DNA of 59,658 nucleotides, taken from positions 1 to 59,658 of IMG/VR virus record IMGVR_UViG_3300027851_000001. One strand, given 5' to 3'. A program made the position numbers and the translations under genes. Positions 1-59,658 of this stretch are shown here, one piece after another. Position 1 is the first letter of the stretch. The number at the start of each line of letters is the position of its first letter. The notes under the pieces are model-generated. The model searched no databases. It was not told the DNA's origin and saw only the letters and a list, made by a program, of their open reading frames with translations. The DNA comes from a virus. Lineage: Duplodnaviria; Caudoviricetes.

Positions 1-127
1 TCTCCACCATGCTGAAGTTGGCGCTCGGCGAGCACGGGCTGGACATCGACCCCTCCAAGGTCAACGACCCCAGCATGGTGCTGCGGCCGGTGGGTACGCA
101 CCACAAAAAGCAGACCCCGTGGAAAGA
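1..127. repeat. Terminal overlap identical to 59532-59658; circular, complete genome
   Basis: The first 127 nt equal the last 127 nt, and the primase ORF reads through the junction. Confidence 0.95.
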
Positions 128-2540
128 TGTGGCGTGCGCGCACGAGGCTGGCCCGTTCGACCTGAAGGACTTGGCGCCGCTGAAGGCGTGGGGTGCGCAG
201 GCGGAGACAGCGAAGCCGGCCGTAGCGCTGGCACCCCGCAAGGCGTCCGGCGTCATGTCCGCGATGAGTAACAGCCGGGATGTGGACCTGAGCCTCGTAG
301 CGCAGAACTGCCAGCAGATCAGGGCGCTGCTGGACTCGGGTGGTGCGACTGATGCGATGGGCCGGCGGGTGGAGGAGCCGCTGTGGCGCCTGTCCATAGG
401 CTTGGCGAAACACTGCGTCGACGACCGCGCGTCCATCGTCATGATCGCCGGGCAGCACCCGGACTTCGACATGAACGCCAACACCGAAAAAATGGCGGCA
501 TGGGTGGGTGGGCCGCCGGTGTGCGCATCGTTCGAGTCGCAGTGCTCCGGCGGTTGCGACGGGTGCCCCAGCAAGGGGCGTGTCACCTCGCCGGCGGGGG
601 TCTCGTACACCAACACCCCACAGGTGCCCGCAGAGGTCGTTGCGGCGTCGAACGGGGGCCAGGGCATACCCACGGTGCCCTCAGGCGTATCGGTGCCTCC
701 GGGCGGCCCCCTGCTGCCCATGCCACCGGGTTACATGATGGGACAGGTAGCAAGGCCCCACCAGCACGTGGTGCGTGAGGAGGTGGACGACTCGGAGGAG
801 GGCGGCGGCATGAAGCAGGTCGCTGTGGCACCCTATGAGATGTACGTCACGGGTGTGTACTCGGACGCGCTGCGCAACCGCACCACGGCCATCTTGCTGG
901 TGCGTTTCCCGAACGACGGCTGGAAAGAGTTCGACATGCCGATCGACGTGCTGGCCACCGCTGGCAAGGAATTTCTCGTGTACATGCTCAGCAAACTGAT
1001 CATGCTCGACACGATCAACTCAGTGAATGAAGTGAGGAAATATCTCATGCGCTACATCGACTTCGTGCAACAGCAGGCACCCGTGGGCGCCGACTTCGAC
1101 GGCTTCGGCTGGCAGCCGGACGGCTCGTTCCTGTGCGGCCACCGCCTGCTGGGCTCTCCCACTGGCAACACCGTGCGCCGCCTGAGCGGCCCGGCCAAGC
1201 TGGTCGGCGACTCCATCATCACCGAGGGCGACCGGGGTGTGTTCGTGGACGCCATGCGCATGCTGGACGAGCCCTGTGCCAACAACGTGTCTGCTGCGGT
1301 GCTGCTGAGCACAGCGGGCATCCTCGGCAAGTACTCCGGCAACTCGTCGTTCCTCGTGTCGATCTACTCGACCGAGACCACCACCGGCAAGTCGCTGGCG
1401 CTGGCCGCGGTGAACAGCCTGATCGGGCGCCACCGCTCCCTGCTGCTGGGCCAGCGCGACACCGCCAACGCGGTGTACAAGATGCGCGGCGTGCTCAACC
1501 AGCTGCCGGCCACCATGGACGAGCTGACGCTGCAGGACGGCGAGGAGGCGGTGTCGCTGGCGTACAACCTGAGCCAGGGGCGCGAGAAGCTGGCCATGGA
1601 CCGCAACCGCGACATCCGCGACCCGGTGACGTGGGAGGGACCCACCATCATCACCACGAACCACTCGATGCACCAGAAGTTCGACGAGTTCATGTCGCAG
1701 GCCGACCCGGTCAAGGCCCGCACGCTGGAGTTGCACCAGCATGACCGCGAGTTCATCCAGGGCATGGACGGCAAGCGCGGCACGATCTTCTACCAGATGC
1801 TGGAGGACAACCACGGCTTCGCCTTCCCCGAGCTGATCGAAGCCATCGTCGCCTACGGCGGCGCGCGCAAGTTCTGGGAGACCGCAGAACAGCAGTTCGA
1901 GTCCCGCGTCGGGTTCACGTTCGAGCCGCAGGAGCGCTTCTACCGCTCGGCCATCATCAGCGGCTGGGCGATCGGCAAGCTGGGCAAGACCCTCGGCCTG
2001 TTCCCGTTCGATGTGGACCGTGTGACCGAGTACCTGTGCGATCAGGTCCGGGCCTACCGCAAGCGCGCCGCTGACTCCCGCGTGGACGCCTTCGACATCG
2101 TGGGCCAGTTCCTGTCGGAGCACAACGACCGCATCATCGTCTGCCGTGAGCAGTATGCCAGCGGCCCGGTGAAGAATCAGGAGCAGGTGCAGTTCCCGGT
2201 GCCCGAGCTGGCCGTGGCCCGCATGAAGGTGGTGTTCGACGGAACCAACCCGGTGATGCCGGGCAGCGTGCTGTCCCTGAACCAGATCACGTTCAAGAAA
2301 TGGCTTAGCCGATCGCGTGACAGTATCCAGCGGGTGTCGGACGAACTGCTCATGGCCGGCGCCCTGGTGGCTGAACGTGAGCGCGTGACGATGTACAAGG
2401 GCTGCCAGCGGGACAACCCGGGGCAGGCGTTCTGCATCACCATCAACCTGAACCATCCACGGTTCGTGGATGCGCTGACGTCACCCAAGGCTCGTATGCC
2501 GAGCCCGGTGACGTTGGCGGTGCTGGGGGGAACGAAATGA
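9..2540 (+). CDS. Primase-helicase C-terminal part (Cys cluster plus DUF927-like P-loop domain)
   Basis: CASFESQCSGGCDGC cluster; Walker A-like ETTTGKS; Walker B-like ATMDE; FGWQ motif typical of DUF927. Confidence 0.8.
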   Translation: MLKLALGEHGLDIDPSKVNDPSMVLRPVGTHHKKQTPWKDVACAHEAGPFDLKDLAPLKAWGAQAETAKPAVALAPRKASGVMSAMSNSRDVDLSLVAQNCQQIRALLDSGGATDAMGRRVEEPLWRLSIGLAKHCVDDRASIVMIAGQHPDFDMNANTEKMAAWVGGPPVCASFESQCSGGCDGCPSKGRVTSPAGVSYTNTPQVPAEVVAASNGGQGIPTVPSGVSVPPGGPLLPMPPGYMMGQVARPHQHVVREEVDDSEEGGGMKQVAVAPYEMYVTGVYSDALRNRTTAILLVRFPNDGWKEFDMPIDVLATAGKEFLVYMLSKLIMLDTINSVNEVRKYLMRYIDFVQQQAPVGADFDGFGWQPDGSFLCGHRLLGSPTGNTVRRLSGPAKLVGDSIITEGDRGVFVDAMRMLDEPCANNVSAAVLLSTAGILGKYSGNSSFLVSIYSTETTTGKSLALAAVNSLIGRHRSLLLGQRDTANAVYKMRGVLNQLPATMDELTLQDGEEAVSLAYNLSQGREKLAMDRNRDIRDPVTWEGPTIITTNHSMHQKFDEFMSQADPVKARTLELHQHDREFIQGMDGKRGTIFYQMLEDNHGFAFPELIEAIVAYGGARKFWETAEQQFESRVGFTFEPQERFYRSAIISGWAIGKLGKTLGLFPFDVDRVTEYLCDQVRAYRKRAADSRVDAFDIVGQFLSEHNDRIIVCREQYASGPVKNQEQVQFPVPELAVARMKVVFDGTNPVMPGSVLSLNQITFKKWLSRSRDSIQRVSDELLMAGALVAERERVTMYKGCQRDNPGQAFCITINLNHPRFVDALTSPKARMPSPVTLAVLGGTK

Positions 2541-2776
2541 ACCACATGCTCAAGATAGCCCCCGCATATTTCCAGGCGGTGCGGGACGGGCGCAAGACGT
2601 TCGAGATCCGCAAAAACGATCGCCACTTTGAGGAGGGGGATGGCGTAACCCTGCGCGAGTACGACGGGGGGTACACGGGGCGACTTCACGCCGCCACGAT
2701 TGGCTACGTCACCGCATACGAACAGCAGCCAGGGTACGTCGTGTTCTCGCTGCTGCTGGCGAAGGAGCCAACATGA
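2537..2776 (+). CDS. ASCH/DUF3850 domain protein
   Basis: LKIAPAYFQAVRDGRKTFEIRKNDRHFEEGD matches the ASCH GxKxxExR signature. Confidence 0.85.
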   Translation: MNHMLKIAPAYFQAVRDGRKTFEIRKNDRHFEEGDGVTLREYDGGYTGRLHAATIGYVTAYEQQPGYVVFSLLLAKEPT

Positions 2777-2928
2777 TCCGCTTCTACTTCCGCAAGGGCC
2801 GGTGGCGCGTGACGTCCACCACCAAGCAGGTGCCGGCCACGGAGTGGTGGAACGCCATCAACGCCGTGAAGTGCATGAACCATAGGCTGCGTACAGCGCG
2901 GCAGAACACCGCCGATGACCGGCTTTAG
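2773..2928 (+). CDS. Small hypothetical protein (51 aa) ending inside the attC-like site
   Basis: AGGAG RBS and ATGA overlap with the upstream gene; MIRFYFRKGRW...QNTADDRL. Confidence 0.55.
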   Translation: MIRFYFRKGRWRVTSTTKQVPATEWWNAINAVKCMNHRLRTARQNTADDRL

Positions 2929-2951
2929 TCCGGTCGATTTAAGAGTTGGGC
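2901..2951 (-). other. attC-like recombination site 1A
   Basis: Minus strand GCCCAAC-TCTTA-AAT(C)GACCGG(A)CTAAAG-CCGGTCATC-GGCGGT-GTTCTGC: R'', 5-nt spacer, L'' with extrahelical C, hairpin, L', R'. Confidence 0.75.
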
Positions 2952-2971
2952 TGATGCCCGGAAAGGAACCC

Positions 2972-3163
2972 ATGGGAAAAGTGCAAAGCGCTGTATGGCG
3001 CGATCTTTTCGACCCCGGATGGCGCGAGCGGGAGGCCGCCCTTGTTGCGAAGTTTTTGGCGCTCATACCAGCGCGCTGCGGCTGCCAACTTGGTACGTGC
3101 CAGAGCAAGCCGGACGGTTGCCGCATGCGCCAGGAAATCAAGCCGGGCAGCGGTGCGCAGTAG
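2972..3163 (+). CDS. Cassette gene, hypothetical protein (63 aa, Cys-rich C-terminus)
   Basis: AAAGGA RBS; the stop lies 2 nt before GCCCAAC of the next site. Confidence 0.6.
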   Translation: MGKVQSAVWRDLFDPGWREREAALVAKFLALIPARCGCQLGTCQSKPDGCRMRQEIKPGSGAQ

Positions 3164-3165
3164 TT

Positions 3166-3217
3166 GCCCAACACCACCAATGAGCCGCCTGCGGTCGGCT
3201 CGATTACAGAGTTGGGC
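3166..3217 (-). other. attC-like recombination site 1B
   Basis: Minus strand GCCCAAC-TCTGT-AAT(C)GAGCCG(A)CCGCAGG-CGGCTCATT-GGTGGT-GTTGGGC, with perfectly complementary R''/R'. Confidence 0.8.
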
Positions 3218-3236
3218 TGATGCCCTGGAGAACACG

Positions 3237-3536
3237 ATGGAAACACCAAAACCAATGGCTGGAACTTGGACGCTTACCGCACCAGATGGGCGAGAGTGGA
3301 AAGCAGAAACACCGCTTCGCTGTTGTGGGCTTGAGCAAAGAGAGCGAGTCCCCGCAGATGTTGCGCTAGCAAGAATTCTTGCTGCTGCAAAACTTGGTGC
3401 CGACGACAGAGATAGCGAACTATTGCAAGCCGCTCTCTATGCACTGGAATACCACACCGAACAAACGCGCCCGATCCAGTCAACCAATGATGCTATTGCC
3501 GCACTGCGCAAAAGGCTGCTGCCCAACACCAATTAG
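3237..3536 (+). CDS. Cassette gene, hypothetical protein (99 aa)
   Basis: GGAG RBS; visibly more AT-rich than core genes; ends ...LLPNTN inside the attI-like site. Confidence 0.7.
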   Translation: METPKPMAGTWTLTAPDGREWKAETPLRCCGLEQRERVPADVALARILAAAKLGADDRDSELLQAALYALEYHTEQTRPIQSTNDAIAALRKRLLPNTN

Positions 3537-3560
3537 GCGACGACGACCGTCGCGTAACAC
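3521..3560 (-). other. attI-like site of array 1
   Basis: Minus strand GTGTTACGCGACGGTCGTCGTCGCCTAATTGGT-GTTGGGC; 3525-3560 is 27/36 identical to 47809-47844; resembles the class 1 attI1 DR1-L-R layout. Confidence 0.6.
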
Positions 3561-3586
3561 CGGCACAAGCATTTACGCCCGACGGG

Positions 3587-3838
3587 CTATTTCATCCCCG
3601 CCGACTTCGTCCTAGCGAACGACCGGTTCTGCGACGCGGGCACAGCCCGTAGGTTCCCACCCCCGTTGCCGCCGCCCTTGACGATCGGCTTGCGGTGATC
3701 GACGTCGAGCCCGTCTCCTTTGCGGACGAGGCCCTTCTTCTCCATGGTGGCGCGCGCAGCGTTGCGGGCTGCACGATTCTTGATCTGCTCCGGCTTGCCA
3801 CCATAGTTCCGGTACTCATCTGCGTAATTTCTGGCCAT
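3587..3838 (-). CDS. Small HNH endonuclease
   Basis: DVDHRKPIVKGGGNGGGNLRAVPASQNR, an HNH beta-beta-alpha motif. Confidence 0.8.
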   Translation of the reverse strand: MARNYADEYRNYGGKPEQIKNRAARNAARATMEKKGLVRKGDGLDVDHRKPIVKGGGNGGGNLRAVPASQNRSFARTKSAGMK

Positions 3839-3839
3839 C

Positions 3840-6800
3840 TTACTCTCCACGTAGTTCACTGATTTCTTCCTGCATCCGCTTCAGCAGCTCGGTCTGCCGT
3901 TCGGCAAAACGCGCCCAATCCGGGCGCTCGTAGCGGGCCTCGGCGCGGCGCAGCCGGCCAATCTCCTGCTTGTACTCCGACATGATAGCCTTGGCCGCGC
4001 GGCTCTGGGCCACCACGGCTTGGTCCTCGTTGAACGAGTACACCTTCATGCCGAACCACTTGGCGACCTGCACCGCCTCGAAGCCCTCGGGCTTGTCCTT
4101 GCGCCCCTTTAGGATGTCGTCCACGCGTTCACCACGCATGAAGTCCACCACGGGGGGCGGCGCCACCTGGGCGGCGATCTCCCGGCCGCGCGTCAGGAAC
4201 TTCTCCCACATGGTGTCCGTGGGTGGCGACAGCGGCTTGGCGAAGTACGGGTCAACGCCGGCCACCGCGGTGATGATGGTCGACACCAGGGGGCCGGTGG
4301 GGGTGATGGCAGACGGGAACCACTCCTGCCCCATGAACCCGTTGGGCTGGCCGCGCGCCACCGAGGTCCACGGCAGGTAGTCGCCCAGGCGGTAGTACAC
4401 GGGGGACTTGTCGTCACCGAGGAACGGCAGGCGGATGTGCACGTAGGGACCCATGCCGAACATGCGGTCGCGGATGTACTCGGGCCCAGCCTTGCGCAGC
4501 CGCTCGTCCTCCTCATCCCCGCCAGCCATCTCCTGAAACGCATGTTCTAGGATGGCGAACGCCAGCATGATGTTGGCGATCTTCCACGGCTGGTGCACTG
4601 CGATCTTTCCCATGACCGGGATGATGGCGTAGGTCCACGAGATGAAGGGCAGCACCGTCTGGCGCGCCATGCGCACCGCCTTGGAGTCGATGTCGTAGTC
4701 GAGGAAGGCCCAGCGCGCGAAGTCGCCAGCAGCCTGCAGATCCTCGGCCGTCAGCTTGCCGTCGTGCAGGGCGGAGAGGTCGGCCGCGTGCTTCAGGAAG
4801 GCGGCCATGCGGAACACGTTGTCCTCGGCGGAGTACGCCTCGGTGATGATTTCATCCACCCGGCCACCGACGCCCTTGGCTTTGTCGACATGCTTCTGCA
4901 GTGCCTCGGACTTGGCCTTCTCCATTTTGGTCAGCGCCCCCAGGCGGCCCATGATCGTCGTGTCGCCCTCCAGCGACTCGCGCATGGCGTTGTACAGCGA
5001 CTGCTTGACCTCGGCCGAGGAGAAGTCGCCGATCATGGCGTTGGAGTTGATGAAGGCCAGCACCAGCTGGCGCTCGGCCGGCTTCATGGAGTTCGGACGG
5101 AGTTCGTACTGCGCCATAAGGCGCGCGGCTTCCTTCACGGTCGCCAGCGGAATGTCGTGCATCGTCGCCAGGGTGAAGTTGGTCGCCACGTTGGTCAGGT
5201 GGGTGCCGGGGTTGTAGACTGTCTTGGCTTTCTTGAACCAGCGCATGCCGGTGTTCAGCGAACGGAACGAGGTCGCCGGGCGGCGGTCGCTCATGTCCTG
5301 CATCGCCATCCACACGCCACTCCTGATCAGCTTGCCCTTGAGCGTGCCGTATGCGTCAGAGTCCGGCAGCTGCACCCACAGGTGCGGGGAGCGGTACAGG
5401 TGCTGGGTCTGCGTGCTGCGCGCGGCGTCGCTGCCGGCCTTGAGCACCAGCGCCGGGTCGATCTTGATCTTCAGCGAGTCCTCGGCATGGGCGATGCTGT
5501 CGAACGCCACGGCGTTGTCAGGGTGCCCGTCGCTGTGCCCGTATGTGGCCAGTGAGTCCGAGAACTGCTTGGACGCGAAGTTGTTAGCGAGCGCTGACAT
5601 CGTGTTGCGCAGCGCGTTGGACAGCTTCTCCGCCTGCTGGGCCTGCACCGCCTGCTTCACCGTCATCGACGCGCGGAAGGTGTGCTTGCCGTTGGCGAAG
5701 CTGGTGTGGAACCACACGTATTCCTGATCCACCATGTGGCCAGCGGGGGCTCCGACGCGGTCGAACTTTTCCGCGGCCATGAACCCATCGTGCGCCTTGT
5801 TGCCAGCGGCGTCCATGTGGAACACCTCGAAGTACTTGCCGTCCAGCACCGGGTCCCCCTGGGCGTCCAGCATCATCCACGAGGTCTCCAGATTTTCCTC
5901 GACCTGCTTTTTCTCGCCCAGCATGCTGTTGAGCTTGCGCAGGCCGAAGGTCTGGCCCGCCACCTGTTCCTCGGTGTTGGCGAACAGCATGGTCTCGGAG
6001 AACTTGCCGCTGGAGAAGAACCGCGACGCCTTCTCGTTGCCGAGCCGGGACACGTAGAAGTCGCGCCAGCGCACCACCTCGTCGGCCAGTTCGGCGGTAG
6101 CCTTGTCATCGCCCAGCGCCTGCTTGTCGCCGTCGAGGTAGTCGAAGATCGCCTGGATCTTGGCAGGGGACTGGCGCTGCACGAACGTGGCCAAGCGCTC
6201 GGTCAGCTTGTACCCTGCCTGCTTGTCGTCCTTGTACTGCTCGAACGCGGCGCGGGAGTCCACCGGCACGGCGAAGCGCGTGTTGACGTAGGTGAGCCAG
6301 CGGGCGATGCCGGGGAAGTCGTCGCGCACCTTCTCGGCCAGCTTGTCGGACTGCTCCAGCACTTTGTTGGCGCCGTACTTCCACCCCAGCGCGTCGAAGA
6401 TGAACTTCGTGCTGAGGAACGAGGGCAGGATTTTCTTGTTGTAGCGCGACACGTCGGTGTCGGAGGGCAGTTGCGCACCGGGGCGGGCCAGCAGTTCGGG
6501 AATGCTGCTCGTCGGGTCCATGCCGGACATGACCTCGGCCTTGAGGATGTTGCCCTTCCTTTTCCCTGGGGCGTCGATGCCGGGGGCAGCGGCCATCTCC
6601 AGCAGCGCCACGGTGCCGTCGAGCACATCGTTGGCCACGGTGTTGGAGACGCCGAGGAACTTCTGCACCAGTCGCGTGATGCGCAGCCAGATAGCGGACA
6701 ACCCGGACATGCCGGTGTCCTTCTCCTGCACGGTCTCCATGCCCTTGAGCGCCTTGCGGAACTCATACAGCGTGCTGCCGTAGGAGATCAGTTCGAGCAC

Positions 6801-9800
6801 GGCGTCCAGGCGCGCGGTCTTGGACTTGCCCTTGGCGACGTTGCGCAGCACAGCCACCACCTCGGCGGCCTTGGGCGAGAACGTGGCGGGGTCCGCGGCC
6901 AGCACCTTGTCCAGCGCCTGCATGAGCATCTTGACTTCAGCGATGTCCGGGTTCTGGTACACATACCACTGCAGCGCAGTGTGCAGCGTCTCGTGCAGGA
7001 TCTCCTCGGGGGAGGCTTCCTTGTGCAGGTACACGGTATTCGTTTTCGGGTCGTAGTACGCCTTGACGTCCTCGGCCACCCATGCCAGCTGGGGCTCCTG
7101 CGGCGTGCCGATAAAGCGACGCAGCGCGCGACCGACACCGGCAGCCAGCAGCTTCTCATACCCCGTGCCGTGCAGCTGCAGGCGGGAGACGATGCCAGAG
7201 ACACCGAACTCCAGCTGGTCCTCGATGCGCTGCTGGAACTTCTCATCCGACTCGTTCTCGCCCTGCCTCATGGGGCGGCGCGTGGAGCCTTCAGTGGCCG
7301 CCACCACGTTCGGAGGATCGGTCAGCCCGCGTTTCTTCAACTCCATCGACTCGCGGATAGAGCGGGGGCGCACGACGTCCGAGTACTCCACGGTGTCCAG
7401 CGCGCCGTCCTTGAACTGGGCCCATGCCTGCGACAGGTTCACATCGAGCGAGGTGTCGGCCTTGGTCTTGCCAAGATCCTGCTCCTTCAGCTTGCTCTCC
7501 TGAATCCGGCGCTTGAGCGATCCTACAATGGCTTCGACGTTCATGTCGCCACCGGACACATCGCGCAGGTTGTCGATGGCGGTGCGCAGCTGGCCGCGCA
7601 GGGCCGTTGCCTTGGCGTAGCCCTCGTCTGCCTTGCGGTTGGCAAGCGCCACATCGGACGCGATGGGGGAGCGGATGTCCTTCTCGGCGTCTCCGCTCGG
7701 CACCATGCTGGTCTCGTGGGCGGACAGCGCCTTGAACGCCTCGGCCACTTTCTTGGCGGCGTCCACCATGCTGCGCATGCGCTCGGACCACTCGGTCGTA
7801 GTGGCGACGTCCGGGTTCATGGTCTTGTTCTGGTACACCACCGGGCTCTTGTTGCCGCGGACAGCGCGCGCCACACCGGCGAGCACACCCTGCGGGACGT
7901 TCATGCGGCCAGTGACTTTGCCCGGCGTGGAGGCGGCTTGCGCCTTCAGCACCTTGTCGAGTTCGGCTTCAATGTCGGCCGAGTCAGCAGCGGCCGCGTC
8001 CCGCGCCTGTTCTTCTTCAAGGTCTCTGTCCCACTCGGCTTCTAGTTCGTCCAGGGTGGGCGTAAAAGAGTCCGCTGCGGGTTCATTCGCAGCGGACAAA
8101 TCACCTTGGAGGGGTGAGGAGACAACCGTGGCAACGGGTGTTGGGGCAGCAGGGGCTTCGAGGTCCAGTGTAACCCCTTGTAGCGCGCGCTGGAAGCCCG
8201 TCATGGGATCGGGCCCGGCGGCGGCCACCTGCTGGCCAGGGGTGAGCGCACCGGAGACGGGGCGTGCGGGTCCGGCGAGTGCCGCCTGCTGCCCGGGTGT
8301 CAGGTCGTCGCTAACCGCACGTGGAAGGGTTCCCGCCTGGATCTGGTCCATGACCTCGTTGAGTGCAGGCAGGCCGGCAACGACGCGCTGTTCCGGCGTG
8401 AGGCGGGGGCCCTCGAAGGTCTGATCGCGCTCGAACGGGCTCACGCCGAAGCTGGTGTCGGCACCGTAGGTGGGGGCGCCCCCCTCACCGAAAAGTTCGT
8501 CTTGTCCGGGCTGCGCCACGCCGATGGGTTCTTCGGTTTCCAGTGCGGCCGGCTGCTGCACCGTGGTGTCGCCACGCGCGAACAGGTCCCGTTGCGGCGC
8601 AAGATCCAGCAGGTTCACGGCGTCGCCGTTGGCGAGCGCTTCCTTGGCGGCGTTGTCGACGATGAGGGTGTCGATGTACTGCAGCTTCTGGCGGAACTCC
8701 TGCAGCTGCTCGTTGAACAGCGGGTCCTCGGATGAGCCACGCAGCACGTCCTGAGCGCGGCGGGCGGCGGCAACGCGCTGGCCGGATGGCGCCTGCGGGT
8801 TCGCTGCGATCTGCATGTCCTCTTGCAGGTTGGCGATGAAGTTCTTCGCCTGCATGTACTCGGGCACGGAGGCCAGTGGGGACGCAGCCGCGCCGCCCAC
8901 AGCGCCCTTGAATGCGCCGATCGCGTACTCGTCCATGGCACCGTCGCCGGTGAGGTCCTTCTCGGCGCCCCAGCGTTCGATGGCGGACTGCGGCACCTCG
9001 GTGAGGGGGCCCTCCACCGCGCCGCCGATCAGCGCCTGCTTTCCGAGGTACTTGGCCATGCCTCCACCCGTGAGCCGCGCTGCCGCGCCAGTGGTCGTGT
9101 TGAGCGCCTGTTTGGTCATCGCACGGCCGAGCAGGTTGCCGGCGGCGGCTTCAGGACCCAGCAGGGCCTCCAGTGCAGCGGAGCCGGAGCCAGCGGCCAG
9201 GGCCCGGCCCTTGTTGTCGATGCCCGCCTCGCGCTGCTCGCTGCGCACGGAGCCATAGGTTTCTGCCAGCGTGCCGATGAAGCGCCCTGCCGCACCGCCG
9301 AGGAACGCTCCGAGGGGAATGGACGCGCCGCCAGTGACGGGGGCTGCCAGTGCGCCGAGGCCGGCACCGATCTTTGCACCGACCGCCGTCTGTGCGATGG
9401 CCATGGGCACGTCGTATGCCACTTCGCCGAGCGCTTCGGTGGCCGCTTGGCCGGGCGACTCCATGAGGTCCGTGGCGCCGGTGATGTGGCTGGGGTTGCG
9501 CCGGGCGAGCGCGCCGCCCCACTCCTGCATCGACTGGCCGACGCCCTCCATGCCGAGATCCTGCATGGTGGAGCCGACGTTGCCCACCGCTTGGCCTGCA
9601 CGGCGCTGGAACGCATCGACGAGGCCGAGGTCCCCGTACTCCTTCACCAGCTTCTGCTTCACCGAGTCGCCGTACACCGCCGTGAAGCCGGGCGGCAGGT
9701 CAGGGTTGTCCATGTCCAGCAGCGCCGCGTTGGCGGAGCCCTGGTCGAGGTCCAGCCTGAACGTCTTGCCGCCGCTGAACACCTCCTCGGTGTCCGGGTT

Positions 9801-10025
9801 GTAACCCACAACTGGTGGACGCTGCGGCTTCGTGCGTGCAGCCAGCATGTCCTGCGTGCCTTGCTCCATCTCAGCCAGCAAGCTGTCCGCTTGCGCGTTG
9901 CTGGACCCCGGAGCGAAGCTGCCGGGCAGACCTCGCTGAACCGGGATACCGAGCGCGCGCTCGGCGCGGGCACCACCCATCAGCGACTGGTCGGCCTGCT
10001 GGTTGTAGTCAAAGACGTTCTGCAT
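3840..10025 (-). CDS. Very large internal virion/DNA ejection protein (2061 aa)
   Basis: Last large gene of the structural operon; Ala/Gly-rich helical N-terminal region; internal HETLH motif. Confidence 0.7.
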   Translation of the reverse strand: MQNVFDYNQQADQSLMGGARAERALGIPVQRGLPGSFAPGSSNAQADSLLAEMEQGTQDMLAARTKPQRPPVVGYNPDTEEVFSGGKTFRLDLDQGSANAALLDMDNPDLPPGFTAVYGDSVKQKLVKEYGDLGLVDAFQRRAGQAVGNVGSTMQDLGMEGVGQSMQEWGGALARRNPSHITGATDLMESPGQAATEALGEVAYDVPMAIAQTAVGAKIGAGLGALAAPVTGGASIPLGAFLGGAAGRFIGTLAETYGSVRSEQREAGIDNKGRALAAGSGSAALEALLGPEAAAGNLLGRAMTKQALNTTTGAAARLTGGGMAKYLGKQALIGGAVEGPLTEVPQSAIERWGAEKDLTGDGAMDEYAIGAFKGAVGGAAASPLASVPEYMQAKNFIANLQEDMQIAANPQAPSGQRVAAARRAQDVLRGSSEDPLFNEQLQEFRQKLQYIDTLIVDNAAKEALANGDAVNLLDLAPQRDLFARGDTTVQQPAALETEEPIGVAQPGQDELFGEGGAPTYGADTSFGVSPFERDQTFEGPRLTPEQRVVAGLPALNEVMDQIQAGTLPRAVSDDLTPGQQAALAGPARPVSGALTPGQQVAAAGPDPMTGFQRALQGVTLDLEAPAAPTPVATVVSSPLQGDLSAANEPAADSFTPTLDELEAEWDRDLEEEQARDAAAADSADIEAELDKVLKAQAASTPGKVTGRMNVPQGVLAGVARAVRGNKSPVVYQNKTMNPDVATTTEWSERMRSMVDAAKKVAEAFKALSAHETSMVPSGDAEKDIRSPIASDVALANRKADEGYAKATALRGQLRTAIDNLRDVSGGDMNVEAIVGSLKRRIQESKLKEQDLGKTKADTSLDVNLSQAWAQFKDGALDTVEYSDVVRPRSIRESMELKKRGLTDPPNVVAATEGSTRRPMRQGENESDEKFQQRIEDQLEFGVSGIVSRLQLHGTGYEKLLAAGVGRALRRFIGTPQEPQLAWVAEDVKAYYDPKTNTVYLHKEASPEEILHETLHTALQWYVYQNPDIAEVKMLMQALDKVLAADPATFSPKAAEVVAVLRNVAKGKSKTARLDAVLELISYGSTLYEFRKALKGMETVQEKDTGMSGLSAIWLRITRLVQKFLGVSNTVANDVLDGTVALLEMAAAPGIDAPGKRKGNILKAEVMSGMDPTSSIPELLARPGAQLPSDTDVSRYNKKILPSFLSTKFIFDALGWKYGANKVLEQSDKLAEKVRDDFPGIARWLTYVNTRFAVPVDSRAAFEQYKDDKQAGYKLTERLATFVQRQSPAKIQAIFDYLDGDKQALGDDKATAELADEVVRWRDFYVSRLGNEKASRFFSSGKFSETMLFANTEEQVAGQTFGLRKLNSMLGEKKQVEENLETSWMMLDAQGDPVLDGKYFEVFHMDAAGNKAHDGFMAAEKFDRVGAPAGHMVDQEYVWFHTSFANGKHTFRASMTVKQAVQAQQAEKLSNALRNTMSALANNFASKQFSDSLATYGHSDGHPDNAVAFDSIAHAEDSLKIKIDPALVLKAGSDAARSTQTQHLYRSPHLWVQLPDSDAYGTLKGKLIRSGVWMAMQDMSDRRPATSFRSLNTGMRWFKKAKTVYNPGTHLTNVATNFTLATMHDIPLATVKEAARLMAQYELRPNSMKPAERQLVLAFINSNAMIGDFSSAEVKQSLYNAMRESLEGDTTIMGRLGALTKMEKAKSEALQKHVDKAKGVGGRVDEIITEAYSAEDNVFRMAAFLKHAADLSALHDGKLTAEDLQAAGDFARWAFLDYDIDSKAVRMARQTVLPFISWTYAIIPVMGKIAVHQPWKIANIMLAFAILEHAFQEMAGGDEEDERLRKAGPEYIRDRMFGMGPYVHIRLPFLGDDKSPVYYRLGDYLPWTSVARGQPNGFMGQEWFPSAITPTGPLVSTIITAVAGVDPYFAKPLSPPTDTMWEKFLTRGREIAAQVAPPPVVDFMRGERVDDILKGRKDKPEGFEAVQVAKWFGMKVYSFNEDQAVVAQSRAAKAIMSEYKQEIGRLRRAEARYERPDWARFAERQTELLKRMQEEISELRGE

Positions 10026-10073
10026 GCGAATAGCCCCAGTTGTTACTGCGGGCTATTCTACCGGCGTGTCAAC

Positions 10074-11873
10074 TCACTGGATAGGCCGCAGCGTGCTCGG
10101 GCCCGCCAGATCGCCGACGCCGCCGGGCACCACCTCGAACACCCCGCGCGTGGTGCGCACCATGGCTGCGCCGTTTACCGGGTTGAACTCGACGCCCTTG
10201 ACGTCGTTCTCGCTGAGCTGGTACTTCATCAGCTCGCTCTGCATGTCCATCTGCCCCTTGGCCGCGATCTCGCGCAGCTTGTTGAGGCCCTTGACCTGCT
10301 CGGTGGCGACGCTCTCCTGCACCTTGTATCCGGCCTTGCGGTCCTCGGCGGCGCGTGCGGCCAGCGAACCCGTGAGCACACCGGTGATGTGGGTGATGAG
10401 CGCCATGCGGTCGGCCGGCGGGCTCGCCGCGCGCCAGTTGCCCTGGCCGTCCGGCTTCACCAGCACGAAACCCTCTGGGGTCTGCGTGAACGGAACACCG
10501 GCGGCGCGCGCCAACGAGGTCAGCGCTTGGTCGTTGTCGATCGCCTGCGTGGCCGCGTTGCGGACTTGGATGTCCTGTGCACCAGAGACGATCGTCACCA
10601 GCTTGTCGCGGATGGCCTGTGCCTCGGCGATGTCTTTGGCGTACGGAAGGCGCCGTGCCAGCTCGGAGTGCTGCAGGCGCAGTACACGCAGGGCTTGGTC
10701 GTCCTCGGGGGACAGGCCGGCAACGGTGCCACGGTCCACCGGCTGCGCGCCCTGCGCGACTTGTTGCGGCTGCGGGGCGACGGCTGCGGCGTCCGTGGGG
10801 ATGGGCTGCGCGCCCTGAGCCGCCTGCGCCACCTGCGGTGGTTGTTGCACCGGGAGGCCCGGCGCCGCGGCGGGGGGTTGTGCGCCCATGCGGGCCAGCA
10901 CCTGCTGGGCGTACCCGTTGGTGTCCGGCGCGTTCGGGTTCTTCAGGTCGCGGTAGGTGTTGACTTTGCCGCCCGCGATGGCCTTGGGGCCACCGTAGTA
11001 GTACGCCGCCGCCATGCGGGGGTCGCCGTTCGCAGCCTGCCACGCCTCCTGCATGTACGCCACCGCGCCGGCTTCGTTGTGCTCCGGGTTGCGCCAGTCG
11101 TAGTGCGCCGGGATCTTGCCGTTCGCCTTGAGCCCGTTGAACGTGGACTCCAGAATCTGCCCCTTGCCGAGCGCGCCTGCGTAGTTCGGCCGGCTGGTGT
11201 CCGCAGCGCCGTTGCCCGACTCCTGGCCGAAGATGGCGGCCTTGAACGCGTCGAAGCCACCGCCCTGCTCAGGGGACGCAGGAACCGGTTGTCGCAGCAG
11301 GCGTGCGGATTCCGCCGGGGCTTCACCGCGGCGCGTGTCGGTCGTAGGATTTTTCCGAACCAGTTCAGAAAGTCGGCGCTGCTGCGCGCCGCGGTTCGCG
11401 GTGGCCCGGCTGGGCTCGTCGGCGCGCTGCGCCATGGCGATGGACTGCGCGTCGTAGCCGCTTGTGGCCAGCTTGCCGGGCTTCTGTGGCGGCGCTTGGC
11501 GCGCGAGACGCGACGACTCCGCCATGCTCTGGTCCGGTGCGGCACCGGTGGGCTTGTTGACCTCGCGGTAGCGCGACGCCTTCATCGGGTTCACCTCGAT
11601 GCCGGGCTTCACCGTGGGCTGCGTGGCCGGCGCCTGGGGCGCCGCGGGGGTATTCATGCCCCACGTGCCGCCGGACGGCAAATCGACGAAGCCGGGGATG
11701 TCCTGCTGCGCGTCGGCCTTACCTCGCGCTTGGCGGTCGCGCTCGGTGGCGGCATCTGCGTCCTGCTGGCGCATGCGCTGCAGATTACGGATCTCCTGCT
11801 CCCACCGGCGGTTCGAGGACTCGACCTGCCGCGTCTCGCGGTTGGCTGTACTGATTGCGTTGAGCCAGCTCAT
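10074..11873 (-). CDS. Internal virion protein with a lytic transglycosylase (SLT-like) domain
   Basis: AIFGQESGNG...ALGKGQILESTF...MAAAYYYGGP correspond to SLT motifs I-III. Confidence 0.75.
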   Translation of the reverse strand: MSWLNAISTANRETRQVESSNRRWEQEIRNLQRMRQQDADAATERDRQARGKADAQQDIPGFVDLPSGGTWGMNTPAAPQAPATQPTVKPGIEVNPMKASRYREVNKPTGAAPDQSMAESSRLARQAPPQKPGKLATSGYDAQSIAMAQRADEPSRATANRGAQQRRLSELVRKNPTTDTRRGEAPAESARLLRQPVPASPEQGGGFDAFKAAIFGQESGNGAADTSRPNYAGALGKGQILESTFNGLKANGKIPAHYDWRNPEHNEAGAVAYMQEAWQAANGDPRMAAAYYYGGPKAIAGGKVNTYRDLKNPNAPDTNGYAQQVLARMGAQPPAAAPGLPVQQPPQVAQAAQGAQPIPTDAAAVAPQPQQVAQGAQPVDRGTVAGLSPEDDQALRVLRLQHSELARRLPYAKDIAEAQAIRDKLVTIVSGAQDIQVRNAATQAIDNDQALTSLARAAGVPFTQTPEGFVLVKPDGQGNWRAASPPADRMALITHITGVLTGSLAARAAEDRKAGYKVQESVATEQVKGLNKLREIAAKGQMDMQSELMKYQLSENDVKGVEFNPVNGAAMVRTTRGVFEVVPGGVGDLAGPSTLRPIQ

Positions 11874-11880
11874 AGGAACC

Positions 11881-13134
11881 TCATTTCACACGGCTTTCGG
11901 TGGACGTTCCCAGCGGGTTGCCGAGGTAGTAATTCAGCAGGTCTTGGATGGCGTTGGAGTTACCGGCCGCCTGATCGTTGTAGTAGCTCGCCAAGTCGCT
12001 GTTCGACTGCGCGCTGCTCGGCATGGACATGCTGGGCAGGCTCTGGCTGGCCAGCGCGGTGTAATTGCTGCCGAGCCCCTTGGCGGACGACAGCGCGCCA
12101 CCTTGCGCCGAGCGCCCGGTGTCGAGGCCCTTCATGTAGCCCGTGCTGGCGTTGGTGCTGCCCGCCACCTTGGCGCGGCGCACTTCGGCGTCGATGGCGG
12201 ACTGGCTCTTGCCTTGGCGGGCCATGCGGCTCTGCGTGTCCTGCACCGCGCGCCCGGTGGCGGCGGCCTCGGTAGCGTAGCCGCGAATACCCAGCTCCTG
12301 CGGGTTGTACAGGCTGCGCGCCTCGTTGCCCGACTGCTGCGCCTGCCGGTTCCAGTAATCTGCCTGTGCGTTGTTGCGGTTCACGGCACTGGACTGAGAC
12401 GCCTGCGACCGGTGCTGCGCACCCTGTGCGGCACGCATGTTCTCCAGCTGCGTGCGGTACATCTCCTCTTTCATCTCGCGCTCACGTGCCCGGTCGGCCA
12501 GTGTCTGCTCCATGAGCTGGTCGGAGCGCTTCTGGTCTTTGCGCGCGGCGAACATGCCGGCGACACCGATACCGAGGCGGGCGAGGTCAGCGTTTTCCCG
12601 AGCGAACTCCCGGGTCGCCTTGAAGCCGTCTTTCACTGCCCCTAGCGGCCCGCCGCTCTCGCCATCCCGTGCGGCGACGAGCATGGCCTCGCCCTTCTTC
12701 TCTGCGTCATCATCCACACCAGCGCCGCCCATCATGCCCGTGGTGCTGCTGGATGCAGTCGGCGTGCTGGCGCCGACACTCATGTCGTACCCGCTAGCCC
12801 CGTTCGCGCCAAACTGGCCTTGGCCAGCGGTATACCCGCCCGCCTGCTGCAGCGCGACGCTGTTGGCGTCACCTGCGCCGGACCACCATGCGCCGGTGGT
12901 ATCCGGCTGCGGGTTCCAGTCGGACCAGCCCTGCGTGTCCCAGTTGGTCTGGCCGCCCCAGTCGTAGCTGCCGTCGTCCCAGCCGCCACCGCCTGCGTTG
13001 TAGTCCACGCCGGGGTCGTAGCCGCCGTTGTCGTAGCTGCCCCAGTCGAAGTCAGCGTTCAGGTCCCAGTTGTCGTCCGTTACGGGCTGGCTCCACTCGG
13101 ACCAGCCCATGTCGTCCCAATTGAATTCACCCAT
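11881..13134 (-). CDS. Putative ejection/internal virion protein with a W/D/G/Y-rich N-terminus
   Basis: Position in the ejection cluster; low-complexity N-terminus and Q/A/S-rich C-terminus. Confidence 0.6.
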   Translation of the reverse strand: MGEFNWDDMGWSEWSQPVTDDNWDLNADFDWGSYDNGGYDPGVDYNAGGGGWDDGSYDWGGQTNWDTQGWSDWNPQPDTTGAWWSGAGDANSVALQQAGGYTAGQGQFGANGASGYDMSVGASTPTASSSTTGMMGGAGVDDDAEKKGEAMLVAARDGESGGPLGAVKDGFKATREFARENADLARLGIGVAGMFAARKDQKRSDQLMEQTLADRAREREMKEEMYRTQLENMRAAQGAQHRSQASQSSAVNRNNAQADYWNRQAQQSGNEARSLYNPQELGIRGYATEAAATGRAVQDTQSRMARQGKSQSAIDAEVRRAKVAGSTNASTGYMKGLDTGRSAQGGALSSAKGLGSNYTALASQSLPSMSMPSSAQSNSDLASYYNDQAAGNSNAIQDLLNYYLGNPLGTSTESRVK

Positions 13135-13137
13135 GGT

Positions 13138-14940
13138 TTACTCCTGACCCACTTGTGTGTATTTGCGCAGCAGGCCATCGAAGAAATCGCGGCCCTTGGC
13201 CCGCACGACGTGCGCCGGGATGATGTACTCGTCCGTAGCCACCTTCACAGGAGCGCCAGAGGTCTCGTTGACCGTGCCGATGGAATCGCTGCGGCCGGTG
13301 CCCGGACCGCGGATGTAGCCACCGTTGCCGAAACCGGGGACAGGTTGCTCTACCTGCGCCTGATCCATGCCGGGGACCATGCCCGGTTCGGTGGCGGGCA
13401 TCTGCGCCTGCAGCGCCTTGGAGATCACCATGATGTTGGTGATGACGGATGGGTCGAACGCGGCTGGCAGCGGGGTCATGCCCTGCTGCGCCACGAAGGC
13501 GCGCAGTTGCGGGTACAGCGCCGGGTTGTACATGGCGGCCTCGGCCACACGGCCCAGGGTCATGACTTCCTCGGGGGTCAGTTCCCCGGACTCCATGAGC
13601 GACATGGGCAGGGCAAGCAGTTGCTGCACCGCTTGCGGGTCACGCAGGGTCTGCTGCACGCGGGTCTGCACGTCGCGCTCGTCCGGGGCCGAGCCCATGG
13701 GGACGCCCATCGGCACCTGCCCGCCGTTGTTGAAGCGCATCGGGCGCGGCTGCCGGTTGGCTTGGGGGAGTCCGGGGCGAGAGAAGCCGCGCGAGGTAGC
13801 CATGCCGCCGTCCGCAGCGAAACCGCGGTTCCCGGGACCACTGCCGCCGAAGCCGCCGCCCGCACTGTTGTTGGTGCCGCCGAAGTTGCCGGTACGCCCG
13901 CCCTGCCCCCCGCGGTCGGTCATATTGGCGATGTTGCGCTGCGCCTGATCGAGGCTGGCACGGTTCTCGGCGGACATGTCACCCCAGCCCGGTTCTCCGC
14001 CGGGCAGGCTGTCCGGCACGTTTGGCAGGCCGAGGTTTGCACCGCCGTATGATTCGTTGGACACGCGGTTTCCCGGCGTGCCGGCGGGGGCGTTGCGGCC
14101 GACCTGTGCTTGCGCCTGGGCCCGAGCAGCGGCCTGGGCTTGCGCCACGCGCGCCGCGAGTGCTGCACGAGTGGTGACGTTCACACCGGTGGCGCTGGGG
14201 GCACCGGGCTGGCCCTCGTCCTGCGTCGCCATGTTAACGTTCTGCGCCAACCCGAGCACGCCGCGCACCTCGGAGGGAGCCTGCGCCACCGCGTAGCTGG
14301 CCGCCGTTCCGAGCGCGCCTCGCATCGTCGGGTCGTTATCCGGGTTGTCGTCGAACTGCCGGCGCGCGCCGCCAATAGCGTCCGCGCCAAGTTGCAACGC
14401 GCCGCTCGGAGCACCCATGGCGCCGCCGGCCATGCCGAGGAAACCGCTCATGTCCGCATCCTCGCCCGCAGCGAGGGACGCTTGGTGCCGGCGCGTGGCC
14501 GAGTCCATGCCGCTGATCATGCCGGCCGCCATGCCGATGGGGCCCGGGATCGCGCGACCCCACTGCGCCGCGCCGAGGATGCCACGGCTGAGCGCCGTCT
14601 CCGGGCCGCCCGTGCTGCTGATATTGCTGTGCCCACCGGGGGCCTGCATGTTCGGCACTGTGGTGTCCACCGACGTCAGGCCAGCGCCGGGGGCCTCGCG
14701 GTCAGACGCCGCCGGGTTCGAGAAGCCGGGGTCCAGTTGCGTCACGCGCGCTGCCGCACGAGGGGGCGGCTGGCGCCGCGGAGCCATCTGGGCGCCAACA
14801 CCGCCGGGGCGGCGCAGCGAGGCGCCAACGCGCTGGCCCACGTCACCGAAGTAGTCGATGCCGCTCTCGGGTCCACGCATGCCCACCGAGGGCCCCGACA
14901 CAGGACGGGGGTTGAGAGATTGTTCGAGCATGTTGGCCAT
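13138..14940 (-). CDS. Putative internal virion protein
   Basis: Gly/Ala-rich; C-terminal GGYIRGPGTGRSDSI...EYIIPAHVV motif seen in phage tail/internal proteins. Confidence 0.6.
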   Translation of the reverse strand: MANMLEQSLNPRPVSGPSVGMRGPESGIDYFGDVGQRVGASLRRPGGVGAQMAPRRQPPPRAAARVTQLDPGFSNPAASDREAPGAGLTSVDTTVPNMQAPGGHSNISSTGGPETALSRGILGAAQWGRAIPGPIGMAAGMISGMDSATRRHQASLAAGEDADMSGFLGMAGGAMGAPSGALQLGADAIGGARRQFDDNPDNDPTMRGALGTAASYAVAQAPSEVRGVLGLAQNVNMATQDEGQPGAPSATGVNVTTRAALAARVAQAQAAARAQAQAQVGRNAPAGTPGNRVSNESYGGANLGLPNVPDSLPGGEPGWGDMSAENRASLDQAQRNIANMTDRGGQGGRTGNFGGTNNSAGGGFGGSGPGNRGFAADGGMATSRGFSRPGLPQANRQPRPMRFNNGGQVPMGVPMGSAPDERDVQTRVQQTLRDPQAVQQLLALPMSLMESGELTPEEVMTLGRVAEAAMYNPALYPQLRAFVAQQGMTPLPAAFDPSVITNIMVISKALQAQMPATEPGMVPGMDQAQVEQPVPGFGNGGYIRGPGTGRSDSIGTVNETSGAPVKVATDEYIIPAHVVRAKGRDFFDGLLRKYTQVGQE

Positions 14941-14941
14941 A

Positions 14942-15289
14942 TCAGCGCCTCGTGTTGGTGAGCAGCGCGTTCAGCGCATCTTGGATTTTAGCCACGTCGG
15001 TGGCTAGCTGTTGCACATCGTTGAGCAGTTTGACGTAATCCTGCAGCTGCGGCACGTTGATGATGCCAGAACCGGTGTCGATGGCGTAGAAGTCGCCGCG
15101 TGCGGACAGCTGCCGCATCTCCTGGCGCTCCGCCGGCTCCACGCCGATGGTGTCGTTGGTAACGGCCCGGCCGGGGCCGCGCTGCCCCATGAGGATCTCA
15201 AGGTTCTCTTTCAGCGCCAGCAGCAAGTCGTATTGCCACTGCGGCATCTTCTCCATGGGCAGTGCTGGGATGCCTTGGTACTGGGCCAT
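14942..15289 (-). CDS. Hypothetical structural protein
   Basis: Tightly coupled within the operon; C-terminal coiled coil. Confidence 0.65.
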   Translation of the reverse strand: MAQYQGIPALPMEKMPQWQYDLLLALKENLEILMGQRGPGRAVTNDTIGVEPAERQEMRQLSARGDFYAIDTGSGIINVPQLQDYVKLLNDVQQLATDVAKIQDALNALLTNTRR

Positions 15290-17319
15290 CAGGCGCCTCG
15301 CAGTCCAGCAGGGGTCTCTGCGATGTGGATGGCGCGAACGCGCACGTTGGACGACACCTCGACCTCGAACGTGTCGGATCGGTACCCGGTGGGCAGGCGG
15401 AACGGCAGATTGTCCAGCCGCGTGGAGGAGAACACCAGCTGTTTGTCGACGTAGAACTTGAACGACACGAACTTCTGCGGGCTCACGAGGTCGGTCAGGC
15501 GACTGCCGCCAAGGTACAACTCGCCGACGTCGTCACCGCCCAGATCGCCGCCGGCTTCCCCCGTGTCTATGATCGCTTGGTTCGCCGCCTCGATGGCAGC
15601 GTTTTCCGTGGCGATCGCGTCGTCGTCCTGCCCCTCATAGTCAGCAATGACCCGGGCGGCACCGAAGTTCAGGTACTGCTTGACCGTGAACACCTTGGAT
15701 TTCCAGCTCACCGAGGTGAAGCCTACGTTCGGCGAGTTCCACAGGTACAGCGCGCCGTCGTGAGCGTAGTAGAACTCGTCGTTCAGCGCGCGGTAGTGCG
15801 CGGCGGTGAACTTGATGTCCGTCTGCACGAGGTGGCCGCCGACCTCGTCGTTGCGCTCGAACATGAACGTGTGGGTGCCGTCCGAGCCGAAGTACCGGCC
15901 CCGGTAATAGGCTCCGTACAGGGTGTTCGGGTTCACTGCCGCCACCCACGATGGCCAGCTGTGCACGTTCTTGGTCAGGTAGTCGACACCGATGGTGGTC
16001 GAGTACGCAGCCAAGCCGCCGGCAGACGCCCATACCACGCCGAAGCCGACGTTGGTCACAGAGCGCTTGGAGTTGCACGGCAGGATGTAGTCCGTGCGCC
16101 GGATGGAGACCGCTTCGGGGTTGTTGCCGTCCACCACCCATGGCGTGCGGTCTGTAAGCACCAGCAGTGTGGTGCCGTACGCGCCCAGGGCCACAATCGG
16201 GGCGTCCACCGTCTGGCGGAACTTGATGGGCCACGCGTGGGGCTTGCCCGGCTCACAGAAACACAGCGTGTTGCCGAAGAACCCCACCATCATGTTGTTG
16301 TGGATGGAGAGCAGGCCCTGCATGCTTGCGTCCGGGGCGTCGTACTCCTCGGACTCCAGTGTGTTGTCCAGGGTCAGCACGTCCACGTCGTCCACGAAAG
16401 ACGTCGTGCCAAGCGCAACTTCGCCGACGCGGAAGTATGTGGTGCCGTTGACCCCCGCCACGGTGCGGTAGATTCGCACCATCATGCCCGTCGTCTGGTA
16501 CCCGGAGCCGTGCGGCCAGGACGCCGGGAGCCCGGTCACGGTGACGGACTGGCCCTCTTTGATGAAGATGGTGGCGGACGGCTCGGACGGCACAGACTCC
16601 TCGTCCCACGCTGTCAGGTACGTGAACACGTAGTTGCGTGGGAGTGTGTTGCCGGCGAGGTTGATCCGGCCGGCGGTGTCCGCGGTAGACGCCTCGGCGG
16701 CGCCGAAGCTGAAGAACGTGAACGCGGTCGCGTTTTCGACCGTGACGCGCACGTTGGTGAGGTTGTACCCGGTGCCGCCGAAGCTGGTCGTCGTGGCGTA
16801 GTCGCCCGTGGTCAGGCCGTGCGCAGCCGAGGTGACGATGCGCGCCGTGTTGCCTGCGTCGCGCGAGCGGGTGGAGGACGATTTCTGCGTGAACGTGGCT
16901 GCCGTGGCCACCGGGATGTTTGTCGGGAGCGGCAGGCCCAGCACGTAGGAGGCGGCCGGGTAGTTCGGGCCGGATGTAGCCAGATCGTACGTCGTCACCT
17001 TCGGCGCACCGTCGCCGGTGTAGTACATGCGCTGGGTCTCGTCGGCGTCCTCCACCTGCGCCACGGCTACATCCACGTCGGTGGTCCAGTGCAGCCACGC
17101 CAGTTCGCCCGTGATCGGGTCCGCCAGCGGGTAGATGGAGAGGATGTCGCCGACCTTGGTGAACGCCTGGATACGCTCGGCGCGGCGGTACGGCAGCAGG
17201 TCGCCGGAGGACAGGTCGAGGTTGAACGCGTACTGGGCGACGGTGTCGGGCAGCAGCTCGGGGCTGATCTTGGGCGCTTCACCGAAGAAGCGCTGGATTT
17301 TCATTGCTACGCCGGCCAT
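15289..17319 (-). CDS. Tail nozzle/stabilization (tail tubular B-like) protein
   Basis: 676 aa, beta-rich; LCFCEPGKPHAWP motif; lies just before the ejection proteins. Confidence 0.7.
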   Translation of the reverse strand: MAGVAMKIQRFFGEAPKISPELLPDTVAQYAFNLDLSSGDLLPYRRAERIQAFTKVGDILSIYPLADPITGELAWLHWTTDVDVAVAQVEDADETQRMYYTGDGAPKVTTYDLATSGPNYPAASYVLGLPLPTNIPVATAATFTQKSSSTRSRDAGNTARIVTSAAHGLTTGDYATTTSFGGTGYNLTNVRVTVENATAFTFFSFGAAEASTADTAGRINLAGNTLPRNYVFTYLTAWDEESVPSEPSATIFIKEGQSVTVTGLPASWPHGSGYQTTGMMVRIYRTVAGVNGTTYFRVGEVALGTTSFVDDVDVLTLDNTLESEEYDAPDASMQGLLSIHNNMMVGFFGNTLCFCEPGKPHAWPIKFRQTVDAPIVALGAYGTTLLVLTDRTPWVVDGNNPEAVSIRRTDYILPCNSKRSVTNVGFGVVWASAGGLAAYSTTIGVDYLTKNVHSWPSWVAAVNPNTLYGAYYRGRYFGSDGTHTFMFERNDEVGGHLVQTDIKFTAAHYRALNDEFYYAHDGALYLWNSPNVGFTSVSWKSKVFTVKQYLNFGAARVIADYEGQDDDAIATENAAIEAANQAIIDTGEAGGDLGGDDVGELYLGGSRLTDLVSPQKFVSFKFYVDKQLVFSSTRLDNLPFRLPTGYRSDTFEVEVSSNVRVRAIHIAETPAGLRGA

Positions 17320-17409
17320 GACTTACCTCGGCGGTTGGGGTGGGCGTAGGTGGGCTGCAGCAACATGCGGAGATTGTATCCGCGCGTCACCGCAGCCGCT
17401 AGTGGGTAC

Positions 17410-18036
17410 TCACTCTGCTGTGGCAGGCGGCACAGCCTCGATGCGGATCTTGTCCGCCGTTGCGCGGTCAAGCGCAGCCGGGTCGTTGCGGGTGCCCACC
17501 AGATCGCGCATGAGCGAGTTGTTGCTCTGCGTGGTGAACGTGGACACAGCAGCGTTGGTCTCGATGCTCAGCTTGGCGATCTCGGACGTCTTGTCGATCT
17601 GGTACCACGGGATCAGCACGGACGCAGCGGTTTCCTTGATCTCGCGCCAGATTTTCAGGCCAGTGGACTCCACCTTGGGAGGGGGAGCGAGCGCGTAGCC
17701 AGCGCCTCCGATCTGTGGCGGTGGTGCGTATACCCGGAACGACTTGGCATCGATGGTGATGGGTTTTCCGTCGTGCGCCTCCATCTCCACCAGGGGCATG
17801 GACGAGCCCTTGGTGCCGACGCCTGCGATGGCCTTGATCGCGCCGTAGTAGTCCCGGTTCATGAGCACCGTGGCCGCGTCCGAGGACGACATGCCGGCAG
17901 TGACGCCCTTGGCCGTGGAGGTGTTCTCGTCGCTGATGGTCTCCGTGACCTTGACGAGGGGGTCGGCGAGGCCGGCAAAGTCGAAGCCGGCGCAGCCGGA
18001 TAGACCGAGGACAGCGATGAGCAGAAAGCGTTTCAT
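17410..18036 (-). CDS. Lipoprotein, possible spanin
   Basis: MKRFLLIAVLGLSG-C lipobox at the end of the lysis cluster. Confidence 0.6.
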   Translation of the reverse strand: MKRFLLIAVLGLSGCAGFDFAGLADPLVKVTETISDENTSTAKGVTAGMSSSDAATVLMNRDYYGAIKAIAGVGTKGSSMPLVEMEAHDGKPITIDAKSFRVYAPPPQIGGAGYALAPPPKVESTGLKIWREIKETAASVLIPWYQIDKTSEIAKLSIETNAAVSTFTTQSNNSLMRDLVGTRNDPAALDRATADKIRIEAVPPATAE

Positions 18037-18416
18037 GGGGTTCCTTTGGTGGGGGTTGGCGGTACGTATCGGCAGTACACCCGGCGTTCCCACCGGTCTT
18101 TGCATAGGCTTCCGCTGCACGTCTTGATCTCGCCCGGCAGCCACTGCAAGTTGGATATGTTATCGCACCCGCCGCATACAAGGGGGATGATGTGGTCTTT
18201 GTACCACCCCGGGCAGCGCCCGGCGGCGGCACCGTTGGCGGGGCACGGGTACACCTGCTGGAAAGCACGCAGCACAGCGCGCGAGCGGAGAATGGTGCCG
18301 TCAGCGTCCCTGGCCGGTGGGCCGCAGTAGCGGGCGTCTTGTGGAAAAACCACGGCCGGGACCAGCAACGCGGCCAGTAGAAGGGCGAACAACAGCGCGT
18401 TGGCAAGGCGGATCAT
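18033..18416 (-). CDS. HNH-type nuclease with an N-terminal signal peptide/TM segment
   Basis: MIRLANALLFALLLAALLVPAVVF followed by KDHIIPLVCGGCDNISNLQWL; 4-nt overlaps on both sides. Confidence 0.65.
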   Translation of the reverse strand: MIRLANALLFALLLAALLVPAVVFPQDARYCGPPARDADGTILRSRAVLRAFQQVYPCPANGAAAGRCPGWYKDHIIPLVCGGCDNISNLQWLPGEIKTCSGSLCKDRWERRVYCRYVPPTPTKGTP

Positions 18417-18892
18417 GGCGCGGTGAGGATTTCGCCTTGGTCCTTGCTGGCCAAGTTCTCGCTGTACCAGCTGACGCCGTACACCACCCACAGGGGGCGC
18501 ACGTACGATAGCGCTTTGAATGCGTTGCGGGGCAGCCACGCCATGCGCGCAGCCACAACCTGCATATCGTTGCGCAGCATCTTCCCCAGCAGCTTGTCAG
18601 CCGCGGCGCGGCCCGCCTTGTCGATGATGCCCAGCTGCCACAGCTGGCACAGCGCGTCGTGCACAAGTGAGGGGCGAACGAACGCCTTGTCGTTGAGCGC
18701 GGGGCCGCTGGCACCGTCCCACGCGTACCACTTGCGGACGATGAGTCGCCCGTCGATGGTCAGGTGCACGAAGTCGTTGCCGCCGGGCTCCACCGGCAGG
18801 ATCATGTCGCCGGCCACATACTGCTCATACTCGGTGACGAGCAGGTGGCGGTACCCCGTCTTGTAGTGGACAACCTGAAACTCGTCGCTCAT
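18413..18892 (-). CDS. DUF1353-like protein
   Basis: YAWDGASGP...PSLVHDALC...RAAADKLL pattern. Confidence 0.6.
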   Translation of the reverse strand: MSDEFQVVHYKTGYRHLLVTEYEQYVAGDMILPVEPGGNDFVHLTIDGRLIVRKWYAWDGASGPALNDKAFVRPSLVHDALCQLWQLGIIDKAGRAAADKLLGKMLRNDMQVVAARMAWLPRNAFKALSYVRPLWVVYGVSWYSENLASKDQGEILTAP

Positions 18893-19401
18893 TCGGACCC
18901 CCATGCTCGGACAACTTGTTGGGCACGCTCGTGGAAAGCATCCCATGTATCACGGTGCGGGCGACCCGGCCTCCATGTCCTGATATACAAGTTCCACGCG
19001 CCCCGGGTGTCGGTGGTGGCCGGCAGGCGTTTCGGGTCCGTGAACAGCAGCAGGCGCGCGGCGGCGGCGGCCAGCACGTCGTTGGTCTCCAGTGTGTTCC
19101 AGATGGCCGTGGCGTTGAACTGCACATCGTGCGCCTTGCAGATGCCGTGCATCCAGTAGCGGGAAGCTGTGTGGTCCACAACCCCTCTACAACCGCCCAG
19201 GCGCTCGAACTGCCAGAAACCCTTGGCCGGCCCGGTGGGGCGCGGGGGGTTGCCGACAAGCTGGCGCCGGTGCAGGAATCGGCTTTCTTGGAGGCCGATG
19301 GCGATGAGCATGACCCGCGCCTCTGGGCTGTCGAACTGCCCTGGCAACATGGCCAGCGCGGATCGTATGGAACTTCGTACTTCGGCGTCAGGTTGGTTCA
19401 C
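18889..19401 (-). CDS. Endolysin (lysozyme/transglycosylase-like)
   Basis: MLIAIGLQESRF...GPAKGFWQFE...YIRTWRPG; follows two membrane-protein genes. Confidence 0.75.
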   Translation of the reverse strand: MNQPDAEVRSSIRSALAMLPGQFDSPEARVMLIAIGLQESRFLHRRQLVGNPPRPTGPAKGFWQFERLGGCRGVVDHTASRYWMHGICKAHDVQFNATAIWNTLETNDVLAAAAARLLLFTDPKRLPATTDTRGAWNLYIRTWRPGRPHRDTWDAFHERAQQVVRAWGSE

Positions 19402-19823
19402 TGGTGGCGCTCCTTCTGTTCGTCCTCGGATTCTTCGAGTGCGGCCCAGTCGCTGCGCAGCATGTCTGCCACGTCTCTGGCCGGGTCAGCGATCATCCGC
19501 AGTAGGCCGCGCGTGCGCGCCTGTTGCATCTTGGTCCCGTCGCGTGCGCGACGCGCTTCGCCCATGCGGTTGGCCCGTATCAGCACGCCGACGCAGACCA
19601 GGGCAATGCCGGTGCGGCACGCGAGGCCCACGTTCTGCCACGCCCACGCCGGGCCGCCTTGTAGGGTCAGCGCTGCGGAGGCCAGCAGCGCGAAGATCAC
19701 GACCACCAGTCCGGCCTTGACCCATGCCCCCTCACGGATGCGCTGGTCCAGCACCACGTAGCCCAGCACCGCACTTGAGAATACAGCTGCGACAGCGTTC
19801 ACCGCGTCGAGTGTGTCATCCAT
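19398..19823 (-). CDS. Membrane protein (3 TM), holin/antiholin-like
   Basis: Three hydrophobic segments and a charged C-terminal tail; overlaps the endolysin start. Confidence 0.55.
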   Translation of the reverse strand: MDDTLDAVNAVAAVFSSAVLGYVVLDQRIREGAWVKAGLVVVIFALLASAALTLQGGPAWAWQNVGLACRTGIALVCVGVLIRANRMGEARRARDGTKMQQARTRGLLRMIADPARDVADMLRSDWAALEESEDEQKERHQ

Positions 19824-19825
19824 GT

Positions 19826-20140
19826 TCAGCCCTTTTTGGTGAACGGCAGAAGGTCGGACAGCTTGGCTTCGCCGATCCACACGACAATCGCCGCGGTGAT
19901 GTTCAGACCGAACAGCCCCACGACGAAGGCTGCCACGTTCCGGTTGGCTTCTGTTTCGGCACCGAAGAACGCTGCCACCGCCGGAGACGTGTACCCGCTG
20001 ATGAGCATGGCGCAGAACAGGTTGAACGCCCGCGACTTCCAGCCGGCTCCGGGCACCCCACGAAGGGCCACGATACCGCCAAGCAGGCCAATAAAAAAGG
20101 GGCTTTTTGTAACAGTTGCGGGGTCAACGTCAAAATTCAT
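19826..20140 (-). CDS. Holin
   Basis: 104 aa with three hydrophobic helices; upstream of the endolysin. Confidence 0.65.
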   Translation of the reverse strand: MNFDVDPATVTKSPFFIGLLGGIVALRGVPGAGWKSRAFNLFCAMLISGYTSPAVAAFFGAETEANRNVAAFVVGLFGLNITAAIVVWIGEAKLSDLLPFTKKG

Positions 20141-20144
20141 GCCG

Positions 20145-20501
20145 TCATACCCCCTTTTGAGTAGGCCACTCCATCGAGGGCAGTGATTTCAGGAAGGCGT
20201 CGATGGTCGGAACCTTGCGCTTGCCGGCCATCACCTCGGCCAGCGCCTGCGTGCCCTGCTGGTAGCAGGCATCCATCCACTGTGCGAACGCCAGCCCCTC
20301 GGCTTGGTACGGCCCCGGGTACGCAGCGCGCAGCGCGCAGGTGACGCGTGTGTCATATCCGCGCTCTTTGGCTGTGGCGTCGATGTGTGCGTCCAGCGCA
20401 GCGGTGTACTGGGTTTGCAGTCCGGCAGGTGACGGAGGCACAACCGGCAGATCGGCGTGCTCGGTGGTCTTGCCCGTCTGGGCGTTGTATTCGTATCGCA
20501 T
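20145..20501 (-). CDS. Tail fiber assembly chaperone-like protein
   Basis: LDAHIDATAKERGYD...YQAEGLAFAQWMDACY...LPSMEWP; directly after the tail fiber gene. Confidence 0.6.
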   Translation of the reverse strand: MRYEYNAQTGKTTEHADLPVVPPSPAGLQTQYTAALDAHIDATAKERGYDTRVTCALRAAYPGPYQAEGLAFAQWMDACYQQGTQALAEVMAGKRKVPTIDAFLKSLPSMEWPTQKGV

Positions 20502-20503
20502 GG

Positions 20504-21544
20504 TCAGCTCCAAGTCGCCCATGCGGCACCAGCGTCAAAAGAGTCAGCCCCGGAACGAGACAGCGCGATGCGATCCAGCGCACCGGGAAGATCGATGTAC
20601 CCCGTGGTCCAACACAGTCCGCCCGCCGTGCGTGACGTCAACCCCTGGCACTCCCACCGGTTTGTGCCGGGCTTCCTGAACAGCGTTACCGTCCCGCGCA
20701 TCGTGGCTGTGGCTGCATTCAGTGGAACTGGGAATCCGGCCGTGATGGCACCTGAGAATGTCCCGGCGAATATGTCATAGGACGCAGATTCAGCGTACCC
20801 GGTGACAACTACACCAGCCGATGTTCCTGCCTGCACCAGCATGGGCTGCGTGCCAGTGGTGCTCACCGCATCCAGATGCAGCTCTACTCGAGTTGCGTAC
20901 GCCGGGATACCAGTGATGGCGTGGGACGTGCCTGACGTCGTAGCAACCACGGCTGACGACTGCCGCTGTAGCTGCACCCACTCGGTGCCGTTATAGTGCT
21001 CGATGCAGTCGAGGTCCGTGTTTTCACCGGTGTCGCCCTGCGTAGGCGCTGCAGGGCGCCCTGCGGTTGCCCACTGCGGAAGGCGGGCCGCGCCGCCCAC
21101 GTTCCAGATGAGCTGATTCGCGCGGCGCGCGTTGTTTCCAGTGGCGTCTACCGGAACCTCGGCGCCGCCGTTCGCGGTCAGCAGCGCGGCCATGGACACA
21201 GCACCAGTGAATGCAGCGCCCGTCAGCATGGCGGTGCCCGTCACCGCGTCGGCGATCGCAGCAGCGACGAACCGCAGTGCCACGATGTCGCCGGCGTTCC
21301 AGCCCAGCGCCGTGGTGTTGTCCTGCGCACGCACGATGGTGAGCGTGTCGACCGCGCGGCCGGTGCACTTCACGATCTCGCGGTCCAGCGCCGCGTTCTC
21401 CAGCACGAGGTAGAAGTAGTCCCCAACGCCAGGGTTCGGGAAGCGCGCGCCGTGGCCGGTCTGCACCGTCAGCGACAAGTCGCCTGCCAGCAGCGGGGCG
21501 GCCAGCTGTGACCGTGCGAAGTTGGTGAACAGAATGCCAGCCAT
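20504..21544 (-). CDS. Tail fiber protein
   Basis: N-terminal anchor (FTNFARSQLAAP...REIVKCT...TIVRAQDNT) and a variable beta-rich C-terminus. Confidence 0.7.
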   Translation of the reverse strand: MAGILFTNFARSQLAAPLLAGDLSLTVQTGHGARFPNPGVGDYFYLVLENAALDREIVKCTGRAVDTLTIVRAQDNTTALGWNAGDIVALRFVAAAIADAVTGTAMLTGAAFTGAVSMAALLTANGGAEVPVDATGNNARRANQLIWNVGGAARLPQWATAGRPAAPTQGDTGENTDLDCIEHYNGTEWVQLQRQSSAVVATTSGTSHAITGIPAYATRVELHLDAVSTTGTQPMLVQAGTSAGVVVTGYAESASYDIFAGTFSGAITAGFPVPLNAATATMRGTVTLFRKPGTNRWECQGLTSRTAGGLCWTTGYIDLPGALDRIALSRSGADSFDAGAAWATWS

Positions 21545-21552
21545 GTGTTACC

Positions 21553-22200
21553 TCAAGCGAAGGGGCGTGCCTCGACGCGAAGCGCCTGTCGAGTGTAGCC
21601 GGAGTCAGCGCGCCAGCGGGCGTCGGAGACAAGATCTGTCCACATCTTGCCGTGGAAAATGGCATCTTTCGCGCTAGACCAGCCCCGGTTGGGCATGCTC
21701 ATCAGGTCGTGCAGCACGCCGTGGAACAGACACCTGCGAAACTCGTTGTACAGGTCCGTGTCCCACTGGGTTGCCGTGGGCGTGGGGCGCAGGCAGCACT
21801 GCACGTGCAGGTCGCCGGCCGTATCTGGTGCAGGCGCCACGGTTAGCGTGGTCCCGGCGCCGCTGTGGAACAGCCGCGGCGTGCCTTCCTCGCCAGTGGG
21901 CACCTTGGCGCGCAGCAGCGCCAGCGGGAGCCAGCGCAGGTCGTGCCGTGCGGCCGAGACGACGACGTACGCTTCCAGCACATCGAGCGGCTCGGCGTAG
22001 GCCACCGGGGAGGCCAGTGTGTAGCCTTCCTGCGACACCACCAGCGTGATGGCGTCCAGATCCACACGCCACACCTTGGCGCGCTGGCACAGGTCCGTGA
22101 TGATCTTGCGGTACGAGTTCTCGATCACCGGCGCCGGACACCCTTGGAGATGGCCTGACGCCTCGTAGATCATGCCGCTGATATCGATCGGTGCGCCCAT
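21553..22200 (-). CDS. Head-tail adaptor/tail structural protein
   Basis: Operon position; LMSMPNRGWS motif. Confidence 0.55.
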   Translation of the reverse strand: MGAPIDISGMIYEASGHLQGCPAPVIENSYRKIITDLCQRAKVWRVDLDAITLVVSQEGYTLASPVAYAEPLDVLEAYVVVSAARHDLRWLPLALLRAKVPTGEEGTPRLFHSGAGTTLTVAPAPDTAGDLHVQCCLRPTPTATQWDTDLYNEFRRCLFHGVLHDLMSMPNRGWSSAKDAIFHGKMWTDLVSDARWRADSGYTRQALRVEARPFA

Positions 22201-22209
22201 GGGGTGTCC

Positions 22210-22851
22210 TTATTTCGTCGAACTGCCGCCAGCGGCGGGGTCGTCGGTGATCTGGCGGGTGGTGAGGCCGGCGGCCAGCGCTGAGTCGTAGGCGTCCTTG
22301 TACATCTTGGCGCGGCCGGACTCGGTGTGTTCGGCATCCACGGACTCCAGCAGCCACACGGTGCCGTTGACCACTGTGGACAGATAGGCGTCCTGCAGCG
22401 CGATGGTGTCTCCGAGCGCCGTCACCGGCACGCAGCGGGCGTAGGCGATGGACAGCGCGTCCCCGGCGGTAGCCGGCGGGAACACGTAGAAGCGGTTCGG
22501 GGCGCGCGGGTAGCGCATCCAGTTGGTGGCCGCCGCGGCGTTCTGGCCGGGCCAGCCGGGCGACAGCAGGTCCAGCGCCTCTTGGTTGATTTCCTTGAGG
22601 GACTGGCCGTTCTTGTTGCGCAGCACGTCGACCAGCCGCACGGAGTCTGCGGGGGCTTCCTGCAGCGCGCCGGCGGCGCAGGTGATGTCGGCGAAGTGGA
22701 TGAACAGGTCCGGGCGGATGATCGCCATGCCCCGCACGATCTGGTCGATCTTGCGCAGCACGAACGGGTCCGAGTAGCGGTAGTCCGGGCCCATGCTGTC
22801 TTGCACGAGATCACGGACCTCGGTGAGGACTGCCTGGGCGGTGAAGCTCAT
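22210..22851 (-). CDS. Head-tail adaptor (tail tubular A-like)
   Basis: Operon position; IIRPDLF...LVDVLRN...RFYVFPP pattern. Confidence 0.6.
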   Translation of the reverse strand: MSFTAQAVLTEVRDLVQDSMGPDYRYSDPFVLRKIDQIVRGMAIIRPDLFIHFADITCAAGALQEAPADSVRLVDVLRNKNGQSLKEINQEALDLLSPGWPGQNAAAATNWMRYPRAPNRFYVFPPATAGDALSIAYARCVPVTALGDTIALQDAYLSTVVNGTVWLLESVDAEHTESGRAKMYKDAYDSALAAGLTTRQITDDPAAGGSSTK

Positions 22852-23093
22852 GGCAGGTTGCGCGAGGCGTCAGCGGACAGGGCGGCTTCGTCGATCATCA
22901 CGACGTCATCGAACGTCACCGGTGCGGCAGCCTTGGGTTTTTCCTTCGGTGCGCGGGGGCCCTTGGCGGGCGGTGCGATGGTTTCTTCGGCTGGCTCGTC
23001 AGGGATCGGCTCGAAGTCGGCGCGCTTGGCGAACACCGCCTGATACGCGTAGACAATGCCGGAAGGTATGTGACGGATGTACTTGGTCTGCAT
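22848..23093 (-). CDS. Hypothetical protein
   Basis: GGAG RBS; overlaps the downstream start. Confidence 0.55.
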   Translation of the reverse strand: MQTKYIRHIPSGIVYAYQAVFAKRADFEPIPDEPAEETIAPPAKGPRAPKEKPKAAAPVTFDDVVMIDEAALSADASRNLP

Positions 23094-23152
23094 GAGGGTT
23101 CTCCATGGAAGTCAGGGGGCACGCGGCCCCCTGATTCTACGTCTGCAGGGGG

Positions 23153-23602
23153 TCAGGCAGCGATGGCCGAGACCATCTTGCCGAACACGCGCACGCGCAG
23201 CACGCCAGCGCCCAGGCCAGCGGTGTTCTGCTGCAGGCGCACGAACGACGCAGCGCCGGCGTTGACCACCGTGTTGGCGGCCGTGGCCAGTTTCACCAGC
23301 TTGGTGCCAGCAGCGGCGTCGGTGGCCCATGCGGTCAGGCCGGTCACGTCGGTGCCACCAAGCTGGATGTCCACGGTGCCCGTGGCAGTGCCGGGGCGCA
23401 CCACGGTGACGGCAGCGGCGTGAACGATGAAGCCGGACAGGTCCGGGATCTCGAAGAACGACACCGTGTCGGTTGCGGCGACGGCCAGCTTGGAGCCGTC
23501 AATCTCGAAGTCCAGCATGATGTCGCCGGGGAAGCCGGGACGGTCAGTGGAGGCGGGGCCCATGCCTGCAGCGCGCAGGACGGCGATGGTTTTGTCAGCC
23601 AT
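23153..23602 (-). CDS. Capsid decoration/cement-like protein
   Basis: 149 aa, beta-rich; immediately downstream of the major capsid gene. Confidence 0.55.
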   Translation of the reverse strand: MADKTIAVLRAAGMGPASTDRPGFPGDIMLDFEIDGSKLAVAATDTVSFFEIPDLSGFIVHAAAVTVVRPGTATGTVDIQLGGTDVTGLTAWATDAAAGTKLVKLATAANTVVNAGAASFVRLQQNTAGLGAGVLRVRVFGKMVSAIAA

Positions 23603-23637
23603 GATTCAGGTTCCTTTTCAGAATTGGGGGTTGAACT

Positions 23638-23656
23638 ACCCCGGCCGAAGCCGGGG
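23638..23656 (-). terminator. GC hairpin with TTCG loop after the capsid gene (weak terminator or processing site)
   Basis: Minus strand CCCCGGC-TTCG-GCCGGGG with a poor U-tract. Confidence 0.45.
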
Positions 23657-23664
23657 CGGTGTCA

Positions 23665-24582
23665 TCACTGGCGGACGTAGCCTTTGGCCAGGGCTTCGGG
23701 CTTCACAACCTTGTAGCCGTAGACCTGCACGCCGCGCACGATGTTGCCGAAGGTGGATTCAGCACGGATGCTTTCCATCGCGGTCATCTGCGAAGCGAAG
23801 GTCAGGCCCATCTTGTGGCCGGCGACGATGCTGAAGCAGGTGTTGCCGGTGTCGGTCACGCGGTTCAGGTTGTGCGACACGTACAGGGTGAACGTGTCGA
23901 TCATGCCCAGGCGGCCGTTGCGCAGGATGGAGGTGGCGTCTCCCGACAGGGAGGCGTCCTTCAGATCCGACTTTTTGATCATGCCGGCCATCCAGGCAGG
24001 GATCACCATGAAGCGGCCCGACTCGGGTGCGTTGGCTTCGGCCAGGACCGTGCCCATGTCGACGATGAAGTCGAGCACGTTGGTCTTGGTCAGCTGCAGC
24101 GGGGTGCCGGCCACGCCCAGGTTGATGTTCTGGCTGATGCGGCCAGCGGTGGCACCCTGGTTCAGGCTGGAGATGTCGGTCAGCATGCCGGTCAGCACTT
24201 CGCGGTCGATGCTGAGCTTCATGTTTTCCGACGCATCCTTGGACCACGTGTCCATCAGGTTGATGTCGGACTGGACCTTGTCCACGTCGTCCTCGATCAC
24301 GGCGAAGTACTCGCCCTGGTCGATGAGCAGCTGGATCTTCGGCTTGTCCGGGCGGTCCACCGTCAGGGTCATGCCCTTCTGGTACGGACGGGTGTTGATG
24401 GTCGGGGTGGTACGGATGTTGACCGTGTCACCTTGCGACTTGATCTCGCCTTCGTAGTCGGTGTTCGAGATCGCCGGCAGCACGGATGCGTCGTAGAAGT
24501 TCTCGATCAGTTTCGAGGACCAGATCTCGGGAATGAAGTTGCCGCTGTATTGCGCGGCGCCGGGGGCAACGGGGTATGCCAT
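23665..24582 (-). CDS. Major capsid protein
   Basis: NFIPEIWSSKL...NTDYEGEIKSQGDTVNI...RGVQVYGYKVVKPEAL; follows the scaffold gene. Confidence 0.9.
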   Translation of the reverse strand: MAYPVAPGAAQYSGNFIPEIWSSKLIENFYDASVLPAISNTDYEGEIKSQGDTVNIRTTPTINTRPYQKGMTLTVDRPDKPKIQLLIDQGEYFAVIEDDVDKVQSDINLMDTWSKDASENMKLSIDREVLTGMLTDISSLNQGATAGRISQNINLGVAGTPLQLTKTNVLDFIVDMGTVLAEANAPESGRFMVIPAWMAGMIKKSDLKDASLSGDATSILRNGRLGMIDTFTLYVSHNLNRVTDTGNTCFSIVAGHKMGLTFASQMTAMESIRAESTFGNIVRGVQVYGYKVVKPEALAKGYVRQ

Positions 24583-24600
24583 GTGGGGCTCCTGTAGGGT

Positions 24601-25641
24601 TTAAGCTGCACTCAGGACAACGCGTCCTTCGTGCTGGGCGGCGTAGATGTCCTGCTCCAGCGCCTGCGCCTGCTGTTCCTTGCCCTTGTACTTGCCGGAC
24701 AGCTTGTCGCGGTAGAAAGCGGCGATGTCCTCGCGCGTCCACTGCTTCTTCTGGGCCGACTGCGGAGGTGCCGTGCCGGTGCTTGCGCGCCCGGGTGCGA
24801 CCTGCCGCTCCAGGCGCTCGCGCGCGCTGGGTGCTTGGGGGGTTACAGCGGCAGCAGGGGCTGCAGCGGCTTGGGGGGTTCCGTTGAGTCGCTTGTACGC
24901 GTTGAAGATGCTCACCACGCGTCCGAGATCGAGGTTGTCGTGCGCGTCCTTCAGCAGGGTGTCGCGTTGCAGGCCCGTGAATTCGTCCTCCTCAACCAGC
25001 CACGCGTGGAACGCGGCGTTGTCGTTGATGGACCGCCAGTCGCCCACAGCCCGGGTGAGGCTGTCGTAGAACTGGTCGCGCGTGTTGGCCACTTGCGTGT
25101 GGGCAACGGACTCCACCACCGGGCCCAGGCGGCGAAGCGCCTGGACTTGTGCGGCCATGGCTTGCACGGCTTGCGCCAAGGGAGCCATCTCGTCGCGGGC
25201 GGCGCGGCGGACGAAGTCCACCATTTCGCCACCGTACTCGGAGCTGTCCTTGTCGGTGATGTGAGAGGCGCGGGGCTTGGCCGGCTGCGCAGGAGTCGAT
25301 TGCATCTGGGCGACCAGCTGCTCAAGATTCCGGCGTGCGGCGTCGGCGTCACGGAGTTTGGCCTGCAGCGAGTTGTGCACCCCTTGGAGGGAGCGCCACC
25401 GCTGGGCGAAGGTTTCACTGTTCTCGTCGTCGGTCTGGGTGTCACCGGCAGCGGGGGCAGGCGAGGGATCAGCAACAGGTGCGGGCGCAACGGCTTCACC
25501 TGCGGGGGCAGGTTGGGCAGAGGGATCGTTGTCAGCTGCGGGATCACCGTCGACGGGGGTGTCGGCGGGCTCACCGGAGAGCTGCTTGATCATCTCGTTG
25601 GCGCGGGCGGCGTTCGCTGCGATCTGCTCTTGGATGGACAT
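24601..25641 (-). CDS. Capsid scaffolding protein
   Basis: Acidic, Pro-rich N-terminus, coiled coil, C-terminal IYAAQHEGRV; directly upstream of the capsid gene. Confidence 0.75.
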   Translation of the reverse strand: MSIQEQIAANAARANEMIKQLSGEPADTPVDGDPAADNDPSAQPAPAGEAVAPAPVADPSPAPAAGDTQTDDENSETFAQRWRSLQGVHNSLQAKLRDADAARRNLEQLVAQMQSTPAQPAKPRASHITDKDSSEYGGEMVDFVRRAARDEMAPLAQAVQAMAAQVQALRRLGPVVESVAHTQVANTRDQFYDSLTRAVGDWRSINDNAAFHAWLVEEDEFTGLQRDTLLKDAHDNLDLGRVVSIFNAYKRLNGTPQAAAAPAAAVTPQAPSARERLERQVAPGRASTGTAPPQSAQKKQWTREDIAAFYRDKLSGKYKGKEQQAQALEQDIYAAQHEGRVVLSAA

Positions 25642-25676
25642 GGTTCGTACCTTGCTTTCTGCTAAGGAGTTGGGTT

Positions 25677-25877
25677 TCAGGGCTCGATGAGCTGCCGGAG
25701 TTCGGTCAGCATCTGCACCCGCCCTTTGAGGGTGCTGAAAAGTTCAGTGCTGGTGGCGCATAGCCGCTCCATCTCTGCCACGCGCATGCGGGTCAGCAGT
25801 TCGCGCAAGGCGTCATGCTGCCTGCCCAGCTGTTTGAGCAGCTGGCGATCGGCGGGAGAGAGGTCGTACGCGCCCAC
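25677..25877 (-). CDS. Hypothetical protein (portal-scaffold interval)
   Basis: GTG start; ...LKGRVQMLTELRQLIEP. Confidence 0.5.
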   Translation of the reverse strand: MGAYDLSPADRQLLKQLGRQHDALRELLTRMRVAEMERLCATSTELFSTLKGRVQMLTELRQLIEP

Positions 25878-25879
25878 GA

Positions 25880-26200
25880 TCAGCCTTGTTTCACCAGCAG
25901 GAACGTGTAGGTGCCTGCCGTGGGAGTGAGGGCGCCAGCCGTGGGGTTCACGAACTGCAGCGCCAGCGTACCGGTCGTTGCGCACTTCGCGGACACCAGC
26001 GCGGTGGCGTTGGAGATGGGGTTTTGCATTGGGATGACGCCGGTGCCAGCCACTAGGCCAGCGACCGTGACGTTCTGGTACGCGGCCGTGGCAGCAGCGA
26101 CTTCGGCCGGGGTCAGGGACACGCTGATGTGCGAACCGCCGGCCGGGGTGGCAACGGCGGGGATCAGCAGGTTGTCGGTATCGGTGGTGACGCGAGACAT
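25880..26200 (-). CDS. Hypothetical virion protein
   Basis: GGAG RBS; Thr/Ala/Val-rich. Confidence 0.6.
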   Translation of the reverse strand: MSRVTTDTDNLLIPAVATPAGGSHISVSLTPAEVAAATAAYQNVTVAGLVAGTGVIPMQNPISNATALVSAKCATTGTLALQFVNPTAGALTPTAGTYTFLLVKQG

Positions 26201-26250
26201 GGCAGGCTCCAGGCTAGGAAAAGCCGCGCTCCGCGGCGAAGTAAGTGCAC

Positions 26251-26278
26251 ACTATACACGAGGTGTAACAGGTGTCAA
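26251..26278 (-). promoter_or_regulatory. sigma70-like promoter for the head genes
   Basis: Minus strand TTGACA-16 nt-TATAGT in an intergenic gap. Confidence 0.55.
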
Positions 26279-26283
26279 CGCGC

Positions 26284-26493
26284 TCAACAGGGTTTCTTAC
26301 CCTTGACCATGCCGCCGGCCTTGTACGGCGTGGCTTTCTTGGTCTGGGGGAAGAAAAAGTCCGAGTAGGACATGGTTTTCTCGGGCGCCTTGGGTTTCGG
26401 CGGTGCCGGGGCGGGCGCTGGCTGCGCCGTGGTGGCGGCTTCCTGGGCGGCGAGTTGTTTGCCGCGGAGGCCGGAAAGTTTTTCGGTGGCCAT
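26284..26493 (-). CDS. Small basic protein ending GKKPC
   Basis: TGATG coupling with the upstream gene. Confidence 0.55.
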   Translation of the reverse strand: MATEKLSGLRGKQLAAQEAATTAQPAPAPAPPKPKAPEKTMSYSDFFFPQTKKATPYKAGGMVKGKKPC

Positions 26494-26726
26494 CAGAGCA
26501 CCCCGCGGATCTTCGTGGCAGCGGTGCCGGTGGCCAGCACCTCGACAGCACACACCTCCAGCATGGTGCCAGCCGGCACGGACTCGAACAGGGCCGTGGC
26601 ACCGCCCAAGCGGTGGCGGATGGTGATGTTGCCCGCGCCGCCGATCCACAGCTTGCGCACGCGCTGGAAGGTGGTGCCGTCTGCGGGGGTGATGGCGAAA
26701 GATTCTGTTCCGGTTTCGCTGCTCAT
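26493..26726 (-). CDS. Head-spike base-like protein (GTA Rcc01079-like)
   Basis: AITPADG...LWIGGAGNI...VPAGTMLEV...VLATGTAAT pattern. Confidence 0.6.
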   Translation of the reverse strand: MSSETGTESFAITPADGTTFQRVRKLWIGGAGNITIRHRLGGATALFESVPAGTMLEVCAVEVLATGTAATKIRGVL

Positions 26727-26750
26727 GTCAGGCTCCTGTGATTTGGTTCG

Positions 26751-26969
26751 TTACAACAGTGGTTCGCCGGTGTACGTGCACCAGCTTTTGCGCGCTCGTG
26801 CCCACGCGCCCATGAATTTCGCAACCGGCGTTGTTTGTGGCTGCGCATAGAAGCCCTCCGCCGCTGAGTCGAACGCATCCGCGCACAGCCGCAGCTCGTG
26901 CTCCAGAGGGAGATTGTCGGCATTCGCTCTTTCGCGCATGGCGTCGGAGAGGGTGGTCCCGGTTGGCAC
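26751..26969 (-). CDS. Hypothetical protein
   Basis: GTG start right after the portal stop, with an AGGAG RBS. Confidence 0.5.
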   Translation of the reverse strand: MPTGTTLSDAMRERANADNLPLEHELRLCADAFDSAAEGFYAQPQTTPVAKFMGAWARARKSWCTYTGEPLL

Positions 26970-26971
26970 CG

Positions 26972-29026
26972 TTAAGCTCCTGTGGTTCGACTGGTTACGG
27001 TGTTGGCGTCGCGGCCACCGGCCACGGACCCATCGGGGTTCTCTGCGCGACCGTTCGGGGCGCTCGGCCCCTGCGGTGCGGCTGCCTCGGCCATGGTTTT
27101 CTGCCGCTGCAGCTCGTCCATGATCTCCAGGCGCTCGTTGGTCGGCACGATGTCGTCGGTGGGCATGGCCAGCCCCTTGGCCACTTCGCGCAGGATGGCC
27201 GCGCGGCCCTTGACGCCCACGATCTGGCTGTCGATCGGGTTGGCGGTGGCTTGCAGGAACTCGACCCGGCGCACGTTGAGTTGTTCGCGGTTGGCCAGCG
27301 TCACAGCGCCGCGCGGAATGACCTCGCAGTCGCCCTTGATGCTCTCGTCGTCCACGTACTGCATGTTCCAGATGTACTGCGCCGTCACGGTCGGGCCGAT
27401 GACGTCGAAGTCAATGTGCATGATGGTCTGGCGGATACCCTTGCCGGCCGAGCCCATGAGCATGGACAGGCCCGACGCGGTGCGCCCGGCGCCGCCCACC
27501 TGCCCGTCGCCGTAGACGTAGGCCGGGATGCCGGACTGTTCGTCGGCCATGCGAGCGAAGCGCTCGTACACGGCCATCAGCTGACCGCTGCGGTCCTCGG
27601 GCTGGTTGAAGCGGATCGCTGGCTGCCCCGAGCCCATCGGGTCGGTCTTGGTCTGCCAGATCTTCCATGGGAACATCTTGGTGATGACCTCCCCCTCGGC
27701 GAGCCGGTCGCGTGTGACTTCCACCTGGGGCCCGGAAGCGATGCCCATGTTGTTGGCCAGCGAGCGCGCGGCGGCGTTGCACATGGCCTGCACGTCCTCG
27801 ATCAGCTCCGGGTAGCTCACGCCCCACAGCGCGCCGGGCGCCTTGACGGCGCTGGTCATGCGGTACGGTTTGTCACCCAGCGGGTCGTAGTTGAGGGTCG
27901 CCTTGATGACCCAGCGGCCCACGACCCACACGTTGGCGTCGTACATCTTGGCGGTGTCCGGCACCTCGGCCGAGGTCAGACCCCAGTCGATCAGGTCCTG
28001 GCCGGAGACACGGCCCCAGAACTCCAGCGCGTCGTACTTGCTGCTGTCGGTGCGCCAGATGCTGTACTTGTTCTCCAGCTGCGCCTTGGTGTGCTCGGCG
28101 GACCACAGCCACTCGGAACTGCTGCCCTCGCTGAGCACCGCGCGGATGGCGCCGTCGTCGTAGCCCGGCACGCCGATGAGGTCGGACAGGTCGGCCTCGG
28201 CAAGGCGGTGGTGCTCCAGGCAGTAGCCCTCGGTCAGGCGGGTCAGGCCCGGCTCCGGGTAGAAGCGGAACGGGTCCACGCGCCTGTAAGTGGGCACTAA
28301 CTTCTCTTGCACCTTCGGTGTGTATGAGCCATCCGTGCCACGTGCCCACTCCAGCTGCCGCACGCGGCGGACCTCGGGGCCCTTCAGCACTGCTGCCGGG
28401 TACGTGGCCAAGTCGCTGATGAAGGCGTTGAACGCGTCCACCATGCCGCCCTCGGCGAACTGGTCGTCGATCTGGCGCTTCATCGCCGTGGCGCGGTCGC
28501 TGGCGTCGTCCAGCACCTGATTGCGGATGTCCTCCTGCGCCTGTTCTTCCAGGGCCGCCATGACCAGCGGGTCCAGCGGCGTGCCGCTCTGGATGAGCGC
28601 GATGACCTTCTGCCCCATCACCTCGGTGACGCGCTGCAGGCTCTCGGGGTTGACGTCAGGGTTGGCGGTCGGCTTCAGGTCGAAGGGGACGATGCCCTGG
28701 TCCAGCAGGATGTCGCGCAGCCAGCTCTCGGCACCGCGGCATTTGGTCGCCGTGACCATCATGAAGATGGCGCTGCCGCCCTCCTCGTTGATGGCGGCCA
28801 GCTTGTCGGGCTCGTACTCGCCGGAGCGCTGGCGCAGCGCCTTGAGCATCTTGGTCTCGATCGGCTGTTTGGCGTCCCGGGCCGCTTCCCAGCAGCGTCG
28901 CACGTGGGCGGCGAGGCCCGTGAGCACCGGGATCTGCTGGCGAAGCTCGGCGTCGCGTGCCTCTTGCGCTCGGGCGTCGTCAGCGTCGAGCTGGCTACCG
29001 GATTTGATGACGACGAGGCCGGGCAT
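26972..29026 (-). CDS. Portal protein
   Basis: 684 aa between terminase and scaffold; RRVDPFRFYPEPG and GAGRTASGLSMLM motifs. Confidence 0.85.
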   Translation of the reverse strand: MPGLVVIKSGSQLDADDARAQEARDAELRQQIPVLTGLAAHVRRCWEAARDAKQPIETKMLKALRQRSGEYEPDKLAAINEEGGSAIFMMVTATKCRGAESWLRDILLDQGIVPFDLKPTANPDVNPESLQRVTEVMGQKVIALIQSGTPLDPLVMAALEEQAQEDIRNQVLDDASDRATAMKRQIDDQFAEGGMVDAFNAFISDLATYPAAVLKGPEVRRVRQLEWARGTDGSYTPKVQEKLVPTYRRVDPFRFYPEPGLTRLTEGYCLEHHRLAEADLSDLIGVPGYDDGAIRAVLSEGSSSEWLWSAEHTKAQLENKYSIWRTDSSKYDALEFWGRVSGQDLIDWGLTSAEVPDTAKMYDANVWVVGRWVIKATLNYDPLGDKPYRMTSAVKAPGALWGVSYPELIEDVQAMCNAAARSLANNMGIASGPQVEVTRDRLAEGEVITKMFPWKIWQTKTDPMGSGQPAIRFNQPEDRSGQLMAVYERFARMADEQSGIPAYVYGDGQVGGAGRTASGLSMLMGSAGKGIRQTIMHIDFDVIGPTVTAQYIWNMQYVDDESIKGDCEVIPRGAVTLANREQLNVRRVEFLQATANPIDSQIVGVKGRAAILREVAKGLAMPTDDIVPTNERLEIMDELQRQKTMAEAAAPQGPSAPNGRAENPDGSVAGGRDANTVTSRTTGA

Positions 29027-29104
29027 GGGCGGTCCTGTGGGTGAAGGTGCCCAGAGTGTAACGGAAGTGAGCCCTCACTTCAACAGGGCGACTTCTGGGC
29101 TATC

Positions 29105-29131
29105 AAAAAGCCCGCACTGTGCGGGCTTTTT
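29105..29131. terminator. Bidirectional rho-independent terminator
   Basis: AAAAAGCCCGCAC-T-GTGCGGGCTTTTT. Confidence 0.75.
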
Positions 29132-29186
29132 GGGGGCGTCGGTGCAGACTGGATCGGGGATGGTGGGGGTGCTTGCGGAGGGGCTG

Positions 29187-30569
29187 TCAATTGGCGGCTT
29201 GAGCCGCCATAGCAACATACCCAATAGTCTTCGGATGTGTGCCATCCCCCGTATACCCAGCCTTCCAGATTCCAATGGTGTTTTCTGACTCAACAGCCAG
29301 CGCCACATCCAATACCTCAGAAACATATTGAGGAAAAGAGCGTAACCACTCGTTATATAGATGCCGAATGCTCAATACACCGCCGACAAAGTTTGCCCCG
29401 TTCGGAGTTTGATTTACTTCTGTGACAAAGCCATCCGTCGATGATGTTCTAGGTGGAAGCGTAGCGACTTTTACATCAATACCAGCGGCTGCAAGGTGCT
29501 TCCAAAATGCCGTCATCCTCGCTTGTATGAGCGCAAGTGCAACTCCGTTAATCATGTCGTTTGTGCCAAACTGACAAACTGCATGTGTTGCCCCGTAGGT
29601 AAGATTAATGACCTTGGCTGGATCACTCACCGGGTCAAATGTTGGAACTCCTCTACCTGGGTAACCAAGTTGCAAGAAAGGCACTTTTTTGCTAACGCAA
29701 TATCTTGCAATCCACCCCCCGGAACTGAGATTACTTGAGTCTTCTTGCCCATTCGCAATAGAGTCTCCGAAAGAAACATATACGTCGCCGGAATAGCTTG
29801 ATTTCCCTACGACAGCCAGCGGGGCGTAAATGTACCCGTTACTTGTGCCAAGCCCCGTGTTGTCCAGCAGTGTCCTGTCAACGCCACCATTGTCTGCCCA
29901 TGAATCCCTTAGCCCGGCAGGGAATTGGCTCAAGTCACCAAAGAGTGTTGAGCTTCTACAAGCCATATTTCCAGAAGCCAGCGTAACATACGTGCGCAAA
30001 TATAGTGCGTCTGCAGAAACTGGCGGAGTGGACGGTCCGCTATATTCAATAGGAACAATATTTGTTTTTACAACTTCACCTGGCTTTATCGTTCTACTTG
30101 TAGTGCCATCCGGGAATGTGAGCTGTATCTTTGTTCCGCTTTGCAGTTCAATTGCGGATTTAATGGTTATATCGACACTGCCAGGATTGTCGAAATAAAC
30201 AGCAATTCCTATCAACGCAGTCTGTGGAATGAGCGCCATTCGCACCATGTGCGATGTTACGGCCTTGCTGCTTATGGATAGACCACTTGGGCGACCAAGC
30301 GGAACGCCTCCATCGAAGTAATCTAGACCGCTTTTGAACCCAATCCCCGCCCGCATCTGAACCTTCTGCGCGCTGGTAGGCTCAGACCCGCCGATTGCTA
30401 GGCCGGTGGGGGTCAGGGCGACCATGGCCATGGCCGTGGGGTTCGCATGGTCCAGCACCGCGCCGCCCAGGTCCCGGTCGACCCCCGTGTTGTCCGTGTA
30501 ACCGACGAGCTTGCCGGTGATGCTGTCGTAGAGCAGCGGGCTGCGGGAGTCGGCGGTGTGAACGGGCAT
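29187..30569 (-). CDS. SGNH/GDSL hydrolase-domain protein with a low-GC C-terminal part
   Basis: FGDSIANG (block I), GYPG (II), FGTND (III), DGTHP (V). Confidence 0.85.
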   Translation of the reverse strand: MPVHTADSRSPLLYDSITGKLVGYTDNTGVDRDLGGAVLDHANPTAMAMVALTPTGLAIGGSEPTSAQKVQMRAGIGFKSGLDYFDGGVPLGRPSGLSISSKAVTSHMVRMALIPQTALIGIAVYFDNPGSVDITIKSAIELQSGTKIQLTFPDGTTSRTIKPGEVVKTNIVPIEYSGPSTPPVSADALYLRTYVTLASGNMACRSSTLFGDLSQFPAGLRDSWADNGGVDRTLLDNTGLGTSNGYIYAPLAVVGKSSYSGDVYVSFGDSIANGQEDSSNLSSGGWIARYCVSKKVPFLQLGYPGRGVPTFDPVSDPAKVINLTYGATHAVCQFGTNDMINGVALALIQARMTAFWKHLAAAGIDVKVATLPPRTSSTDGFVTEVNQTPNGANFVGGVLSIRHLYNEWLRSFPQYVSEVLDVALAVESENTIGIWKAGYTGDGTHPKTIGYVAMAAQAAN

Positions 30570-30625
30570 GGTGGAGCGCTCCGGGTGGTGTGACCCGGCT
30601 ATGTTACACGGAGTGGGCGCTCACA

Positions 30626-30775
30626 TCAACAGGGCTTGCGGCCCTTGGCCGGCGTCTTATGCAAACCCTCCTTCTTTTCGCCTCGGGCGTAGGCGGCCTT
30701 GCCCATCTTTTTCTCGGCGGCTTCTTCGCGCTTGGACTCTTTGGCGGCGAAGGGGAACGGTTTTTTCGTGGCCAT
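30626..30775 (-). CDS. Small basic protein ending GRKPC
   Basis: AAGGAG RBS; 49 aa, Lys-rich. Confidence 0.55.
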   Translation of the reverse strand: MATKKPFPFAAKESKREEAAEKKMGKAAYARGEKKEGLHKTPAKGRKPC

Positions 30776-30810
30776 GGGGGGCTCCTTAAAGAGGGTTGGT
30801 TGTGGCGCAG

Positions 30811-31209
30811 CTACGCTGCTGTCTGCCGGGCGTATTCTGCCATCAGCTCCTGCGCGATGGACTGTATCGCGTACGCCTCCTGCTCGGTACCTGGGTGGGT
30901 CTCTCCGATGCGTTCGGCGTAGTTCTGCCAGATGTGCACGGCCTCGTGCACCAGCAGTCCGGCGATCTCGATGCCCGAGCGCCCCTCGCAACTGCCCAGA
31001 CACACGACGCACACGAGGTTGTTCTGTTTGTTGGTCATCACATGCGCGGTGGCGTCCGCATGCGTCGAACTGAGAAAGGGCGCGGAACCAGCCGGGATGC
31101 CGCAGTGTCGGAGCGCGTCGTGGAACTGCTCCTCGCTCAGGCACAGCGCCAGATAGGGCCCGGGCGCCGCGATGCGCCTGTCTAGCCATGTTACTTTTTG
31201 TTTTGCCAT
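30811..31209 (-). CDS. Hypothetical protein with an HExxH motif
   Basis: LLVHEAVHIWQ...EQEAY, zincin-like. Confidence 0.6.
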   Translation of the reverse strand: MAKQKVTWLDRRIAAPGPYLALCLSEEQFHDALRHCGIPAGSAPFLSSTHADATAHVMTNKQNNLVCVVCLGSCEGRSGIEIAGLLVHEAVHIWQNYAERIGETHPGTEQEAYAIQSIAQELMAEYARQTAA

Positions 31210-31235
31210 GTGCGTGTGTGCGTGTGTGCGTGTGG

Positions 31236-32681
31236 TCAGGTCCAGGCGGCGTACGATTTGCGTTGTATGGGGAGAGCCCGCTGGTCGTCCATGGCGCCGG
31301 AAATCTGTGCATCCGCGTGCAGGCACAGGTACTGGGCCGCATCCGAGATGTGCGAGGAGTTGTTCTTCTCCGGCGTGTCCTCGAACTCGCCGTTGGTTTT
31401 CAGCTTATACCGGTACCCGCCACGCATGGCGTTGATCAGCACACGGCAGCTGGGGTCCACGAGGAAGCCGGCACCTGCGTCCACCTGCCTGTTGAGGAAC
31501 TGCTCCACCGCGGTGATGCGCGCGATGATCGAGTTGGTCTTGGCCGGGATCGCTTTGAACCCTTCCTTGCGTAAGACGTCGTACACCGTCTGCTCGTCGG
31601 TCTGGGCTCGGGCCGTGCCGGCGGGGTCTCCGATGACCAGCACTGGGCAGCCGGGGAACGAGCTCGCGAGTTCGGGTTTCAGGATGGTCCGCAGGAACCT
31701 CAGCAGCCCCATGCCGTCCGAGGTCAGCGAGCGGAAGATCAGCAGGCGGCCCATGGCGTCCAGCTGTCCGATGACGGCGGACGGGTTCAGGCCGAAGTCC
31801 ATGCCGATGAGCAGCGGGCGCAGACCGTTGGCGATGTGGCGCAGCGGCTGCTTGGCGACGTGGAAGTCGGTGTCGAACGAGCGGAACACGGCCTGCCCGG
31901 CAAGACTCTTGCCGAACTTGCTGTGGATGTACACGTCGATGTAATCCTGGCTCTTTCCCTTGGCCAGATCCTCGTAGTAGTTCGAGGGCAGGTAGTGCAC
32001 CCAGTCGGCTTCCTGCGACATGCCCGAGGGCTGGATGGTGATGTGCACGTTGTCCGGCGGCGCGCTCAGCAGGCGCTCCCAGTACGTGTCCATGTCCGGC
32101 GGGTTGCTCATTCCCCACACATGCCGGTTGCTCGCGCCCGTGTCGGTGACGCAGCCCTGGATGGGGTGCCCCTTGGCGTCGGTGCCCCACTCCGGCTTGT
32201 GCGGCACCATCATACCGTCCGGGTACCGGCCGAGACGACCCTGGAGCGCCTCGAACACGTCCGGGTTCAACTCGCGGAATTCCTCCACCACGGCGAAACT
32301 GGCCTGCAGCGAGAGCAGCCGGCGCACGTCGTTGGAGTCGTCCAGGCCCCGGAACATGACCTCGCACTCCACGTCGTCCATCCGGAGAATGAACCGGTAG
32401 CCCGTTTTCTCGTAGACACCCGCCAAGCCGTCCGGGAACCACTTCAGAAAGTCGGGGATCGAGGTGTCCCGCAGCTGTTCACGCGTCTGCCGGATCCAGA
32501 TGCAGCGGGAACGACGGATGCCGTCGCGACAGGGCGCCATTCGCTTGGCATGATACAAAATCTTTATGATGCCGGCAGTTGTTTTGGTGCTCCCCACACA
32601 TCCCACGGCGAGGGATATGAACGATTCGCTCAAAAAGAAGGGGGTTAGCGACGGAACGGGTGAGTAGGCCGTGTTGCTCAC
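31236..32681 (-). CDS. terL: Terminase large subunit
   Basis: Walker A-like GCVGSTKT, Walker B-like AVVEE, MSNPP, RNase H-like IGMDFG and SHISDAAQY; GTG start overlaps the stop of the upstream gene. Confidence 0.9.
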   Translation of the reverse strand: MSNTAYSPVPSLTPFFLSESFISLAVGCVGSTKTTAGIIKILYHAKRMAPCRDGIRRSRCIWIRQTREQLRDTSIPDFLKWFPDGLAGVYEKTGYRFILRMDDVECEVMFRGLDDSNDVRRLLSLQASFAVVEEFRELNPDVFEALQGRLGRYPDGMMVPHKPEWGTDAKGHPIQGCVTDTGASNRHVWGMSNPPDMDTYWERLLSAPPDNVHITIQPSGMSQEADWVHYLPSNYYEDLAKGKSQDYIDVYIHSKFGKSLAGQAVFRSFDTDFHVAKQPLRHIANGLRPLLIGMDFGLNPSAVIGQLDAMGRLLIFRSLTSDGMGLLRFLRTILKPELASSFPGCPVLVIGDPAGTARAQTDEQTVYDVLRKEGFKAIPAKTNSIIARITAVEQFLNRQVDAGAGFLVDPSCRVLINAMRGGYRYKLKTNGEFEDTPEKNNSSHISDAAQYLCLHADAQISGAMDDQRALPIQRKSYAAWT

Positions 32682-33289
32682 GAAATTGCGTCCTCGCCGG
32701 CGTATTCGTACTCCGCATCTTCCTCGAAAAACACGTTGGAGGAGCGTTTTTCGGTGGGCGGAGGGATATCCGGTGCTTGTGCAGCCTCTCGAGGGGCTCC
32801 GGGGAGGGTGATTGTCGGCACCTCGATCACATCCTGCAGCTTTTTCACCGCCAGAGCGTTCTGGTTCGACTGAATTTCGAGCCCCGCGCTCGGGATGTTG
32901 ATCGTGATGCTGTATCCGGCACCTGCGGACTGCACTGCGGCCGCTTTTGGCTTCAGTCCGGCCCATTCGACGAGGTTTTCGAGCATTTTCACCCGCGCAG
33001 GACCGGCAACGTCCGGGTCTTTGACCAGCGCATGGGCGATCGGCAGCAGATCCTCGGCCAGCACCTGTGATTTGGCGGCAAAGGAGAACCCGTTTTCGGT
33101 GAGATCCTTGGTGTACGCGCCCACGTACCGTTGAAAGGTCGGGTTGGTTTCAATCCGGGCGTACTCGGACGGCAGGATGGCCTCTGCAGCCAGCACGGTG
33201 GCGATGGGTTCGTTGGCCCCGACCGCGTTTCGGGCGACAGCCAGCGCCAGCTCACGCAGGGTTTGGTCGGCAATCAGGGCATGGTTCAT
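32678..33289 (-). CDS. Putative terminase small subunit
   Basis: Directly upstream of and overlapping terL; ITINIP C-terminal strand. Confidence 0.6.
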   Translation of the reverse strand: MNHALIADQTLRELALAVARNAVGANEPIATVLAAEAILPSEYARIETNPTFQRYVGAYTKDLTENGFSFAAKSQVLAEDLLPIAHALVKDPDVAGPARVKMLENLVEWAGLKPKAAAVQSAGAGYSITINIPSAGLEIQSNQNALAVKKLQDVIEVPTITLPGAPREAAQAPDIPPPTEKRSSNVFFEEDAEYEYAGEDAIS

Positions 33290-33598
33290 GCGTGGAATGT
33301 ATCAAAAATCTCGGCGGCTGGGAAATGTGAGTGGTCACACCGGACTCGAAAAATAGCCGGGCGGATTTTTTGCGCATCTTTGTACGCAAACGCGTGTAAA
33401 CGAAGCGGACTCTATTTTTTCCGGGCGCTCTACGCGGAGGGGATAAGACACCCGGGGTGGGGTGGCCGCTTGACGGGTGTGCCCCCTCCCCCCCCCCTAC
33501 CCACCTTAACTACTATCACCATTCCACTCGCAAGTCAAGCCAGCCTGTCATATAATCAAGGCTCGGGACCACTACTTATTCACGTAAAGGAAACCACC

Positions 33599-33784
33599 AT
33601 GAAAAGCCCTACCCTTTTCCCTTCCATTGTCTCGGACGACAACACCTCCACGCGCGCCCTGATCGCGGATGACGTCATGACATTCGGGTACCATGATGCT
33701 GCCGTTATCGCACGTAGGCAGCGCAAGCTGTGTTTCACGCTTGCGTACTTTCTTATTTTCGGCCGCGCACCTCGGAGCCTATGA
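33599..33784 (+). CDS. Early hypothetical protein
   Basis: TATAAT at 33551, AAAGGA RBS, conserved leader. Confidence 0.6.
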   Translation: MKSPTLFPSIVSDDNTSTRALIADDVMTFGYHDAAVIARRQRKLCFTLAYFLIFGRAPRSL

Positions 33785-33960
33785 TGTCCATATCCAGCCA
33801 GAACATCCGGAGTATCAACAACATCAGGCGCGAGACGCTGCGCCGGCGCGAGACGGAGCGCACGAGCGAGGTGGCACGCATGGCCACCGACCTACAGCGG
33901 CAAGGGCTAACCCGCACCGAAGCGCTAAAAACTGCAGAGCGGCTGGTCCCCCATGTTTAA
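33781..33960 (+). CDS. Early hypothetical protein
   Basis: GGAG RBS; ATGA overlap. Confidence 0.55.
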   Translation: MMSISSQNIRSINNIRRETLRRRETERTSEVARMATDLQRQGLTRTEALKTAERLVPHV

Positions 33961-34030
33961 GGACGTCGCCCTCGCGGTCGTCATCGGCCTTGCGCTCGCC
34001 GCCCTCGCGGTGCGATACTTCACCACCTGA
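33953..34030 (+). CDS. 25-aa membrane peptide
   Basis: MFKDVALAVVIGLALAALAVRYFTT; overlaps the upstream stop and is followed by a terminator. Confidence 0.45.
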   Translation: MFKDVALAVVIGLALAALAVRYFTT

Positions 34031-34065
34031 TCCACTCACTCCCTGGGGCATATCGCTGCCCTTTC

Positions 34066-34097
34066 GCCCCCGCGCCGCAAGGTTCGGGGGCTTTTTT
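34066..34097 (+). terminator. Rho-independent terminator
   Basis: GCCCCCG...GCAA...CGGGGGC-TTTTTT. Confidence 0.75.
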
Positions 34098-34219
34098 ACG
34101 TCCGAGCAGTACGCGACGAGCTAAGGCCCGGGCAACTACTATCACTTCGCTAGCAAACTACTATCACCCGGCGGGGCTCGGCGAGCCGTAATCCCATGGG
34201 ATTTGCCCTCACATAACGC

Positions 34220-34248
34220 TTGCACCACATGTGTCATAGGTATATAAT
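34220..34248 (+). promoter_or_regulatory. sigma70 promoter
   Basis: TTGCAC-17 nt-TATAAT, 15 bp downstream of a palindrome. Confidence 0.7.
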
Positions 34249-34313
34249 TGGCACATGCCACGAAGGCATACCGACCCGGCGGACCCGGACACTTGTTTAC
34301 TGGAGTACTTATC

Positions 34314-35018
34314 ATGGCCATCGCCACCGCTATCAAAGCCCCCGTCACTCGCGCCCAGAAGGACGCAGCCCGCGCCACCAAAAAGGCCGCTGCTGTTGTC
34401 GCCACCCGCGACGCGAACGTGGGAACCCTCATCAACAAAGCTGGACAAGCTGCAGCTTCCATGTACACCCTGTGCCGGGAGGCTGCACAGGCGGCCGCAA
34501 AGCAACTCAACCCGGCCAAGCCTCTGCAGGAACGTCTCTCCGAAGTGGTGAGCCTGTATGCGGCCGACTTCGCTGCAGCGGGTCATAACGTCAAGGCCGT
34601 GTTCTCTGATGCACTCATGCTGCACGCATGCGCTCAGACCCCGGTGAGCGTCAACGCCATCGGCACCGATGGCAAAAAATGCGAACAGCATGTGACCGCA
34701 GCAGACGCGGTCAACATGAGCAAACATGCCATGCGCGATGCCGCAAAGCAAGTGCGCGAAGCCCATGGTATCGGCCGCAAAGCGGGTGCCGGCCGCAAAG
34801 CTGCAGTCCCGGCCGCAAAGCCCACGTCCAAGGTGGCGCAGCCCGCGACCGTGACGGCATCCGAGGTGGACCGGTTCACATCATGGTTGGATGACATGGA
34901 CGCCTATATCGGCGACGCGGTTTACCACCCGCGGATTGTGGCCCACCTCATTACGCTGGGCTTCACGCTCAGCAAAGCCGCCAAAGGTCGCACCGTGACA
35001 GGCGCGGCCAGCCACTAA
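34314..35018 (+). CDS. Early Ala/Lys-rich hypothetical protein
   Basis: CACTTGTTTACTGGAG leader; 234 aa. Confidence 0.75.
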   Translation: MAIATAIKAPVTRAQKDAARATKKAAAVVATRDANVGTLINKAGQAAASMYTLCREAAQAAAKQLNPAKPLQERLSEVVSLYAADFAAAGHNVKAVFSDALMLHACAQTPVSVNAIGTDGKKCEQHVTAADAVNMSKHAMRDAAKQVREAHGIGRKAGAGRKAAVPAAKPTSKVAQPATVTASEVDRFTSWLDDMDAYIGDAVYHPRIVAHLITLGFTLSKAAKGRTVTGAASH

Positions 35019-35062
35019 ACCACAACATACCCGCCCCACATGGGGCGGGTAAAGGATCAACC

Positions 35063-35326
35063 ATGAAAAATTTTTTCTACATCGAGGTGACCGACACGTT
35101 CGCGGGTGAAGCGAACTATGGTTGGATGACCCGCCACAAGGTGCGCGCATCCACACCACGTGGTGCCATGGTGCGCCTGGGCCGCATGTCTGGCATGTCA
35201 TGGCGCAAGGTCGGCGACTATGGCGATACGCTCCGGTATGACAGCGCCAGCGGCGCCACGTGCGCGTTTATCGAGCCGTGGGAGGATGAGCACGCCGACC
35301 TGCCCCGCGTGCGCGAGCTGTTGTAA
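35063..35326 (+). CDS. Early hypothetical protein
   Basis: AAGGA RBS; EVTDTFAGEANYGW. Confidence 0.7.
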   Translation: MKNFFYIEVTDTFAGEANYGWMTRHKVRASTPRGAMVRLGRMSGMSWRKVGDYGDTLRYDSASGATCAFIEPWEDEHADLPRVRELL

Positions 35327-35345
35327 GCCCCGCGAATCCCCACCG

Positions 35346-35377
35346 AGGGCCCAGGCGCAAGCCGTGGGCCCTTTTTT
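35346..35377 (+). terminator. Rho-independent terminator
   Basis: AGGGCCCA-GGC-GCAA-GCC-G-TGGGCCC-TTTTTT. Confidence 0.75.
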
Positions 35378-35529
35378 GCGTCCACCAAGGGGGTAACTAC
35401 TATCACCCGCGTTCGGCGCTCACAGGCCCGATACGCTGAACTACTATCAGGGCAACGTGCCCGCAGCGGGCGATGAGTGGGGATGCGGCCCACGGGGCCG
35501 CTAATCCCGTGGGATTAAGTCCTACATAT

Positions 35530-36300
35530 GTTGCACAGATACATGAGCCTAGCAAACCCCGTGCCAACTGAGGTATGAGCGAGGCAAAAAGGCATACTGC
35601 TGGGGGTTTAACGAAAGTACTACAGTTTTTGGAAGGAAAATATCGCTCGGAACCCGCATAAACACTGGGCCTCTGAAAACTAACTAAAAGTTGTGCCGCA
35701 TCGTGAGATGAATGAGCCGCGATGTGAAACGGCGGAAGCCGGAGAAAACGCGGAATCGGCATGAACAAAACAACGTAAGTACTTGATTTATATAGAGAAT
35801 GTGGCTGCGGGCGGGCGGTTCCCGCACAGGTGCCAAGGGACAGCCCGGAGGGTGGGGGGTATAGAGTTAGTTAATTAGATAGATAGATGATAATAATTGG
35901 GTTACGCGGGCAACTTTTTGGTCTGTCCCCAATTTCGGCGCGGAGAGGTGCCGATGGAGGCTGCCGGCTTCCCGCAGTGTCTCTCTACCCCCGGAAAATC
36001 TATCTATTTGTCTAATCCTTATAAATCAACGACTTGCAAGCGTTTCTTCGAGCTAAACTCGAACGTCTGCAATCTATGGTTACGTTTCGTCCGCGCACAT
36101 CAGAAGCACACGACACTAGTGCTTCGGTTCAACACAGTAACAACGCCGACATCTACGCACCTTGCTTCGGATACACACACGCACAACCCTTCGGGTTTCC
36201 AACAAACCGCACGTGCAACACACACACAACCGAAGCGTTGTACTAGCCTGTCCACGTGCAACACACGCATAACCACATCATCTACGCACAACCGAAGCAC
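35530..36300. other. Long non-coding region, candidate replication origin
   Basis: AT-rich AGAT repeats, two inverted IHF-consensus sites (35776-35788, 36024-36036) and CA-rich repeats. Confidence 0.5.
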
Positions 36301-36339
36301 CTTAATCCCGTGGGATTAGCCCTGCCTCGTACGCAACTA

Positions 36340-36368
36340 TTGCGCTCCGCGCTTTTTGTTGGTACATT
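36340..36368 (+). promoter_or_regulatory. sigma70 promoter with extended -10
   Basis: TTGCGC-17 nt ending TGG-TACATT, downstream of palindrome 36303. Confidence 0.55.
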
Positions 36369-36396
36369 GCAGCTTTCCACCCACCCAGGAGCCACG

Positions 36397-37194
36397 ATGG
36401 CTAAGACCGTTACCACCCCAATCACCCTCCGCGTCCCCATGGATGTGTTCGAGTCGCTGCAGAGACTGGCCACTTTGCGGGGCGTGTCGCCCAGCGCCGC
36501 TGCCCGAGAGGTGCTGCACCGCGCCATGATCGAGGGCCGCCTGCAGAGCTACGTCGACCCTGCAGCCACCTCAGCGGCTCCCGCCGCACCCACCAAGCCA
36601 GCACCTGTGCTGGACATGAGCCCGGAGGCAGTAGCCCTGCGTGCAAAGCTCGACGCACTGTTCGACGGTGCCGACGAACCCGCTGCACCAGCCCCTGCGC
36701 ACACTGCGAGCACCCCTGCACCCGCGTCGCCACCCGCCAACCCGCGCGACTGGCTGTTACTTGACGGCAGCGAGCCGGACCCTGACACGCTGGAGCAGCT
36801 GGTGTTCTGCTTCGACACACCGGAGAAGTTCGCGGCGCACAACGCACGCGAGCGCAAGCGCCTGGAGCAGGAGCGCATAAAAGCAACCATCCTCACCCCC
36901 GAGCAGACCATGGCACGCATTGCCGAGGGCATGGCGGCCGTGCGGGCACAACCCGGCCACGGCTACATCGAGCCTTACGTCCGCGTGGACCACGCCCCCA
37001 AGCGGGAGCCCCTCACCGCAGCCAACTCCGCCGAACTTCCCGAGGCCGGCACCCCCGCATGGATAGCCATGGCGGAACGTCAAGGGCTCCCGCCTGAAGC
37101 CATCGCCGAGGTGGTTGCAGCCACGCAGCCGAGCCCTGCACCCGAGGCCAAGGTGGTGTCGGGCTCCTTCGACTTCGACGCCTGGGGGGATTGA
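36397..37194 (+). CDS. Protein with an N-terminal ribbon-helix-helix DNA-binding domain
   Basis: PITLRVPMDVFESLQRLATLRGVSPSAAAREVLHRAM (CopG/Arc-like); AGGAG RBS. Confidence 0.65.
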   Translation: MAKTVTTPITLRVPMDVFESLQRLATLRGVSPSAAAREVLHRAMIEGRLQSYVDPAATSAAPAAPTKPAPVLDMSPEAVALRAKLDALFDGADEPAAPAPAHTASTPAPASPPANPRDWLLLDGSEPDPDTLEQLVFCFDTPEKFAAHNARERKRLEQERIKATILTPEQTMARIAEGMAAVRAQPGHGYIEPYVRVDHAPKREPLTAANSAELPEAGTPAWIAMAERQGLPPEAIAEVVAATQPSPAPEAKVVSGSFDFDAWGD

Positions 37195-37421
37195 TGGACA
37201 CCGACACCGAACGGGTTGTGCTTCTGGCACAGATCGCGCTGGAGGGCGTCACCCTGAGCCCGGAGGTGCAGGACGCGTGCAGCACCGCGACGCTGCGGGC
37301 CATCCTCGACGTAGCAGTGCGCAGGAGCGCCCGAGGGCTTGAACCTATGCAGTATGTTGCGCGGACTACAGGGCTAAAGCCGCGCGTGTACCCGGCGTAT
37401 GGAGCCCTGCCGTGCCCATAG
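37194..37421 (+). CDS. Hypothetical protein, paralog of 37412..37648
   Basis: Shared LLAQIALEGV motif. Confidence 0.6.
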   Translation: MDTDTERVVLLAQIALEGVTLSPEVQDACSTATLRAILDVAVRRSARGLEPMQYVARTTGLKPRVYPAYGALPCP

Positions 37422-37648
37422 CACCCGACGAAACCCGCCTCACCTTGCTGGCGCAGATCGCGCTGGAGGGCGTGCGGATGACACCGGAAGCGCAGGAGCT
37501 GGCGAGCATGGAACGGCTGGAAACCATCCTAGATGCAGCGAGGTACAGGAGCCGGTACAACCGGGCGCAGGCCGAGTACGGCGTAGAGCGCAATGCGGAC
37601 GGCACTGGCCCAATCGTTGTGGGCGTAGCCAAGTTTCCCACGACTTGA
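37412..37648 (+). CDS. Hypothetical protein, paralog of 37194..37421
   Basis: Shared LLAQIALEGV motif; GGAG before the GTG start. Confidence 0.6.
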   Translation: MPIAPDETRLTLLAQIALEGVRMTPEAQELASMERLETILDAARYRSRYNRAQAEYGVERNADGTGPIVVGVAKFPTT

Positions 37649-37673
37649 CACGTACACCACATAGTGGTACAAT
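37645..37673 (+). promoter_or_regulatory. Strong sigma70 promoter, copy 1
   Basis: TTGACA-CGTACACCACATAGTGG-TACAAT. Confidence 0.85.
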
Positions 37674-37769
37674 GTAGTCTGTGTAGGGGAAGAACGCCTG
37701 AACGATGGCGCCCCTGCACAGTTACCCTAATCCCGTGGGATTAACTTGTTCACTTATTGGAGAATCACA

Positions 37770-37952
37770 ATGGCCCACATCGCCTACCTCATCCGCGAGA
37801 CTCTGACGTTCGCCTACCTCTGCGGGCTCTATGAGTGCCTGCGCTACGGCAACGAGTCTGGCCGCACACACCGCTTCAACCAAGACTGGAACGAGGCGTA
37901 CGACACGGGTATGAACCACGCGGACTGGCTGTGCCGTCGCAGCACCTACTAA
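37770..37952 (+). CDS. Early hypothetical protein
   Basis: Leader plus GGAG; the stop codon is the TAA of a palindrome. Confidence 0.6.
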   Translation: MAHIAYLIRETLTFAYLCGLYECLRYGNESGRTHRFNQDWNEAYDTGMNHADWLCRRSTY

Positions 37953-37996
37953 TCCCACGGGATTAGGGGTCCACTACTCATTCACTGGAGATTCTC

Positions 37997-38251
37997 ATGG
38001 CCAAAGCCAAACGCACCTGCGCGTTCACCCCCGACGACATTCGGCAAATGCTGCCCGTAATAACCAAAGATGGGGCGTTCACACGATCGGATTTAATCCT
38101 CCTCTACACCGTCGTCACCTCCCGCATCGCCATGCTGGCCCTGAACCCGGACCTGCCGGAAGATGCCGCGTACAGGCAGTCCTTGGTGCACCTGTCCCTG
38201 CGCATCGAGAACATGGTGTACGACATGGACACACCGCGAGGTGCCGCATGA
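37997..38251 (+). CDS. Early hypothetical protein
   Basis: Leader plus GGAG. Confidence 0.6.
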   Translation: MAKAKRTCAFTPDDIRQMLPVITKDGAFTRSDLILLYTVVTSRIAMLALNPDLPEDAAYRQSLVHLSLRIENMVYDMDTPRGAA

Positions 38252-38610
38252 GCACCGGGCTCCCACTTCCACTGTCCATCGCCGACTTGCCCGTGGGCGC
38301 CACGTTCACCCACAAGGGTGTGGAGTACCGAAAGGTGTTCAACAAGGGTGTCGTGGACGCTGCCATCATCATGGCCGCGCGGCACCCGGACCACGAAGGC
38401 GTGTTCCCACTTGGTGGGCAGCTGGGTGCGCCGCCGTCACTGAGCATCTGCGCAGAGTGCCCCGCGAGTGGGTCCAATAACCACCGCCGGATGTGCTCGG
38501 ATGTGTACACCACGGTCCCGTGCCACACGCCTGACCAGCGCGGCTCCATGCTGATCCTCACCGTGGATACCGCCTACGAAATGGCCTTGGCCGGGTGCGT
38601 GTCATGGTAG
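38248..38610 (+). CDS. Early hypothetical protein (Cys motifs)
   Basis: ATGA overlap; GAGG RBS. Confidence 0.55.
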   Translation: MSTGLPLPLSIADLPVGATFTHKGVEYRKVFNKGVVDAAIIMAARHPDHEGVFPLGGQLGAPPSLSICAECPASGSNNHRRMCSDVYTTVPCHTPDQRGSMLILTVDTAYEMALAGCVSW

Positions 38611-38694
38611 CAACGGCCCACCACAACTAATCCCGTGGGATTACCGGGTTCCCACACACCCGTACCCGGCGCACTTGTTTACTGGAGAATTCAC

Positions 38695-38922
38695 ATGGCC
38701 AAACCCCCTGTCAAAATCACCGCCCCCACGGCGTACCACGGTTTCATCCTTCGCCCTCGCAAAGACGGTGGCATGGACCTGATCGACCCCGAGACCCACC
38801 GCTGGGCAGCCTTCCCGACGCAACGGTATGCGAAATGGAGCGCTACGCTCTTGACCAACATGGCCACCCGGTTCGGCGCATCGGCACCACTGAAAACCCT
38901 GCCTATTGTGGATGCACCATGA
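38695..38922 (+). CDS. Early hypothetical protein
   Basis: CACTTGTTTACTGGAG leader. Confidence 0.6.
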   Translation: MAKPPVKITAPTAYHGFILRPRKDGGMDLIDPETHRWAAFPTQRYAKWSATLLTNMATRFGASAPLKTLPIVDAP

Positions 38923-39137
38923 AAGCCACTGACCGCCCCCCACTGCCCCTGGGCAACGCCGAGTACCTGTCGTGGTACGCACTGAAGCAAGCCGCCCGCG
39001 CCGATGGACTGGATGACACCGGCTACTGCCTCGACGCCCCATGCCGCATCCCATGCGGCTGCCACGCTAACGAGTACACACTGCCCCGCACCGCCCCCAC
39101 GGTCGACCGGGAGCCCGGAGCAAGGGTGCACGCATGA
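38919..39137 (+). CDS. Early hypothetical protein
   Basis: ATGA coupling. Confidence 0.5.
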   Translation: MKATDRPPLPLGNAEYLSWYALKQAARADGLDDTGYCLDAPCRIPCGCHANEYTLPRTAPTVDREPGARVHA

Positions 39138-39310
39138 ACCCGCTCACCCGCGAGTACCTGCTGCTGTGGCTGCGCATCCGTGCCGCCTACTGGCGCTGGG
39201 TGCTGGACAACATCGACCCGTGCCACGAGGATGTGCCGCTCGTGATGCGCACCGCGTGGACCATCAACGACAGGATTGACGCCCTAGAACGGGCAAGGGG
39301 TACGACATGA
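39134..39310 (+). CDS. Early hypothetical protein (58 aa)
   Basis: ATGA coupling on both sides; MNPLTREYLLLWLRIRAAYW. Confidence 0.5.
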   Translation: MNPLTREYLLLWLRIRAAYWRWVLDNIDPCHEDVPLVMRTAWTINDRIDALERARGTT

Positions 39311-39552
39311 GCACCAACACCCACACCCACACCATCTGCATCGACGTCAAGGTGCACGACATTACCAAGCTCTACGACGCCGCGTGCTTGCGGTACCGGG
39401 AGGAGAACACCGAAGCCGACCGCGACGAGGTATGCGACATGCTGGGCGACGGGCCCCCGGGCTACGTCGATGTGACCGCGTGCCTGATCATGCTGCTGGA
39501 CCCGGGCACGCTGCCGGGCTGCGCCATCCTTGAGAGTCGAGGTGCAACATGA
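39307..39552 (+). CDS. Early hypothetical protein
   Basis: ATGA coupling. Confidence 0.55.
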   Translation: MSTNTHTHTICIDVKVHDITKLYDAACLRYREENTEADRDEVCDMLGDGPPGYVDVTACLIMLLDPGTLPGCAILESRGAT

Positions 39553-39650
39553 CCTCCGACGACTTCATCATCATTTCGCTCGGCTTCGCTGCCGCGCTCT
39601 GGTTCCTGTGGGACGCGTACTGCCGGACCCCACCCGACGATAAGGAGTAG
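39549..39650 (+). CDS. 33-aa membrane peptide
   Basis: MTSDDFIIISLGFAAALWFLWDAYC; GAGG RBS. Confidence 0.45.
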   Translation: MTSDDFIIISLGFAAALWFLWDAYCRTPPDDKE

Positions 39651-39654
39651 CACC

Positions 39655-40089
39655 ATGACCATACCCACCCTGCACACTTTTGCTGCCTGGGCACACCTGC
39701 CCAATGCGCGCACTGCAGCCATGCTGATCAACCACGCGTCGACACACATCCCCCTGTGGGAAGCGGCGTGGTACGAGGCCCGAGGGATGACCACCTACAC
39801 GCGGCTCACGCTCGCCTGGGATGCGGCGTGGCACGTCCACCGCGCCGACAACGCCAACGACGCAGCCCGCGCTGCACTGCGTGACTCCCGCTGGGACGTG
39901 CCCAGTGCCCTGGTGCGAGACGCCCTGCGTGGCCCCTGTGCCGCACTGACCACGTGGGAGCACTGCGCAGCGTACCTGACACGGCCGCACCGGGAACTTG
40001 TCACTATGGCCGACGCCGGGGACCACGCTGCCGCGCTTCTGATACCTGCCGTGCTGGCCGCCGAAGCCGCTCGCCGGGCGAAGGAGTAA
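39655..40089 (+). CDS. Early hypothetical protein
   Basis: AAGGAG RBS; the stop is a palindrome TAA. Confidence 0.6.
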   Translation: MTIPTLHTFAAWAHLPNARTAAMLINHASTHIPLWEAAWYEARGMTTYTRLTLAWDAAWHVHRADNANDAARAALRDSRWDVPSALVRDALRGPCAALTTWEHCAAYLTRPHRELVTMADAGDHAAALLIPAVLAAEAARRAKE

Positions 40090-40301
40090 TCCCATGGGAT
40101 TAAAAGCTGCTGATCTTCACACCTTCAACGACCCCCACCGGGGCCTGCTTGCTTTCATCATCTCCACCCGCGACGGTCACCCCACCGGTGTGCTGTACGC
40201 GGGCTCCACCAAAGCGGCGCAACACCGGGCGCAAGCCCTCGCCGGCCGCGGCGCCACTGCTTCCCTGACCCACACCACTCACTCATTTACTGGAGAACAC
40301 C

Positions 40302-40961
40302 ATGGCTATGAACCAAGAAAATCCCCTCGCCCCCATCCCCGAGGGCGCCTGCACCGATGACCCCGTGGAGTTCGTCTACAAAGGCCGCCGCTTCCGTGTG
40401 GAGTTGCAGTTCGACGACGACGCCGGGCCGCCGCAGAATGAGTGCGGTGGGCATGGTGTTATAACCCACCAATCCGAGACGTGGGCGCACCGGCACAGTG
40501 GAGACCCGGACGACATGGAACTGGCGTCTGATCTGCACGCGCTGGAGGATATTGACGACGAGGACTTGGCCGCTGCGTCGCTGATGCGTGAACTCACCTG
40601 CGGGTGCCCGAGTTACGATCGGTTGTGGTACGACGTCCTTCGAACCCTGCAGAAAGCCGAGGCCGAAGGCTGGGGCATGGACGCTGCGTGGCACGCCGAG
40701 CACCCTGGCGCCACCCCGGCGGAGATCCGCATGGCCGCGGTCGAGAAGGACTTCGCGTACCTGCAGGGCTGGTACGACGACGACTGGTGCTACGTCGGTG
40801 TGGTGGTGACACTGTTGGACGCCGAGGAAGATGGCGACGACGCGGAGATTGATGAAACCTCCTGCTGGCGCTTTGAATCCACCGACACCGAGGGGCAGAA
40901 CGAGTACGTCCGTGACGCCGTGGAAGAATTACTGTCATCGAACGGCGGAGCCTTGGTTTGA
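40302..40961 (+). CDS. Acidic hypothetical protein
   Basis: Leader plus GGAG; YLQGWYDDDWCYVGVVVTL. Confidence 0.7.
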   Translation: MAMNQENPLAPIPEGACTDDPVEFVYKGRRFRVELQFDDDAGPPQNECGGHGVITHQSETWAHRHSGDPDDMELASDLHALEDIDDEDLAAASLMRELTCGCPSYDRLWYDVLRTLQKAEAEGWGMDAAWHAEHPGATPAEIRMAAVEKDFAYLQGWYDDDWCYVGVVVTLLDAEEDGDDAEIDETSCWRFESTDTEGQNEYVRDAVEELLSSNGGALV

Positions 40962-40986
40962 CACGTACACCACATAGTGGTATAAT
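40958..40986 (+). promoter_or_regulatory. Consensus sigma70 promoter, copy 2
   Basis: TTGACA-CGTACACCACATAGTGG-TATAAT. Confidence 0.9.
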
Positions 40987-41079
40987 ACAGGCTATGTAGG
41001 GGAGATGTGCTCCCACGCAGCTGACCCACCCCACGCTAATCCCGTGGGATTAACTTATTCACTTATTCAGGAGAATGCA

Positions 41080-41955
41080 ATGAGCATCAAAGATCACGCC
41101 TTGTTGGTGTCGCTTAACGTCGGTAAGCCGCAGTTGACGGCAAAAGACGCCAAGGCAACCTTCGACGCCGAGCTGGCCAACAACGCCTCGGGCGCGGGCC
41201 AGTACCGCAAGGACCTCTACCCCAAGTCGCTGGTGGCGCCCATCCTGGCCGTCGAATCCGCGGCCCGGGCCTACATCGAGAACACCACGTACCCGTGGAA
41301 CCGTGGCGAGAACCTGCTGCCGGTGACGCGCTTCATGGAGTTCACCGACCGCATCGGCAAATACCAGATCGAGTTCGATCAGGCCGTAACCGCGTTCCTC
41401 AACAACTGGACCGGCGTCATGGCACAGGCCCAGCAGCAGCAGGGCACCATGTTCGACCCGGGGTCCTACCCCGACGTGTCGGACCTGCGCAGCGACTTCC
41501 GCTTCCGCATCGCCTACCGCCCGGTGACGGACGCCGGCGACTTCCGCGTGCAACTGCAGGAGGACGACCTGAACACCGTGCGCGCCGCTGTCGAGGAGCA
41601 GGTGCGGGAGAGCACGAACGAGATGCTGCGAGCGCCGCTGGAGCGGCTGCGCAGCGTAGTCGCCCGGCTGCATGAAGTCGCCGGCAAGACCGACCGCGTG
41701 GTCGACGGGTCCAAGGGTGTGCAGGTGAAAGCCCCCATCTTCCGCGACTCCGTGGTGGAGAACATCTCCGAGGAAATCGCCCTGTTGCACGACTTCGCCG
41801 ACATGCTGCCCGACACCCACTTGGCGCTGGCCAAACAGGTGGCCGACGCACTGCCGCACCCGCAGCAACTGCGTGACGACCCGGTGCAGCGCAGCGAGAC
41901 CCGCAAGAACATGGGCGACCTGCTGGCACAGATCAACGGCATGTTGGGGGAATGA
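41080..41955 (+). CDS. DUF3150-like protein associated with the AAA/VWA module
   Basis: Helical 291 aa; FDPGSYPDVSDLRSDFRF pattern; gene context. Confidence 0.55.
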   Translation: MSIKDHALLVSLNVGKPQLTAKDAKATFDAELANNASGAGQYRKDLYPKSLVAPILAVESAARAYIENTTYPWNRGENLLPVTRFMEFTDRIGKYQIEFDQAVTAFLNNWTGVMAQAQQQQGTMFDPGSYPDVSDLRSDFRFRIAYRPVTDAGDFRVQLQEDDLNTVRAAVEEQVRESTNEMLRAPLERLRSVVARLHEVAGKTDRVVDGSKGVQVKAPIFRDSVVENISEEIALLHDFADMLPDTHLALAKQVADALPHPQQLRDDPVQRSETRKNMGDLLAQINGMLGE

Positions 41956-42206
41956 GCATGGATGCACCAACCCCCGCCAATGTTGTCGTAGCCATCAACG
42001 CCTCGGCCTTGTTGCTCACTGAGCCGGACGCTGTGGCTCTGGCCATGTTGATCCTCAAGTCACGCCACGTCGAACGCGACTGGTCCAACTCGGCGAGCAG
42101 CACCTGCAGGTGGAAGTACCGCGCGTCCGCCGAGGGCGGGGCCACTGTGGAGCTGTCGATGATGTCCCCAGCCCAGCTTGCCGAGCTGGCCCTGAAAGAA
42201 ACCTAA
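41952..42206 (+). CDS. Hypothetical protein
   Basis: ATGA overlap; the stop is a palindrome TAA. Confidence 0.55.
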   Translation: MSMDAPTPANVVVAINASALLLTEPDAVALAMLILKSRHVERDWSNSASSTCRWKYRASAEGGATVELSMMSPAQLAELALKET

Positions 42207-42419
42207 TCCCACGGGATTAGCACCCAGGAGAACCACCATGTTCATCATCGCCGCGGCGCTGCTCGCCATCTCCATGCAGCACTACAACGACACACGCCCC
42301 TACGTGTTTGTCCCCGAGCCCTACGTCTGCTACGATCGCTGCGCGTAAAGCAGCGCAAAGCATAACCGGCGCCACAGCGGTCCTGTGGCACAACCCTACG
42401 TAATCACTGGAGCATCATC

Positions 42420-43430
42420 GTGAGAATCAGCCATATCACCCCCGTCATCGTCAAGCGCTATCTCGACAAGCAGACCCGTGCCCGCACGCTGTTCCTCAAG
42501 GGCAAGTCCGGCATCGGCAAGTCCGAAGTCGTGTTCCAGGCTTCCGAACTGCTGTCCCAGCATGTTGACAACTGGAAGGGCGTCGTTGACCTGCGCCTCG
42601 CCCAGATGGACCCGACCGACCTGCGCGGCATTCCGCACGTCACCGACGAGGGCCGCACCGCGTGGGCCCGGCCTGACTTCATCCCCAGCGAGGGCGCCGG
42701 CATCATCTTCTGCGACGAGATCACCTCGGCCCCGCCCGCTGTGCAGGCGTCGGCCTACCAGCTGTGCCTGACCCCCTGGGACTTCGGCATCCCGCGTGAG
42801 TGGATGGTGATCGCGGCTGGCAACCGCAAGAGCGACCGTGGTGTGACGTTCAATATCGCCGCACCCCTGCAGAACCGCCTGTGCGACATCGAGGTGGTAT
42901 CCACGCTGGACGACTTCACCAACTACGCCATCACGGCCGGCATCCGCCCCGAGATACTGTCATTCTTGCGGGACCGCCCGGACTTCCTGCACAAGTTCGA
43001 CCACAAGGCCGAGCCCGGCCCGTTCTCCTCGCCACGTTCGTGGTTCGCTGTCAGCGGCACGCTGGGCCTCGACCTGCCGCAGGCTGACCGCCTGGAGATG
43101 ATCCGCGGTGACGTCGGCGAGGAAGCCGCCGTCTCGTTCGAGACCCACCTGCGCGTCTGGGAGTCGATGCCCCGCATCGACGACATCTTGGAGGGCAAGC
43201 CGGTGGAGCTGCCCAAGGACCTGTCGGTGCGCTACTGCGTGGCCATGGGCTTGGCGACCCGCCTCGACAAGGACAACTTCGGCAAGGCGTGGCCGTTCAT
43301 GGAGAAGATGCCCGGCGACATCCAGACGCTGACCATCAAGCTGGCCTACACCCGGGACCGCACGCTGACCACGTGCTCGGCGTTTGCAAAGTGGGCTGTG
43401 GCGAACGCAAATGCGTTTTCCGCACGGTGA
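42420..43430 (+). CDS. MoxR-like AAA+ ATPase
   Basis: GKSGIGKS Walker A, IIFCDE Walker B, AAGN sensor, PLQNR finger, SPRSW. Confidence 0.9.
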   Translation: MRISHITPVIVKRYLDKQTRARTLFLKGKSGIGKSEVVFQASELLSQHVDNWKGVVDLRLAQMDPTDLRGIPHVTDEGRTAWARPDFIPSEGAGIIFCDEITSAPPAVQASAYQLCLTPWDFGIPREWMVIAAGNRKSDRGVTFNIAAPLQNRLCDIEVVSTLDDFTNYAITAGIRPEILSFLRDRPDFLHKFDHKAEPGPFSSPRSWFAVSGTLGLDLPQADRLEMIRGDVGEEAAVSFETHLRVWESMPRIDDILEGKPVELPKDLSVRYCVAMGLATRLDKDNFGKAWPFMEKMPGDIQTLTIKLAYTRDRTLTTCSAFAKWAVANANAFSAR

Positions 43431-43735
43431 TGGAACCGCTGCGCTGGCAGACGGAGACACCCGGGGTTTGGTTAGCCCTGACCCCGGGGAAACTGTACCG
43501 GGTGATGCCTACTCGCCGTGACCCCGCCGGGTCCAAGCTGTTGTACCGCTTCGCGGTGGTCCGCGCTGCCCGGGACGCTGGGGGGCTGCACAACCCGGCT
43601 ACGGGTACGTGGGTCGCTTCGCTGGTCGGCAAGATGCCGGCCGGCGCCACGGCCTTCGACATGCTCACCGAGCACGAGACGCTGGACGCGGCAAAGCTGC
43701 ATGTTGAGGCGTTATATGCCTTGGAAGGGGGATAG
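43430..43735 (+). CDS. Hypothetical protein
   Basis: TGATG coupling. Confidence 0.55.
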   Translation: MEPLRWQTETPGVWLALTPGKLYRVMPTRRDPAGSKLLYRFAVVRAARDAGGLHNPATGTWVASLVGKMPAGATAFDMLTEHETLDAAKLHVEALYALEGG

Positions 43736-43736
43736 C

Positions 43737-44159
43737 ATGGCAACGACCTATGACATGGATAAGCAGGTGACGTGCACCACCTGTCGAGGCGAGGGCACCA
43801 TCGACGAAACACTCGGTGGTGAACCGTTCAGCAATCGCTACGCGAAGTGTCCCGACTGCGATGGCCGTGGGCACGGCTTCGCCACTTCCCCCAACCGCGT
43901 GCAGCGCGTCGGCCCGCTGGAGGTGCTGCGCGAGGAGCTGGACGTGTACACCACATGGTCGGCTCGCCTTGCCAAGGACAAGCACGCCTACTACACATGG
44001 GTGCTGAGCCACAACCGGCGCGACGGCTACCTATTCGCCGGGTACCGGGACCGCAACAGGACCAATGGGAACATGCTCGTGGAGCCCGGTGAAGCCGAGA
44101 ACGTAGCCATGGCGTTGCTGGCACTGAACACTGATGCCCTCGTCGAACGCCTTCGCTAA
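43737..44159 (+). CDS. Protein with a DnaJ-type CxxCxGxG zinc finger
   Basis: CTTCRGEG and CPDCDGRG; the stop is a palindrome TAA. Confidence 0.6.
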   Translation: MATTYDMDKQVTCTTCRGEGTIDETLGGEPFSNRYAKCPDCDGRGHGFATSPNRVQRVGPLEVLREELDVYTTWSARLAKDKHAYYTWVLSHNRRDGYLFAGYRDRNRTNGNMLVEPGEAENVAMALLALNTDALVERLR

Positions 44160-44218
44160 TCCCACGGGATTAGATATACTCACCACTGTTACTTGTTCAC
44201 TTACTTCTGGAGACCTTC

Positions 44219-45373
44219 ATGTCCTCAAACCTCGACGACCGCATCGCGCTCGCCTACTCCAAAATGGGCCTGCGTGAGCCCTTCATCGCCGCTGTCATGG
44301 CCCGCGTCAAGCGCGAAGTCAGCGACACTGTGCCCACCGCCGGCACCAACGGATCGTGGGTTCGCTTCAACCCAACGTTTTGTTCCGCGCTCACCGACGA
44401 GCAGCTGTTCGGCGTCGCACTGCACGAGTCGCTGCACATCGTGTTCATGCACTCGTGGCGCCGTGAGGGCCGCGACCCCTCGCTGTGGAACGTGGCCAAC
44501 GATGCGCTGATCAACCAGTACATCCGCGAGCGCAACTACCAGCTGCCGGACGGCGTCGTGAACATCGGCTGGGTGACGGCCACCATGGATTCGGAGGCTG
44601 TGTACGAACGGCTGCGGCAAGAGCAGAAGCAACAGCAGGCAGGCGGCGGTGCCAAGGGCCAAGGGTCCGGCAAGGGCACACCCGATTTCGGCGCCGGTGG
44701 TTTCGACGGCACGGGTGATCTGGAGGACGCCGTGGACGAGGCTGGCCGCACAGACATGGAAGCCAGCATCCAGGCTGCTGCGTCGATGGCCAAGGCGTGT
44801 GGCCAGGGCAGCTCCATTGTCGACCGCGTGCTGGGCAGCGTCGCCAAGTCCGACGCGCCGTGGTACGAAGTCACCCGCAACATGCTGACCGAGAAGTCGG
44901 CCGCTGATTACACCTACCTGCGCCCCTCGCGCCGCCACATCGCCGCCGGCCTGTATCTGCCCTCGCTGCACAGCGAGGACCTGGGCGGGCTGATCATCGG
45001 CTTCGACACTTCGGGCTCCATGGGCCCGAAGGAGTGCGATCAGGTGGCGGCCGAGCTGCGCGCCATCGTCGACGACGTCAACCCCGCGTTTGTCGAGGTG
45101 GTGTACTGCGATTACGACGTCACCGCTGTGGAGCGTTTCGAGCGCGACGAGCCGCTGGACCTGCACCCCAAGGGTGGTGGCGGCACCCGATTCCAGCCCG
45201 TGTTCGAGCACGCTGCGCGGAGCGAAGACAACTACTGCGGCATGATCTTCTTCACCGACCTCGAAGGCAATCTCTCCGAGTGCGAGGAGCCCTCGTACCC
45301 CGTCATCTGGGCCGACATCGGCCGTTCACACCCCGAGGTGCCCTTCGGGCTTCGGGTGCAAGTTAATTTTTAA
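44219..45373 (+). CDS. Metallopeptidase-like (DUF2201) plus VWA domain protein
   Basis: LHESLHIV HExxH; DTSGS MIDAS, GGGGT, FFTDLEG. Confidence 0.85.
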   Translation: MSSNLDDRIALAYSKMGLREPFIAAVMARVKREVSDTVPTAGTNGSWVRFNPTFCSALTDEQLFGVALHESLHIVFMHSWRREGRDPSLWNVANDALINQYIRERNYQLPDGVVNIGWVTATMDSEAVYERLRQEQKQQQAGGGAKGQGSGKGTPDFGAGGFDGTGDLEDAVDEAGRTDMEASIQAAASMAKACGQGSSIVDRVLGSVAKSDAPWYEVTRNMLTEKSAADYTYLRPSRRHIAAGLYLPSLHSEDLGGLIIGFDTSGSMGPKECDQVAAELRAIVDDVNPAFVEVVYCDYDVTAVERFERDEPLDLHPKGGGGTRFQPVFEHAARSEDNYCGMIFFTDLEGNLSECEEPSYPVIWADIGRSHPEVPFGLRVQVNF

Positions 45374-45382
45374 GGGAACACC

Positions 45383-45700
45383 ATGAGCACCGACAACGAA
45401 ATTCTGTCCCGCCTGCGAGACCTTCAGGTGGCCACCCGCGACCTGCAGACCAAGGCCACCCGCGCCGAGACCAAACTGGTGCGGGGCTTCGAGGAACTGG
45501 GCGTCAACATCAGCACGGGCGACGACTGGCTGACCGTCGACGACATCGACCGCACGGTTACTGTCACGACTCTGGGGCGCAGCACCCTCGTAATGCTGAC
45601 CGACATGGCCCGCCGCGGCGCGACGCAGGTGGGCAAGGAATACACGATCCTGCACCGCGGCCGCGTGGCGGGGTCCGTGGTGTTCAACCCGACACGGTAA
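45383..45700 (+). CDS. Hypothetical protein
   Basis: AAGGG RBS; core-like codon usage. Confidence 0.65.
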   Translation: MSTDNEILSRLRDLQVATRDLQTKATRAETKLVRGFEELGVNISTGDDWLTVDDIDRTVTVTTLGRSTLVMLTDMARRGATQVGKEYTILHRGRVAGSVVFNPTR

Positions 45701-45710
45701 GGAGAACGAT

Positions 45711-46064
45711 ATGAAGCACGAACAACCCGAGCCGCAGCCCCACCTGTGGGACGGCACCCCGATGGCCGCGATGCCCTACGTCATCAGCAAGGAGAACTCA
45801 GTGCCAACCAACCACGACGAAACCCTGTGTGGTGAGCGAGAGCTTGCGCTGGTGGCGAAAGTTGAGGCGCAGGCTCGGCGTATTGCTGCGATGGAGAAAG
45901 ATGCTGCTCGGTATTTGTGGCTGCGCAATAACTGGTTCACCATGGGAGCGGCTTACCCGGATGAAAAGGTTAAGTTCTACACCAATTGCACTCGTTGGTC
46001 AGATCAACCGGAAACGAACATTGACGAGGCCGTTGACGCCGAACTTTTGAAGGATCAGAAATGA
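45711..46064 (+). CDS. Hypothetical protein (mosaic, DAARYxWLR motif)
   Basis: AAGGAG RBS; KDAARYLWLRN is a common phage accessory motif. Confidence 0.6.
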   Translation: MKHEQPEPQPHLWDGTPMAAMPYVISKENSVPTNHDETLCGERELALVAKVEAQARRIAAMEKDAARYLWLRNNWFTMGAAYPDEKVKFYTNCTRWSDQPETNIDEAVDAELLKDQK

Positions 46065-46348
46065 CTGAAAAACTGAGGGCGATTGCCATGTTGGACGAGA
46101 TAGACCGGCTGAAGGCGGAGAACGCGGGGCTTCTGGCCATGAAAAGCGATCTGGCCTGCCTCGTTCAACGGCTGGCACGCAAGCACCACGACACCGCACT
46201 GGCGACCAAGGCGATGCAGTACGTGGTTAGAAAAGACCTGATCGGGGACTACATGCGAAACACGGAATTCGGCGTTACCGATGGCGAACTGCAACGACTC
46301 GTGGACACCATCAAGGGCCACGCAGCAAAGGGAGAAAGCCATGAGTGA
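46061..46348 (+). CDS. Hypothetical protein
   Basis: ATGA overlap. Confidence 0.55.
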   Translation: MTEKLRAIAMLDEIDRLKAENAGLLAMKSDLACLVQRLARKHHDTALATKAMQYVVRKDLIGDYMRNTEFGVTDGELQRLVDTIKGHAAKGESHE

Positions 46349-46655
46349 AGCACTGAGACTGGCGGAATACTGTGAAGGGCTTGCATCCGAGATTGACCAC
46401 TCACATTTCACGCACGACCTGCTTGCGTCAGCAGAAGCGCTTCGCCGCCTCGCCAGCGTGGAAGACGAGCTCCACCAGGCGCGGGAAGAGCTTGCAGCGC
46501 TGAGGGCCTCGCTGGGTGAGCCTGTGCCTGAAGTTGTCATCGCCCACTACGGTGGGCAAACCCGAGGTATTGGTTACAGCAAGCTGCAGGCTTTGGTAGA
46601 CCCTGAAAAACTACCTATAGGCGCGAAGCTATACGCCATCAAGGACAAATCATGA
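46341..46655 (+). CDS. Hypothetical protein
   Basis: GGAG RBS; 8-nt overlap. Confidence 0.55.
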   Translation: MSEALRLAEYCEGLASEIDHSHFTHDLLASAEALRRLASVEDELHQAREELAALRASLGEPVPEVVIAHYGGQTRGIGYSKLQALVDPEKLPIGAKLYAIKDKS

Positions 46656-46704
46656 GCAACACCACCGATGACCGGCGCTAGTCCGGTCCATGAATGAGTT
46701 GGGC
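46654..46704 (-). other. attC-like recombination site 2A
   Basis: Minus strand GCCCAAC-TCATT-CAT(G)GACCGG(A)CTAGCG-CCGGTCATC-GGTGGT-GTTGCTC. Confidence 0.7.
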
Positions 46705-46725
46705 TTAGGCCCGGAGAGGAACAAC

Positions 46726-47073
46726 ATGACCTTGGAAGAATTCGTCCGATCTGACATGCAGATGCTGCGAAAGCTGGCCGCTCGCGGAGTGGTAGAAAAA
46801 TCGTACCTGGAAGAAACCGCTGACATGCGGTTGCTGGACCTGGCGCAACGCGCAATGCGAGAGAAACTGAGTCTCGCCAGGCGCAAGGGGCGCGGCGGCT
46901 GGTGGAACCAAGCTGAGTGCTCTATCGACCACCTCAAAGCACTGCTGAGCGATCACGTCGAGAAGGGCGACATGCGCGACGTGATGAACCTGGCCGCGAT
47001 GGTGTACCTGCGTGAGGTCGCCGACGAGCAGCCCAACACCACGATGACCACCGCGCCGCGTGCGGTCGATTAA
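46726..47073 (+). CDS. Cassette gene, hypothetical protein
   Basis: GAGGA RBS; reads through the next attC to a TAA; RRKGRGGWW...HVEKGDMRDVMNLAAM. Confidence 0.7.
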   Translation: MTLEEFVRSDMQMLRKLAARGVVEKSYLEETADMRLLDLAQRAMREKLSLARRKGRGGWWNQAECSIDHLKALLSDHVEKGDMRDVMNLAAMVYLREVADEQPNTTMTTAPRAVD

Positions 47074-47083
47074 CCAGTTCGGC
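47031..47083 (-). other. attC-like recombination site 2B
   Basis: Minus strand GCCGAAC-TGGTT-AAT(C)GACC-GCACGCGGCGCGGT-GGTCATC-GTGGT-GTTGGGC. Confidence 0.7.
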
Positions 47084-47104
47084 ACTGCCGACAGAAAGGA
47101 AACC

Positions 47105-47356
47105 ATGAGCCAAACGCTGGAAGAACTGGGAGACGCGATCACAGACGCGCTGGCGACCAACCCCGTGCAAGACGTGCTCGGCGTGCTGTGCGGCGCGCTG
47201 GTCGGGCTGGTGCGCGAATTGACGATTCGGAGCGGCAACGACCCGGATAAAACCATCACGCTTGATGCAGGTCCGGGGCAACGCAAGATCGAGATTCACG
47301 CGCTGCCGAACACCGAAGTTGACCGGGCCAGCGGGTCCGGTCGGACGCAGAGTTAA
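47105..47356 (+). CDS. Cassette gene, hypothetical protein
   Basis: AAAGGA RBS; the stop lies in GTTAAAC of the next site. Confidence 0.65.
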   Translation: MSQTLEELGDAITDALATNPVQDVLGVLCGALVGLVRELTIRSGNDPDKTITLDAGPGQRKIEIHALPNTEVDRASGSGRTQS

Positions 47357-47358
47357 AC
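47305..47358 (-). other. attC-like recombination site 2C
   Basis: Minus strand GTTTAAC-TCTGC-GTC(C)GACCGG(A)CCCGCTGGC-CCGGTCAAC-TTCGGT-GTTCGGC. Confidence 0.75.
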
Positions 47359-47387
47359 AGGAGCCCGAACGGGCAGAAGGAACCGAA

Positions 47388-47810
47388 ATGCAGATGTGGA
47401 TTGACACCGAGTTCAACGAATACAAGGGCGCGCTGATTTCCATGGCGCTGGTGGCAGAAGACGGGCGCGAGTGGTACGGCGTGCGCTTCTGCGATGACCC
47501 CGGCTGGTGGGTTGGCGAGCATGTGATGCCTTTCCTGAACAAAGAGCCGCAGCGCGACGACTATTTGCGCGCGTCCCTGCACGACTTTTTGGAGCAGTTT
47601 GACAGCGTGCAAATCGTGTCGGATTGGCCCGGAGACATCGCGCACTTCTGCAACTTCTTGGAGTACCGGCCAGGGGACCGCATCGGCCCGGACACGATGA
47701 CTTTTGAGGTGCGCCGCGACTTGCCGGACACAGCGAAAACATCGGCGATCCCACACAACGCACTTGAAGACGCCCGGGCGCTGGCGCGCGGTGCATTGGC
47801 TGCTGTTTAA
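47388..47810 (+). CDS. Cassette gene, DEDD 3'-5' exonuclease-like protein
   Basis: WIDTEFNE...SDWPGDI...PHNALEDARAL (DEDDh); the stop is in GTTTAAC. Confidence 0.75.
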   Translation: MQMWIDTEFNEYKGALISMALVAEDGREWYGVRFCDDPGWWVGEHVMPFLNKEPQRDDYLRASLHDFLEQFDSVQIVSDWPGDIAHFCNFLEYRPGDRIGPDTMTFEVRRDLPDTAKTSAIPHNALEDARALARGALAAV

Positions 47811-47844
47811 CACAAATTCGGGAACACCACCCGTCGCATAACAC
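47805..47844 (-). other. attI-like site of array 2
   Basis: Minus strand GTGTTATGCGACGGGTGGTGTTCCCGAATTTGT-GTTAAAC; homologous to 3525-3560. Confidence 0.6.
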
Positions 47845-47911
47845 CGCCACCACCTGACGCAAGCCATTGATCCACAAGGCTTCACCGAATAACAGAACTT
47901 GGAAACACAAC

Positions 47912-48241
47912 ATGAGCAACACAACAATCATCAGAGGACTTGCGGAGCGGATCGAGCGGGAAGCGCCCGCTGTGCCGGAGGTTGAATTTCGAGTCGCGGT
48001 AGCCAACCTGATTACCTCTATAGACGACCACCTACCAGACGAGGCATTTGCAATGATTCCTACAGCCGATTGGAACCGGGTGACCGCCCACCTTGCCGCA
48101 CCCCAGCAGGCACCACAAGCCGCGCCCATTGCGCGACCACTGAGCGATGAGCAGATCAAGCACCTAGAAGTCTGGCCCCTGATGACCATCACAGAAGTCG
48201 TTCGCGTTATCGAGCGTGCCCACGGCATCAAAGGAGATTGA
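47912..48241 (+). CDS. Hypothetical protein
   Basis: RPLSDEQI...VRVIERAHGI, a common phage accessory motif. Confidence 0.6.
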   Translation: MSNTTIIRGLAERIEREAPAVPEVEFRVAVANLITSIDDHLPDEAFAMIPTADWNRVTAHLAAPQQAPQAAPIARPLSDEQIKHLEVWPLMTITEVVRVIERAHGIKGD

Positions 48242-48242
48242 G

Positions 48243-48665
48243 ATGACTCTTACCCCCGGACCCAAAGAGGTTGAGTTCAACGACTGGTATGACACGAAGT
48301 TCAAGCCGGCAATGGAACGAGGGCCGCTGGATAAATATGTCGCCAGACAGGCATGGTTCGCCAGCGCCCGCGCAATCGAAGCCGCAGCCATCGAGAGCTT
48401 CCTGAACGACAGCGGCCAGTACCTGACCAACGACGCGACACGCGAGGCAACCATTGCCGCAGCAACAGCCCCGCTGCTGGCACGCATCGCCGAACTTGAG
48501 CGACAGCTTTCGCAGCCTGTGGGTGAGCCCGTCTACCAATATCAGCGCGCTGATGGCTCTTGGATTGATCAGACTAAAGCCAGTCACGACTACAACGTTA
48601 GCCACGGGCAGGCCACTGTTCGGACGCTCTACACCCACCCAGCACACGGAAAGGATGCGCCATGA
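48243..48665 (+). CDS. Hypothetical protein
   Basis: GGAG RBS; EPVYQYQ...VRTLYTHP motif. Confidence 0.6.
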   Translation: MTLTPGPKEVEFNDWYDTKFKPAMERGPLDKYVARQAWFASARAIEAAAIESFLNDSGQYLTNDATREATIAAATAPLLARIAELERQLSQPVGEPVYQYQRADGSWIDQTKASHDYNVSHGQATVRTLYTHPAHGKDAP

Positions 48666-48759
48666 CCTACCTCGCCTTCGCGTTGGGCCTCACGGCCGGC
48701 GCCTGCCTCGGCGTGGTCGTCGCGGCCATGGCGTTCGTATCCAAGCAGGAAGATGACAA

Positions 48760-49122
48760 ATGACCAAACTCGTACCCAACAGACGTACCATGGTGAAGAT
48801 CAACCGCTTCACACAGGCCAACCTGATCGCCCTCCTTCTGGAGGGCATGTACACCTGCCAGGAACTGGCCGAGGAGACCGGGCTGCACTACGTCACCGTG
48901 CTGGATTACACCCGCGAGCTGCACCGCGCCAAGGCCGCCTTCATCAAGTGCTGGGAGCCCGACAAGCGGGGCCGGTACAACCGCAAGGTGTATCAGGTGG
49001 GCATCGGCAAAGACGCTGTGCCCCCGCGGCGCACCGCCGCCGAGCGGCAGAAGGCGTACAGGGACAAGCTGGCCGAACACAAGAAGCTGACCGCGCTGGG
49101 GGTGACATGCGCTTCCGAGTAG
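48760..49122 (+). CDS. Winged-HTH-like DNA-binding protein
   Basis: TCQELAEETGLHYVTVLDYTRELHR. Confidence 0.6.
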   Translation: MTKLVPNRRTMVKINRFTQANLIALLLEGMYTCQELAEETGLHYVTVLDYTRELHRAKAAFIKCWEPDKRGRYNRKVYQVGIGKDAVPPRRTAAERQKAYRDKLAEHKKLTALGVTCASE

Positions 49123-49526
49123 TCACTGGCAACACCGCCCGCAACCCGGTGGCGAGAGCCATCGCCCGGCAGAAGGTGCACGACATCCTGCTGACAACCA
49201 AGCTGCGGGTGTATGTGCTGGAGGATGGCATGGACGACTCCCGCTTCATGCACGGGGTACTGAAATCTCTAGTCACCGTGGCGAGAGCCATTGAGCTGGG
49301 CCGCCAGCGGGGCTACCACCAGCTGACTCGCGACGAGACCCGGGACTTCAACGTCCTTCGCGGTGGGGTCTCCGCTCTGGAGCAGAACCTCACGTGCTGG
49401 AACAGCGCCAACGCCGTGGCCATCGAGGCTGCGGTGGACGCCTGCGAACGACTGAACAAAATCGCCCGGACCGACTGCATCGCCGATGCGGCCGAGGAGT
49501 TCGGCGTAACGATAACGAATAGGTAG
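49107..49526 (+). CDS. Hypothetical protein
   Basis: GGGGG RBS; overlaps the upstream gene. Confidence 0.55.
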   Translation: MRFRVVTGNTARNPVARAIARQKVHDILLTTKLRVYVLEDGMDDSRFMHGVLKSLVTVARAIELGRQRGYHQLTRDETRDFNVLRGGVSALEQNLTCWNSANAVAIEAAVDACERLNKIARTDCIADAAEEFGVTITNR

Positions 49527-49535
49527 GAGAACAAC

Positions 49536-49940
49536 ATGAGCGAACTCATCAAGTGGGGCGGCGGCCCCTGCCCGTGCGGGAAGGACGACACCGTGGATAT
49601 TGAGTTGCGCGCTGGTATTTTCCAGCGAGGGGTGGCAGGAGAACTCAGCTGGGGGCACCAAGACCGTGGCTCGGACATCGTCGGCTGGCGCATGGTGAAG
49701 GAAGCCAACCACCCGGATCCTCTGCAGGTGCAGGTCGGTGGCGGGCACTACAAGGACATGGCCATCCAGCCCGTGGAGTTCATCCACGCCAACGGCATCG
49801 GGTACTTCGAGGGCAACGTCGTCAAGTACGTCTCCCGCTGGAGAAAGAAAAACGGCGTCGCTGATCTGGAGAAGGCCCGGCACTACATAGACCTGCTGAT
49901 CGAGCTGGAGGGGCGCCGTAATCCCACGGGATTAAAGTGA
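49536..49940 (+). CDS. DUF3310 (T7 gp1.7/SaV-like) protein
   Basis: QVGGGHY...IQPVEFI...YFEGNVVKYVSRWRKKNGVADLEKARHY. Confidence 0.8.
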   Translation: MSELIKWGGGPCPCGKDDTVDIELRAGIFQRGVAGELSWGHQDRGSDIVGWRMVKEANHPDPLQVQVGGGHYKDMAIQPVEFIHANGIGYFEGNVVKYVSRWRKKNGVADLEKARHYIDLLIELEGRRNPTGLK

Positions 49941-50179
49941 CGGCCTTCGCCATGGGCGAGTACCACCCCGAAGTCACCATCGTTGCCTTTTCCCGTGACG
50001 ATCTCTGCGACATCGCAGACCTCGTTGCGGCGGGGCAACCCCTCGACGGTGTGCATTTGCAGCTGCACCTGCGGGGCAGTACACTGATCTTTCCCACGGG
50101 GGTGAGCGAGGCTCAGCTCCGACGACTTGTTGACTATGCTTCCGTGCTGGATTGGTCCGGCATGGAGAGGAGTAATTGA
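49937..50179 (+). CDS. Hypothetical protein
   Basis: GTGA overlap. Confidence 0.45.
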   Translation: MTAFAMGEYHPEVTIVAFSRDDLCDIADLVAAGQPLDGVHLQLHLRGSTLIFPTGVSEAQLRRLVDYASVLDWSGMERSN

Positions 50180-50631
50180 TGAACGAACCGAAAATACAAA
50201 TGTCCGACGAGGACTGGGACGCCATGCGACTCGATATGCAGGCGAAGGCCGCAGCGAACGGGCGGGCGAACCTCACAGGAACCAGCCTGATCCAGCAGAT
50301 GGAAGAAGCGCGGCGGCGGATGTGGAAAGACCCGTTCGCAACGGGCTACGACCCGCGAGAACAACAGCTTCAGCGGTCGATACGCTACGAGCAGGAGAAG
50401 ATGGAGGGGGTGGTTCGCGACATGGTGCGCCGCGGTGTCCGTGCGGAACTCGACCGCATGAACAGCACCCGCACGGCCATGGTGCAGCTGGAAGTCTGTG
50501 CCGAGGGCGGGTTCACCGTGGTCCACAACGGCGCCAAGTACGCCTGCGCTGACACACAGGCGATGACCGAGCGCATCGTCGCCATCACCGCCGTCATGGC
50601 ACTGGAACAGATGGATAAGGAAAAATCATGA
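50179..50631 (+). CDS. Hypothetical protein
   Basis: GAGGAG RBS. Confidence 0.6.
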   Translation: MNEPKIQMSDEDWDAMRLDMQAKAAANGRANLTGTSLIQQMEEARRRMWKDPFATGYDPREQQLQRSIRYEQEKMEGVVRDMVRRGVRAELDRMNSTRTAMVQLEVCAEGGFTVVHNGAKYACADTQAMTERIVAITAVMALEQMDKEKS

Positions 50632-50924
50632 GACTTGAAATACTCCGGGCCGAGAACGGCTATGTGATGGTGCTCAGCGACGACGCCACTGGGCGAGGGA
50701 AGCGTTTCATCGCCGACGACATCGCCAAGGTGGGAGAGCTTGTTGTGTCGCAGCTCGCCGCTGCCGAACTCGATCGCCAAGATTGGAAGGCCACGGCGGA
50801 CAAGTACGGCCCCGTCGAGGGCGTTGCAGCCAATATCCAGAAACCGCTGTGGCAGACCCCTATCCATGGGGCCGGCGCGCGGGATGACCCGTTGATGGTC
50901 GGTGGTTCCACCGGGGGTTACTGA
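50628..50924 (+). CDS. Hypothetical protein
   Basis: AAGGA RBS; EILRAENGYVM. Confidence 0.6.
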   Translation: MRLEILRAENGYVMVLSDDATGRGKRFIADDIAKVGELVVSQLAAAELDRQDWKATADKYGPVEGVAANIQKPLWQTPIHGAGARDDPLMVGGSTGGY

Positions 50925-53740
50925 TGCCAGATATTTATACGGTGGATTTTGAGTCGATGTACGACACCGACTACTCCCTGTCCAAGATGCAGACCGAGGC
51001 GTATGTGGAGGACGCCCGGTTCGAGACCATCGGCATGGGTATCGGTAAGAACGACGGCAACATCCACTGGTTCACTGAGCCCTCCGACATCACCCACGTG
51101 CTGGACCGCATCAACTGGGACAACTGTGCTGTGCGCGCGCACAACACCCACTTCGACGGGCTGATCCTCTCGCACCGGTACGGCAAGAACCCGGCGCAGT
51201 GGCGCGACACCCTGGCCAGCGGACGCATGATGCGACCCCACTACCGCCAGCACTCGCTGGGCTACATGGCCAAGGCGCTCGGCCTCCCGGACAAGGGCAA
51301 TGAGGTGATCGCTGCCAAGGGCAAACGCCGCGCGGACTTCACGCCGGCCGAGCTGCACGCCTACGGGGAGTACTGTAAGCTGGACACGGCCCTGTGCCGC
51401 ACCATCGGCGACATCTTCGACCCCTACACGCCGGCGCTGTACGAGTACCTGATCGACATGACGGTGCGCATGTTCACGGAGCCCGCGCTGGTGGGCAACC
51501 GGCAGAAGATGCAGGAGTTGTACCAAGCCGAGCTGGACCGCAAGGCGCGCCTGCTGCTGGACGCATCCGTGGACCGCTCGATCATCATGTCGGGCGACAA
51601 GCTGGCCCGCGCGCTGCTGGACCTGGGTGTGGTGGCGCCGCGCAAGGTGAGCCCCAAGACAGGTAAGGAAACATGGGCGTTCGCCAAGACCGACAAGGTG
51701 TTCTGCGACCTGCTGGAGCACGAGGACCCACAGGTGCAGGCACTGGTCGCCGCGCGACTGGGTGTGAAGTCCACCATTGCCGAGACGAGGGCGAAAACTT
51801 ACGCGGAGATGACGGACCGTGGCCCGCTGCGTGTGTTCCTGTCGATGTGGGGCGCCAAGACCACGGGAAGATATTCAGGAACCAACAAGGCGAACTGGCA
51901 GAACCTTCCGGCCCGTGGCCCGGCCGCCGGCCTGCGTGAAGCCATCTGCGCGCCGGTAGGGCACCAGCTGGTGGTGGGCGATTCGTCGAACATCGAGCTA
52001 CGTACTGTCATGTGCTTGGCGGGGCAGTGGGACGTGGTTGAGAAGATCCGCAACGGGGTGGACCTGTACTGCGACTTCGCCTCGCGCCTGTTCGGCCGCA
52101 CCATCACCAAGGCAGACAAGGCCGAGCGGCAGCTGGGCAAGGTCGCGTGCATCGCCGAGGGGCAACTGGTGCTTACGGACAAGGGCCTCGTCCCTATAGA
52201 AGAAATAACGCTGTCCCATTCAGTATGGGATGGGGTAGACTTCGTTCACCACGACGGTGTGGTGTTCAAGGGGGTGCGCGATGTCATCGAATACGACGGG
52301 ATCACGGCAACAGCAGACCATGTCGTTTGCCTGGAGAACGGTGCGTGGTGCAAGCTCGGCGACGCCGCCGGTGCGGGTGCGCGAGTCGCTACAACCGAAC
52401 GAGGTGGGGCGCCGGTTTGGTTCATGGGTTGTGCAATCTACGGAGCTGCGCGAGATGCGCGCGAAGGTGGATTGCCTGTGCGACTGCGGGCGGCGGACGT
52501 GGGTCGGGTTGGAGAGCCTGCTGAACGGAACATCGACACGATGCAAGGGCTGCGCTACGACGGCGCGGCACGCGCGGGACGGGGAGCTGCTGCACGCGAC
52601 TCCGTTGGTGGCGGCGTTGGCACGGCGGGCGCAGGCCATGCGGGCTCGTTGCACACAGCCACAGAATCCGCGATGGGAGTCGTACGGAGGGCGAGGGATA
52701 GAGTTTCGGTTCTCGTCCGTGAAGGAGTGCGTGGAGCACTTGCTCACGCTTCCCGGGTGTTCTATGGAGCTGGAAGTGGATCGACGGGAGAACGCTGGGC
52801 ACTACGAGCATGGGAATCTTCGCTTCGTCACGCGGGTGGAGCAGCAAGCGAACCGGAGAAATACGGCGCGGGTGCAGACCTCCGGTGGCCCAGTGCCGCT
52901 GGTGGATTGGCCCAGCCCGTACAGCCCTGGGCGCACGTACATCTACGCGGTGAAGCTGGACATGCCAGCCGAGGCGATCATTCGGCGGGCACAAACAGCC
53001 GTGGCAGAGAAACGGAAGAACTGGCGGGGGCTGCGAGACCGGCTGGCCGCGCTCGGGTATACGACATAGTCAACGCGGGCCCTCGGCACCGGTTCACCGT
53101 GTCCGGCAAGCTGGTCCACAACTGCCTGTCGCTCCAATATGGGGCGGGTGCCCCCCGCTTCCAAGAAATGGTCAGGATGGAGTCGACGCGGAACCCCGAC
53201 ATGAAGCCGATTTCTATAGAACGGGCAATGGAAGTGGTCGCGCTGTACCGTCAGATTCACCACAAGGTGGTCGACCTGTGGAACTACTGCAACGACGTTG
53301 TGCTTCCCGCCATCGCCCGCGGCGACTTCGGCCGCAACGTGGACGTCAACGGCTGGTTCATCGTGCAGAACGAAGGCTTCGGCCGCCCGGGTGAGCCCGG
53401 CGTCATGTACCATGACCTGCGCTACGACGCCAAGGAACGCGAGTGGACGTACCAGATGGGCAATGAGCGCGTGCGCATATTCGGGCCGAAATTGGTGGAG
53501 AATCTTTCCCAGCACGCTGCTATGATCATAGTCATGTGGCAGACCGCACGGATCAACACCAAGTTCCCGGTGAAGCTGTCGGTGCACGACGAGGCCGTCA
53601 CGGTTCCGGAGGACGCGCGGGTGGCCGAGGCCAAGGCATACGTGCTGGAGTGCCTGTCGCTGGCGCCAGTGTGGTGCCGCGGTGTGATACCCGTGGCGGG
53701 GGAGGTCGGGGTTGGAACAACGTATGCAGGAGCGAAATAA
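50924..53740 (+). CDS. Family A DNA polymerase with an intein
   Basis: Exo motifs VDFES, AHNTHFD, YCKLD; motif A GDSSNIELR; motif B RQLGKVA/CLSLQYG; motif C VHDEAV. Confidence 0.92.
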   Translation: MPDIYTVDFESMYDTDYSLSKMQTEAYVEDARFETIGMGIGKNDGNIHWFTEPSDITHVLDRINWDNCAVRAHNTHFDGLILSHRYGKNPAQWRDTLASGRMMRPHYRQHSLGYMAKALGLPDKGNEVIAAKGKRRADFTPAELHAYGEYCKLDTALCRTIGDIFDPYTPALYEYLIDMTVRMFTEPALVGNRQKMQELYQAELDRKARLLLDASVDRSIIMSGDKLARALLDLGVVAPRKVSPKTGKETWAFAKTDKVFCDLLEHEDPQVQALVAARLGVKSTIAETRAKTYAEMTDRGPLRVFLSMWGAKTTGRYSGTNKANWQNLPARGPAAGLREAICAPVGHQLVVGDSSNIELRTVMCLAGQWDVVEKIRNGVDLYCDFASRLFGRTITKADKAERQLGKVACIAEGQLVLTDKGLVPIEEITLSHSVWDGVDFVHHDGVVFKGVRDVIEYDGITATADHVVCLENGAWCKLGDAAGAGARVATTERGGAPVWFMGCAIYGAARDAREGGLPVRLRAADVGRVGEPAERNIDTMQGLRYDGAARAGRGAAARDSVGGGVGTAGAGHAGSLHTATESAMGVVRRARDRVSVLVREGVRGALAHASRVFYGAGSGSTGERWALRAWESSLRHAGGAASEPEKYGAGADLRWPSAAGGLAQPVQPWAHVHLRGEAGHASRGDHSAGTNSRGRETEELAGAARPAGRARVYDIVNAGPRHRFTVSGKLVHNCLSLQYGAGAPRFQEMVRMESTRNPDMKPISIERAMEVVALYRQIHHKVVDLWNYCNDVVLPAIARGDFGRNVDVNGWFIVQNEGFGRPGEPGVMYHDLRYDAKEREWTYQMGNERVRIFGPKLVENLSQHAAMIIVMWQTARINTKFPVKLSVHDEAVTVPEDARVAEAKAYVLECLSLAPVWCRGVIPVAGEVGVGTTYAGAK
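52148..53122 (+). mobile_element. Intein (325 aa) in polymerase motif B
   Basis: Block A CIAEGQLV, block B ATADH, block F VYDIVN, block G KLVHN followed by an extein Cys. Confidence 0.92.
52341..53069 (+). CDS. HNH homing endonuclease nested in the intein in the +1 frame (start uncertain)
   Basis: GRRFGSWVV...CLCDCG...RCKGC; YGGRGI...EVDRRENAGHYEHGNLRFVTRVEQQANRR; GGAG at 52333 precedes GTG 52341. Confidence 0.8.
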   Translation: MRGASSATPPVRVRESLQPNEVGRRFGSWVVQSTELREMRAKVDCLCDCGRRTWVGLESLLNGTSTRCKGCATTARHARDGELLHATPLVAALARRAQAMRARCTQPQNPRWESYGGRGIEFRFSSVKECVEHLLTLPGCSMELEVDRRENAGHYEHGNLRFVTRVEQQANRRNTARVQTSGGPVPLVDWPSPYSPGRTYIYAVKLDMPAEAIIRRAQTAVAEKRKNWRGLRDRLAALGYTT

Positions 53741-53741
53741 T

Positions 53742-54482
53742 ATGACCGCCAACCCACAACGGGTTATTCCCATCATGCCGCTGTCGTACAGCCGGCTGTC
53801 CGTGTTTGAGCAGTGCGAGGCGCGCTTCGACTACCAGTACGTGTCCAAGCGGGTGCAGGACTCCATGAACGAGGCGTCGGCCTACGGGGACCGGGTGCAT
53901 AAAACGTTGGAAGCGTTGGGCAACGCCGGAAAGCAGGGGCCAGAGGCAGTCGAACGCCTGAAGTCCGAGCGGACATCGGCTGAGGAACTGCAGACCATCA
54001 CCCGCTGGGGCCCACTCGTGGAGCGCATCCTGGCGCAGCCCGGGGAGAAACTGTTTGAGTTTCAGATGGCAGTCAACAAGGCCCTGCAGCCCGTGGGTTG
54101 GTTCGCCAAAGATGTGTGGGTGCGGTCGATCGCCGACGTGTTAGTACGTGATGGGGATACTGCCTACGTCCTAGATTTCAAAAGCGGCAAGGTCAAGGAC
54201 AATCCGACGCAGCTTCAGCTTTTCGCCGCCATGGTTCTGTGGCATTATCCAGAGGTGCAGAAGGTCAAGACGTCGTTCGTCTGGCTGGCGCACAACGAAG
54301 TTACGAATTCACATTACGAGCGCCGGTTTCTGGGCGCGCTCTGGCGCGCGCTGGAGCCCCGGTTTTTGCGCGTGCAGGAGACGATCGAGCTGGGCGTGTT
54401 CAAGACGAAGCCGTCAGGCCTCTGTGGTTGGTGCCCAGCCAGTCAGATCTGCCCGGACGCTCGTCCACCGAGAAGGAAATGA
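53742..54482 (+). CDS. PD-(D/E)XK Cas4/RecB-like exonuclease
   Basis: LSYSRL..FEQC, GDRVH, IADVL, LDFKSGK, QLQLF, CGWCPASQIC. Confidence 0.85.
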   Translation: MTANPQRVIPIMPLSYSRLSVFEQCEARFDYQYVSKRVQDSMNEASAYGDRVHKTLEALGNAGKQGPEAVERLKSERTSAEELQTITRWGPLVERILAQPGEKLFEFQMAVNKALQPVGWFAKDVWVRSIADVLVRDGDTAYVLDFKSGKVKDNPTQLQLFAAMVLWHYPEVQKVKTSFVWLAHNEVTNSHYERRFLGALWRALEPRFLRVQETIELGVFKTKPSGLCGWCPASQICPDARPPRRK

Positions 54483-54483
54483 G

Positions 54484-54807
54484 ATGGAAATGCACTCCGA
54501 AGCGGATGTGAAGAAAGCGGTCAAGTCCGTGTTCTCCAAGGTGTCGGTGCAGTACCCCAACAAGCTGTGGTTCTTCATGCCGCCCGCCAACGGCTACGGC
54601 CGCAGTGGTATCCCCGACTTCCTCGGGGTGTTCAACGGGAGGGCGTTCGCCGTGGAGACCAAGTTCGGCGCCGGCAAGGTGACGGCGCACCAGATGCGCG
54701 AAATCGAGGGGCTGACGCAGGCGGGCACACAGTGCTGGGTTGTGCGTGAGGCGTCGTTCGACGGCTTCGAGCTGGAGTTCCAAGGATGGGCGGCCCTATG
54801 CTCGTGA
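54484..54807 (+). CDS. VRR-NUC nuclease (resolvase-like)
   Basis: SEADV...GRSGIPDFL...AVETK...TAHQ. Confidence 0.85.
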   Translation: MEMHSEADVKKAVKSVFSKVSVQYPNKLWFFMPPANGYGRSGIPDFLGVFNGRAFAVETKFGAGKVTAHQMREIEGLTQAGTQCWVVREASFDGFELEFQGWAALCS

Positions 54808-56345
54808 TCCCTGAGAAGCGCCGCCTGATCATCGACACGACCGAACCCAAGACCATCACCACGGTGATTCCCCATGCCCGCACGATGGAGCACGAAGGCC
54901 GCACACTGGTGGCCGTGCCCTACGGGGTTGACGAGTCACTGGTGCTGCACAACCTCGGCTACAGCGTGCCGGCACCCATCCTGCACTACTACAGCTGGCC
55001 CGGGCGGTTCGCGCCCATGGACCATCAGAGGGATACGGCAGCGTTTTGTACGACGCATAAGCGGGCGCTGGTGCTCAACGCGCCAGGGAGTGGCAAGTCG
55101 ATCAGCGTGCTCTGGGCTGCCGACCACCTGCTGGAGGAGGGCATCGCCAAGCGCGTGCTGATCGTTGCGCCGCTGTCCACCGTGAAGGTTGTGTGGGGGC
55201 GGGAGATCAAGCACCACTTCTCGCACCGCTCGTTCGTGCTGTGCACGGGCTCCCGGGCCCGGCGCATGGAGTTGCTGAAACGCCCCGGCGTGCAGTACGT
55301 GGTGATCAACCACGACGGCTTCAGCACCATGGCGTCCGAACTGAACGACTTCGACGTGGTGATCTACGACGAGGCCACAGCCCTGAAAACGCCCGGCTCG
55401 CGCAGGTACAAGATCTTCGCCAAGTGGATGGACAAGTACCAGCCGTGGCTGTGGATGCTGACCGGCACGCCGATCTCGCAGACCCCCGCTGACGCGTGGA
55501 CGCTGGCCCGGCTGGCGAACTCGCCGATCGTGCCCAAGAGCTACACCACATTCAAGGACATGGTGATGCAGAAGGTGAGCCAGTTCCGGTGGATACCACG
55601 GCCAGACGCGCTAGTGACATGCCAGAAGGTGCTGCAGCCCTCCATCCGGTTCTCCCTGGACGAGTGCAAGGACCTGCCACAGACCAACTTCGTCGGCCGC
55701 AAGGCGGAGATGACACCGCAGCAGACCAAGGCGTTCAAGGAGATGCAGGACAAGGCAGTGACGGTGTTTTCGCACGGGCAGGTGACGGCGGCCAACGCGG
55801 CGGTGGCGCTCAGCAAGCTGCTGCAGATCATCTGCGGCGTGGTGTACGGCGACAACGGCACGTTTGCCATCGACGCCTCGGAGCGGTACAATGTACTCAC
55901 TGAACTGATTGACGAGATAGGCGACAAGGTGATCATCTTCGTGCCGTTGCGCGGGGTGCAGGATTGGCTGGAGCAGGCGCTCAATGCGTCCGGCTACACG
56001 GTAGGCAGCGTGCACGGCGATGTGGGCACCACGGCGCGGAACAAGATCTTCGAGGATTTCCAGCACACGGACCAGCCGCGCATTCTGCTGGCCCACCCGA
56101 AGGTGGCGGCACACGGGCTGACGCTGACGAGAGCCAAGGACATCATCTGGTACGCACCGATTTTCTCCCTCGAAATGTATGAACAAGCCTGCGCTCGCGT
56201 TCGTCGGTTGTCCACGGTGGGACGTACAACCGTGTGGCACATCTGGTCGACACCGTTCGAGGCTGAGCTGTACCGCAGGCTCCGCACGAAGCAAGCAACT
56301 CTCGCGGCCTTTCTTGAACTTGTTAACGGAATCAACGAGGACTGA
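54798..56345 (+). CDS. SNF2-family helicase
   Basis: APGSGKS, IYDEAT, LTGTP, AHGLTL, QACARVRR. Confidence 0.9.
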   Translation: MLVIPEKRRLIIDTTEPKTITTVIPHARTMEHEGRTLVAVPYGVDESLVLHNLGYSVPAPILHYYSWPGRFAPMDHQRDTAAFCTTHKRALVLNAPGSGKSISVLWAADHLLEEGIAKRVLIVAPLSTVKVVWGREIKHHFSHRSFVLCTGSRARRMELLKRPGVQYVVINHDGFSTMASELNDFDVVIYDEATALKTPGSRRYKIFAKWMDKYQPWLWMLTGTPISQTPADAWTLARLANSPIVPKSYTTFKDMVMQKVSQFRWIPRPDALVTCQKVLQPSIRFSLDECKDLPQTNFVGRKAEMTPQQTKAFKEMQDKAVTVFSHGQVTAANAAVALSKLLQIICGVVYGDNGTFAIDASERYNVLTELIDEIGDKVIIFVPLRGVQDWLEQALNASGYTVGSVHGDVGTTARNKIFEDFQHTDQPRILLAHPKVAAHGLTLTRAKDIIWYAPIFSLEMYEQACARVRRLSTVGRTTVWHIWSTPFEAELYRRLRTKQATLAAFLELVNGINED

Positions 56346-56369
56346 CATGAATTACGAACGGAGAAAGAC

Positions 56370-56555
56370 ATGAAAGAGTGGAACGTACACGTTGAAAGAG
56401 TTGGCTACATCGGCACCGTGCAGGAAGACAACGAAGAGCTTGCGCGCTGTGCGGCGCTCTACAAGTTCAGTGAAGAGGGTGACCGTCCACTGACCGGCGC
56501 ACTGCCGATTCCTCGGATTTTTGAGAACGACGAGTTCGGGGTTCGTGAGCGATGA
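56370..56555 (+). CDS. Hypothetical protein
   Basis: GGAG RBS; lower-GC block. Confidence 0.55.
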   Translation: MKEWNVHVERVGYIGTVQEDNEELARCAALYKFSEEGDRPLTGALPIPRIFENDEFGVRER

Positions 56556-56842
56556 GCCTAGACCACTGGCTGTTCAGGTGCATCCAGACGATGGATGACC
56601 CGCGAATGAATCTTGTCCCGAAGACGGACAAGGAAAAACTGCAGCTGATTCGATCCGCCCTTGCAAGCTACATCGCGGGCGTTAAGCAGGCCCCAATTTT
56701 CGGGTGGTACTGCGAACTTGTCCACGATGCGTCAGGAGAAGTAATTCGGGATGAGTTCACGAGGTCGTCGCCTCTCAATGGGCCTGACAGAGTGCGTGGC
56801 TTCACTTGGCGCGCGACACCACTTTACGAAAGCAAGCAATGA
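56552..56842 (+). CDS. Hypothetical protein
   Basis: ATGA overlap. Confidence 0.55.
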   Translation: MSLDHWLFRCIQTMDDPRMNLVPKTDKEKLQLIRSALASYIAGVKQAPIFGWYCELVHDASGEVIRDEFTRSSPLNGPDRVRGFTWRATPLYESKQ

Positions 56843-57165
56843 ACCACACCGACCAAACTGAATACGAAGTTAACCAACGTGACGACGGCACCTTTCATGT
56901 CACCGGGCCGAACGACATGGAACTGCTGATTGTTCCAGCCAAGACCGACGCGCAGAGAAAAGAGTCGGAGCGACTCGATTGGCTGTTGCTGCACAACTCA
57001 GCAGAAGCGGACAAGGATTCGCGAGGCTGCTACATCGTGGCATGGGTGAGCGACGGAGCGCCCGGGAACGAGCGCGGTCCGTCAGGCCGGTTCGTTGCTT
57101 CAGGAGCAACACACCGCGAATGCGTCGACCGCTTCCTATCCGGCGACATCAATCGCGTCGACTAA
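56839..57165 (+). CDS. Hypothetical protein
   Basis: ATGA overlap; ERLDWL motif. Confidence 0.55.
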   Translation: MNHTDQTEYEVNQRDDGTFHVTGPNDMELLIVPAKTDAQRKESERLDWLLLHNSAEADKDSRGCYIVAWVSDGAPGNERGPSGRFVASGATHRECVDRFLSGDINRVD

Positions 57166-57175
57166 CGGAGCACAG

Positions 57176-57574
57176 ATGAACTACGAGCACGCTGGGCAGG
57201 TGTATCTGGACACCGAGCGCGAACTCGCGCTGATGGATGCTGACCACAAGGCGCGCATCGCGCCGCTGAAAGAGAAGCTGGTCCTGCTGGAACAGTGGAT
57301 CACCGCCCGGGCCCAGGAGGACGGGCTGGAGAACGTCAAGACTGCTGCCGGCACGGTCTACTGGTCCAACCACCAGAAGGCCACCGTCGCAAACCGTGAC
57401 GCGTTTTTCTCGCACTGCCAAGCCACTGGGGCATGGGATCTGCTGGAAGCGCGCGCCGCGAAAACCGCCGTCAAGAGTTTCGTCGAAGCTCACGGCACCC
57501 CACCCCCGGGCGTGGACTACGCAACCGTCCGGGTTTTCAACTTCAGAAAAGCGGCAACGAAGGAATCAACATGA
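57176..57574 (+). CDS. Replication-module coiled-coil protein
   Basis: GGAG RBS; VKTAAGTVY...PPPGV pattern. Confidence 0.65.
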   Translation: MNYEHAGQVYLDTERELALMDADHKARIAPLKEKLVLLEQWITARAQEDGLENVKTAAGTVYWSNHQKATVANRDAFFSHCQATGAWDLLEARAAKTAVKSFVEAHGTPPPGVDYATVRVFNFRKAATKEST

Positions 57575-58008
57575 ACAACATGGAACAGGCAATCGCGCGC
57601 GTGTGTCACGAGGTGAATCGCGCTTACTGCCACGCACTGGGCGACAACAGCCAGCCCGCGTGGGAGGATGCGCCACAGTGGCAGCGCGACAGCGCGATGC
57701 TCGGTGTGAAGCTGCACGTCGGCAACCCGGACGCTGGCCCACAGGCGAGCCACGAGAGCTGGATGGCGCAGAAGCTGGCCGAAGGCTGGGTGTACGGCCC
57801 TGTGAAAGACCCCGAGAACAAGCAGCACCCCTGCATGGTGCCATTCGATCAACTGCCGCGCGAGCAGCAGGCCAAAGACTTCATCTTCCGTGGGGTCGTT
57901 CACGCCCTCACTGGGGCAACCGACGCTGGTCCCGTCGTGTTGACCGACGCAGACGCCCTTGCCGACCTCGGCGGGTATCCGCGCCCTGACCACCCCACCA
58001 CCCCGTAA
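57571..58008 (+). CDS. RyR-domain-like protein
   Basis: HESWMAQKLAEGWVYGPVKDPENKQHPCMVPFDQLPREQQAKD. Confidence 0.75.
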   Translation: MNNMEQAIARVCHEVNRAYCHALGDNSQPAWEDAPQWQRDSAMLGVKLHVGNPDAGPQASHESWMAQKLAEGWVYGPVKDPENKQHPCMVPFDQLPREQQAKDFIFRGVVHALTGATDAGPVVLTDADALADLGGYPRPDHPTTP

Positions 58009-58040
58009 CCACAACTTCACCTGAACCACGAGTCCATACC

Positions 58041-58997
58041 ATGAGCAACAACACCCCTTCCCTCAACGTGATGACCAACGTCCCCGCCCACATCGCCGCG
58101 CGCATCGCCGCCCGGCAGAACTCGGGCGTCAAGTCCGCAGTGACCGCAGCCGTGGGCCTCGACGGCCCGCAGATCCCCCGCATCAGCATCAAGGCCGGGC
58201 GCTATCGCCTGATCGAGAGCGGCGTGGAGACCGTCGTCGGCATCACCCTGGACACCATCGTCATCGGCGCCAACCCGCGCGTGTCCAAGGTGTTCTACGC
58301 CAAGGCGTACGACTCGGCCGCCGACAACGTGCGCCCGGACTGCTTCTCCAACGATGGCCTGCACCCCGACGCCTCGGTGACGAGCCCCGTGGCCAACGGC
58401 TGCGCCAACTGCCCCAACAACGTGCTGGGTTCCAAGGTGCTGCCTTCCGGTGCCAAGTCCAAGCTGTGTGCTGACCAGCGCCATCTGGCCGTGGTCCCTG
58501 CCGCCGACGCCACCAAGGTGTACAGCCTCACGGTGCCCGTGTCCGGCATGAAGGCCATGCGCGAGTACTTCAAGGAGCTGGACAACTACGGCATCACCCC
58601 CGAGGAAGTCGTGACCCAGCTGGGCTTCGATGACAGCGCGAGCTACCCGAAGATCACCTTCAAGCAGGTCGGGTACGTGCCGGAGAAGATGGTTGGCAAA
58701 ATCGAGGCACTGTCGCTCAGCGACGACACCAAGGTCGCCACCCGCCAGCTGGCACCGAAGGACACCCATGTCGCGCTGCCCGGCGTCGCAAGTCAGCCAG
58801 CGCTCACTTCTGCTCCGGCCCCGGCACCTGCTCCAGCGGCGCCTCCGGCTCCGACGTTTGATGACGCCTACGAGGATGAGGCCGCTGCCGTGACGCCTGT
58901 GATCGCTGCACCGACCGTGGTGGCCAAGCCGACGGTGGCACCGGTGCGCAGTTCGGATGAGCTGTCCAAGAAGCTCGACGACCTGTTCGGGGCGTAA
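58041..58997 (+). CDS. Putative ssDNA-binding/annealing protein
   Basis: RISIKAGRY, PDCFSNDG, CANCPNN and an acidic C-terminal LDDLFGA; located in the replication module. Confidence 0.6.
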   Translation: MSNNTPSLNVMTNVPAHIAARIAARQNSGVKSAVTAAVGLDGPQIPRISIKAGRYRLIESGVETVVGITLDTIVIGANPRVSKVFYAKAYDSAADNVRPDCFSNDGLHPDASVTSPVANGCANCPNNVLGSKVLPSGAKSKLCADQRHLAVVPAADATKVYSLTVPVSGMKAMREYFKELDNYGITPEEVVTQLGFDDSASYPKITFKQVGYVPEKMVGKIEALSLSDDTKVATRQLAPKDTHVALPGVASQPALTSAPAPAPAPAAPPAPTFDDAYEDEAAAVTPVIAAPTVVAKPTVAPVRSSDELSKKLDDLFGA

Positions 58998-59020
58998 TAC
59001 ACTCCCCTCTCGGACCACCG

Positions 59021-59046
59021 AACCCCGGCACCGGCCGGGGTTTTTT
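59021..59046 (+). terminator. Rho-independent terminator
   Basis: AACCCCGGC-ACCG-GCCGGGG-TTTTTT. Confidence 0.8.
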
Positions 59047-59062
59047 CATCTAGGGGCATGTG

Positions 59063-59658
59063 TTGGATACCAAGAACTTTCTTACTCGTGTGCTTGCCCA
59101 ATCCAATGAAGTTGTCATCAGCCTGCACAGGTCAGATCCGCACGACCCGACCGCTCGGGGTATGTTCTGGAACGAGACCTTTGCCGATATAGACGATGCT
59201 GTCGCCGCCATCCAGAGGCAGGATGCGCAGCAGTACGTCACGGTGTACTTCAGCGTTGGGCGGCACAGCAATAACAAAACAACTGACGCACAAACCAACA
59301 AGACAAAGATTCTCAGAACCCAGGCAACCGCAACCAGTTTCCGCTCTCTCGCCATCGACATCGACGTTGGCCCCACCAAGCCGTACAAGACCCAGGGGGA
59401 GGGGTCCCGCGCTTTGCAGGCTGCGGTAAACGCCATCGACATACCCTTCCCGCTGCTGGTTTCGTCCGGCAACGGGCTCCACGCTTACTGGCCGCTGACG
59501 AAGGACCTCGACACCGCGACGTGGGTGCTGCTCTCCACCATGCTGAAGTTGGCGCTCGGCGAGCACGGGCTGGACATCGACCCCTCCAAGGTCAACGACC
59601 CCAGCATGGTGCTGCGGCCGGTGGGTACGCACCACAAAAAGCAGACCCCGTGGAAAGA
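59063..59658 (+). CDS. N-terminal AEP/RepB-type primase domain; continues into 9..2540 (about 1002 aa in total)
   Basis: TTG start after TAGGGG gives MDTKNFLTRVL...AIDIDVG...VSSGNGLHAYWPL (DxD and SGxGxH motifs), in frame with the ATG at 59540, which equals position 9. Confidence 0.85.
   Translation, partial: MDTKNFLTRVLAQSNEVVISLHRSDPHDPTARGMFWNETFADIDDAVAAIQRQDAQQYVTVYFSVGRHSNNKTTDAQTNKTKILRTQATATSFRSLAIDIDVGPTKPYKTQGEGSRALQAAVNAIDIPFPLLVSSGNGLHAYWPLTKDLDTATWVLLSTMLKLALGEHGLDIDPSKVNDPSMVLRPVGTHHKKQTPWK

What the first reader, a model, noticed from the sequence alone, without database searches (positions are those of the whole stretch)
2901..3560. Second cassette array of the same type at the end of the replication operon (2 cassettes)
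Seen: two more attC-shaped sites (2901-2951, 3166-3217) bound 265- and 355-bp single-gene units, both starting GAGTTGGGCTGATGCCC and ending GCCCAAC. The outermost R' (GTTCTGC) does not pair with its R'', as expected if it came from the original target site. Site 1A shares GATGACCGGC..TAGTCCGGTC with site 2A, about 16 kb away on the circle. Inference: two independent loci with the same architecture and polarity point to a system rather than a single accidental capture.
Basis: partly seen in the sequence, partly recalled or inferred. Interest (0 to 1): 0.85.

Follow-up and report, generated by a model that had tools for sequence, protein, structure and literature searches.

The report
Integron gene cassettes in a phage
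The last two small genes of this phage's replication operon are genuine integron-type swappable cassettes docked at an integron entry site whose integrase gene has been lost, and related phages still carry that integrase.

Summary
Window 2901-2951 and 3166-3217 are true attC sites. They bound two cassettes, 2907-3171 and 3172-3526, docked at an attI site (3521-3566).

- **attC identity.** A covariance model built from 36 such phage sites finds exactly these sites in the window. It also finds 10 canonical class 1 attC sites on plasmids, always on the integrase-sense strand.
- **Cassette ends.** The box that starts a gene unit is the exact reverse complement of the box that ends it in 28 of 39 units. 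Within one site it is so in 2 of 45.
- **Mobility.** Contigs of other samples hold cassette 1 joined straight to attI, and cassette 2 in other contexts. The breaks lie at the AAC box.
- **Integrase.** The window has no recombinase. The same attI lies directly before an integron integrase in L086 (TIGR02249, 434 bits). 54 viral contigs encode relatives of it.
- **Orientation.** Genes run backwards relative to bacterial cassettes: the attC lies ahead of each gene.

Phage CALINs are already published (Qi et al. 2023). The reversed, phage-resident family is a new variant. This scan noted reversed phage arrays before on other DNA (e1-5981734, e1-5971010, e1-6097322).

The parts
2901..2951 (+). attC site 1A. 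Left box GCAGAAC, 6-nt spacer, L stem with an unpaired T and G on the 3' arm, 5-nt spacer, right box GTTGGGC. It is a hybrid site: its left half-box belongs to the flank beyond the array.
   Evidence: Model R1 hit, 54.5 bits, E 2e-11. Alignment A1.
2907..3171 (+). Cassette 1 (265 bp): attC 1A body, conserved leader with a small hairpin and ribosome-binding site, ORF1, closing half-box GCCCAA.
   Evidence: Start and end boxes are complementary. A contig of run X2 holds 2901-3176 (8 differences) joined directly to an attI-type sequence.
2971..3163 (+). ORF1, 64 aa, no known family.
   Evidence: No Pfam or PHROG match. A ribosome-binding site lies directly after the attC.
3166..3217 (+). attC site 1B. 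Its boxes GCCCAAC and GTTGGGC pair with each other.
   Evidence: R1 hit, 63.5 bits. Folds to the attC shape at -13.2 kcal/mol, z -3.5. The stretch of site and leader from window 3170 matches L004 (96.9% over 65 nt) and L048 (98.4% over 62 nt), with other genes on both sides.
3172..3526 (+). Cassette 2 (355 bp): attC 1B body, leader, ORF2. GC is 54.9% against 63.7% for the genome.
   Evidence: boxes, GC. Run X3 contigs are identical over 3253-3530 and then continue into another attC-like site. A 2.6-kb X4 contig holds 3180-3527 and then an attI variant and unlike DNA.
3237..3536 (+). ORF2, 99 aa, no named family. Its last codons and its stop are encoded by attI.
   Evidence: 69 homologues in metagenomes. 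The closest viral homologue (L141, 66% identity) is also a cassette, bracketed by GTTATGC and GCATAAC.
3521..3566 (+). attI-type entry site (1C): crossover box ending in AAC at 3525-3527, then AATT, then CGTCGCGTAAC.
   Evidence: Aligns in register with the site that precedes intI in L086-L099 and with attI1 of plasmid R100. It lacks the attC structure (R1 E 0.92).
46654..47850 (+). Sister array 2: attC 2A (46654-46704), 2B (47031-47083) and 2C (47305-47358); three cassettes cut at 46659/46660, 47036/47037, 47310/47311 and 47810/47811; attI 2D from 47805.
   Evidence: R1 hits at 47.7, 49.2 and 60.1 bits. Box pairs are GTTGGGC/GCCCAAC, GTTCGGC/GCCGAAC and GTTAAAC/GTTTAAC. The ORFs match phrog_8298, phrog_18086 and phrog_2259.
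47856..47880 (+). Remnant of the 5' end of an integron integrase gene, about 25 nt after attI 2D.
   Evidence: Aligns with the first codons of intI in L086, L087 and L137. No integrase domain is left anywhere in the genome.

Best explanation
Window 2901-3566 is an integrase-less integron cassette array: a CALIN that still has its attI, sitting at the end of the phage's replication operon. It holds two cassettes. Each consists of an attC site followed by a short leader and one small gene.

Shown:
- The sites are attC sites in sequence and structure.
- Cassette ends lie at the AA|C of the left box.
- The array ends in an attI homologous to the one that directly precedes an integron integrase gene in related viral contigs.
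- Relatives differ by whole cassettes.
- The attC sites have the usual orientation relative to attI and intI, but the genes are inverted inside the cassettes. The coding strand is therefore the equivalent of the recombinogenic attC bottom strand. Transcription of the phage operon runs through the cassettes towards attI.

Inferred:
- An IntI enzyme folds the single-stranded plus strand of an attC, cuts between A and C, excises cassettes as circles and inserts them at attI. That position is the last in the operon.
- This phage has lost intI. Its cassettes can therefore move only if IntI is supplied by a co-infecting phage of the same integron family or by the host.
For: Structure.
- 36 aligned sites share invariant AAC and GTT boxes. 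The L stem has compensatory changes in 10 of 11 pairs and 89.8% of cells paired.
- The layout is a 7-nt box, 6-nt spacer, 3 bp, 6 bp, loop, unpaired T, 6 bp, unpaired G, 3 bp, 5-nt spacer, 7-nt box. It equals the bottom strand of the aadA1 attC read from plasmid R100.

Reciprocal model test.
- Model R1, built from phage sites only, hits the aadA1 attC of R100 at 48.2 bits, E 9e-10. That is its only hit in 50 kb.
- It hits 9 of about 13 attC sites expected from the annotated cassette genes in three class 1 arrays.
- All 10 hits are on the intI1-sense strand.

Cassette logic.
- The right box of site i against the left box of site i+1 is perfect in 28 of 39 units, with 14 box types.
- The two boxes of one site are perfect in 2 of 45.
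- 0 of 20,000 permutations reach 28.
- In integrase-bearing loci the same count is 25 of 36.

Boundaries.
- L037 and L071 are 100% identical for 116 nt starting at the AAC of the left box, with unrelated DNA upstream.
- L009 and L071 share a two-gene cassette (79% over 481 nt) that starts at that AAC and stops at GCCCAAC, with unrelated DNA after it.
- X2, X3 and X4 contigs break at the same boxes of the window.

Platform.
- L086 has attC, a cassette, the same attI, and then intI. The intI product scores 434.5 bits on TIGR02249, cut-off 265.
- 54 viral loci encode relatives at 43-85% identity. 27 of the 27 I checked pass the integron-integrase cut-off.
- 74 of 75 R1 hits in those loci lie on the intI strand; in the loci I checked by eye they lie upstream of intI.
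- The attI alignment includes attI1 of R100.

Orientation.
- A ribosome-binding site, a start codon and at least 40 codons leave the site on the model strand at 30 of 41 and 36 of 52 phage sites.
- The same holds at 0 of 10 class 1 sites.
Against: - No integrase, resolvase or Y1 transposase is present in the window's complete genome. Activity in this phage is therefore not shown, and the array may be a fossil.
- The box test fails in 11 of 39 units: 8 with one mismatch, 3 with more.
- Site 1A alone is not unusually stable.
- Ten of 11 viral loci with homologues of ORF2's N-terminal domain show no R1-type site within 2.5 kb. The gene family therefore also lives outside cassettes.
- The variants come from assembled contigs of other samples, not from reads.
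- Seven of the 27 integrase-bearing records are classed as proviruses. In those the integron could lie in host flank.
- IntegronFinder and HattCI, the field's standard attC detectors, were not available.
Confidence: 0.88

Rival explanations
1. Passive cargo: a piece of a host chromosomal integron (attI plus cassettes) was picked up by illegitimate recombination. It has no phage-specific role and no phage-resident system behind it.
For: - Published phage integrons are mostly of this kind: Vibrio integron fragments and class 1 mosaics (Qi et al. 2023, passages seen).
- The family's IntI is 51.7% identical to IntI1.
- 7 of 27 integrase-bearing records are classed as proviruses.
Against: - All five window cassette genes read with the phage operon.
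- Three match phage protein families.
- The reversed gene orientation is shared by 30 of 41 and 36 of 52 phage sites and by 0 of 10 class 1 sites.
- There are two separate arrays, each with its own attI.
- Integrase relatives sit in 54 viral contigs, two of them records with terminal repeats.
- I found no bacterial array of this type, though only one narrow genome scan was possible.
Confidence: 0.08
2. These are regulatory intergenic hairpins (terminators, RNA processing sites or promoter-stem-loop modules like the PeSLs of T4-type phages). They only look like attC, and genes are shuffled between them by ordinary homologous recombination.
For: - Each site is followed by a conserved leader, a small second hairpin and a ribosome-binding site.
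- Identical leaders precede unrelated genes.
- PeSL shuffling is recalled from the literature, not read here.
Against: - No T-run terminators or sigma-70 promoters lie at the sites.
- The model hits real attC sites strand-specifically.
- Complementarity links boxes about 300 bp apart across each gene, which homologous exchange would not keep.
- Homology breaks lie at the AAC box.
- An integron integrase sits next to the same end site in relatives.
Confidence: 0.03
3. Chance resemblance of a few GC-rich inverted repeats.
For: The single-sequence fold of site 1A is unremarkable.
Against: Motif enrichment, covariation, permutation test, and E-values of 1e-9 to 1e-13.
Confidence: 0.01

Closest known systems
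CALINs (clusters of attC sites lacking an integron integrase) in phage genomes: Qi, Rajabal, Ghaly, Tetu and Gillings 2023, Front Microbiol, PMC9892861. I read the abstract, section 3.4 and found passages. Supplements were not seen.
   Same: Rows of attC sites separating single small genes in phages without intI. Methyltransferase cassettes occur, as in L005 and L086 here. In that paper five of six phage attC sites were recombined by IntI1.
   Different: - Here both arrays keep an attI and one keeps a stub of intI.
- The genes are inverted within the cassettes.
- The attC, attI and IntI type recurs in dozens of uncultured viral contigs.
[quoted passage not shown] I could not see its figures or supplements to compare orientations.
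Class 1 integron (intI1, attI1, attC cassettes), read here from plasmid R100 (L006) and three other plasmids (L152-L154).
   Same: - The attC layout, including both unpaired bases and the spacer lengths.
- attC orientation relative to intI.
- attI with the crossover box and a TAAC (DR1) box about 30 nt away, in the same register.
- IntI 51.7% identical.
   Different: - In the phage family intI starts about 10-15 nt after the TAAC box of attI. In R100 it starts roughly 100 nt further on.
- Cassette genes lie on the intI strand rather than opposite it.
- The window itself has no intI.
[quoted passage not shown] 2023, section 3.3, passages seen).
   Same: Two arrays in one phage genome, each starting at an attI.
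   Different: M16-3 keeps an IntI 95% identical to its host's, and it is a cryptic prophage. The window phage has none, and its attI type is found next to integrases of viral contigs.
PeSL modules of T4-type phages (promoter-early stem-loops that flank shuffled small genes).
   Same: Small accessory genes flanked by repeated stem-loop modules in a phage's plastic region.
   Different: PeSLs act through homologous recombination and carry promoters. The sites here are attC sites with cassette-specific complementary boxes and an associated integrase family.

Membership tests
integron attC site | Terminal inverted boxes RYYYAAC and GTTRRRY with invariant AAC and GTT | tested here: met
   AAC and GTT are invariant in 36 of 36 aligned sites. 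The window boxes GCCCAAC and GTTGGGC fit the consensus. The outer half-box of 1A (GCAG-AAC) does not, as expected for a flank-derived half.
integron attC site | Imperfect inner (L) stem with two unpaired bases on one arm and unpaired spacers of 5-6 nt next to the boxes | tested here: met
   10 of 11 L-stem pairs show compensatory changes. An unpaired T and G lie on the 3' arm of the plus strand, 6 bp apart, as in the aadA1 attC bottom strand read from R100.
integron attC site | Recognised by an attC profile (the field uses the IntegronFinder and HattCI models) | tested here: inconclusive
   Those models were not on hand. The reciprocal test passed: a model built from phage sites alone finds 10 canonical attC sites on plasmids (1 in R100, 9 of about 13 in three arrays), all on the same strand relative to intI1.
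integron attC site | Recombined by an integron integrase as folded single-stranded DNA | not testable with these tools
   Needs an attC x attI assay.
integron gene cassette | The half-box at the start of a cassette is complementary to the box of its own attC, not to the neighbour's (crossover inside the box) | tested here: met
   28 of 39 units against 2 of 45 within one site. Homology breakpoints lie at AA|C.
integron gene cassette | Usual polarity: the gene lies on the attC top strand, with its attC after its 3' end | tested here: not met
   All five window genes lie on the bottom-strand equivalent, with the attC ahead of the 5' end. Family-wide this holds at 30 of 41 and 36 of 52 sites, against 0 of 10 in class 1 arrays.
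CALIN | Two or more attC sites close together with no intI nearby | tested here: met
   Two sites lie 215 bp apart (three in array 2). No PF00589 match at E<=1 exists in the whole 59.6-kb genome.
complete integron | An intI gene next to attI | tested here: not met
   Absent from the window; only a stub of about 25 nt remains at 47856-47880. Met in relatives: L086 and 27 of 27 records checked.
attI site | Non-attC site at the integrase-proximal end of the array, with the crossover box and further integrase-box repeats | tested here: met
   3521-3566 and 47805-47850 align with the sequence between the last cassette and the intI start in L086-L099, and with attI1 of R100. AAC and TAAC are invariant. 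Integrase binding was not tested.
intrinsic terminator or sigma-70 promoter | A hairpin followed by a T-run, or -35 and -10 hexamers | tested here: not met
   No promoter-like site in 2400-4000. The one terminator-like site lies inside ORF1, and that count is below the shuffle mean.

The most novel reading that the evidence does not exclude
Tailed phages of freshwater, wastewater and soil communities keep an integron system of their own. It comprises a distinct IntI clade, a compact attI placed some 25-30 nt before intI, and a shared pool of back-to-front cassettes read by the phage's early operon. Unrelated phages trade accessory genes through it. Integrase-less phages such as this one would be clients that depend on IntI supplied by co-infecting phages or by hosts.
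Probability: 0.5. Interest if true: 0.8.

Novelty: new variant of a known kind. Interest (0 to 1): 0.62.

Why it matters
Integrons are known as bacterial gene-capture platforms. Phages were thought to carry them rarely and mostly by accident.

Here a complete phage genome holds two arrays with intact entry sites. The same site types and a matching integrase recur in dozens of viral contigs, with genes built in so that phage transcription reads them.

If the system is active, it is a site-specific route for mosaicism in phage accessory genes, including DNA methyltransferases that can blunt restriction. It also predicts cassette traffic between phages, and between phages and bacterial integrons.

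It offers a simple test bed as well. The sites, the entry site and a candidate integrase are all in hand.

Tried and rejected
**Empty allele.** That contig is AT-rich and shares nothing else with the window, so I count it as a chance match.

**Close relatives of the phage.**
- The window's first 20 kb finds nothing in GenBank phages.
- The primase/helicase finds no relative in viral contigs.
- The terminase is at most 38% identical to cultured phages.
- Window proteins have few matches in the integrase-bearing loci; L117 shares lysis genes.
- Synteny with near kin could therefore not be examined.

**Host.**
- The single genome scan gave one 2.6-kb contig binned in an uncultured Aquiluna genome.
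- I treat the binning as unreliable and draw no host from it.
- The genome search draws no relatives for a virus record.

**Metagenome scan.** Of 79 loci with the 17-mer, about 10 are real sites, two pairs of which are duplicates. The rest are chance or another repeat.

**First site scanners.**
- A fold-energy scanner missed the known sites.
- A geometry scanner gave many false positives.
- Both were replaced by the covariance model.

**Crude orientation measure.** The longest ORF between sites gave 24 plus against 12 minus. It is noisy in GC-rich DNA, so I replaced it with the ribosome-binding-site and start-codon test.

**ORF2 homologues.** Ten of 11 viral loci have no R1 site nearby. I did not check them by eye.

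**Runs.** Only X2, X3, X4 and X6 of the 24 listed were laid. Parts without cover mean nothing.

**Literature.** Searches found no paper on reversed cassettes or a phage integrase clade. The library lacks most subscription journals. The supplements of Qi et al. could not be seen and may list gene orientations.

**Not used.** Structure prediction and complex prediction, as no claim here needs them.

Full report
**Setting.** The window is a complete virus record of 59,658 bases. Its first and last 127 bases repeat, so the circle is about 59.5 kb. GC is 63.7%. Plus-strand early and replication genes run from about 33 kb across the window's ends to 3.5 kb. There they meet the minus-strand late genes. 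The finding lies at the very end of that plus-strand operon. It follows a primase/helicase-like gene, a DUF3850/ASCH gene (2537-2776) and a 51-codon ORF.

**Observation.**
- Sites 2901-2951 and 3166-3217 have the same build: a 7-nt box ending in AAC, a 6-nt spacer, an imperfect hairpin, a 5-nt spacer and a 7-nt box starting with GTT. A conserved leader, a ribosome-binding site and an ATG follow.
That is 3 matches against 0.29 expected.
- A second group of three sites lies at 46654-47358.

**Is it an attC?**
- I gathered further copies by scanning viral contigs (L004, L005) and metagenome contigs. Of the 79 metagenome loci only about 10 are real.
- Thirty-six sites align over 61 columns with AAC and GTT invariant.
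- The inner stem has compensatory changes in 10 of 11 pairs and 89.8% of cells paired. Versions of the structure slid by one to three columns reach 21-46%.
- On the plus strand an unpaired T and an unpaired G lie 6 bp apart on the 3' arm.
- I did not rely on memory for the comparison. I read a real class 1 integron from plasmid R100. The bottom strand of its aadA1 attC has the same order of parts and the same spacer lengths.
- A covariance model built from the phage sites only (R1) finds five full sites in the window and one weak hit at 3521-3538. It finds the aadA1 attC of R100 as its only hit in 50 kb (48.2 bits, E 9e-10).
- In three further class 1 arrays it finds 9 of about 13 expected attC sites.
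- All ten plasmid hits are on the strand that encodes IntI1, which is the attC bottom strand.

**Cassette logic.**
- In an integron the crossover lies inside a box. The half-box at a cassette's start therefore matches the box of its own attC at its other end.
- That is what I see here. The right box of one site is the exact reverse complement of the left box of the next site in 28 of 39 gene units, with 14 different box types.
- The two boxes of one site match in only 2 of 45. No permutation out of 20,000 reaches 28; the mean is 5.3.
- In the window the pairs are GTTGGGC/GCCCAAC (three times), GTTCGGC/GCCGAAC and GTTAAAC/GTTTAAC.
- The eleven failures are eight with one mismatch and three with more.
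- Some units are homologous between loci, so the counts are not fully independent.

**Where the cassettes end.**
- L037 and L071 are identical for 116 nt beginning at the AAC of the left box, with unrelated DNA before it.
- L009 and L071 share a two-gene unit (79% over 481 nt) that begins there and stops at GCCCAAC, with unrelated DNA after it.
- So the attC travels with the gene that follows it, and the junction is at AA|C.

**Variation among relatives.** I laid contigs of four other public runs on 2300-4300.
- X2 holds 2901-3176 (8 differences) and continues directly into an attI-type sequence. This is an allele without cassette 2.
- X3 holds 3253-3530 without a single difference and continues into another attC-like site.
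- X4 holds 3180-3527 on a 2.6-kb contig, followed by an attI variant and DNA unlike the window.
- X6 bridges the 1-2 junction exactly as in the window.
- The sequence shared at these joints is shorter than the assembler's word, so a repeat-induced mis-join is unlikely. They are still contigs, not reads.
- The fully empty allele was not found.

**The end site and the missing enzyme.**
- Both window arrays end in homologous sequence that lacks the attC structure (3521-3566 and 47805-47850).
- The window has no tyrosine recombinase, resolvase or Y1 transposase. Neither do the records of L004 and L005.
- The one genome-contig hit, L086, is decisive. It reads methyltransferase cassette, attC, cassette, the same end sequence, and about 10 nt later a gene whose product scores 434.5 bits on the integron-integrase model TIGR02249 (cut-off 265).
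- With that protein I found 54 viral loci at 43-85% identity. All 27 of the 27 records I checked pass the cut-off with open frames. Two have terminal repeats, seven are classed as proviruses, and 16 are at least 90% complete.
- In those loci 74 of 75 R1 hits lie on the integrase strand; in the loci I checked by eye they lie upstream of the integrase gene. Plasmid R100 has the same geometry.
- The stretch between the last cassette and the integrase start is conserved. It aligns in register with attI1 of R100, with invariant AAC, TT, G..G and TAAC.
- The window's array 2 keeps about 25 nt of the integrase gene's start. L005 (the contig of L137) keeps residues 2-57.
- Array 1 may keep about a dozen bases of it, which is only suggestive.
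- The window arrays are thus integrons that have lost intI.

**Orientation.**
- Relative to attI and intI the attC sites are canonical, but the genes are turned round.
- A ribosome-binding site, a start codon and at least 40 open codons leave the site on the model strand at 30 of 41 sites of the first set and 36 of 52 sites of the integrase-bearing loci. On the other side the counts are 1 and 1.
- In class 1 arrays the counts are 0 of 10 on the model strand and 3 of 10 on the other side.
- Three of the five window cassette genes match phage protein families on that strand.
- Several ORFs run on into the neighbouring attC or into attI, which supply their last codons and stop.

**Cargo.**
- ORF1 and ORF2 have no family.
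- ORF2 has 69 metagenomic homologues. The closest viral one (L141, 66% identity) is again a cassette with its own box pair. Ten more distant ones show no R1 site nearby.
- Cassette 2 has 54.9% GC against 63.7% for the genome.

**What is known.**
- Qi et al. 2023 (PMC9892861; abstract, section 3.4 and passages read) screened 10,705 phage genomes. They found 3 complete integrons, 1 integrase without cassettes and 17 CALINs, and showed IntI1 recombining five of six phage attC sites.
- The kind is therefore published.
- In GenBank phages only 9 records hold a homologue of the L086 integrase. Most are the cases of that paper, and the best is at 51.7% identity.
- My three literature searches found no description of reversed cassettes or of a viral integrase clade.
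I tested these points on this DNA myself.

**Verdict.** This is a new variant of a known kind: an integrase-less, attI-bearing, gene-reversed integron array that belongs to a phage-associated integron family. Activity in this phage and the source of IntI remain inferred.

Noticed in passing
window 2948-2959, 3214-3225, 46701-46712, 47078-47090, 47364-47376: A second small hairpin sits right after, or overlapping, the right box and ahead of the ribosome-binding site. Its stem sequence changes between sites while the pairing is kept. It would compete with box-box pairing, or act on the mRNA leader.
   Followed up: no
window 3170-3231; L004 6188-6239 (minus); L048 1702-1766: The stretch of attC and leader from window 3170 matches three unrelated contigs (96.9% over 65 nt with L004, 98.4% over 62 nt with L048). 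The genes on both sides differ.
   Followed up: partly
L005 (minus strand) 6175-1596: An array of at least 12 cassettes ends at the same attI type as window array 2, followed by a truncated integrase gene. One cassette holds a likely C5 cytosine methyltransferase, judged by eye from its sequence. L086 has an N6/N4 methyltransferase cassette (Pfam).
   Followed up: partly
L004 (minus strand) 6716-6239: One cassette holds a gene on the opposite strand with an AT-rich promoter-like stretch of its own. It is still bracketed by a perfect box pair.
   Followed up: no
records G006, G009-G015, G017, G020-G023, G025, G027: Many integrase-bearing viral records have a second, weaker tyrosine-recombinase match, in several within 1-2 kb of intI. 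It may be a phage integrase, so part of the family may be temperate.
   Followed up: no
KX853513.1 (Virus Rctr41k), 4656-5639: A deposited 41-kb virus from an enrichment culture encodes a protein 44% identical to the L086 integron integrase, annotated only as xerD-like. It is similar in size to many of the IMG/VR records.
   Followed up: no
window 3587-3859 (minus): A small HNH/endonuclease VII-like gene (phrog_4590) ends 20 nt beyond the attI of array 1, convergent with the array.
   Followed up: no
L027, L077, L080: Large bacterial contigs carry the same 17-mer inside a different repeat made of two adjacent small hairpins. This looks unrelated to attC.
   Followed up: no
window 45711-46655: The three small plus-strand genes just upstream of array 2 fell below my GC3 filter (0.72), unlike most genes of the genome. 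No attC sites lie between them.
   Followed up: no

Follow-up and report, generated by a model that had tools for sequence, protein, structure and literature searches.

A probable integron cassette array with inverted open reading frames in a phage genome, and its relatives beside phage-borne intI genes

Integrons have been viewed as devices of bacteria: their cassettes lack promoters and depend on one located at the integrase end, and the strand selectivity of attC enforces cassette orientation. In T4-type phages, the shuffling of PeSL (promoter-early stem-loop) cassettes has been attributed to homologous recombination, without a dedicated recombinase. Integron components are known from phages as well: Qi et al. 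2023 (PMC9892861) reports them in 21/10705 phage genomes, 17 CALINs among them, with the CALIN cassettes in typical orientation and IntI1 recombining 5/6 of the phage attC sites tested, and it describes the complete phage integrons as captured bacterial pieces (Vibrio SCI, class 1 in P1 phage, and Shewanella). A first, sequence-only reading of the DNA considered here had proposed an integrase-less, integron-like cassette array in a phage and was not aware of a description of it. That holds in part: integrons and CALINs in phages and the recombination of phage attC by IntI1 were already published in the 2023 paper, and it is the phage-native lineage with inverted ORFs that was not found in the literature searched.

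The stretch of DNA analysed here as a whole (the window, 59658 bp) is a complete genome with direct terminal repeats, and its phage is apparently non-temperate. At 46654-47880, within the replication/early operon, lie three cassettes spaced by attC-type sites of 51, 53, and 54 nt, and the AAC triplets starting at 46658, 47035, 47309, and 47809 bear out the unit lengths of 377, 274, and 500 bp that had been read from the letters alone. A cassette begins with the C of an AAC triplet, stops after the AA of the following one, and has the same layout throughout: an attC core at the promoter-proximal end, a short leader that includes a Shine-Dalgarno sequence, and a single ORF. All ORFs (3/3) are on the plus strand, and each stop codon falls in the following site, as had been noticed before. 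The features of the main array are as follows:

46652-46662, plus strand: first copy of an 11-nt direct repeat
46654-46704, minus strand: attC site 1; the minus strand is the top strand and the plus strand the recombinogenic bottom strand; the left outer box has no partner
46660-47036, minus strand: cassette 1, 377 bp, limited by the crossover points between AA and C and containing attC core 1 and gene 1
46726-47073, plus strand: gene of cassette 1, 115 aa, phrog_8298, unknown function; stop codon within attC site 2
47031-47083, minus strand: attC site 2, 92% identical to a site of viral contig G002, where the flanking genes differ
47037-47310, minus strand: cassette 2, 274 bp
47105-47356, plus strand: gene of cassette 2, 83 aa, phrog_18086, unknown function; stop codon in the outer box of attC site 3
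47305-47358, minus strand: attC site 3; over 48 nt, its core and the first G002 array site are 98% identical
47311-47810, minus strand: cassette 3, 500 bp; an identical copy is in a contig of another study
47388-47810, plus strand: gene of cassette 3, 140 aa, phrog_2259, annotated as RNase H
47805-47856, minus strand: putative attI-like site with AAC repeats at 47809, 47823, and 47840, homologous to the intI-proximal site of viral contigs G003 and G002
47857-47878, plus strand: stub of a deleted intI, approximately its first 22 nt, with the start codon altered
47912-47922, plus strand: second copy of the 11-nt direct repeat, at the start of the next phage gene

The two copies of the direct repeat enclose the whole main array together with the attI-like site and the intI stub. 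By eye, the protein of cassette 3 shows motifs of a DEDD-type exonuclease. A read joint in run X10 skips 46784-46940 (side 32), within gene 1; where runs X2, X4, X7, and X10 leave the window uncovered, they carry no information.

A second array of two cassettes is located at 2901-3575 of the window, and no intI stub was seen at its attI-like terminus (3521-3575). Its features are as follows:

2901-2951, minus strand: attC site A, 85% identical to site 1
2907-3171, minus strand: cassette A, 265 bp, with a gene at 2972-3163 (plus strand)
3166-3217, minus strand: attC site B; a site of viral contig G001 shares 97% identity with it
3172-3526, minus strand: cassette B, 355 bp, with a gene at 3237-3536 (plus strand)
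3521-3575, minus strand: attI-like terminus of the second array

The absence of an integrase, part of the earlier description, is confirmed: a search for PF00589 in the complete genome gave no match at E<=1, hence no tyrosine recombinase was found. A CALIN consists of at least two close attC sites without intI, and the genome has three at 46654-47358 and two at 2901-3217; without a tyrosine recombinase in the genome, the array is therefore a CALIN. A complete integron has intI adjoining the array, which is the case in G003, and the window has the 22-nt stub only. It is very probable that both 46654-47880 and 2901-3575 are true integron cassette arrays that have no integrase and were built with phage-encoded IntI.

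The attC/attI family of the window is also present in other viral contigs. Window positions 47809-47878 align at 80% with the intI-proximal regions of G003 and G002, and the 14- and 17-nt spacing of the three AAC repeats is identical in the window and G003. G003 is a temperate siphophage, a real phage by its tape measure, major head, portal, and terminase, and carries the same attC and attI directly upstream of an intact intI (TIGR02249, 440 bits; cut-off 265), the best solved relative of its product being VchIntIA (E 4.8e-78). In G002, next to the same attC/attI family, intI is truncated and its first ~60 codons are left. Because of the attI-like end with the 22-nt intI start, and because relatives possess intact (G003) or truncated (G002) intI, the window array is best read from these comparisons as a remnant of a phage-borne integron, or an offshoot of one, that lacks the integrase.

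Cassettes appear to be shared across unrelated phages. The region of cassette 3 (47309-47813) recurs with 0 differences over 505 bp in another study, on a 3831-bp contig whose groundwater source is unrelated, and the match breaks at both AAC triplets, with unlike DNA on either side. A G001 cassette and a G002 cassette are 74% identical over 329 bp with unrelated flanks and a left break at AAC. Breakpoints at AAC in related contigs had been named as a check and were found in these two comparisons; the empty site that had been looked for as well was not, as the searches from two array-flanking genes gave three distant loci and 0 loci, respectively, and no empty-site relative. The G003 array contains one cassette; that of L190 contains four, with the same upstream gene on one side and, on the other, an intI of 86% identity. 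IntI relatives are encoded in 51 viral contigs. For the 31 of these 51 that were examined, cassette-type inverted ends flank 66/212 of the genes lying no more than 4 kb upstream of intI, some of the loci being duplicates of one phage, compared with 6/184 genes downstream of intI and 16/511 in unrelated loci; 63 of the 66 bracketed genes point towards intI. Twelve bacterial intI loci with flanks of 1.5 kb, taken as an orientation control, offered too little sequence and too much noise to be of use. The phages among which cassettes would move have G+C contents of 55.6-67.9%.

Other searches for relatives were negative. The five cassette proteins of the window had no tblastn homologue in the other arrays or in G001-G003, tblastx of the arrays against the window gave noise only, and no match to 45300-49200 turned up among 50,697 phage records (blastn). 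A DUF2201 protein led to 33 related loci, with the repeat family in 0/33. A pattern scan of genome contigs gave at least 120 loci, among which those listed included no full site and two partial matches (E 0.004-0.007), a result that says nothing on bacterial genomes.

The proposal that the phage borrows a host IntI is not supported, as it was put, by these comparisons. It would mean that the phage never owned an integrase and routinely uses the IntI of a host chromosomal integron to gain and shuffle cassettes, which is compatible with the window genome lacking a tyrosine recombinase and with the ability of IntI1 to recombine attC sites of virulent phages (PMC9892861). IntI homologues were also found in 134/301 sampled genomes (E<=1e-60) of one candidate host family, although this family rests on one MAG-derived protein name (a Hydrogenophaga-labelled IntI, 86% identity). 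Against it, homologues of the attI-like site and the intI stub that close the array occur in phage contigs, and the closest intI genes (68-100% identity) are in viral contigs, whereas the best bacterial IntI matches in the sampled candidate host family reach just 60%. Since phage-borne intI exists and related phages carry their own, borrowing from the host is not needed, and we consider it unlikely as the origin of the array. It is nevertheless possible that IntI acts on the window array in trans, from the host or a co-resident phage.

The reading of the locus as an integron array built with phage-encoded IntI is further carried by the ends of the cassettes. In both window arrays (3/3 units of the main array and 2/2 of the second), the 7-letter stretch that follows GTT and the one that closes with the next AAC are exactly reverse complementary, and the cassette-end stems reach 7-9 nt. 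Across seven arrays in six viral contigs, the ends are complementary at four variable positions in 23/26 units, at three of the four in two, and fail in one. Shuffled pairings gave a mean of 4.3 and a maximum of 14, and 23 was reached in 0/200000 permutations, the site positions having been picked by eye with guidance from nhmmer matches and a perfect-pair scan, mostly with one candidate AAC per interval scanned. The two boxes of the same array site are perfectly complementary in just 1/26. There are 12 distinct types of unit ends, and pairing is perfect in 15/17 non-consensus units. Counting every GTTNNNN..NNNNAAC pair spaced by 100-1600 nt yields 3.3 per kb for arrays versus 1.3 per kb elsewhere, a weak statistic in place of which the permutation test of adjacent ends was used. 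The end pattern first noticed in the three main units thus extends over the family.

Folding agrees with this pairing. At least six R-box pairs form in 25/26 of the folded circle junctions, versus 4/26 for the sites as arranged in the array, with mean fold energies of -15.0 and -11.6 kcal/mol, respectively. In the minimum-energy folds of the circle junctions, an internal loop separates an outer 7-bp stem from an inner hairpin and corresponds to the unpaired spacer, and the spacers in the window sites are of 5 nt and 5-6 nt. As arranged in the array, the hairpins are no more stable than shuffles (z -1.59 to +0.60, eight folds), and they are absent from the six inverted repeats of an inverted-repeat scan; both results count against the observation.

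The triplets and bulged bases of the sites also match attC. AAC and GTT triplets are present in 5/5 window attC sites and both termini, and AAC in 31/33 of the sites and termini compared, two L190 sites having AGC. In 14/14 short-type sites, a single bulged base (G in 12, C in one, T in one) lies on the 3' arm of the plus strand, opposite AAC, with a T six positions before it, and pair 19-37 of the L stem covaries (CG in eight, GC in five, AU in one of 14 sites). This geometry agrees with the attC bottom strand as described in PMC5027507, in which the extrahelical bases are on the arm opposite AAC, the first usually G and the last T, six pairs apart, and it bears out the earlier assignment of the attC top strand to the minus strand of the window. 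PMC5027507 gives attC lengths of 57-70 bp for short sites of mobile integrons and up to ~133 bp for VCR; the window sites (51-54 nt) are below the quoted 57-70 bp and the family ranges over 49-101 nt, lengths which depend on author-set box limits. The variable box letters are frequently off the RRRY/RYYY consensus.

The hairpins might alternatively be regulatory intergenic elements (RNase III-type processing sites, attenuators, or leader hairpins), with the shuffling due to homologous recombination between conserved repeats. The sites do lie between co-transcribed genes and are each followed by a conserved leader with a Shine-Dalgarno sequence, leader and hairpin move together in three comparisons, upstream ORFs extend into the sites, and the sites are much better conserved between phages (92-98%) than the genes. 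This explanation leaves unaccounted for the pairing of unit ends rather than of the boxes of one site, the invariant AAC and GTT triplets, the bulge geometry, and the bona fide intI adjoining the sites, and no Rfam family matched (0 matches for 44000-50000 at E<=10, Rfam holding no attC family), so that it appears very improbable as an account of the arrays, though a secondary regulatory role of the sites is possible. Chance hairpins in G+C-rich intergenic DNA, for which the non-significant fold z-scores and the background frequency of random end pairs might speak, can be practically dismissed, being refuted by the five full site copies that nhmmer found in the window (E 1e-12 to 1e-20), by the permutation test and the contrast in folding, and by the presence of the family in four viral contigs besides the window. 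Hammerhead and other ribozymes were dropped for want of an Rfam match, and none of N4-type hairpin promoters, nut-type sites, Xer/dif-like modules, and IS200/IS605-type hairpins accounts for the cassette-end rule plus an adjoining intI.

The original proposal of an integron-type cassette array is thus upheld by the cassette-end rule, the folds of the circle junctions, and the occurrence of the same sites beside intI in G003. It is the gene-sense strand on which AAC...GTT is read and the far arm has the bulged base, which means that the platform is canonical and all ORFs are inverted, the latter as had been claimed. The attC bottom strand is the one that encodes intI, with attI at the 5' end of that gene; in G003, L189, and L190, the array is upstream of the intI start, and these loci are not reverse integrons. 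When a cassette circularises, its two ends would pair into the R stem of a complete attC, with R stem, unpaired spacer, bulged L stem, and loop. The arrays would have been built by attC x attI recombination with an integron integrase from phages of the same gene pool, and the main array terminates in what appears to be the attI of such a platform, followed by the 22-nt stub. Since every cassette ORF is on the attC bottom strand, transcription would run from the phage operon through the array towards attI and intI, which is also how the earlier reading had expected the genes to be read. Any change of the window array would now require IntI in trans, from a host integron or from a phage that co-infects or is resident, or else homologous exchange between conserved sites.

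More broadly, we favour, with moderate confidence, an integron lineage native to phages of freshwater, groundwater, and wastewater bacteria, with a canonical platform and all ORFs on the attC bottom strand, in which the operon reads through the array into intI, and in which intI-bearing temperate phages and integrase-less phages share one pool of small accessory genes (among them methyltransferases, nucleases, and zinc-ribbon proteins). The machinery of integrons appears to serve phages with a reversed cassette pool: attC is upstream of the gene, expression starts at the end of the array away from intI, and a newly gained cassette would become the last gene of the operon, beside intI. If true, part of the mosaicism of small accessory phage genes would have a site-specific mechanism, and how cassettes of either ORF polarity arise would become a testable question, with natural sets of attC, attI, and IntI on hand for tests of strand selectivity. 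The array reading also explains the two islands of orphan genes and odd repeats in the window.

Among the known systems, the PeSL cassettes of T4-type phages likewise comprise small accessory genes flanked by a conserved intergenic hairpin that is common to phages with differing genes between, but here relatives have a dedicated integron integrase and attI, and the cassette ends follow the integron crossover rule. The reverse integrons (the inverted integron-integrase group of Treponema denticola) are unlike these arrays, which are located upstream of the intI start and have intI opposite to the attC top strand, the arrangement of ordinary integrons. The phages of PMC9892861 share with the window attC clusters without intI, in virulent and temperate phages, and a cargo of methyltransferase and unknown genes; in contrast to them, several uncultured phages here have the attC/attI family in common, intI ends the phage operon, the ORFs are without exception inverted relative to attC, and an intI stub is retained in the window. 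With the canonical platform (class 1; Vibrio cholerae VchIntIA/VCR) the phage arrays share an intI coding strand that is the attC bottom strand, attI at the 5' end of intI, the kept AAC and GTT, the unpaired spacer, the extrahelical bases opposite AAC, and the mutual pairing of cassette ends. They differ from it in short sites (51-60 nt) with box letters beyond RRRY, in the ~15 nt from the last attI repeat to the intI start of G003, which leave no space for a separate promoter, and in ORFs placed on the attC bottom strand, with attC upstream of the gene and transcription towards intI.

The window is a complete viral record of 59,658 bp with direct terminal repeats, coding for a large terminase, a portal/adaptor, an internal virion protein, a DNA polymerase, helicases and a primase-helicase. 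A six-frame search of the whole genome for the tyrosine recombinase family PF00589 returned nothing at E ≤ 1, as the sequence-only reading had maintained. The main array, 46654-47880, sits within the replication/early operon and holds three small genes, none of which had a Pfam match:

46726-47073, plus strand, gene of cassette 1 (PHROG 8298)
47105-47356, plus strand, gene of cassette 2 (PHROG 18086)
47388-47810, plus strand, gene of cassette 3 (PHROG 2259, family label RNase H)

DEDD-type 3'-5' exonuclease motifs could be recognized by eye in the cassette 3 protein (Pfam: none at E ≤ 0.1). The genes are set apart by sites of 51, 53 and 54 nt, each starting with a 7-mer that ends in AAC and closing with a 7-mer that begins with GTT. 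The AAC triplets lie at 46658, 47035, 47309 and 47809, giving unit lengths of 377, 274 and 500 bp, the same values as were originally proposed.

The hairpins by themselves are unimpressive: eight single-strand DNA folds gave z-scores of -1.59 to +0.60 against shuffles, the repeat-finding scan did not list them, and Rfam returned no match to the sites. Despite these weak scores, the sites are one sequence family, and an nhmmer profile built from five window sites regained all five (E 1e-12 to 1e-20) but gave no match when run on 33 loci from distantly related phages. Many short wastewater-metagenome contigs match the attC cores (attC, the cassette recombination site) alone at 47037-47100 and 47305-47355, with summed depths of 186 and 454, as is expected of a repeat common to many cassettes.

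When the main-array region was compared with the rest of the genome, a second copy appeared at 2905-2969 (85% identical), around which a second array of two cassettes, 265 and 355 bp, could be read from the sequence (2901-3575):

2901-2951, minus strand, attC site
3166-3217, minus strand, attC site
3521-3575, minus strand, attI-like terminus

This array is placed at the far end of the plus-strand operon, adjoining convergent late genes, and no remnant of intI was found at its terminus. A small minus-strand gene abutting the terminus (3587-3859, phrog_4590, unknown function) carries an HNH-like motif by eye. Where an upstream ORF enters a site, Asn-Thr is read in frame from AAC and the next triplet, which was seen by eye in five of seven window sites or termini (2905, 46658, 47035, 47309 and 3525) and also at sites of contig G002.

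A site-derived pattern matched 23 viral stretches, two of which (L056 and L058) contained arrays, and their whole contigs were fetched:

G001, 33,852 bp, G+C 55.6%
G002, 33,624 bp, G+C 65.8%

Likeness between the window and these contigs is confined to the sites (92-98% identity), the intervening genes being unlike, and 20 letters of the window array terminus recur in G002 and in a third viral contig, G003 (41,215 bp). G003 is a genuine siphophage: it encodes a tape measure, a major head protein, a portal, a terminase, a primase and its own serine integrase, and a tyrosine recombinase of 346 aa starts about 50 nt past its array terminus. This recombinase matches NCBIfam TIGR02249 'integron integrase' with 440 bits against a cut-off of 265, and among relatives of solved structure the Vibrio cholerae integron integrase comes closest (E 4.8e-78). 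Another viral locus, L189, encodes an IntI 86% identical to it, and the L189 integron is flanked by a ParB-like gene on one side and by phage tyrosine integrase, endolysin and tail-fibre genes on the other. In G002, intI is reduced to its first ~60 codons, after which the frame is lost, and the window aligns with G002 and G003 across the terminus and ~22 nt of intI, with an altered start codon, before unrelated DNA follows. Three AAC repeats at the terminus have equal spacing (14 and 17 nt) in the window and G003, and a separate public-run contig carries the attI-like site and then an intact intI start. Since the window terminus aligns with the intI-proximal region of G003 and G002, it occupies the attI position.

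The intI-bearing phages also have a separate lysogeny integrase, of serine type in G003 (89-1834) and of tyrosine type, immediately following intI, in L189 (8048-9094) and in a further locus, L199 (5600-6778), so that IntI is not their sole recombinase. About 4 kb upstream of the L189 integron, in the same operon, a gene (1371-2885) encodes a 504-aa protein matching the PHROG 'reverse transcriptase' (E 5.6e-109); reverse transcription has been proposed as a route of cassette genesis.

The rule on cassette ends was tested on 26 units from seven arrays, listed by coordinates (the window's two, G001, G002, G003, L189 and L190, the last another viral locus), with box positions set by eye and partly via a perfect-pair scan, most of the intervals inspected offering a single candidate AAC. 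The four variable letters after GTT exactly complement those before the next AAC in 23 of the 26 units, two of the others pairing in three of four positions and one failing, whereas perfect pairing between the two boxes of an array site occurs in only 1/26, which bears out the end complementarity first noticed in the main array. There are 12 different box types, and 15 of the 17 units without the commonest type are perfect; with partners shuffled, perfect pairs averaged 4.3 and peaked at 14, and 23 was reached in 0 of 200,000 trials. To mimic excised circles, the distal box of each cassette was linked to the core of its own site; the outer stem then appeared in the minimum-energy fold of 25/26 junctions versus 4/26 sites as they stand in the array (mean fold energies -15.0 versus -11.6 kcal/mol). 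End pairing and this folding contrast form the pattern that would be expected of strand exchange inside the conserved triplet. Two L190 sites (5787 and 6954, one of them attI-proximal) have AGC in place of the AAC invariant elsewhere, and the sole failing unit is the L190 cassette preceding the first AGC site; either immobilisation of the cassettes or misassembly may account for this.

Cassette content also differs among relatives. G003 and L190 have the upstream gene in common and intI genes 86% identical, with one versus four cassettes, and the cassette that closes the L190 array closes the G002 array as well. G001 and G002 hold a common 329-bp cassette (74% identity) between unrelated flanks, its identity beginning at AAC. 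When public-run contigs were compared with window 46300-48300, 47309-47813 was found with no differences in a 3,831-bp groundwater contig of a different study, with unlike DNA on both sides; the breaks fall at the two AAC triplets bounding cassette 3. This is the most telling of the mobility results, and it favours the sequence-only reading, which had proposed such a comparison. An empty site, lacking the array block, was not found among relatives sought with the two genes beside the array. The array, attI-like site and stub lie together between two copies of an 11-nt direct repeat, at 46652-46662 and 47912-47922, and the first copy opens a 9-codon mini-ORF (46652-46681) whose first five residues are those of the gene at 47912. 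The repeat looks like the scar of an insertion or recombination event that brought in the array block, with the start of the following phage gene as its probable point of entry.

Polarity was assessed on 14 short-type sites, whose 7-bp inner stem shows covariation (one pair is CG in 8, GC in 5 and AU in 1). A single base is bulged on the plus-strand 3' arm (G in 12 sites, C and T in one each), with a T six positions ahead of it in 14/14. The attC bottom strand carries AAC in R', with the extrahelical bases on the opposite arm, the first usually G and the last T, six pairs apart, according to Nivina et al. 2016 (PMC5027507). By this geometry, the bottom strand of attC is the window plus strand and its top strand the minus strand, in line with the initial assignment. 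The hairpin core is linked to the downstream leader and box, not to the upstream gene, in three comparisons, which agrees with this polarity, and the start codon of the cassette common to G001 and G002 lies inside the core.

Relatives of IntI were found in 51 IMG/VR contigs (best-segment identities 24-100%, with several of the matches partial), of which 31 were analysed with a crude gene caller, several loci being copies of one phage type. Cassette-type inverted 7-mers, bulge polarity aside, bracket 66 of the 212 genes in the 4 kb preceding intI, compared with controls of 6/184 downstream genes and 16/511 genes in unrelated loci, and 63 of the 66 are directed at intI. Among named proteins, the nearest is the 'integron integrase' from a MAG labelled Hydrogenophaga (86% identity), and IntI homologues occurred in 134/301 genomes of the sampled bacterial family, none above 60% identity.

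The observation and its reading as an integrase-less integron array were right, with site anatomy, end rule, attI-like terminus, stub, intact intI in relatives and an identical cassette elsewhere all in evidence; borrowing of a host IntI is unnecessary, given the intact intI of phage relatives and the stub in the window. The arrays were probably assembled by a phage-encoded IntI via attC x attI insertion, with the cassettes probably expressed through transcription that continues from the phage operon. The gap between the last repeat and the intI start codon in G003 is only ~15 nt, so intI is probably the final gene of a shared transcript there. In the window phage, the arrays are probably frozen by now unless IntI acts in trans. 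More broadly, the finding points to a possible integron lineage native to phages, with inverted cassettes.

Integron components were reported in 21 of 10,705 phage genomes, 17 being CALINs (attC clusters without integrase), and IntI1 recombined five of six phage attC sites, according to Qi et al. 2023 (PMC9892861), so that integrase-less attC clusters in phages were already known. The novelty once suggested for the array thus holds only in part: full-text literature searches found no account of phage integrons in which all cassettes are inverted, and the 2023 study describes its complete integrons as captured bacterial ones and its cassettes as typically oriented. G003 has the ordinary intI/array geometry of the canonical integron, its intI being coded on the strand equivalent to window plus with the 5' end toward the array. 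Unlike in ordinary integrons, all cassette ORFs here lie on the attC bottom strand, the inverted polarity already read in the main array, and are directed at attI and intI. The 'reverse integrons' of Treponema have intI upstream of and co-oriented with the cassettes, a geometry that differs from the one described here.

Follow-up and report, generated by a model that had tools for sequence, protein, structure and literature searches.

The DNA analysed here, referred to as the window, is the complete 59.7-kb genome of a phage (59,658 nucleotides). A family-A DNA polymerase is encoded in a single open reading frame of 938 aa (50924-53740) interrupted in motif B by an intein, with the junctions GKVA/C...HN/CLSLQYG. 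The N-extein contains the exonuclease DFES motif and motif A (DSSNIE) and its last residues, ...ERQLGKVA, lie in motif B. Across the middle of the intein the +1 frame is also open and encodes a putative nuclease. No match to the region was found in phage records by blastn, and a search of viral contigs with the whole polymerase found nothing. The features of the locus are as follows.

50924-52147, plus strand: N-extein of the family-A DNA polymerase (Pfam DNA_pol_A, E=1.3e-13; phrog_17, E=3.6e-42)
52148-53122, plus strand: class-1 intein of 325 aa, from Cys1 to His-Asn and followed by Cys+1, with blocks conserved in alignments A2 and A5
52148-52462, plus strand: N-terminal splicing domain, intein aa 1-105, with blocks A and B (TADH); pLDDT 95-98 over aa 1-90
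52268-52274, plus strand: Shine-Dalgarno-like AAGGGGG, 6 nt before ATG 52281, in the intein K-G-V codons
52281-53069, plus strand: nested +1-frame gene for the putative nuclease, 262 aa plus TAG (PHROG HNH families; AF2 pLDDT 91.3)
52463-53035, plus strand: intein-frame linker, aa 106-296, stop-free, 49% Gly/Ala/Arg, unconserved and predicted to be disordered
52473-52553, plus strand: Cys cluster of the nuclease (C65, C67, C69 ... C88, C91), a probable zinc module
52779-52853, plus strand: predicted beta-beta-alpha core of the nuclease, D167-R168 to N191 (DRRENAGHYEHGNLRFVTRVEQQAN), from alignment A3 and the model
53036-53122, plus strand: C-terminal splicing domain, aa 297-325, with blocks F and G (VYDIVNAGPRHRFTVSGKLVHN); pLDDT 96-97
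53123-53740, plus strand: C-extein including the stop codon, starting with CLSLQYGAG (remainder of motif B) and containing motif C (VHDEA)

The intein frame

The intein begins with the Cys at 52148 (CIAEGQLVLTDKG...) and ends with ...KLVHN at 53122, and both C1 and N325 are invariant across 55 sequences. Invariant columns of the N-terminal domain are C1, T10, G13, D28, G29, H35, T55 and H58; in the C-terminal domain, with block F as VYDIVNAGPRHRF, D306, G311 and N325 are invariant and Y305, N309, R315, F316 and T317 nearly invariant. The AF2 model adopts a mini-intein fold, for which Foldseek returned two chains only at E<=0.001, both from the Npu DnaE intein (4kl5_A, 7.2e-4; 4kl5_B, 9.0e-4), and the lower matches listed were inteins or related Hint/BIL domains, for example the RecA and DnaB mini-inteins. 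The sequence-only reading, which had placed all splicing blocks in this frame, is borne out by the class-1 termini, TADH, blocks F and G and the modelled Hint fold. We infer protein splicing from the intact catalytic residues and the intact polymerase motifs A and C.

The two folded ends are joined by a linker of ~190 aa (about aa 100-295) that was modelled at pLDDT 39-53 without secondary structure. Its content of Gly, Ala and Arg is nearly twice that of the exteins (25%), and alignments of relatives revealed no conserved columns within it. The Pfam search of the intein frame returned no nuclease, the sole listing being a sub-threshold match to Hint_2, in agreement with the earlier description of a Gly/Ala/Arg-rich middle devoid of a nuclease. 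No in-frame LAGLIDADG domain is present, judged from this Pfam result and the predicted disorder. The intein-frame reading of the nuclease DNA is, judged from conservation and the model, an apparently disordered and unconserved by-product.

The putative nested nuclease

The maximal +1 open reading frame extends from 52257 to 53069, encoding 270 aa from the first GTG (52257), and its TAG (53067-53069) falls within the VYDIV codons of block F where the stop had been placed previously. The motifs named in the sequence-only reading (DCLCDCG, YGGRGI and DRRENAGHYEHGNLRF) were all located in this frame. The HMM search proposed at that time identified HNH families, with phrog_374 'HNH endonuclease' at E=8.1e-25 and three further nuclease families, including phrog_3377 and phrog_2081. 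Homologs numbered 42,389 at E<=1e-3, the best of which shares 54% identity along its whole length and begins at the homologous Met. No match to Pfam or NCBIfam was obtained with the window nuclease, and one of six nuclease relatives reached Pfam HNH_3 weakly (E=0.095). Structure prediction of both frames, also suggested earlier, gave a confidently modelled nuclease and an intein with folded ends and a disordered linker.

In alignment A3, comprising 62 sequences, the Cys cluster has one invariant member, C67, and three nearly invariant ones, C69, C88 and C91, consistent with a probable zinc module that would bind zinc. Residues R168, Y175, N179 and N191 of the core are invariant in A3, and D167, N171, G178 and R181 nearly invariant. 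The modelled core consists of strands 165-168 and 180-183 and helix 185-190, on which the conserved polar residues R168, Y175, N179 and N191 are located. The canonical first His of HNH nucleases at the end of the first strand is absent, the position being taken by the Asp-Arg pair D167-R168. The restriction enzyme PacI (PDB 3LDY/3M7K) aligned with the same DR, the nuclease core corresponding to the PacI motif VDRSD...Y..N.R, and was the only PDB profile match, with an alignment covering the Cys motif and VDR..Y..N.R....N. PacI was the top match in each search, although weakly so, with similarity below significance in the profile search (E=0.83) and E=0.62 with Foldseek, which returned nothing from the PDB at E<=0.001 for the nuclease model; two VIA-align comparisons yielded PacI alone, with Z=5.4 and an rmsd of 3.1 over 77-78 residues. 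PacI is an enzyme of 142 aa that lacks the extra N- and C-terminal domains of the window nuclease. Assignment as a putative nuclease rests on the PHROG names together with the weak similarity to PacI. The description of an HNH gene overprinted on the intein has to be reversed in direction; judged from its homologs, the nuclease appears to be the old and conserved gene of the overlapping pair, and the intein-frame reading is the unconserved one.

Start site of the nested gene

The likely start of the nested gene is ATG 52281, a position homologous to those at which relatives start; the first residues are MSS[SN]T in P0001 and P0002, its closest homologs, and MSSNTT in the window protein. The upstream AAGGGGG gave a duplex energy of -11.8 kcal/mol with a generic anti-Shine-Dalgarno motif. 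In a set of 70 distinct inteins, the ATG that comes first after the final +1-frame stop is +1 codon 49 in 48 cases and codon 45 in six, one of them the window, and 44 inteins carry a +1-frame stop 2-3 codons ahead of that ATG. Motifs equivalent to AAGGGGG are present in relatives, and the duplex energy was <= -7 kcal/mol in 45 of 69 inteins versus 7.3% of 2762 control out-of-frame ATGs; as these motifs coincide with codons conserved in the intein (K-G-V or K-E-V), part of this conservation may stem from the intein protein. Where the ATG has moved to codon 45, in the window and in locus L005, the Shine-Dalgarno motif has moved along. ATG 52281 fits better than the GGAG/GTG start at 52333-52343 suggested in the sequence-only reading, of which GTG 52341 is possible but without a counterpart in relatives. 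The sequencing runs containing the stretch included no RNA run.

Open frames and frame-specific selection

Stop codons across the intein DNA number none in frame 0, four in the +1 frame (all outside 52257-53066) and four in the +2 frame. When synonymous codons were shuffled with the +1 protein fixed, the intein frame stayed open in 0.75% of 2000 shuffles, and the converse shuffle with the intein protein fixed left the +1 frame open in 0.30%. The same shuffles with relatives left the other frame open in 0/2000 for the low-GC phages L001 and L002, in either direction, and in fractions <=0.008 for L003-L005. The third frame of these loci carries 15-31 stops over the length of the intein, or 20 in L003. 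These results show that the dual open frames are non-random; the earlier observation that both frames remain open for more than 700 nt was correct and exceeds chance in the shuffles.

Selection was examined per frame, a check that the sequence-only reading had recommended. The 22 listed substitutions inside 52281-53066 include 15 at nuclease codon position 3, and 16 of them are synonymous in the nuclease frame versus five in the intein frame, indicating purifying selection on the nuclease frame; a further 11 substitutions are unlisted in the comparison. Differences between L001 and L010 at intein codon positions 1, 2 and 3 numbered 24, 7 and 2 in the middle and 2, 1 and 9 in the N-domain. Read in the nuclease frame, the middles of L001 and L002 share 63% identity, and read in the intein frame 34%; substitutions in the N-terminal splicing domain of relatives gather at intein codon position 3. 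These comparisons show that selection switches between frames along the element.

Relatives and known systems

The nuclease was found in the +1 frame, with an intact ORF, in 79 of 80 related IMG/VR loci, and an in-frame nuclease in 0/80 loci and 0/120 related polymerases; the 80 loci are those that scored best against the intein frame of the window itself, so the sample favours +1 layouts. The +1 layout was also found in Streptococcus Javan phages and Gardnerella phage AB1 and, at a second insertion site, in APSE-1 and Shewanella SFCi1; two phages of a sister subgroup have a +2 layout. In Ruminococcus phage NatCom_29429 (an intein of 140 aa) and in Javan422 the motif-B site holds a mini-intein lacking the nuclease, and the middle of the intein is dispensable. 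The out-of-frame layout is the rule within this polymerase intein family. The sequence-only reading had called it rare rather than unprecedented; a precedent exists in a 2025 preprint, and the claim of rarity does not hold for this family.

That preprint (Gosselin, Arsenault & Gogarten, bioRxiv 10.1101/2025.01.02.630785) describes, in its available portion, inteins of actinobacteriophages whose endonucleases are encoded in a different frame or on the opposite strand, in accordance with the cases mentioned in the sequence-only reading, although the endonucleases there are of other types: endonuclease VII-like in frame 3, and antisense LAGLIDADG and VSR-like. The HNH cases in that portion are in frame, and the supplementary tables may hold further cases. 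It proposes that a free-standing endonuclease gene invaded an intein. As in the window, the endonuclease ORF is located between the splicing blocks, out of the intein frame, and the in-frame reading lacks recognisable structure. The present element differs in its endonuclease gene, a PacI-like member of the HNH family placed at +1 within the motif-B intein of a family-A polymerase, in its spread far beyond actinophages and in the conserved Shine-Dalgarno motif and ATG. An out-of-frame ORF of this kind is also on record for APSE-1, whose nested ORF P46 is annotated in RefSeq as 'HNH endonuclease', but only from 2931, the open frame starting at GTG 2703. The intein of the APSE-1 P45 DNA polymerase (NC_000935) resembles that of the window in being a family-A polymerase intein of the same clade (N-domain 47.7% identical) and in encoding at +1 a nuclease from the same family, and differs in its insertion site, YGGKS/C...HN/CENICQAAARD. 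For the APSE intein, the accessible part of Rouil et al. 2020 (PMC7313666) mentions only differential loss. The literature searched yielded no account of an out-of-frame HNH gene within a family-A polymerase intein.

Several other systems share parts of this organization. The ShiLan domain, an HNH hidden out of frame within a DNA methylase of phages (Arsenault et al. 2025, PMC11855218), is as far as the available text describes it likewise nested in an open host frame, with the in-frame reading forming a loop; it has no intein splicing domain and the insert stays in the host protein, whereas splicing blocks flank the nested gene in the window. In the fractured genes with split inteins reported in the part of Dassa et al. 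2009 (PMC2677866) considered here, a free-standing endonuclease gene between the halves is likewise a separate ORF within the intein locus; there the host gene consists of two ORFs rejoined by trans-splicing, and in the window one polypeptide reads through the endonuclease gene. In canonical inteins (for example PI-SceI, 1LWS) endonuclease-coding DNA also interrupts the Hint domain between blocks B and F, but encodes, in frame, a LAGLIDADG or HNH domain that forms part of the intein polypeptide, where the window has only a disordered linker. PMC5418858 was rejected as a precedent, as it deals only with free-standing HNH genes and a nested Rz/Rz1 pair.

Proposed element and alternative explanations

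The core of the sequence-only reading, a polymerase intein with an HNH-type nuclease in its +1 frame, stands on the relatives, the frame-specific selection and the two folds. Very probably, the family-A polymerase gene is interrupted in motif B by a selfish element composed of two overlapping genes. In the polymerase frame, a class-1 intein with folded halves of ~105 and ~29 aa would be joined by the ~190-aa disordered linker, which need only be stop-free and flexible for protein splicing to restore the polymerase. In the +1 frame, an independent gene from ATG 52281 to TAG 53069 would encode a protein whose PacI-like beta-beta-alpha nuclease core is preceded by a Cys-cluster/beta-barrel N-domain and followed by a helical domain at the C-terminus. 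Translation of this gene would most likely start from a Shine-Dalgarno site of its own within the codons of the intein N-domain. The nuclease probably cuts intein-free polymerase alleles at or near the motif-B codons, and repair would then copy the whole unit into the cut alleles. We infer translation of the nested gene, activity and target of the nuclease, splicing and current mobility.

An arrangement of this kind could be mimicked if two compensating indels in a metagenome assembly, which the window is, masked an ordinary in-frame HNH intein, the more so as high-GC DNA holds alternative frames open more readily than low-GC DNA. Contigs from two studies other than that of the window were compared for such errors, the refuting outcome named in the sequence-only reading: the X2 contig covers 52213-53329 with 41 substitutions and the X5 contigs cover 52110-53027 in three pieces with 22 substitutions, with 0 gaps in either case. 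The identical layout occurs in sequenced isolates as well as in the 79 related loci, and the 120 related polymerases contain no in-frame nuclease; the artefact is effectively refuted already. Group I introns bearing HNH genes reportedly occur in phage DNA polymerase genes, and the insert might be such an intron with the polymerase frame open incidentally. This can be given next to no weight, as a search of 51800-53500 gave no Rfam match at E<=1, blocks A, B, F and G of the intein show conservation and form a Hint fold in the model, and frame 0 is open in 80/80 loci, a condition of parsing for 48 of them.

With the two-gene element retained, expression and present mobility allow further alternatives. 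The nuclease might be made by a programmed +1 ribosomal frameshift, also raised in the sequence-only reading, to give a fusion of N-extein, N-intein and nuclease, and the +1 frame is indeed open from 52239 such that a shift anywhere from 52239 to ~52400 would reach the nuclease domain. No evidence points to this route and it is very improbable: the +1 stop just ahead of the conserved ATG and its Shine-Dalgarno-like motif in 44 of the 70 relatives, the joint shift of motif and ATG to codon 45 and the start assigned to homologs by gene callers at the homologous Met all favour an internal start, and a conserved slippery motif was not noticed, albeit without a systematic scan. Somewhat less improbable, yet still unlikely, is that homing has ended here and that the intact nested ORF is a relic or serves another phage function, inherited vertically with the polymerase. 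In accordance with this, nuclease identity tracks extein identity (Spearman 0.80), nuclease-free mini-inteins indicate that degeneration does occur, and among 60 loci no pair combined a nuclease identity of >=85% with an extein identity of <=60%; with no near-identical element in divergent exteins, that sample shows no recent transfer. Against it are the purifying selection on the nuclease frame in the window's lineage, the intact ORF in 79 of 80 loci, the conserved start signals and an intein-free allele co-occurring in run X1, where a 63-nt contig (depth 18.3 vs 31.7) joins the N-extein directly to codons read as A-M-L-S-L-Q-Y-G-A. The motif-B site is also uninterrupted in APSE-1. Presence of the element is sporadic, with intein-free alleles at the same site, as for a homing endonuclease. 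Compared with the window, splicing domains of relatives are 53-59%, nucleases 40-43% and exteins 24-37% identical, and the greater likeness of the element than of the exteins suggests past transfer.

Implications

It is somewhat probable that the homing endonuclease of a widespread clade of family-A polymerase inteins has been handed over for good to an overlapping gene equipped with a ribosome-binding site of its own. Gene callers report a single gene for any one stretch, and the nuclease is therefore unannotated in most records examined, including those of the Javan phages, Gardnerella AB1, EBPR siphovirus 2 and Shewanella SFCi1; surveys would score such elements as inteins with degraded or unknown endonucleases. 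In practical terms, the family offers mini-inteins that tolerate a linker of ~190 residues and compact predicted nucleases that probably recognise a highly conserved polymerase motif. For the evolution of overlapping genes, the element offers a clean natural system: selection passes from frame 0 to the +1 frame and back to frame 0 within 975 nt, with ~190 codons of frame 0 constrained only against stops. If the proposal is true, the intein-frame reading of the nuclease gene is a linker under selection solely to stay free of stops, a natural example in which hundreds of codons are held open purely as a spacer, and the pair is a stable two-gene selfish element rather than a transient accident. 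It would then be living support for intein-endonuclease partnerships that start when a free-standing endonuclease gene invades a mini-intein, and would bear on the origin of inteins, with splicing first and endonuclease invasion later, and on why expression of the endonuclease might uncouple from the host protein.

Architecture of the polymerase gene

The record is a complete virus of 59,658 bp bounded by direct terminal repeats. Its family-A DNA polymerase retains the exonuclease motif DFES, motif A (DSSNIE) and motif C (VHDEA), and motif B is interrupted (ERQLGKVA / CIAEGQLVLTDKG ... GKLVHN / CLSLQYGAG). The relevant features are as follows.

50924-53740, family-A DNA polymerase ORF, 938 aa (Pfam DNA_pol_A, E=1.3e-13; phrog_17, E=3.6e-42)
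52148-53122, intein insert in the polymerase frame, 325 aa (Cys1; TADH in block B; VYDIVNAGPRHRF in block F; His-Asn then Cys)
52281-53069, nested nuclease gene in the +1 frame, ATG to TAG

A sequence-only reading had described a polymerase intein overprinted by an endonuclease; its coordinates for the intein and the open +1 frame were correct, and all of the nuclease motifs that it named lie in the +1 frame, which is open from GTG 52257 to TAG 53069. The isolates closest to the N-extein, approximately 36% identical, were Pseudomonas phage Rollin and the Rhizobium phages RHph_TM. In the latter (TM3_14A, TM27A, TM27B and TM29; matches H42-H45) a single match carries both annotations, 'DNA polymerase I protein' and 'hypothetical protein', and the Rollin match comprises 401 aa over 1476 nt; the polymerase genes of these phages may contain splits or insertions. 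Located 3' of the polymerase (53712-56345) are ORFs of 256, 127 and 519 aa that, by eye from their translations, resemble a PD-(D/E)XK-type nuclease, a small nuclease and an SNF2-type helicase.

Structure prediction agreed with the splicing blocks and the Gly/Ala/Arg-rich middle lacking a nuclease motif that had been read from the intein frame. The model, built on a 55-sequence alignment of the same loci, had pLDDT values of 95-98 for residues 1-90 and 96-97 for residues 297-325, and resembled the Npu DnaE, Mtu RecA and Ssp DnaB mini-inteins (4kl5, E=7.2e-4). The middle, from about residue 100 to 295, was without secondary structure at pLDDT 39-53, and Gly, Ala and Arg made up 49% of the linker between the splicing domains compared with 25% of the exteins.

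Identity of the +1 product

The +1 product had 42,389 homologs at E<=1e-3, 4,350 at 1e-10 and 16 at 1e-30 in a library of 1.84 billion proteins, the top homolog being 54% identical over the full length. The earlier assignment to a phage HNH nuclease held in PHROG, with matches to phrog_374 'HNH endonuclease' (E=8.1e-25) and to phrog_3377, phrog_2081 and phrog_8790 'restriction endonuclease', but not in Pfam or NCBIfam, neither of which returned a family for the protein. The sole PDB profile match was a weak one to PacI (E=0.83) in which the Cys motif and a VDR..Y..N.R....N core were aligned. In the AlphaFold2 model based on a 62-sequence alignment (mean pLDDT 91.3), an N-terminal beta domain that bears the Cys cluster and a helical domain at the C-terminus flank a core containing strands 165-168 and 180-183 plus helix 185-190. 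Residues C67, C124, G139, R168, Y175, N179 and N191 were invariant in that alignment, and those nearly invariant included C69, C88, C91 and D167. Foldseek returned no match to the model at E<=0.001, and the top VIA-align match was again PacI (Z 5.4, rmsd 3.1 over 77-78 residues), weak by the notes of the tool. An Arg occupies the position of the first His of canonical HNH proteins. The PHROG names thus overstate the certainty of the class, and the protein is assigned with moderate confidence to the HNH (beta-beta-alpha) superfamily as a PacI-like member. Residues 38-86, containing the Cys cluster (window positions about 52392-52538), weakly matched small beta-barrels of the Tudor/KOW/CarD type (Z 2.5-3.6). 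Judged from the model, the Cys-cluster domain may be a DNA-recognition module.

Distribution of the layout in relatives

The best phage tblastn matches of the +1 product fell within DNA polymerase genes. Searching IMG/VR with the intein alignment yielded 299 candidate stretches and 243 relatives, of which the best 80 were analyzed. A nuclease-HMM match was present in frame +1 of 79 of these, with E values from 5.9e-8 (a 133-aa remnant) to 1e-87, in a sample ranked by likeness to the whole intein frame of the window and therefore favoring +1 layouts; the remaining locus had a 60-aa partial match. Frame 0, frame +2 and the antisense strand gave no match among these best 80 of 243 loci. Independently, the 120 top-ranked polymerase proteins with an intein, whether long (about 305-326 aa) or mini (about 120-173 aa), contained no in-frame match to the nuclease HMM. 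With the window and three GenBank loci included, the 82 loci represent 70 distinct intein sequences, L015 and L029 being duplicates of L004 and L005.

Other arrangements were found in further members. EBPR siphovirus 2 (2352-3224) has a homologous nuclease in frame +2 of a divergent intein subgroup (CFGAD... / CFTRD...) at motif B; Vibrio phage 97.13, with an intein of the same subgroup at this site followed by Ser rather than Cys, has a nested nuclease ORF at 2578-3324 in frame +2 of its polymerase gene (557-4051). In APSE-1 (2501-3418) and Shewanella phage SFCi1 a related intein lies elsewhere in the polymerase, at a second site near YGG(K/R)...QA..(R/A)D; here too the nuclease is in +1, and the two insertion points are approximately three residues apart. 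The nested ORF of APSE-1 is annotated as P46, 'HNH endonuclease', with a RefSeq CDS beginning at 2931; the open frame with nuclease homology begins upstream at GTG 2703. Mini-inteins of 133-155 aa also occur at the motif-B site (L008, L012 and L083). That of Ruminococcus phage NatCom_29429 (L008, 2501-2920) is 140 aa long and without nuclease, and those of Javan422 (L012) and L083 retain a remnant of the nuclease 5' part. Since mini-inteins without nuclease occur at the same site, the nuclease-coding segment is dispensable for the insert as such.

Many members (L016, L018, L021, L022, L031, L040, L090 and others) end in Ser-Asn, Ala-Asn, Gly-Asn or Leu-Asn rather than His-Asn, some then followed by Ser, and span very different polymerase clades (RKVAKT/C..., RFMGKT/C... 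and DKSQVE/C...).

Maintenance of two open frames

Over the intein DNA there were no stops in frame 0, four in frame +1, all outside the nested ORF, and four in frame +2. Opening by chance was evaluated with 2000 synonymous shuffles: the intein frame was open in 0.75% when the +1 protein was held, and the +1 frame in 0.30% when the intein-frame protein was held. Streptococcus phage Javan113 and its relatives and Gardnerella phage vB_Gva_AB1, which are of low GC content (43-45%), share the intein and its insertion site, with a nuclease ORF of 257-267 aa in +1 and 16-31 stops in the third frame; there, both frames were open in 0 of 2000 shuffles in either test. Compensating indel errors, which according to the sequence-only reading could have displaced an in-frame HNH, were not seen in contigs from other studies, since these contigs differ from the window by substitutions with no gaps. 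The contig of run X2 covered 52213-53329 with 41 differences, and three pieces from run X5 covered 52110-53027 with 22; no insertions or deletions over the region were listed in any of four runs. Run X1 was left out of the independent runs as it may be the source sample.

Within 52281-53066, 15 of the 22 substitutions listed for the window lineage (11 more exist beyond these) fell at nuclease codon position 3, and 16 were synonymous in the nuclease frame compared with 5 in the intein frame; for the middle part the values were 13/17 and 2/17. The pattern was also evident among relatives with gapless 309-aa inteins. Differences between L001 and L002 at intein positions 1/2/3 numbered 13/7/29 in the first 144 nt, mainly at position 3, and 114/64/50 in nt 256-855, mainly at position 1, which is nuclease position 3; L001 and L010 gave 24/7/2 over the latter interval. 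Over the middle region L001 and L002 shared 63% identity when read as nuclease and 34% when read as intein, and in the final 58 nt the pattern returned to the intein frame. The codon-position and synonymy patterns indicate that in the middle of the element the nuclease is the constrained gene and the intein-frame linker is merely held open.

Probable expression of the nested gene

In the window AAGGGGG (52268-52274) lies 6 nt 5' of ATG 52281, and the N-terminus encoded there, MSSNTT, corresponds to MSS[SN]T... in the closest nuclease homologs (P0001 and P0002). The start in L002 is AAGGAGG-N9-ATG, and SD-like motifs precede those in L001 (AGAGAGG), L004 (AAGGAAG) and L005 (AAAGGAG); where the ATG is four codons earlier, as in the window and L005, the motif also lies earlier. 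Among the 70 distinct elements a stop occurs at +1 codon 46 or 47 in 44. Once past their last +1 stop, 48 of the elements have the first ATG at +1 codon 49 and 6 have it at codon 45. Predicted pairing with a generic anti-SD was <= -7 kcal/mol in 45 of 69 elements (median -7.2) compared with 7.3% of 2762 control out-of-frame ATGs from the same loci (median -2.8). The intein protein contributes to conservation of these motifs because they sit in conserved K-G-V or K-E-V codons. The sequence-only reading had proposed expression from an internal GGAG/GTG at 52333-52343 or by a +1 frameshift. The former is a possible start but is without counterpart in the relatives, and a frameshift fusion is not needed to make the nuclease. 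The conserved ATG, stop and SD-like motifs point to internal initiation as the best-supported route, the nuclease probably being translated from its own ATG 52281 behind AAGGGGG.

Mobility

A 63-nt contig from run X1 fuses 52108-52146 directly to 24 letters reading ...A-M-L-S-L-Q-Y-G-A in the polymerase frame, at a depth of 18.3 compared with 31.7 for the intein-bearing contig. The contig represents a close relative from the same run whose allele lacks the intein, with Met at the Cys+1 of the window and different synonymous codons downstream. A second C-extein variant in X1 (53240-53353, 10 differences, depth 15.5) is probably from the same strain as this allele. Differential loss of the APSE polymerase intein has been described (Rouil et al. 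2020, PMC7313666).

Identity of relatives to the window was 53-59% for the splicing domain, 40-43% for the nuclease and 24-37% for the flanking exteins; the higher identity of the element would fit past horizontal spread. Nuclease and extein identities were correlated (Spearman 0.80) and no locus pairs combined a near-identical element with divergent exteins, results that speak against recent spread.

Relation to known systems

Inteins with an out-of-frame endonuclease are an already known category. The actinophage inteins described in a preprint (Gosselin, Arsenault, Gogarten, bioRxiv 10.1101/2025.01.02.630785) include endonuclease VII-like enzymes in frame 3 and LAGLIDADG and VSR-like enzymes in antisense; its HNH cases are in frame only, unlike the HNH-type nuclease in +1 of the window. 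Invasion of inteins by free-standing endonuclease genes is proposed there. An out-of-frame HNH is likewise described in a methylase, although that host has no intein (Arsenault et al. 2025, PMC11855218), and free-standing endonuclease genes that separate the two halves of split inteins have been reported (Dassa et al. 2009, PMC2677866). In the literature searched, no family-A polymerase intein was described as carrying an out-of-frame HNH. That literature also gave no report of this endonuclease type combined with this host gene over such a breadth, of the conserved start signals or of the complete lack of in-frame members.

Overall, the element is a real, selected overlapping-gene pair that forms one selfish element, and the two-gene architecture is near-certain. 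The proposed functions are well motivated: the nuclease would be translated independently and, as a putative homing enzyme, would cut the intein-free motif-B allele, and the intein is predicted to splice out of the polymerase precursor.
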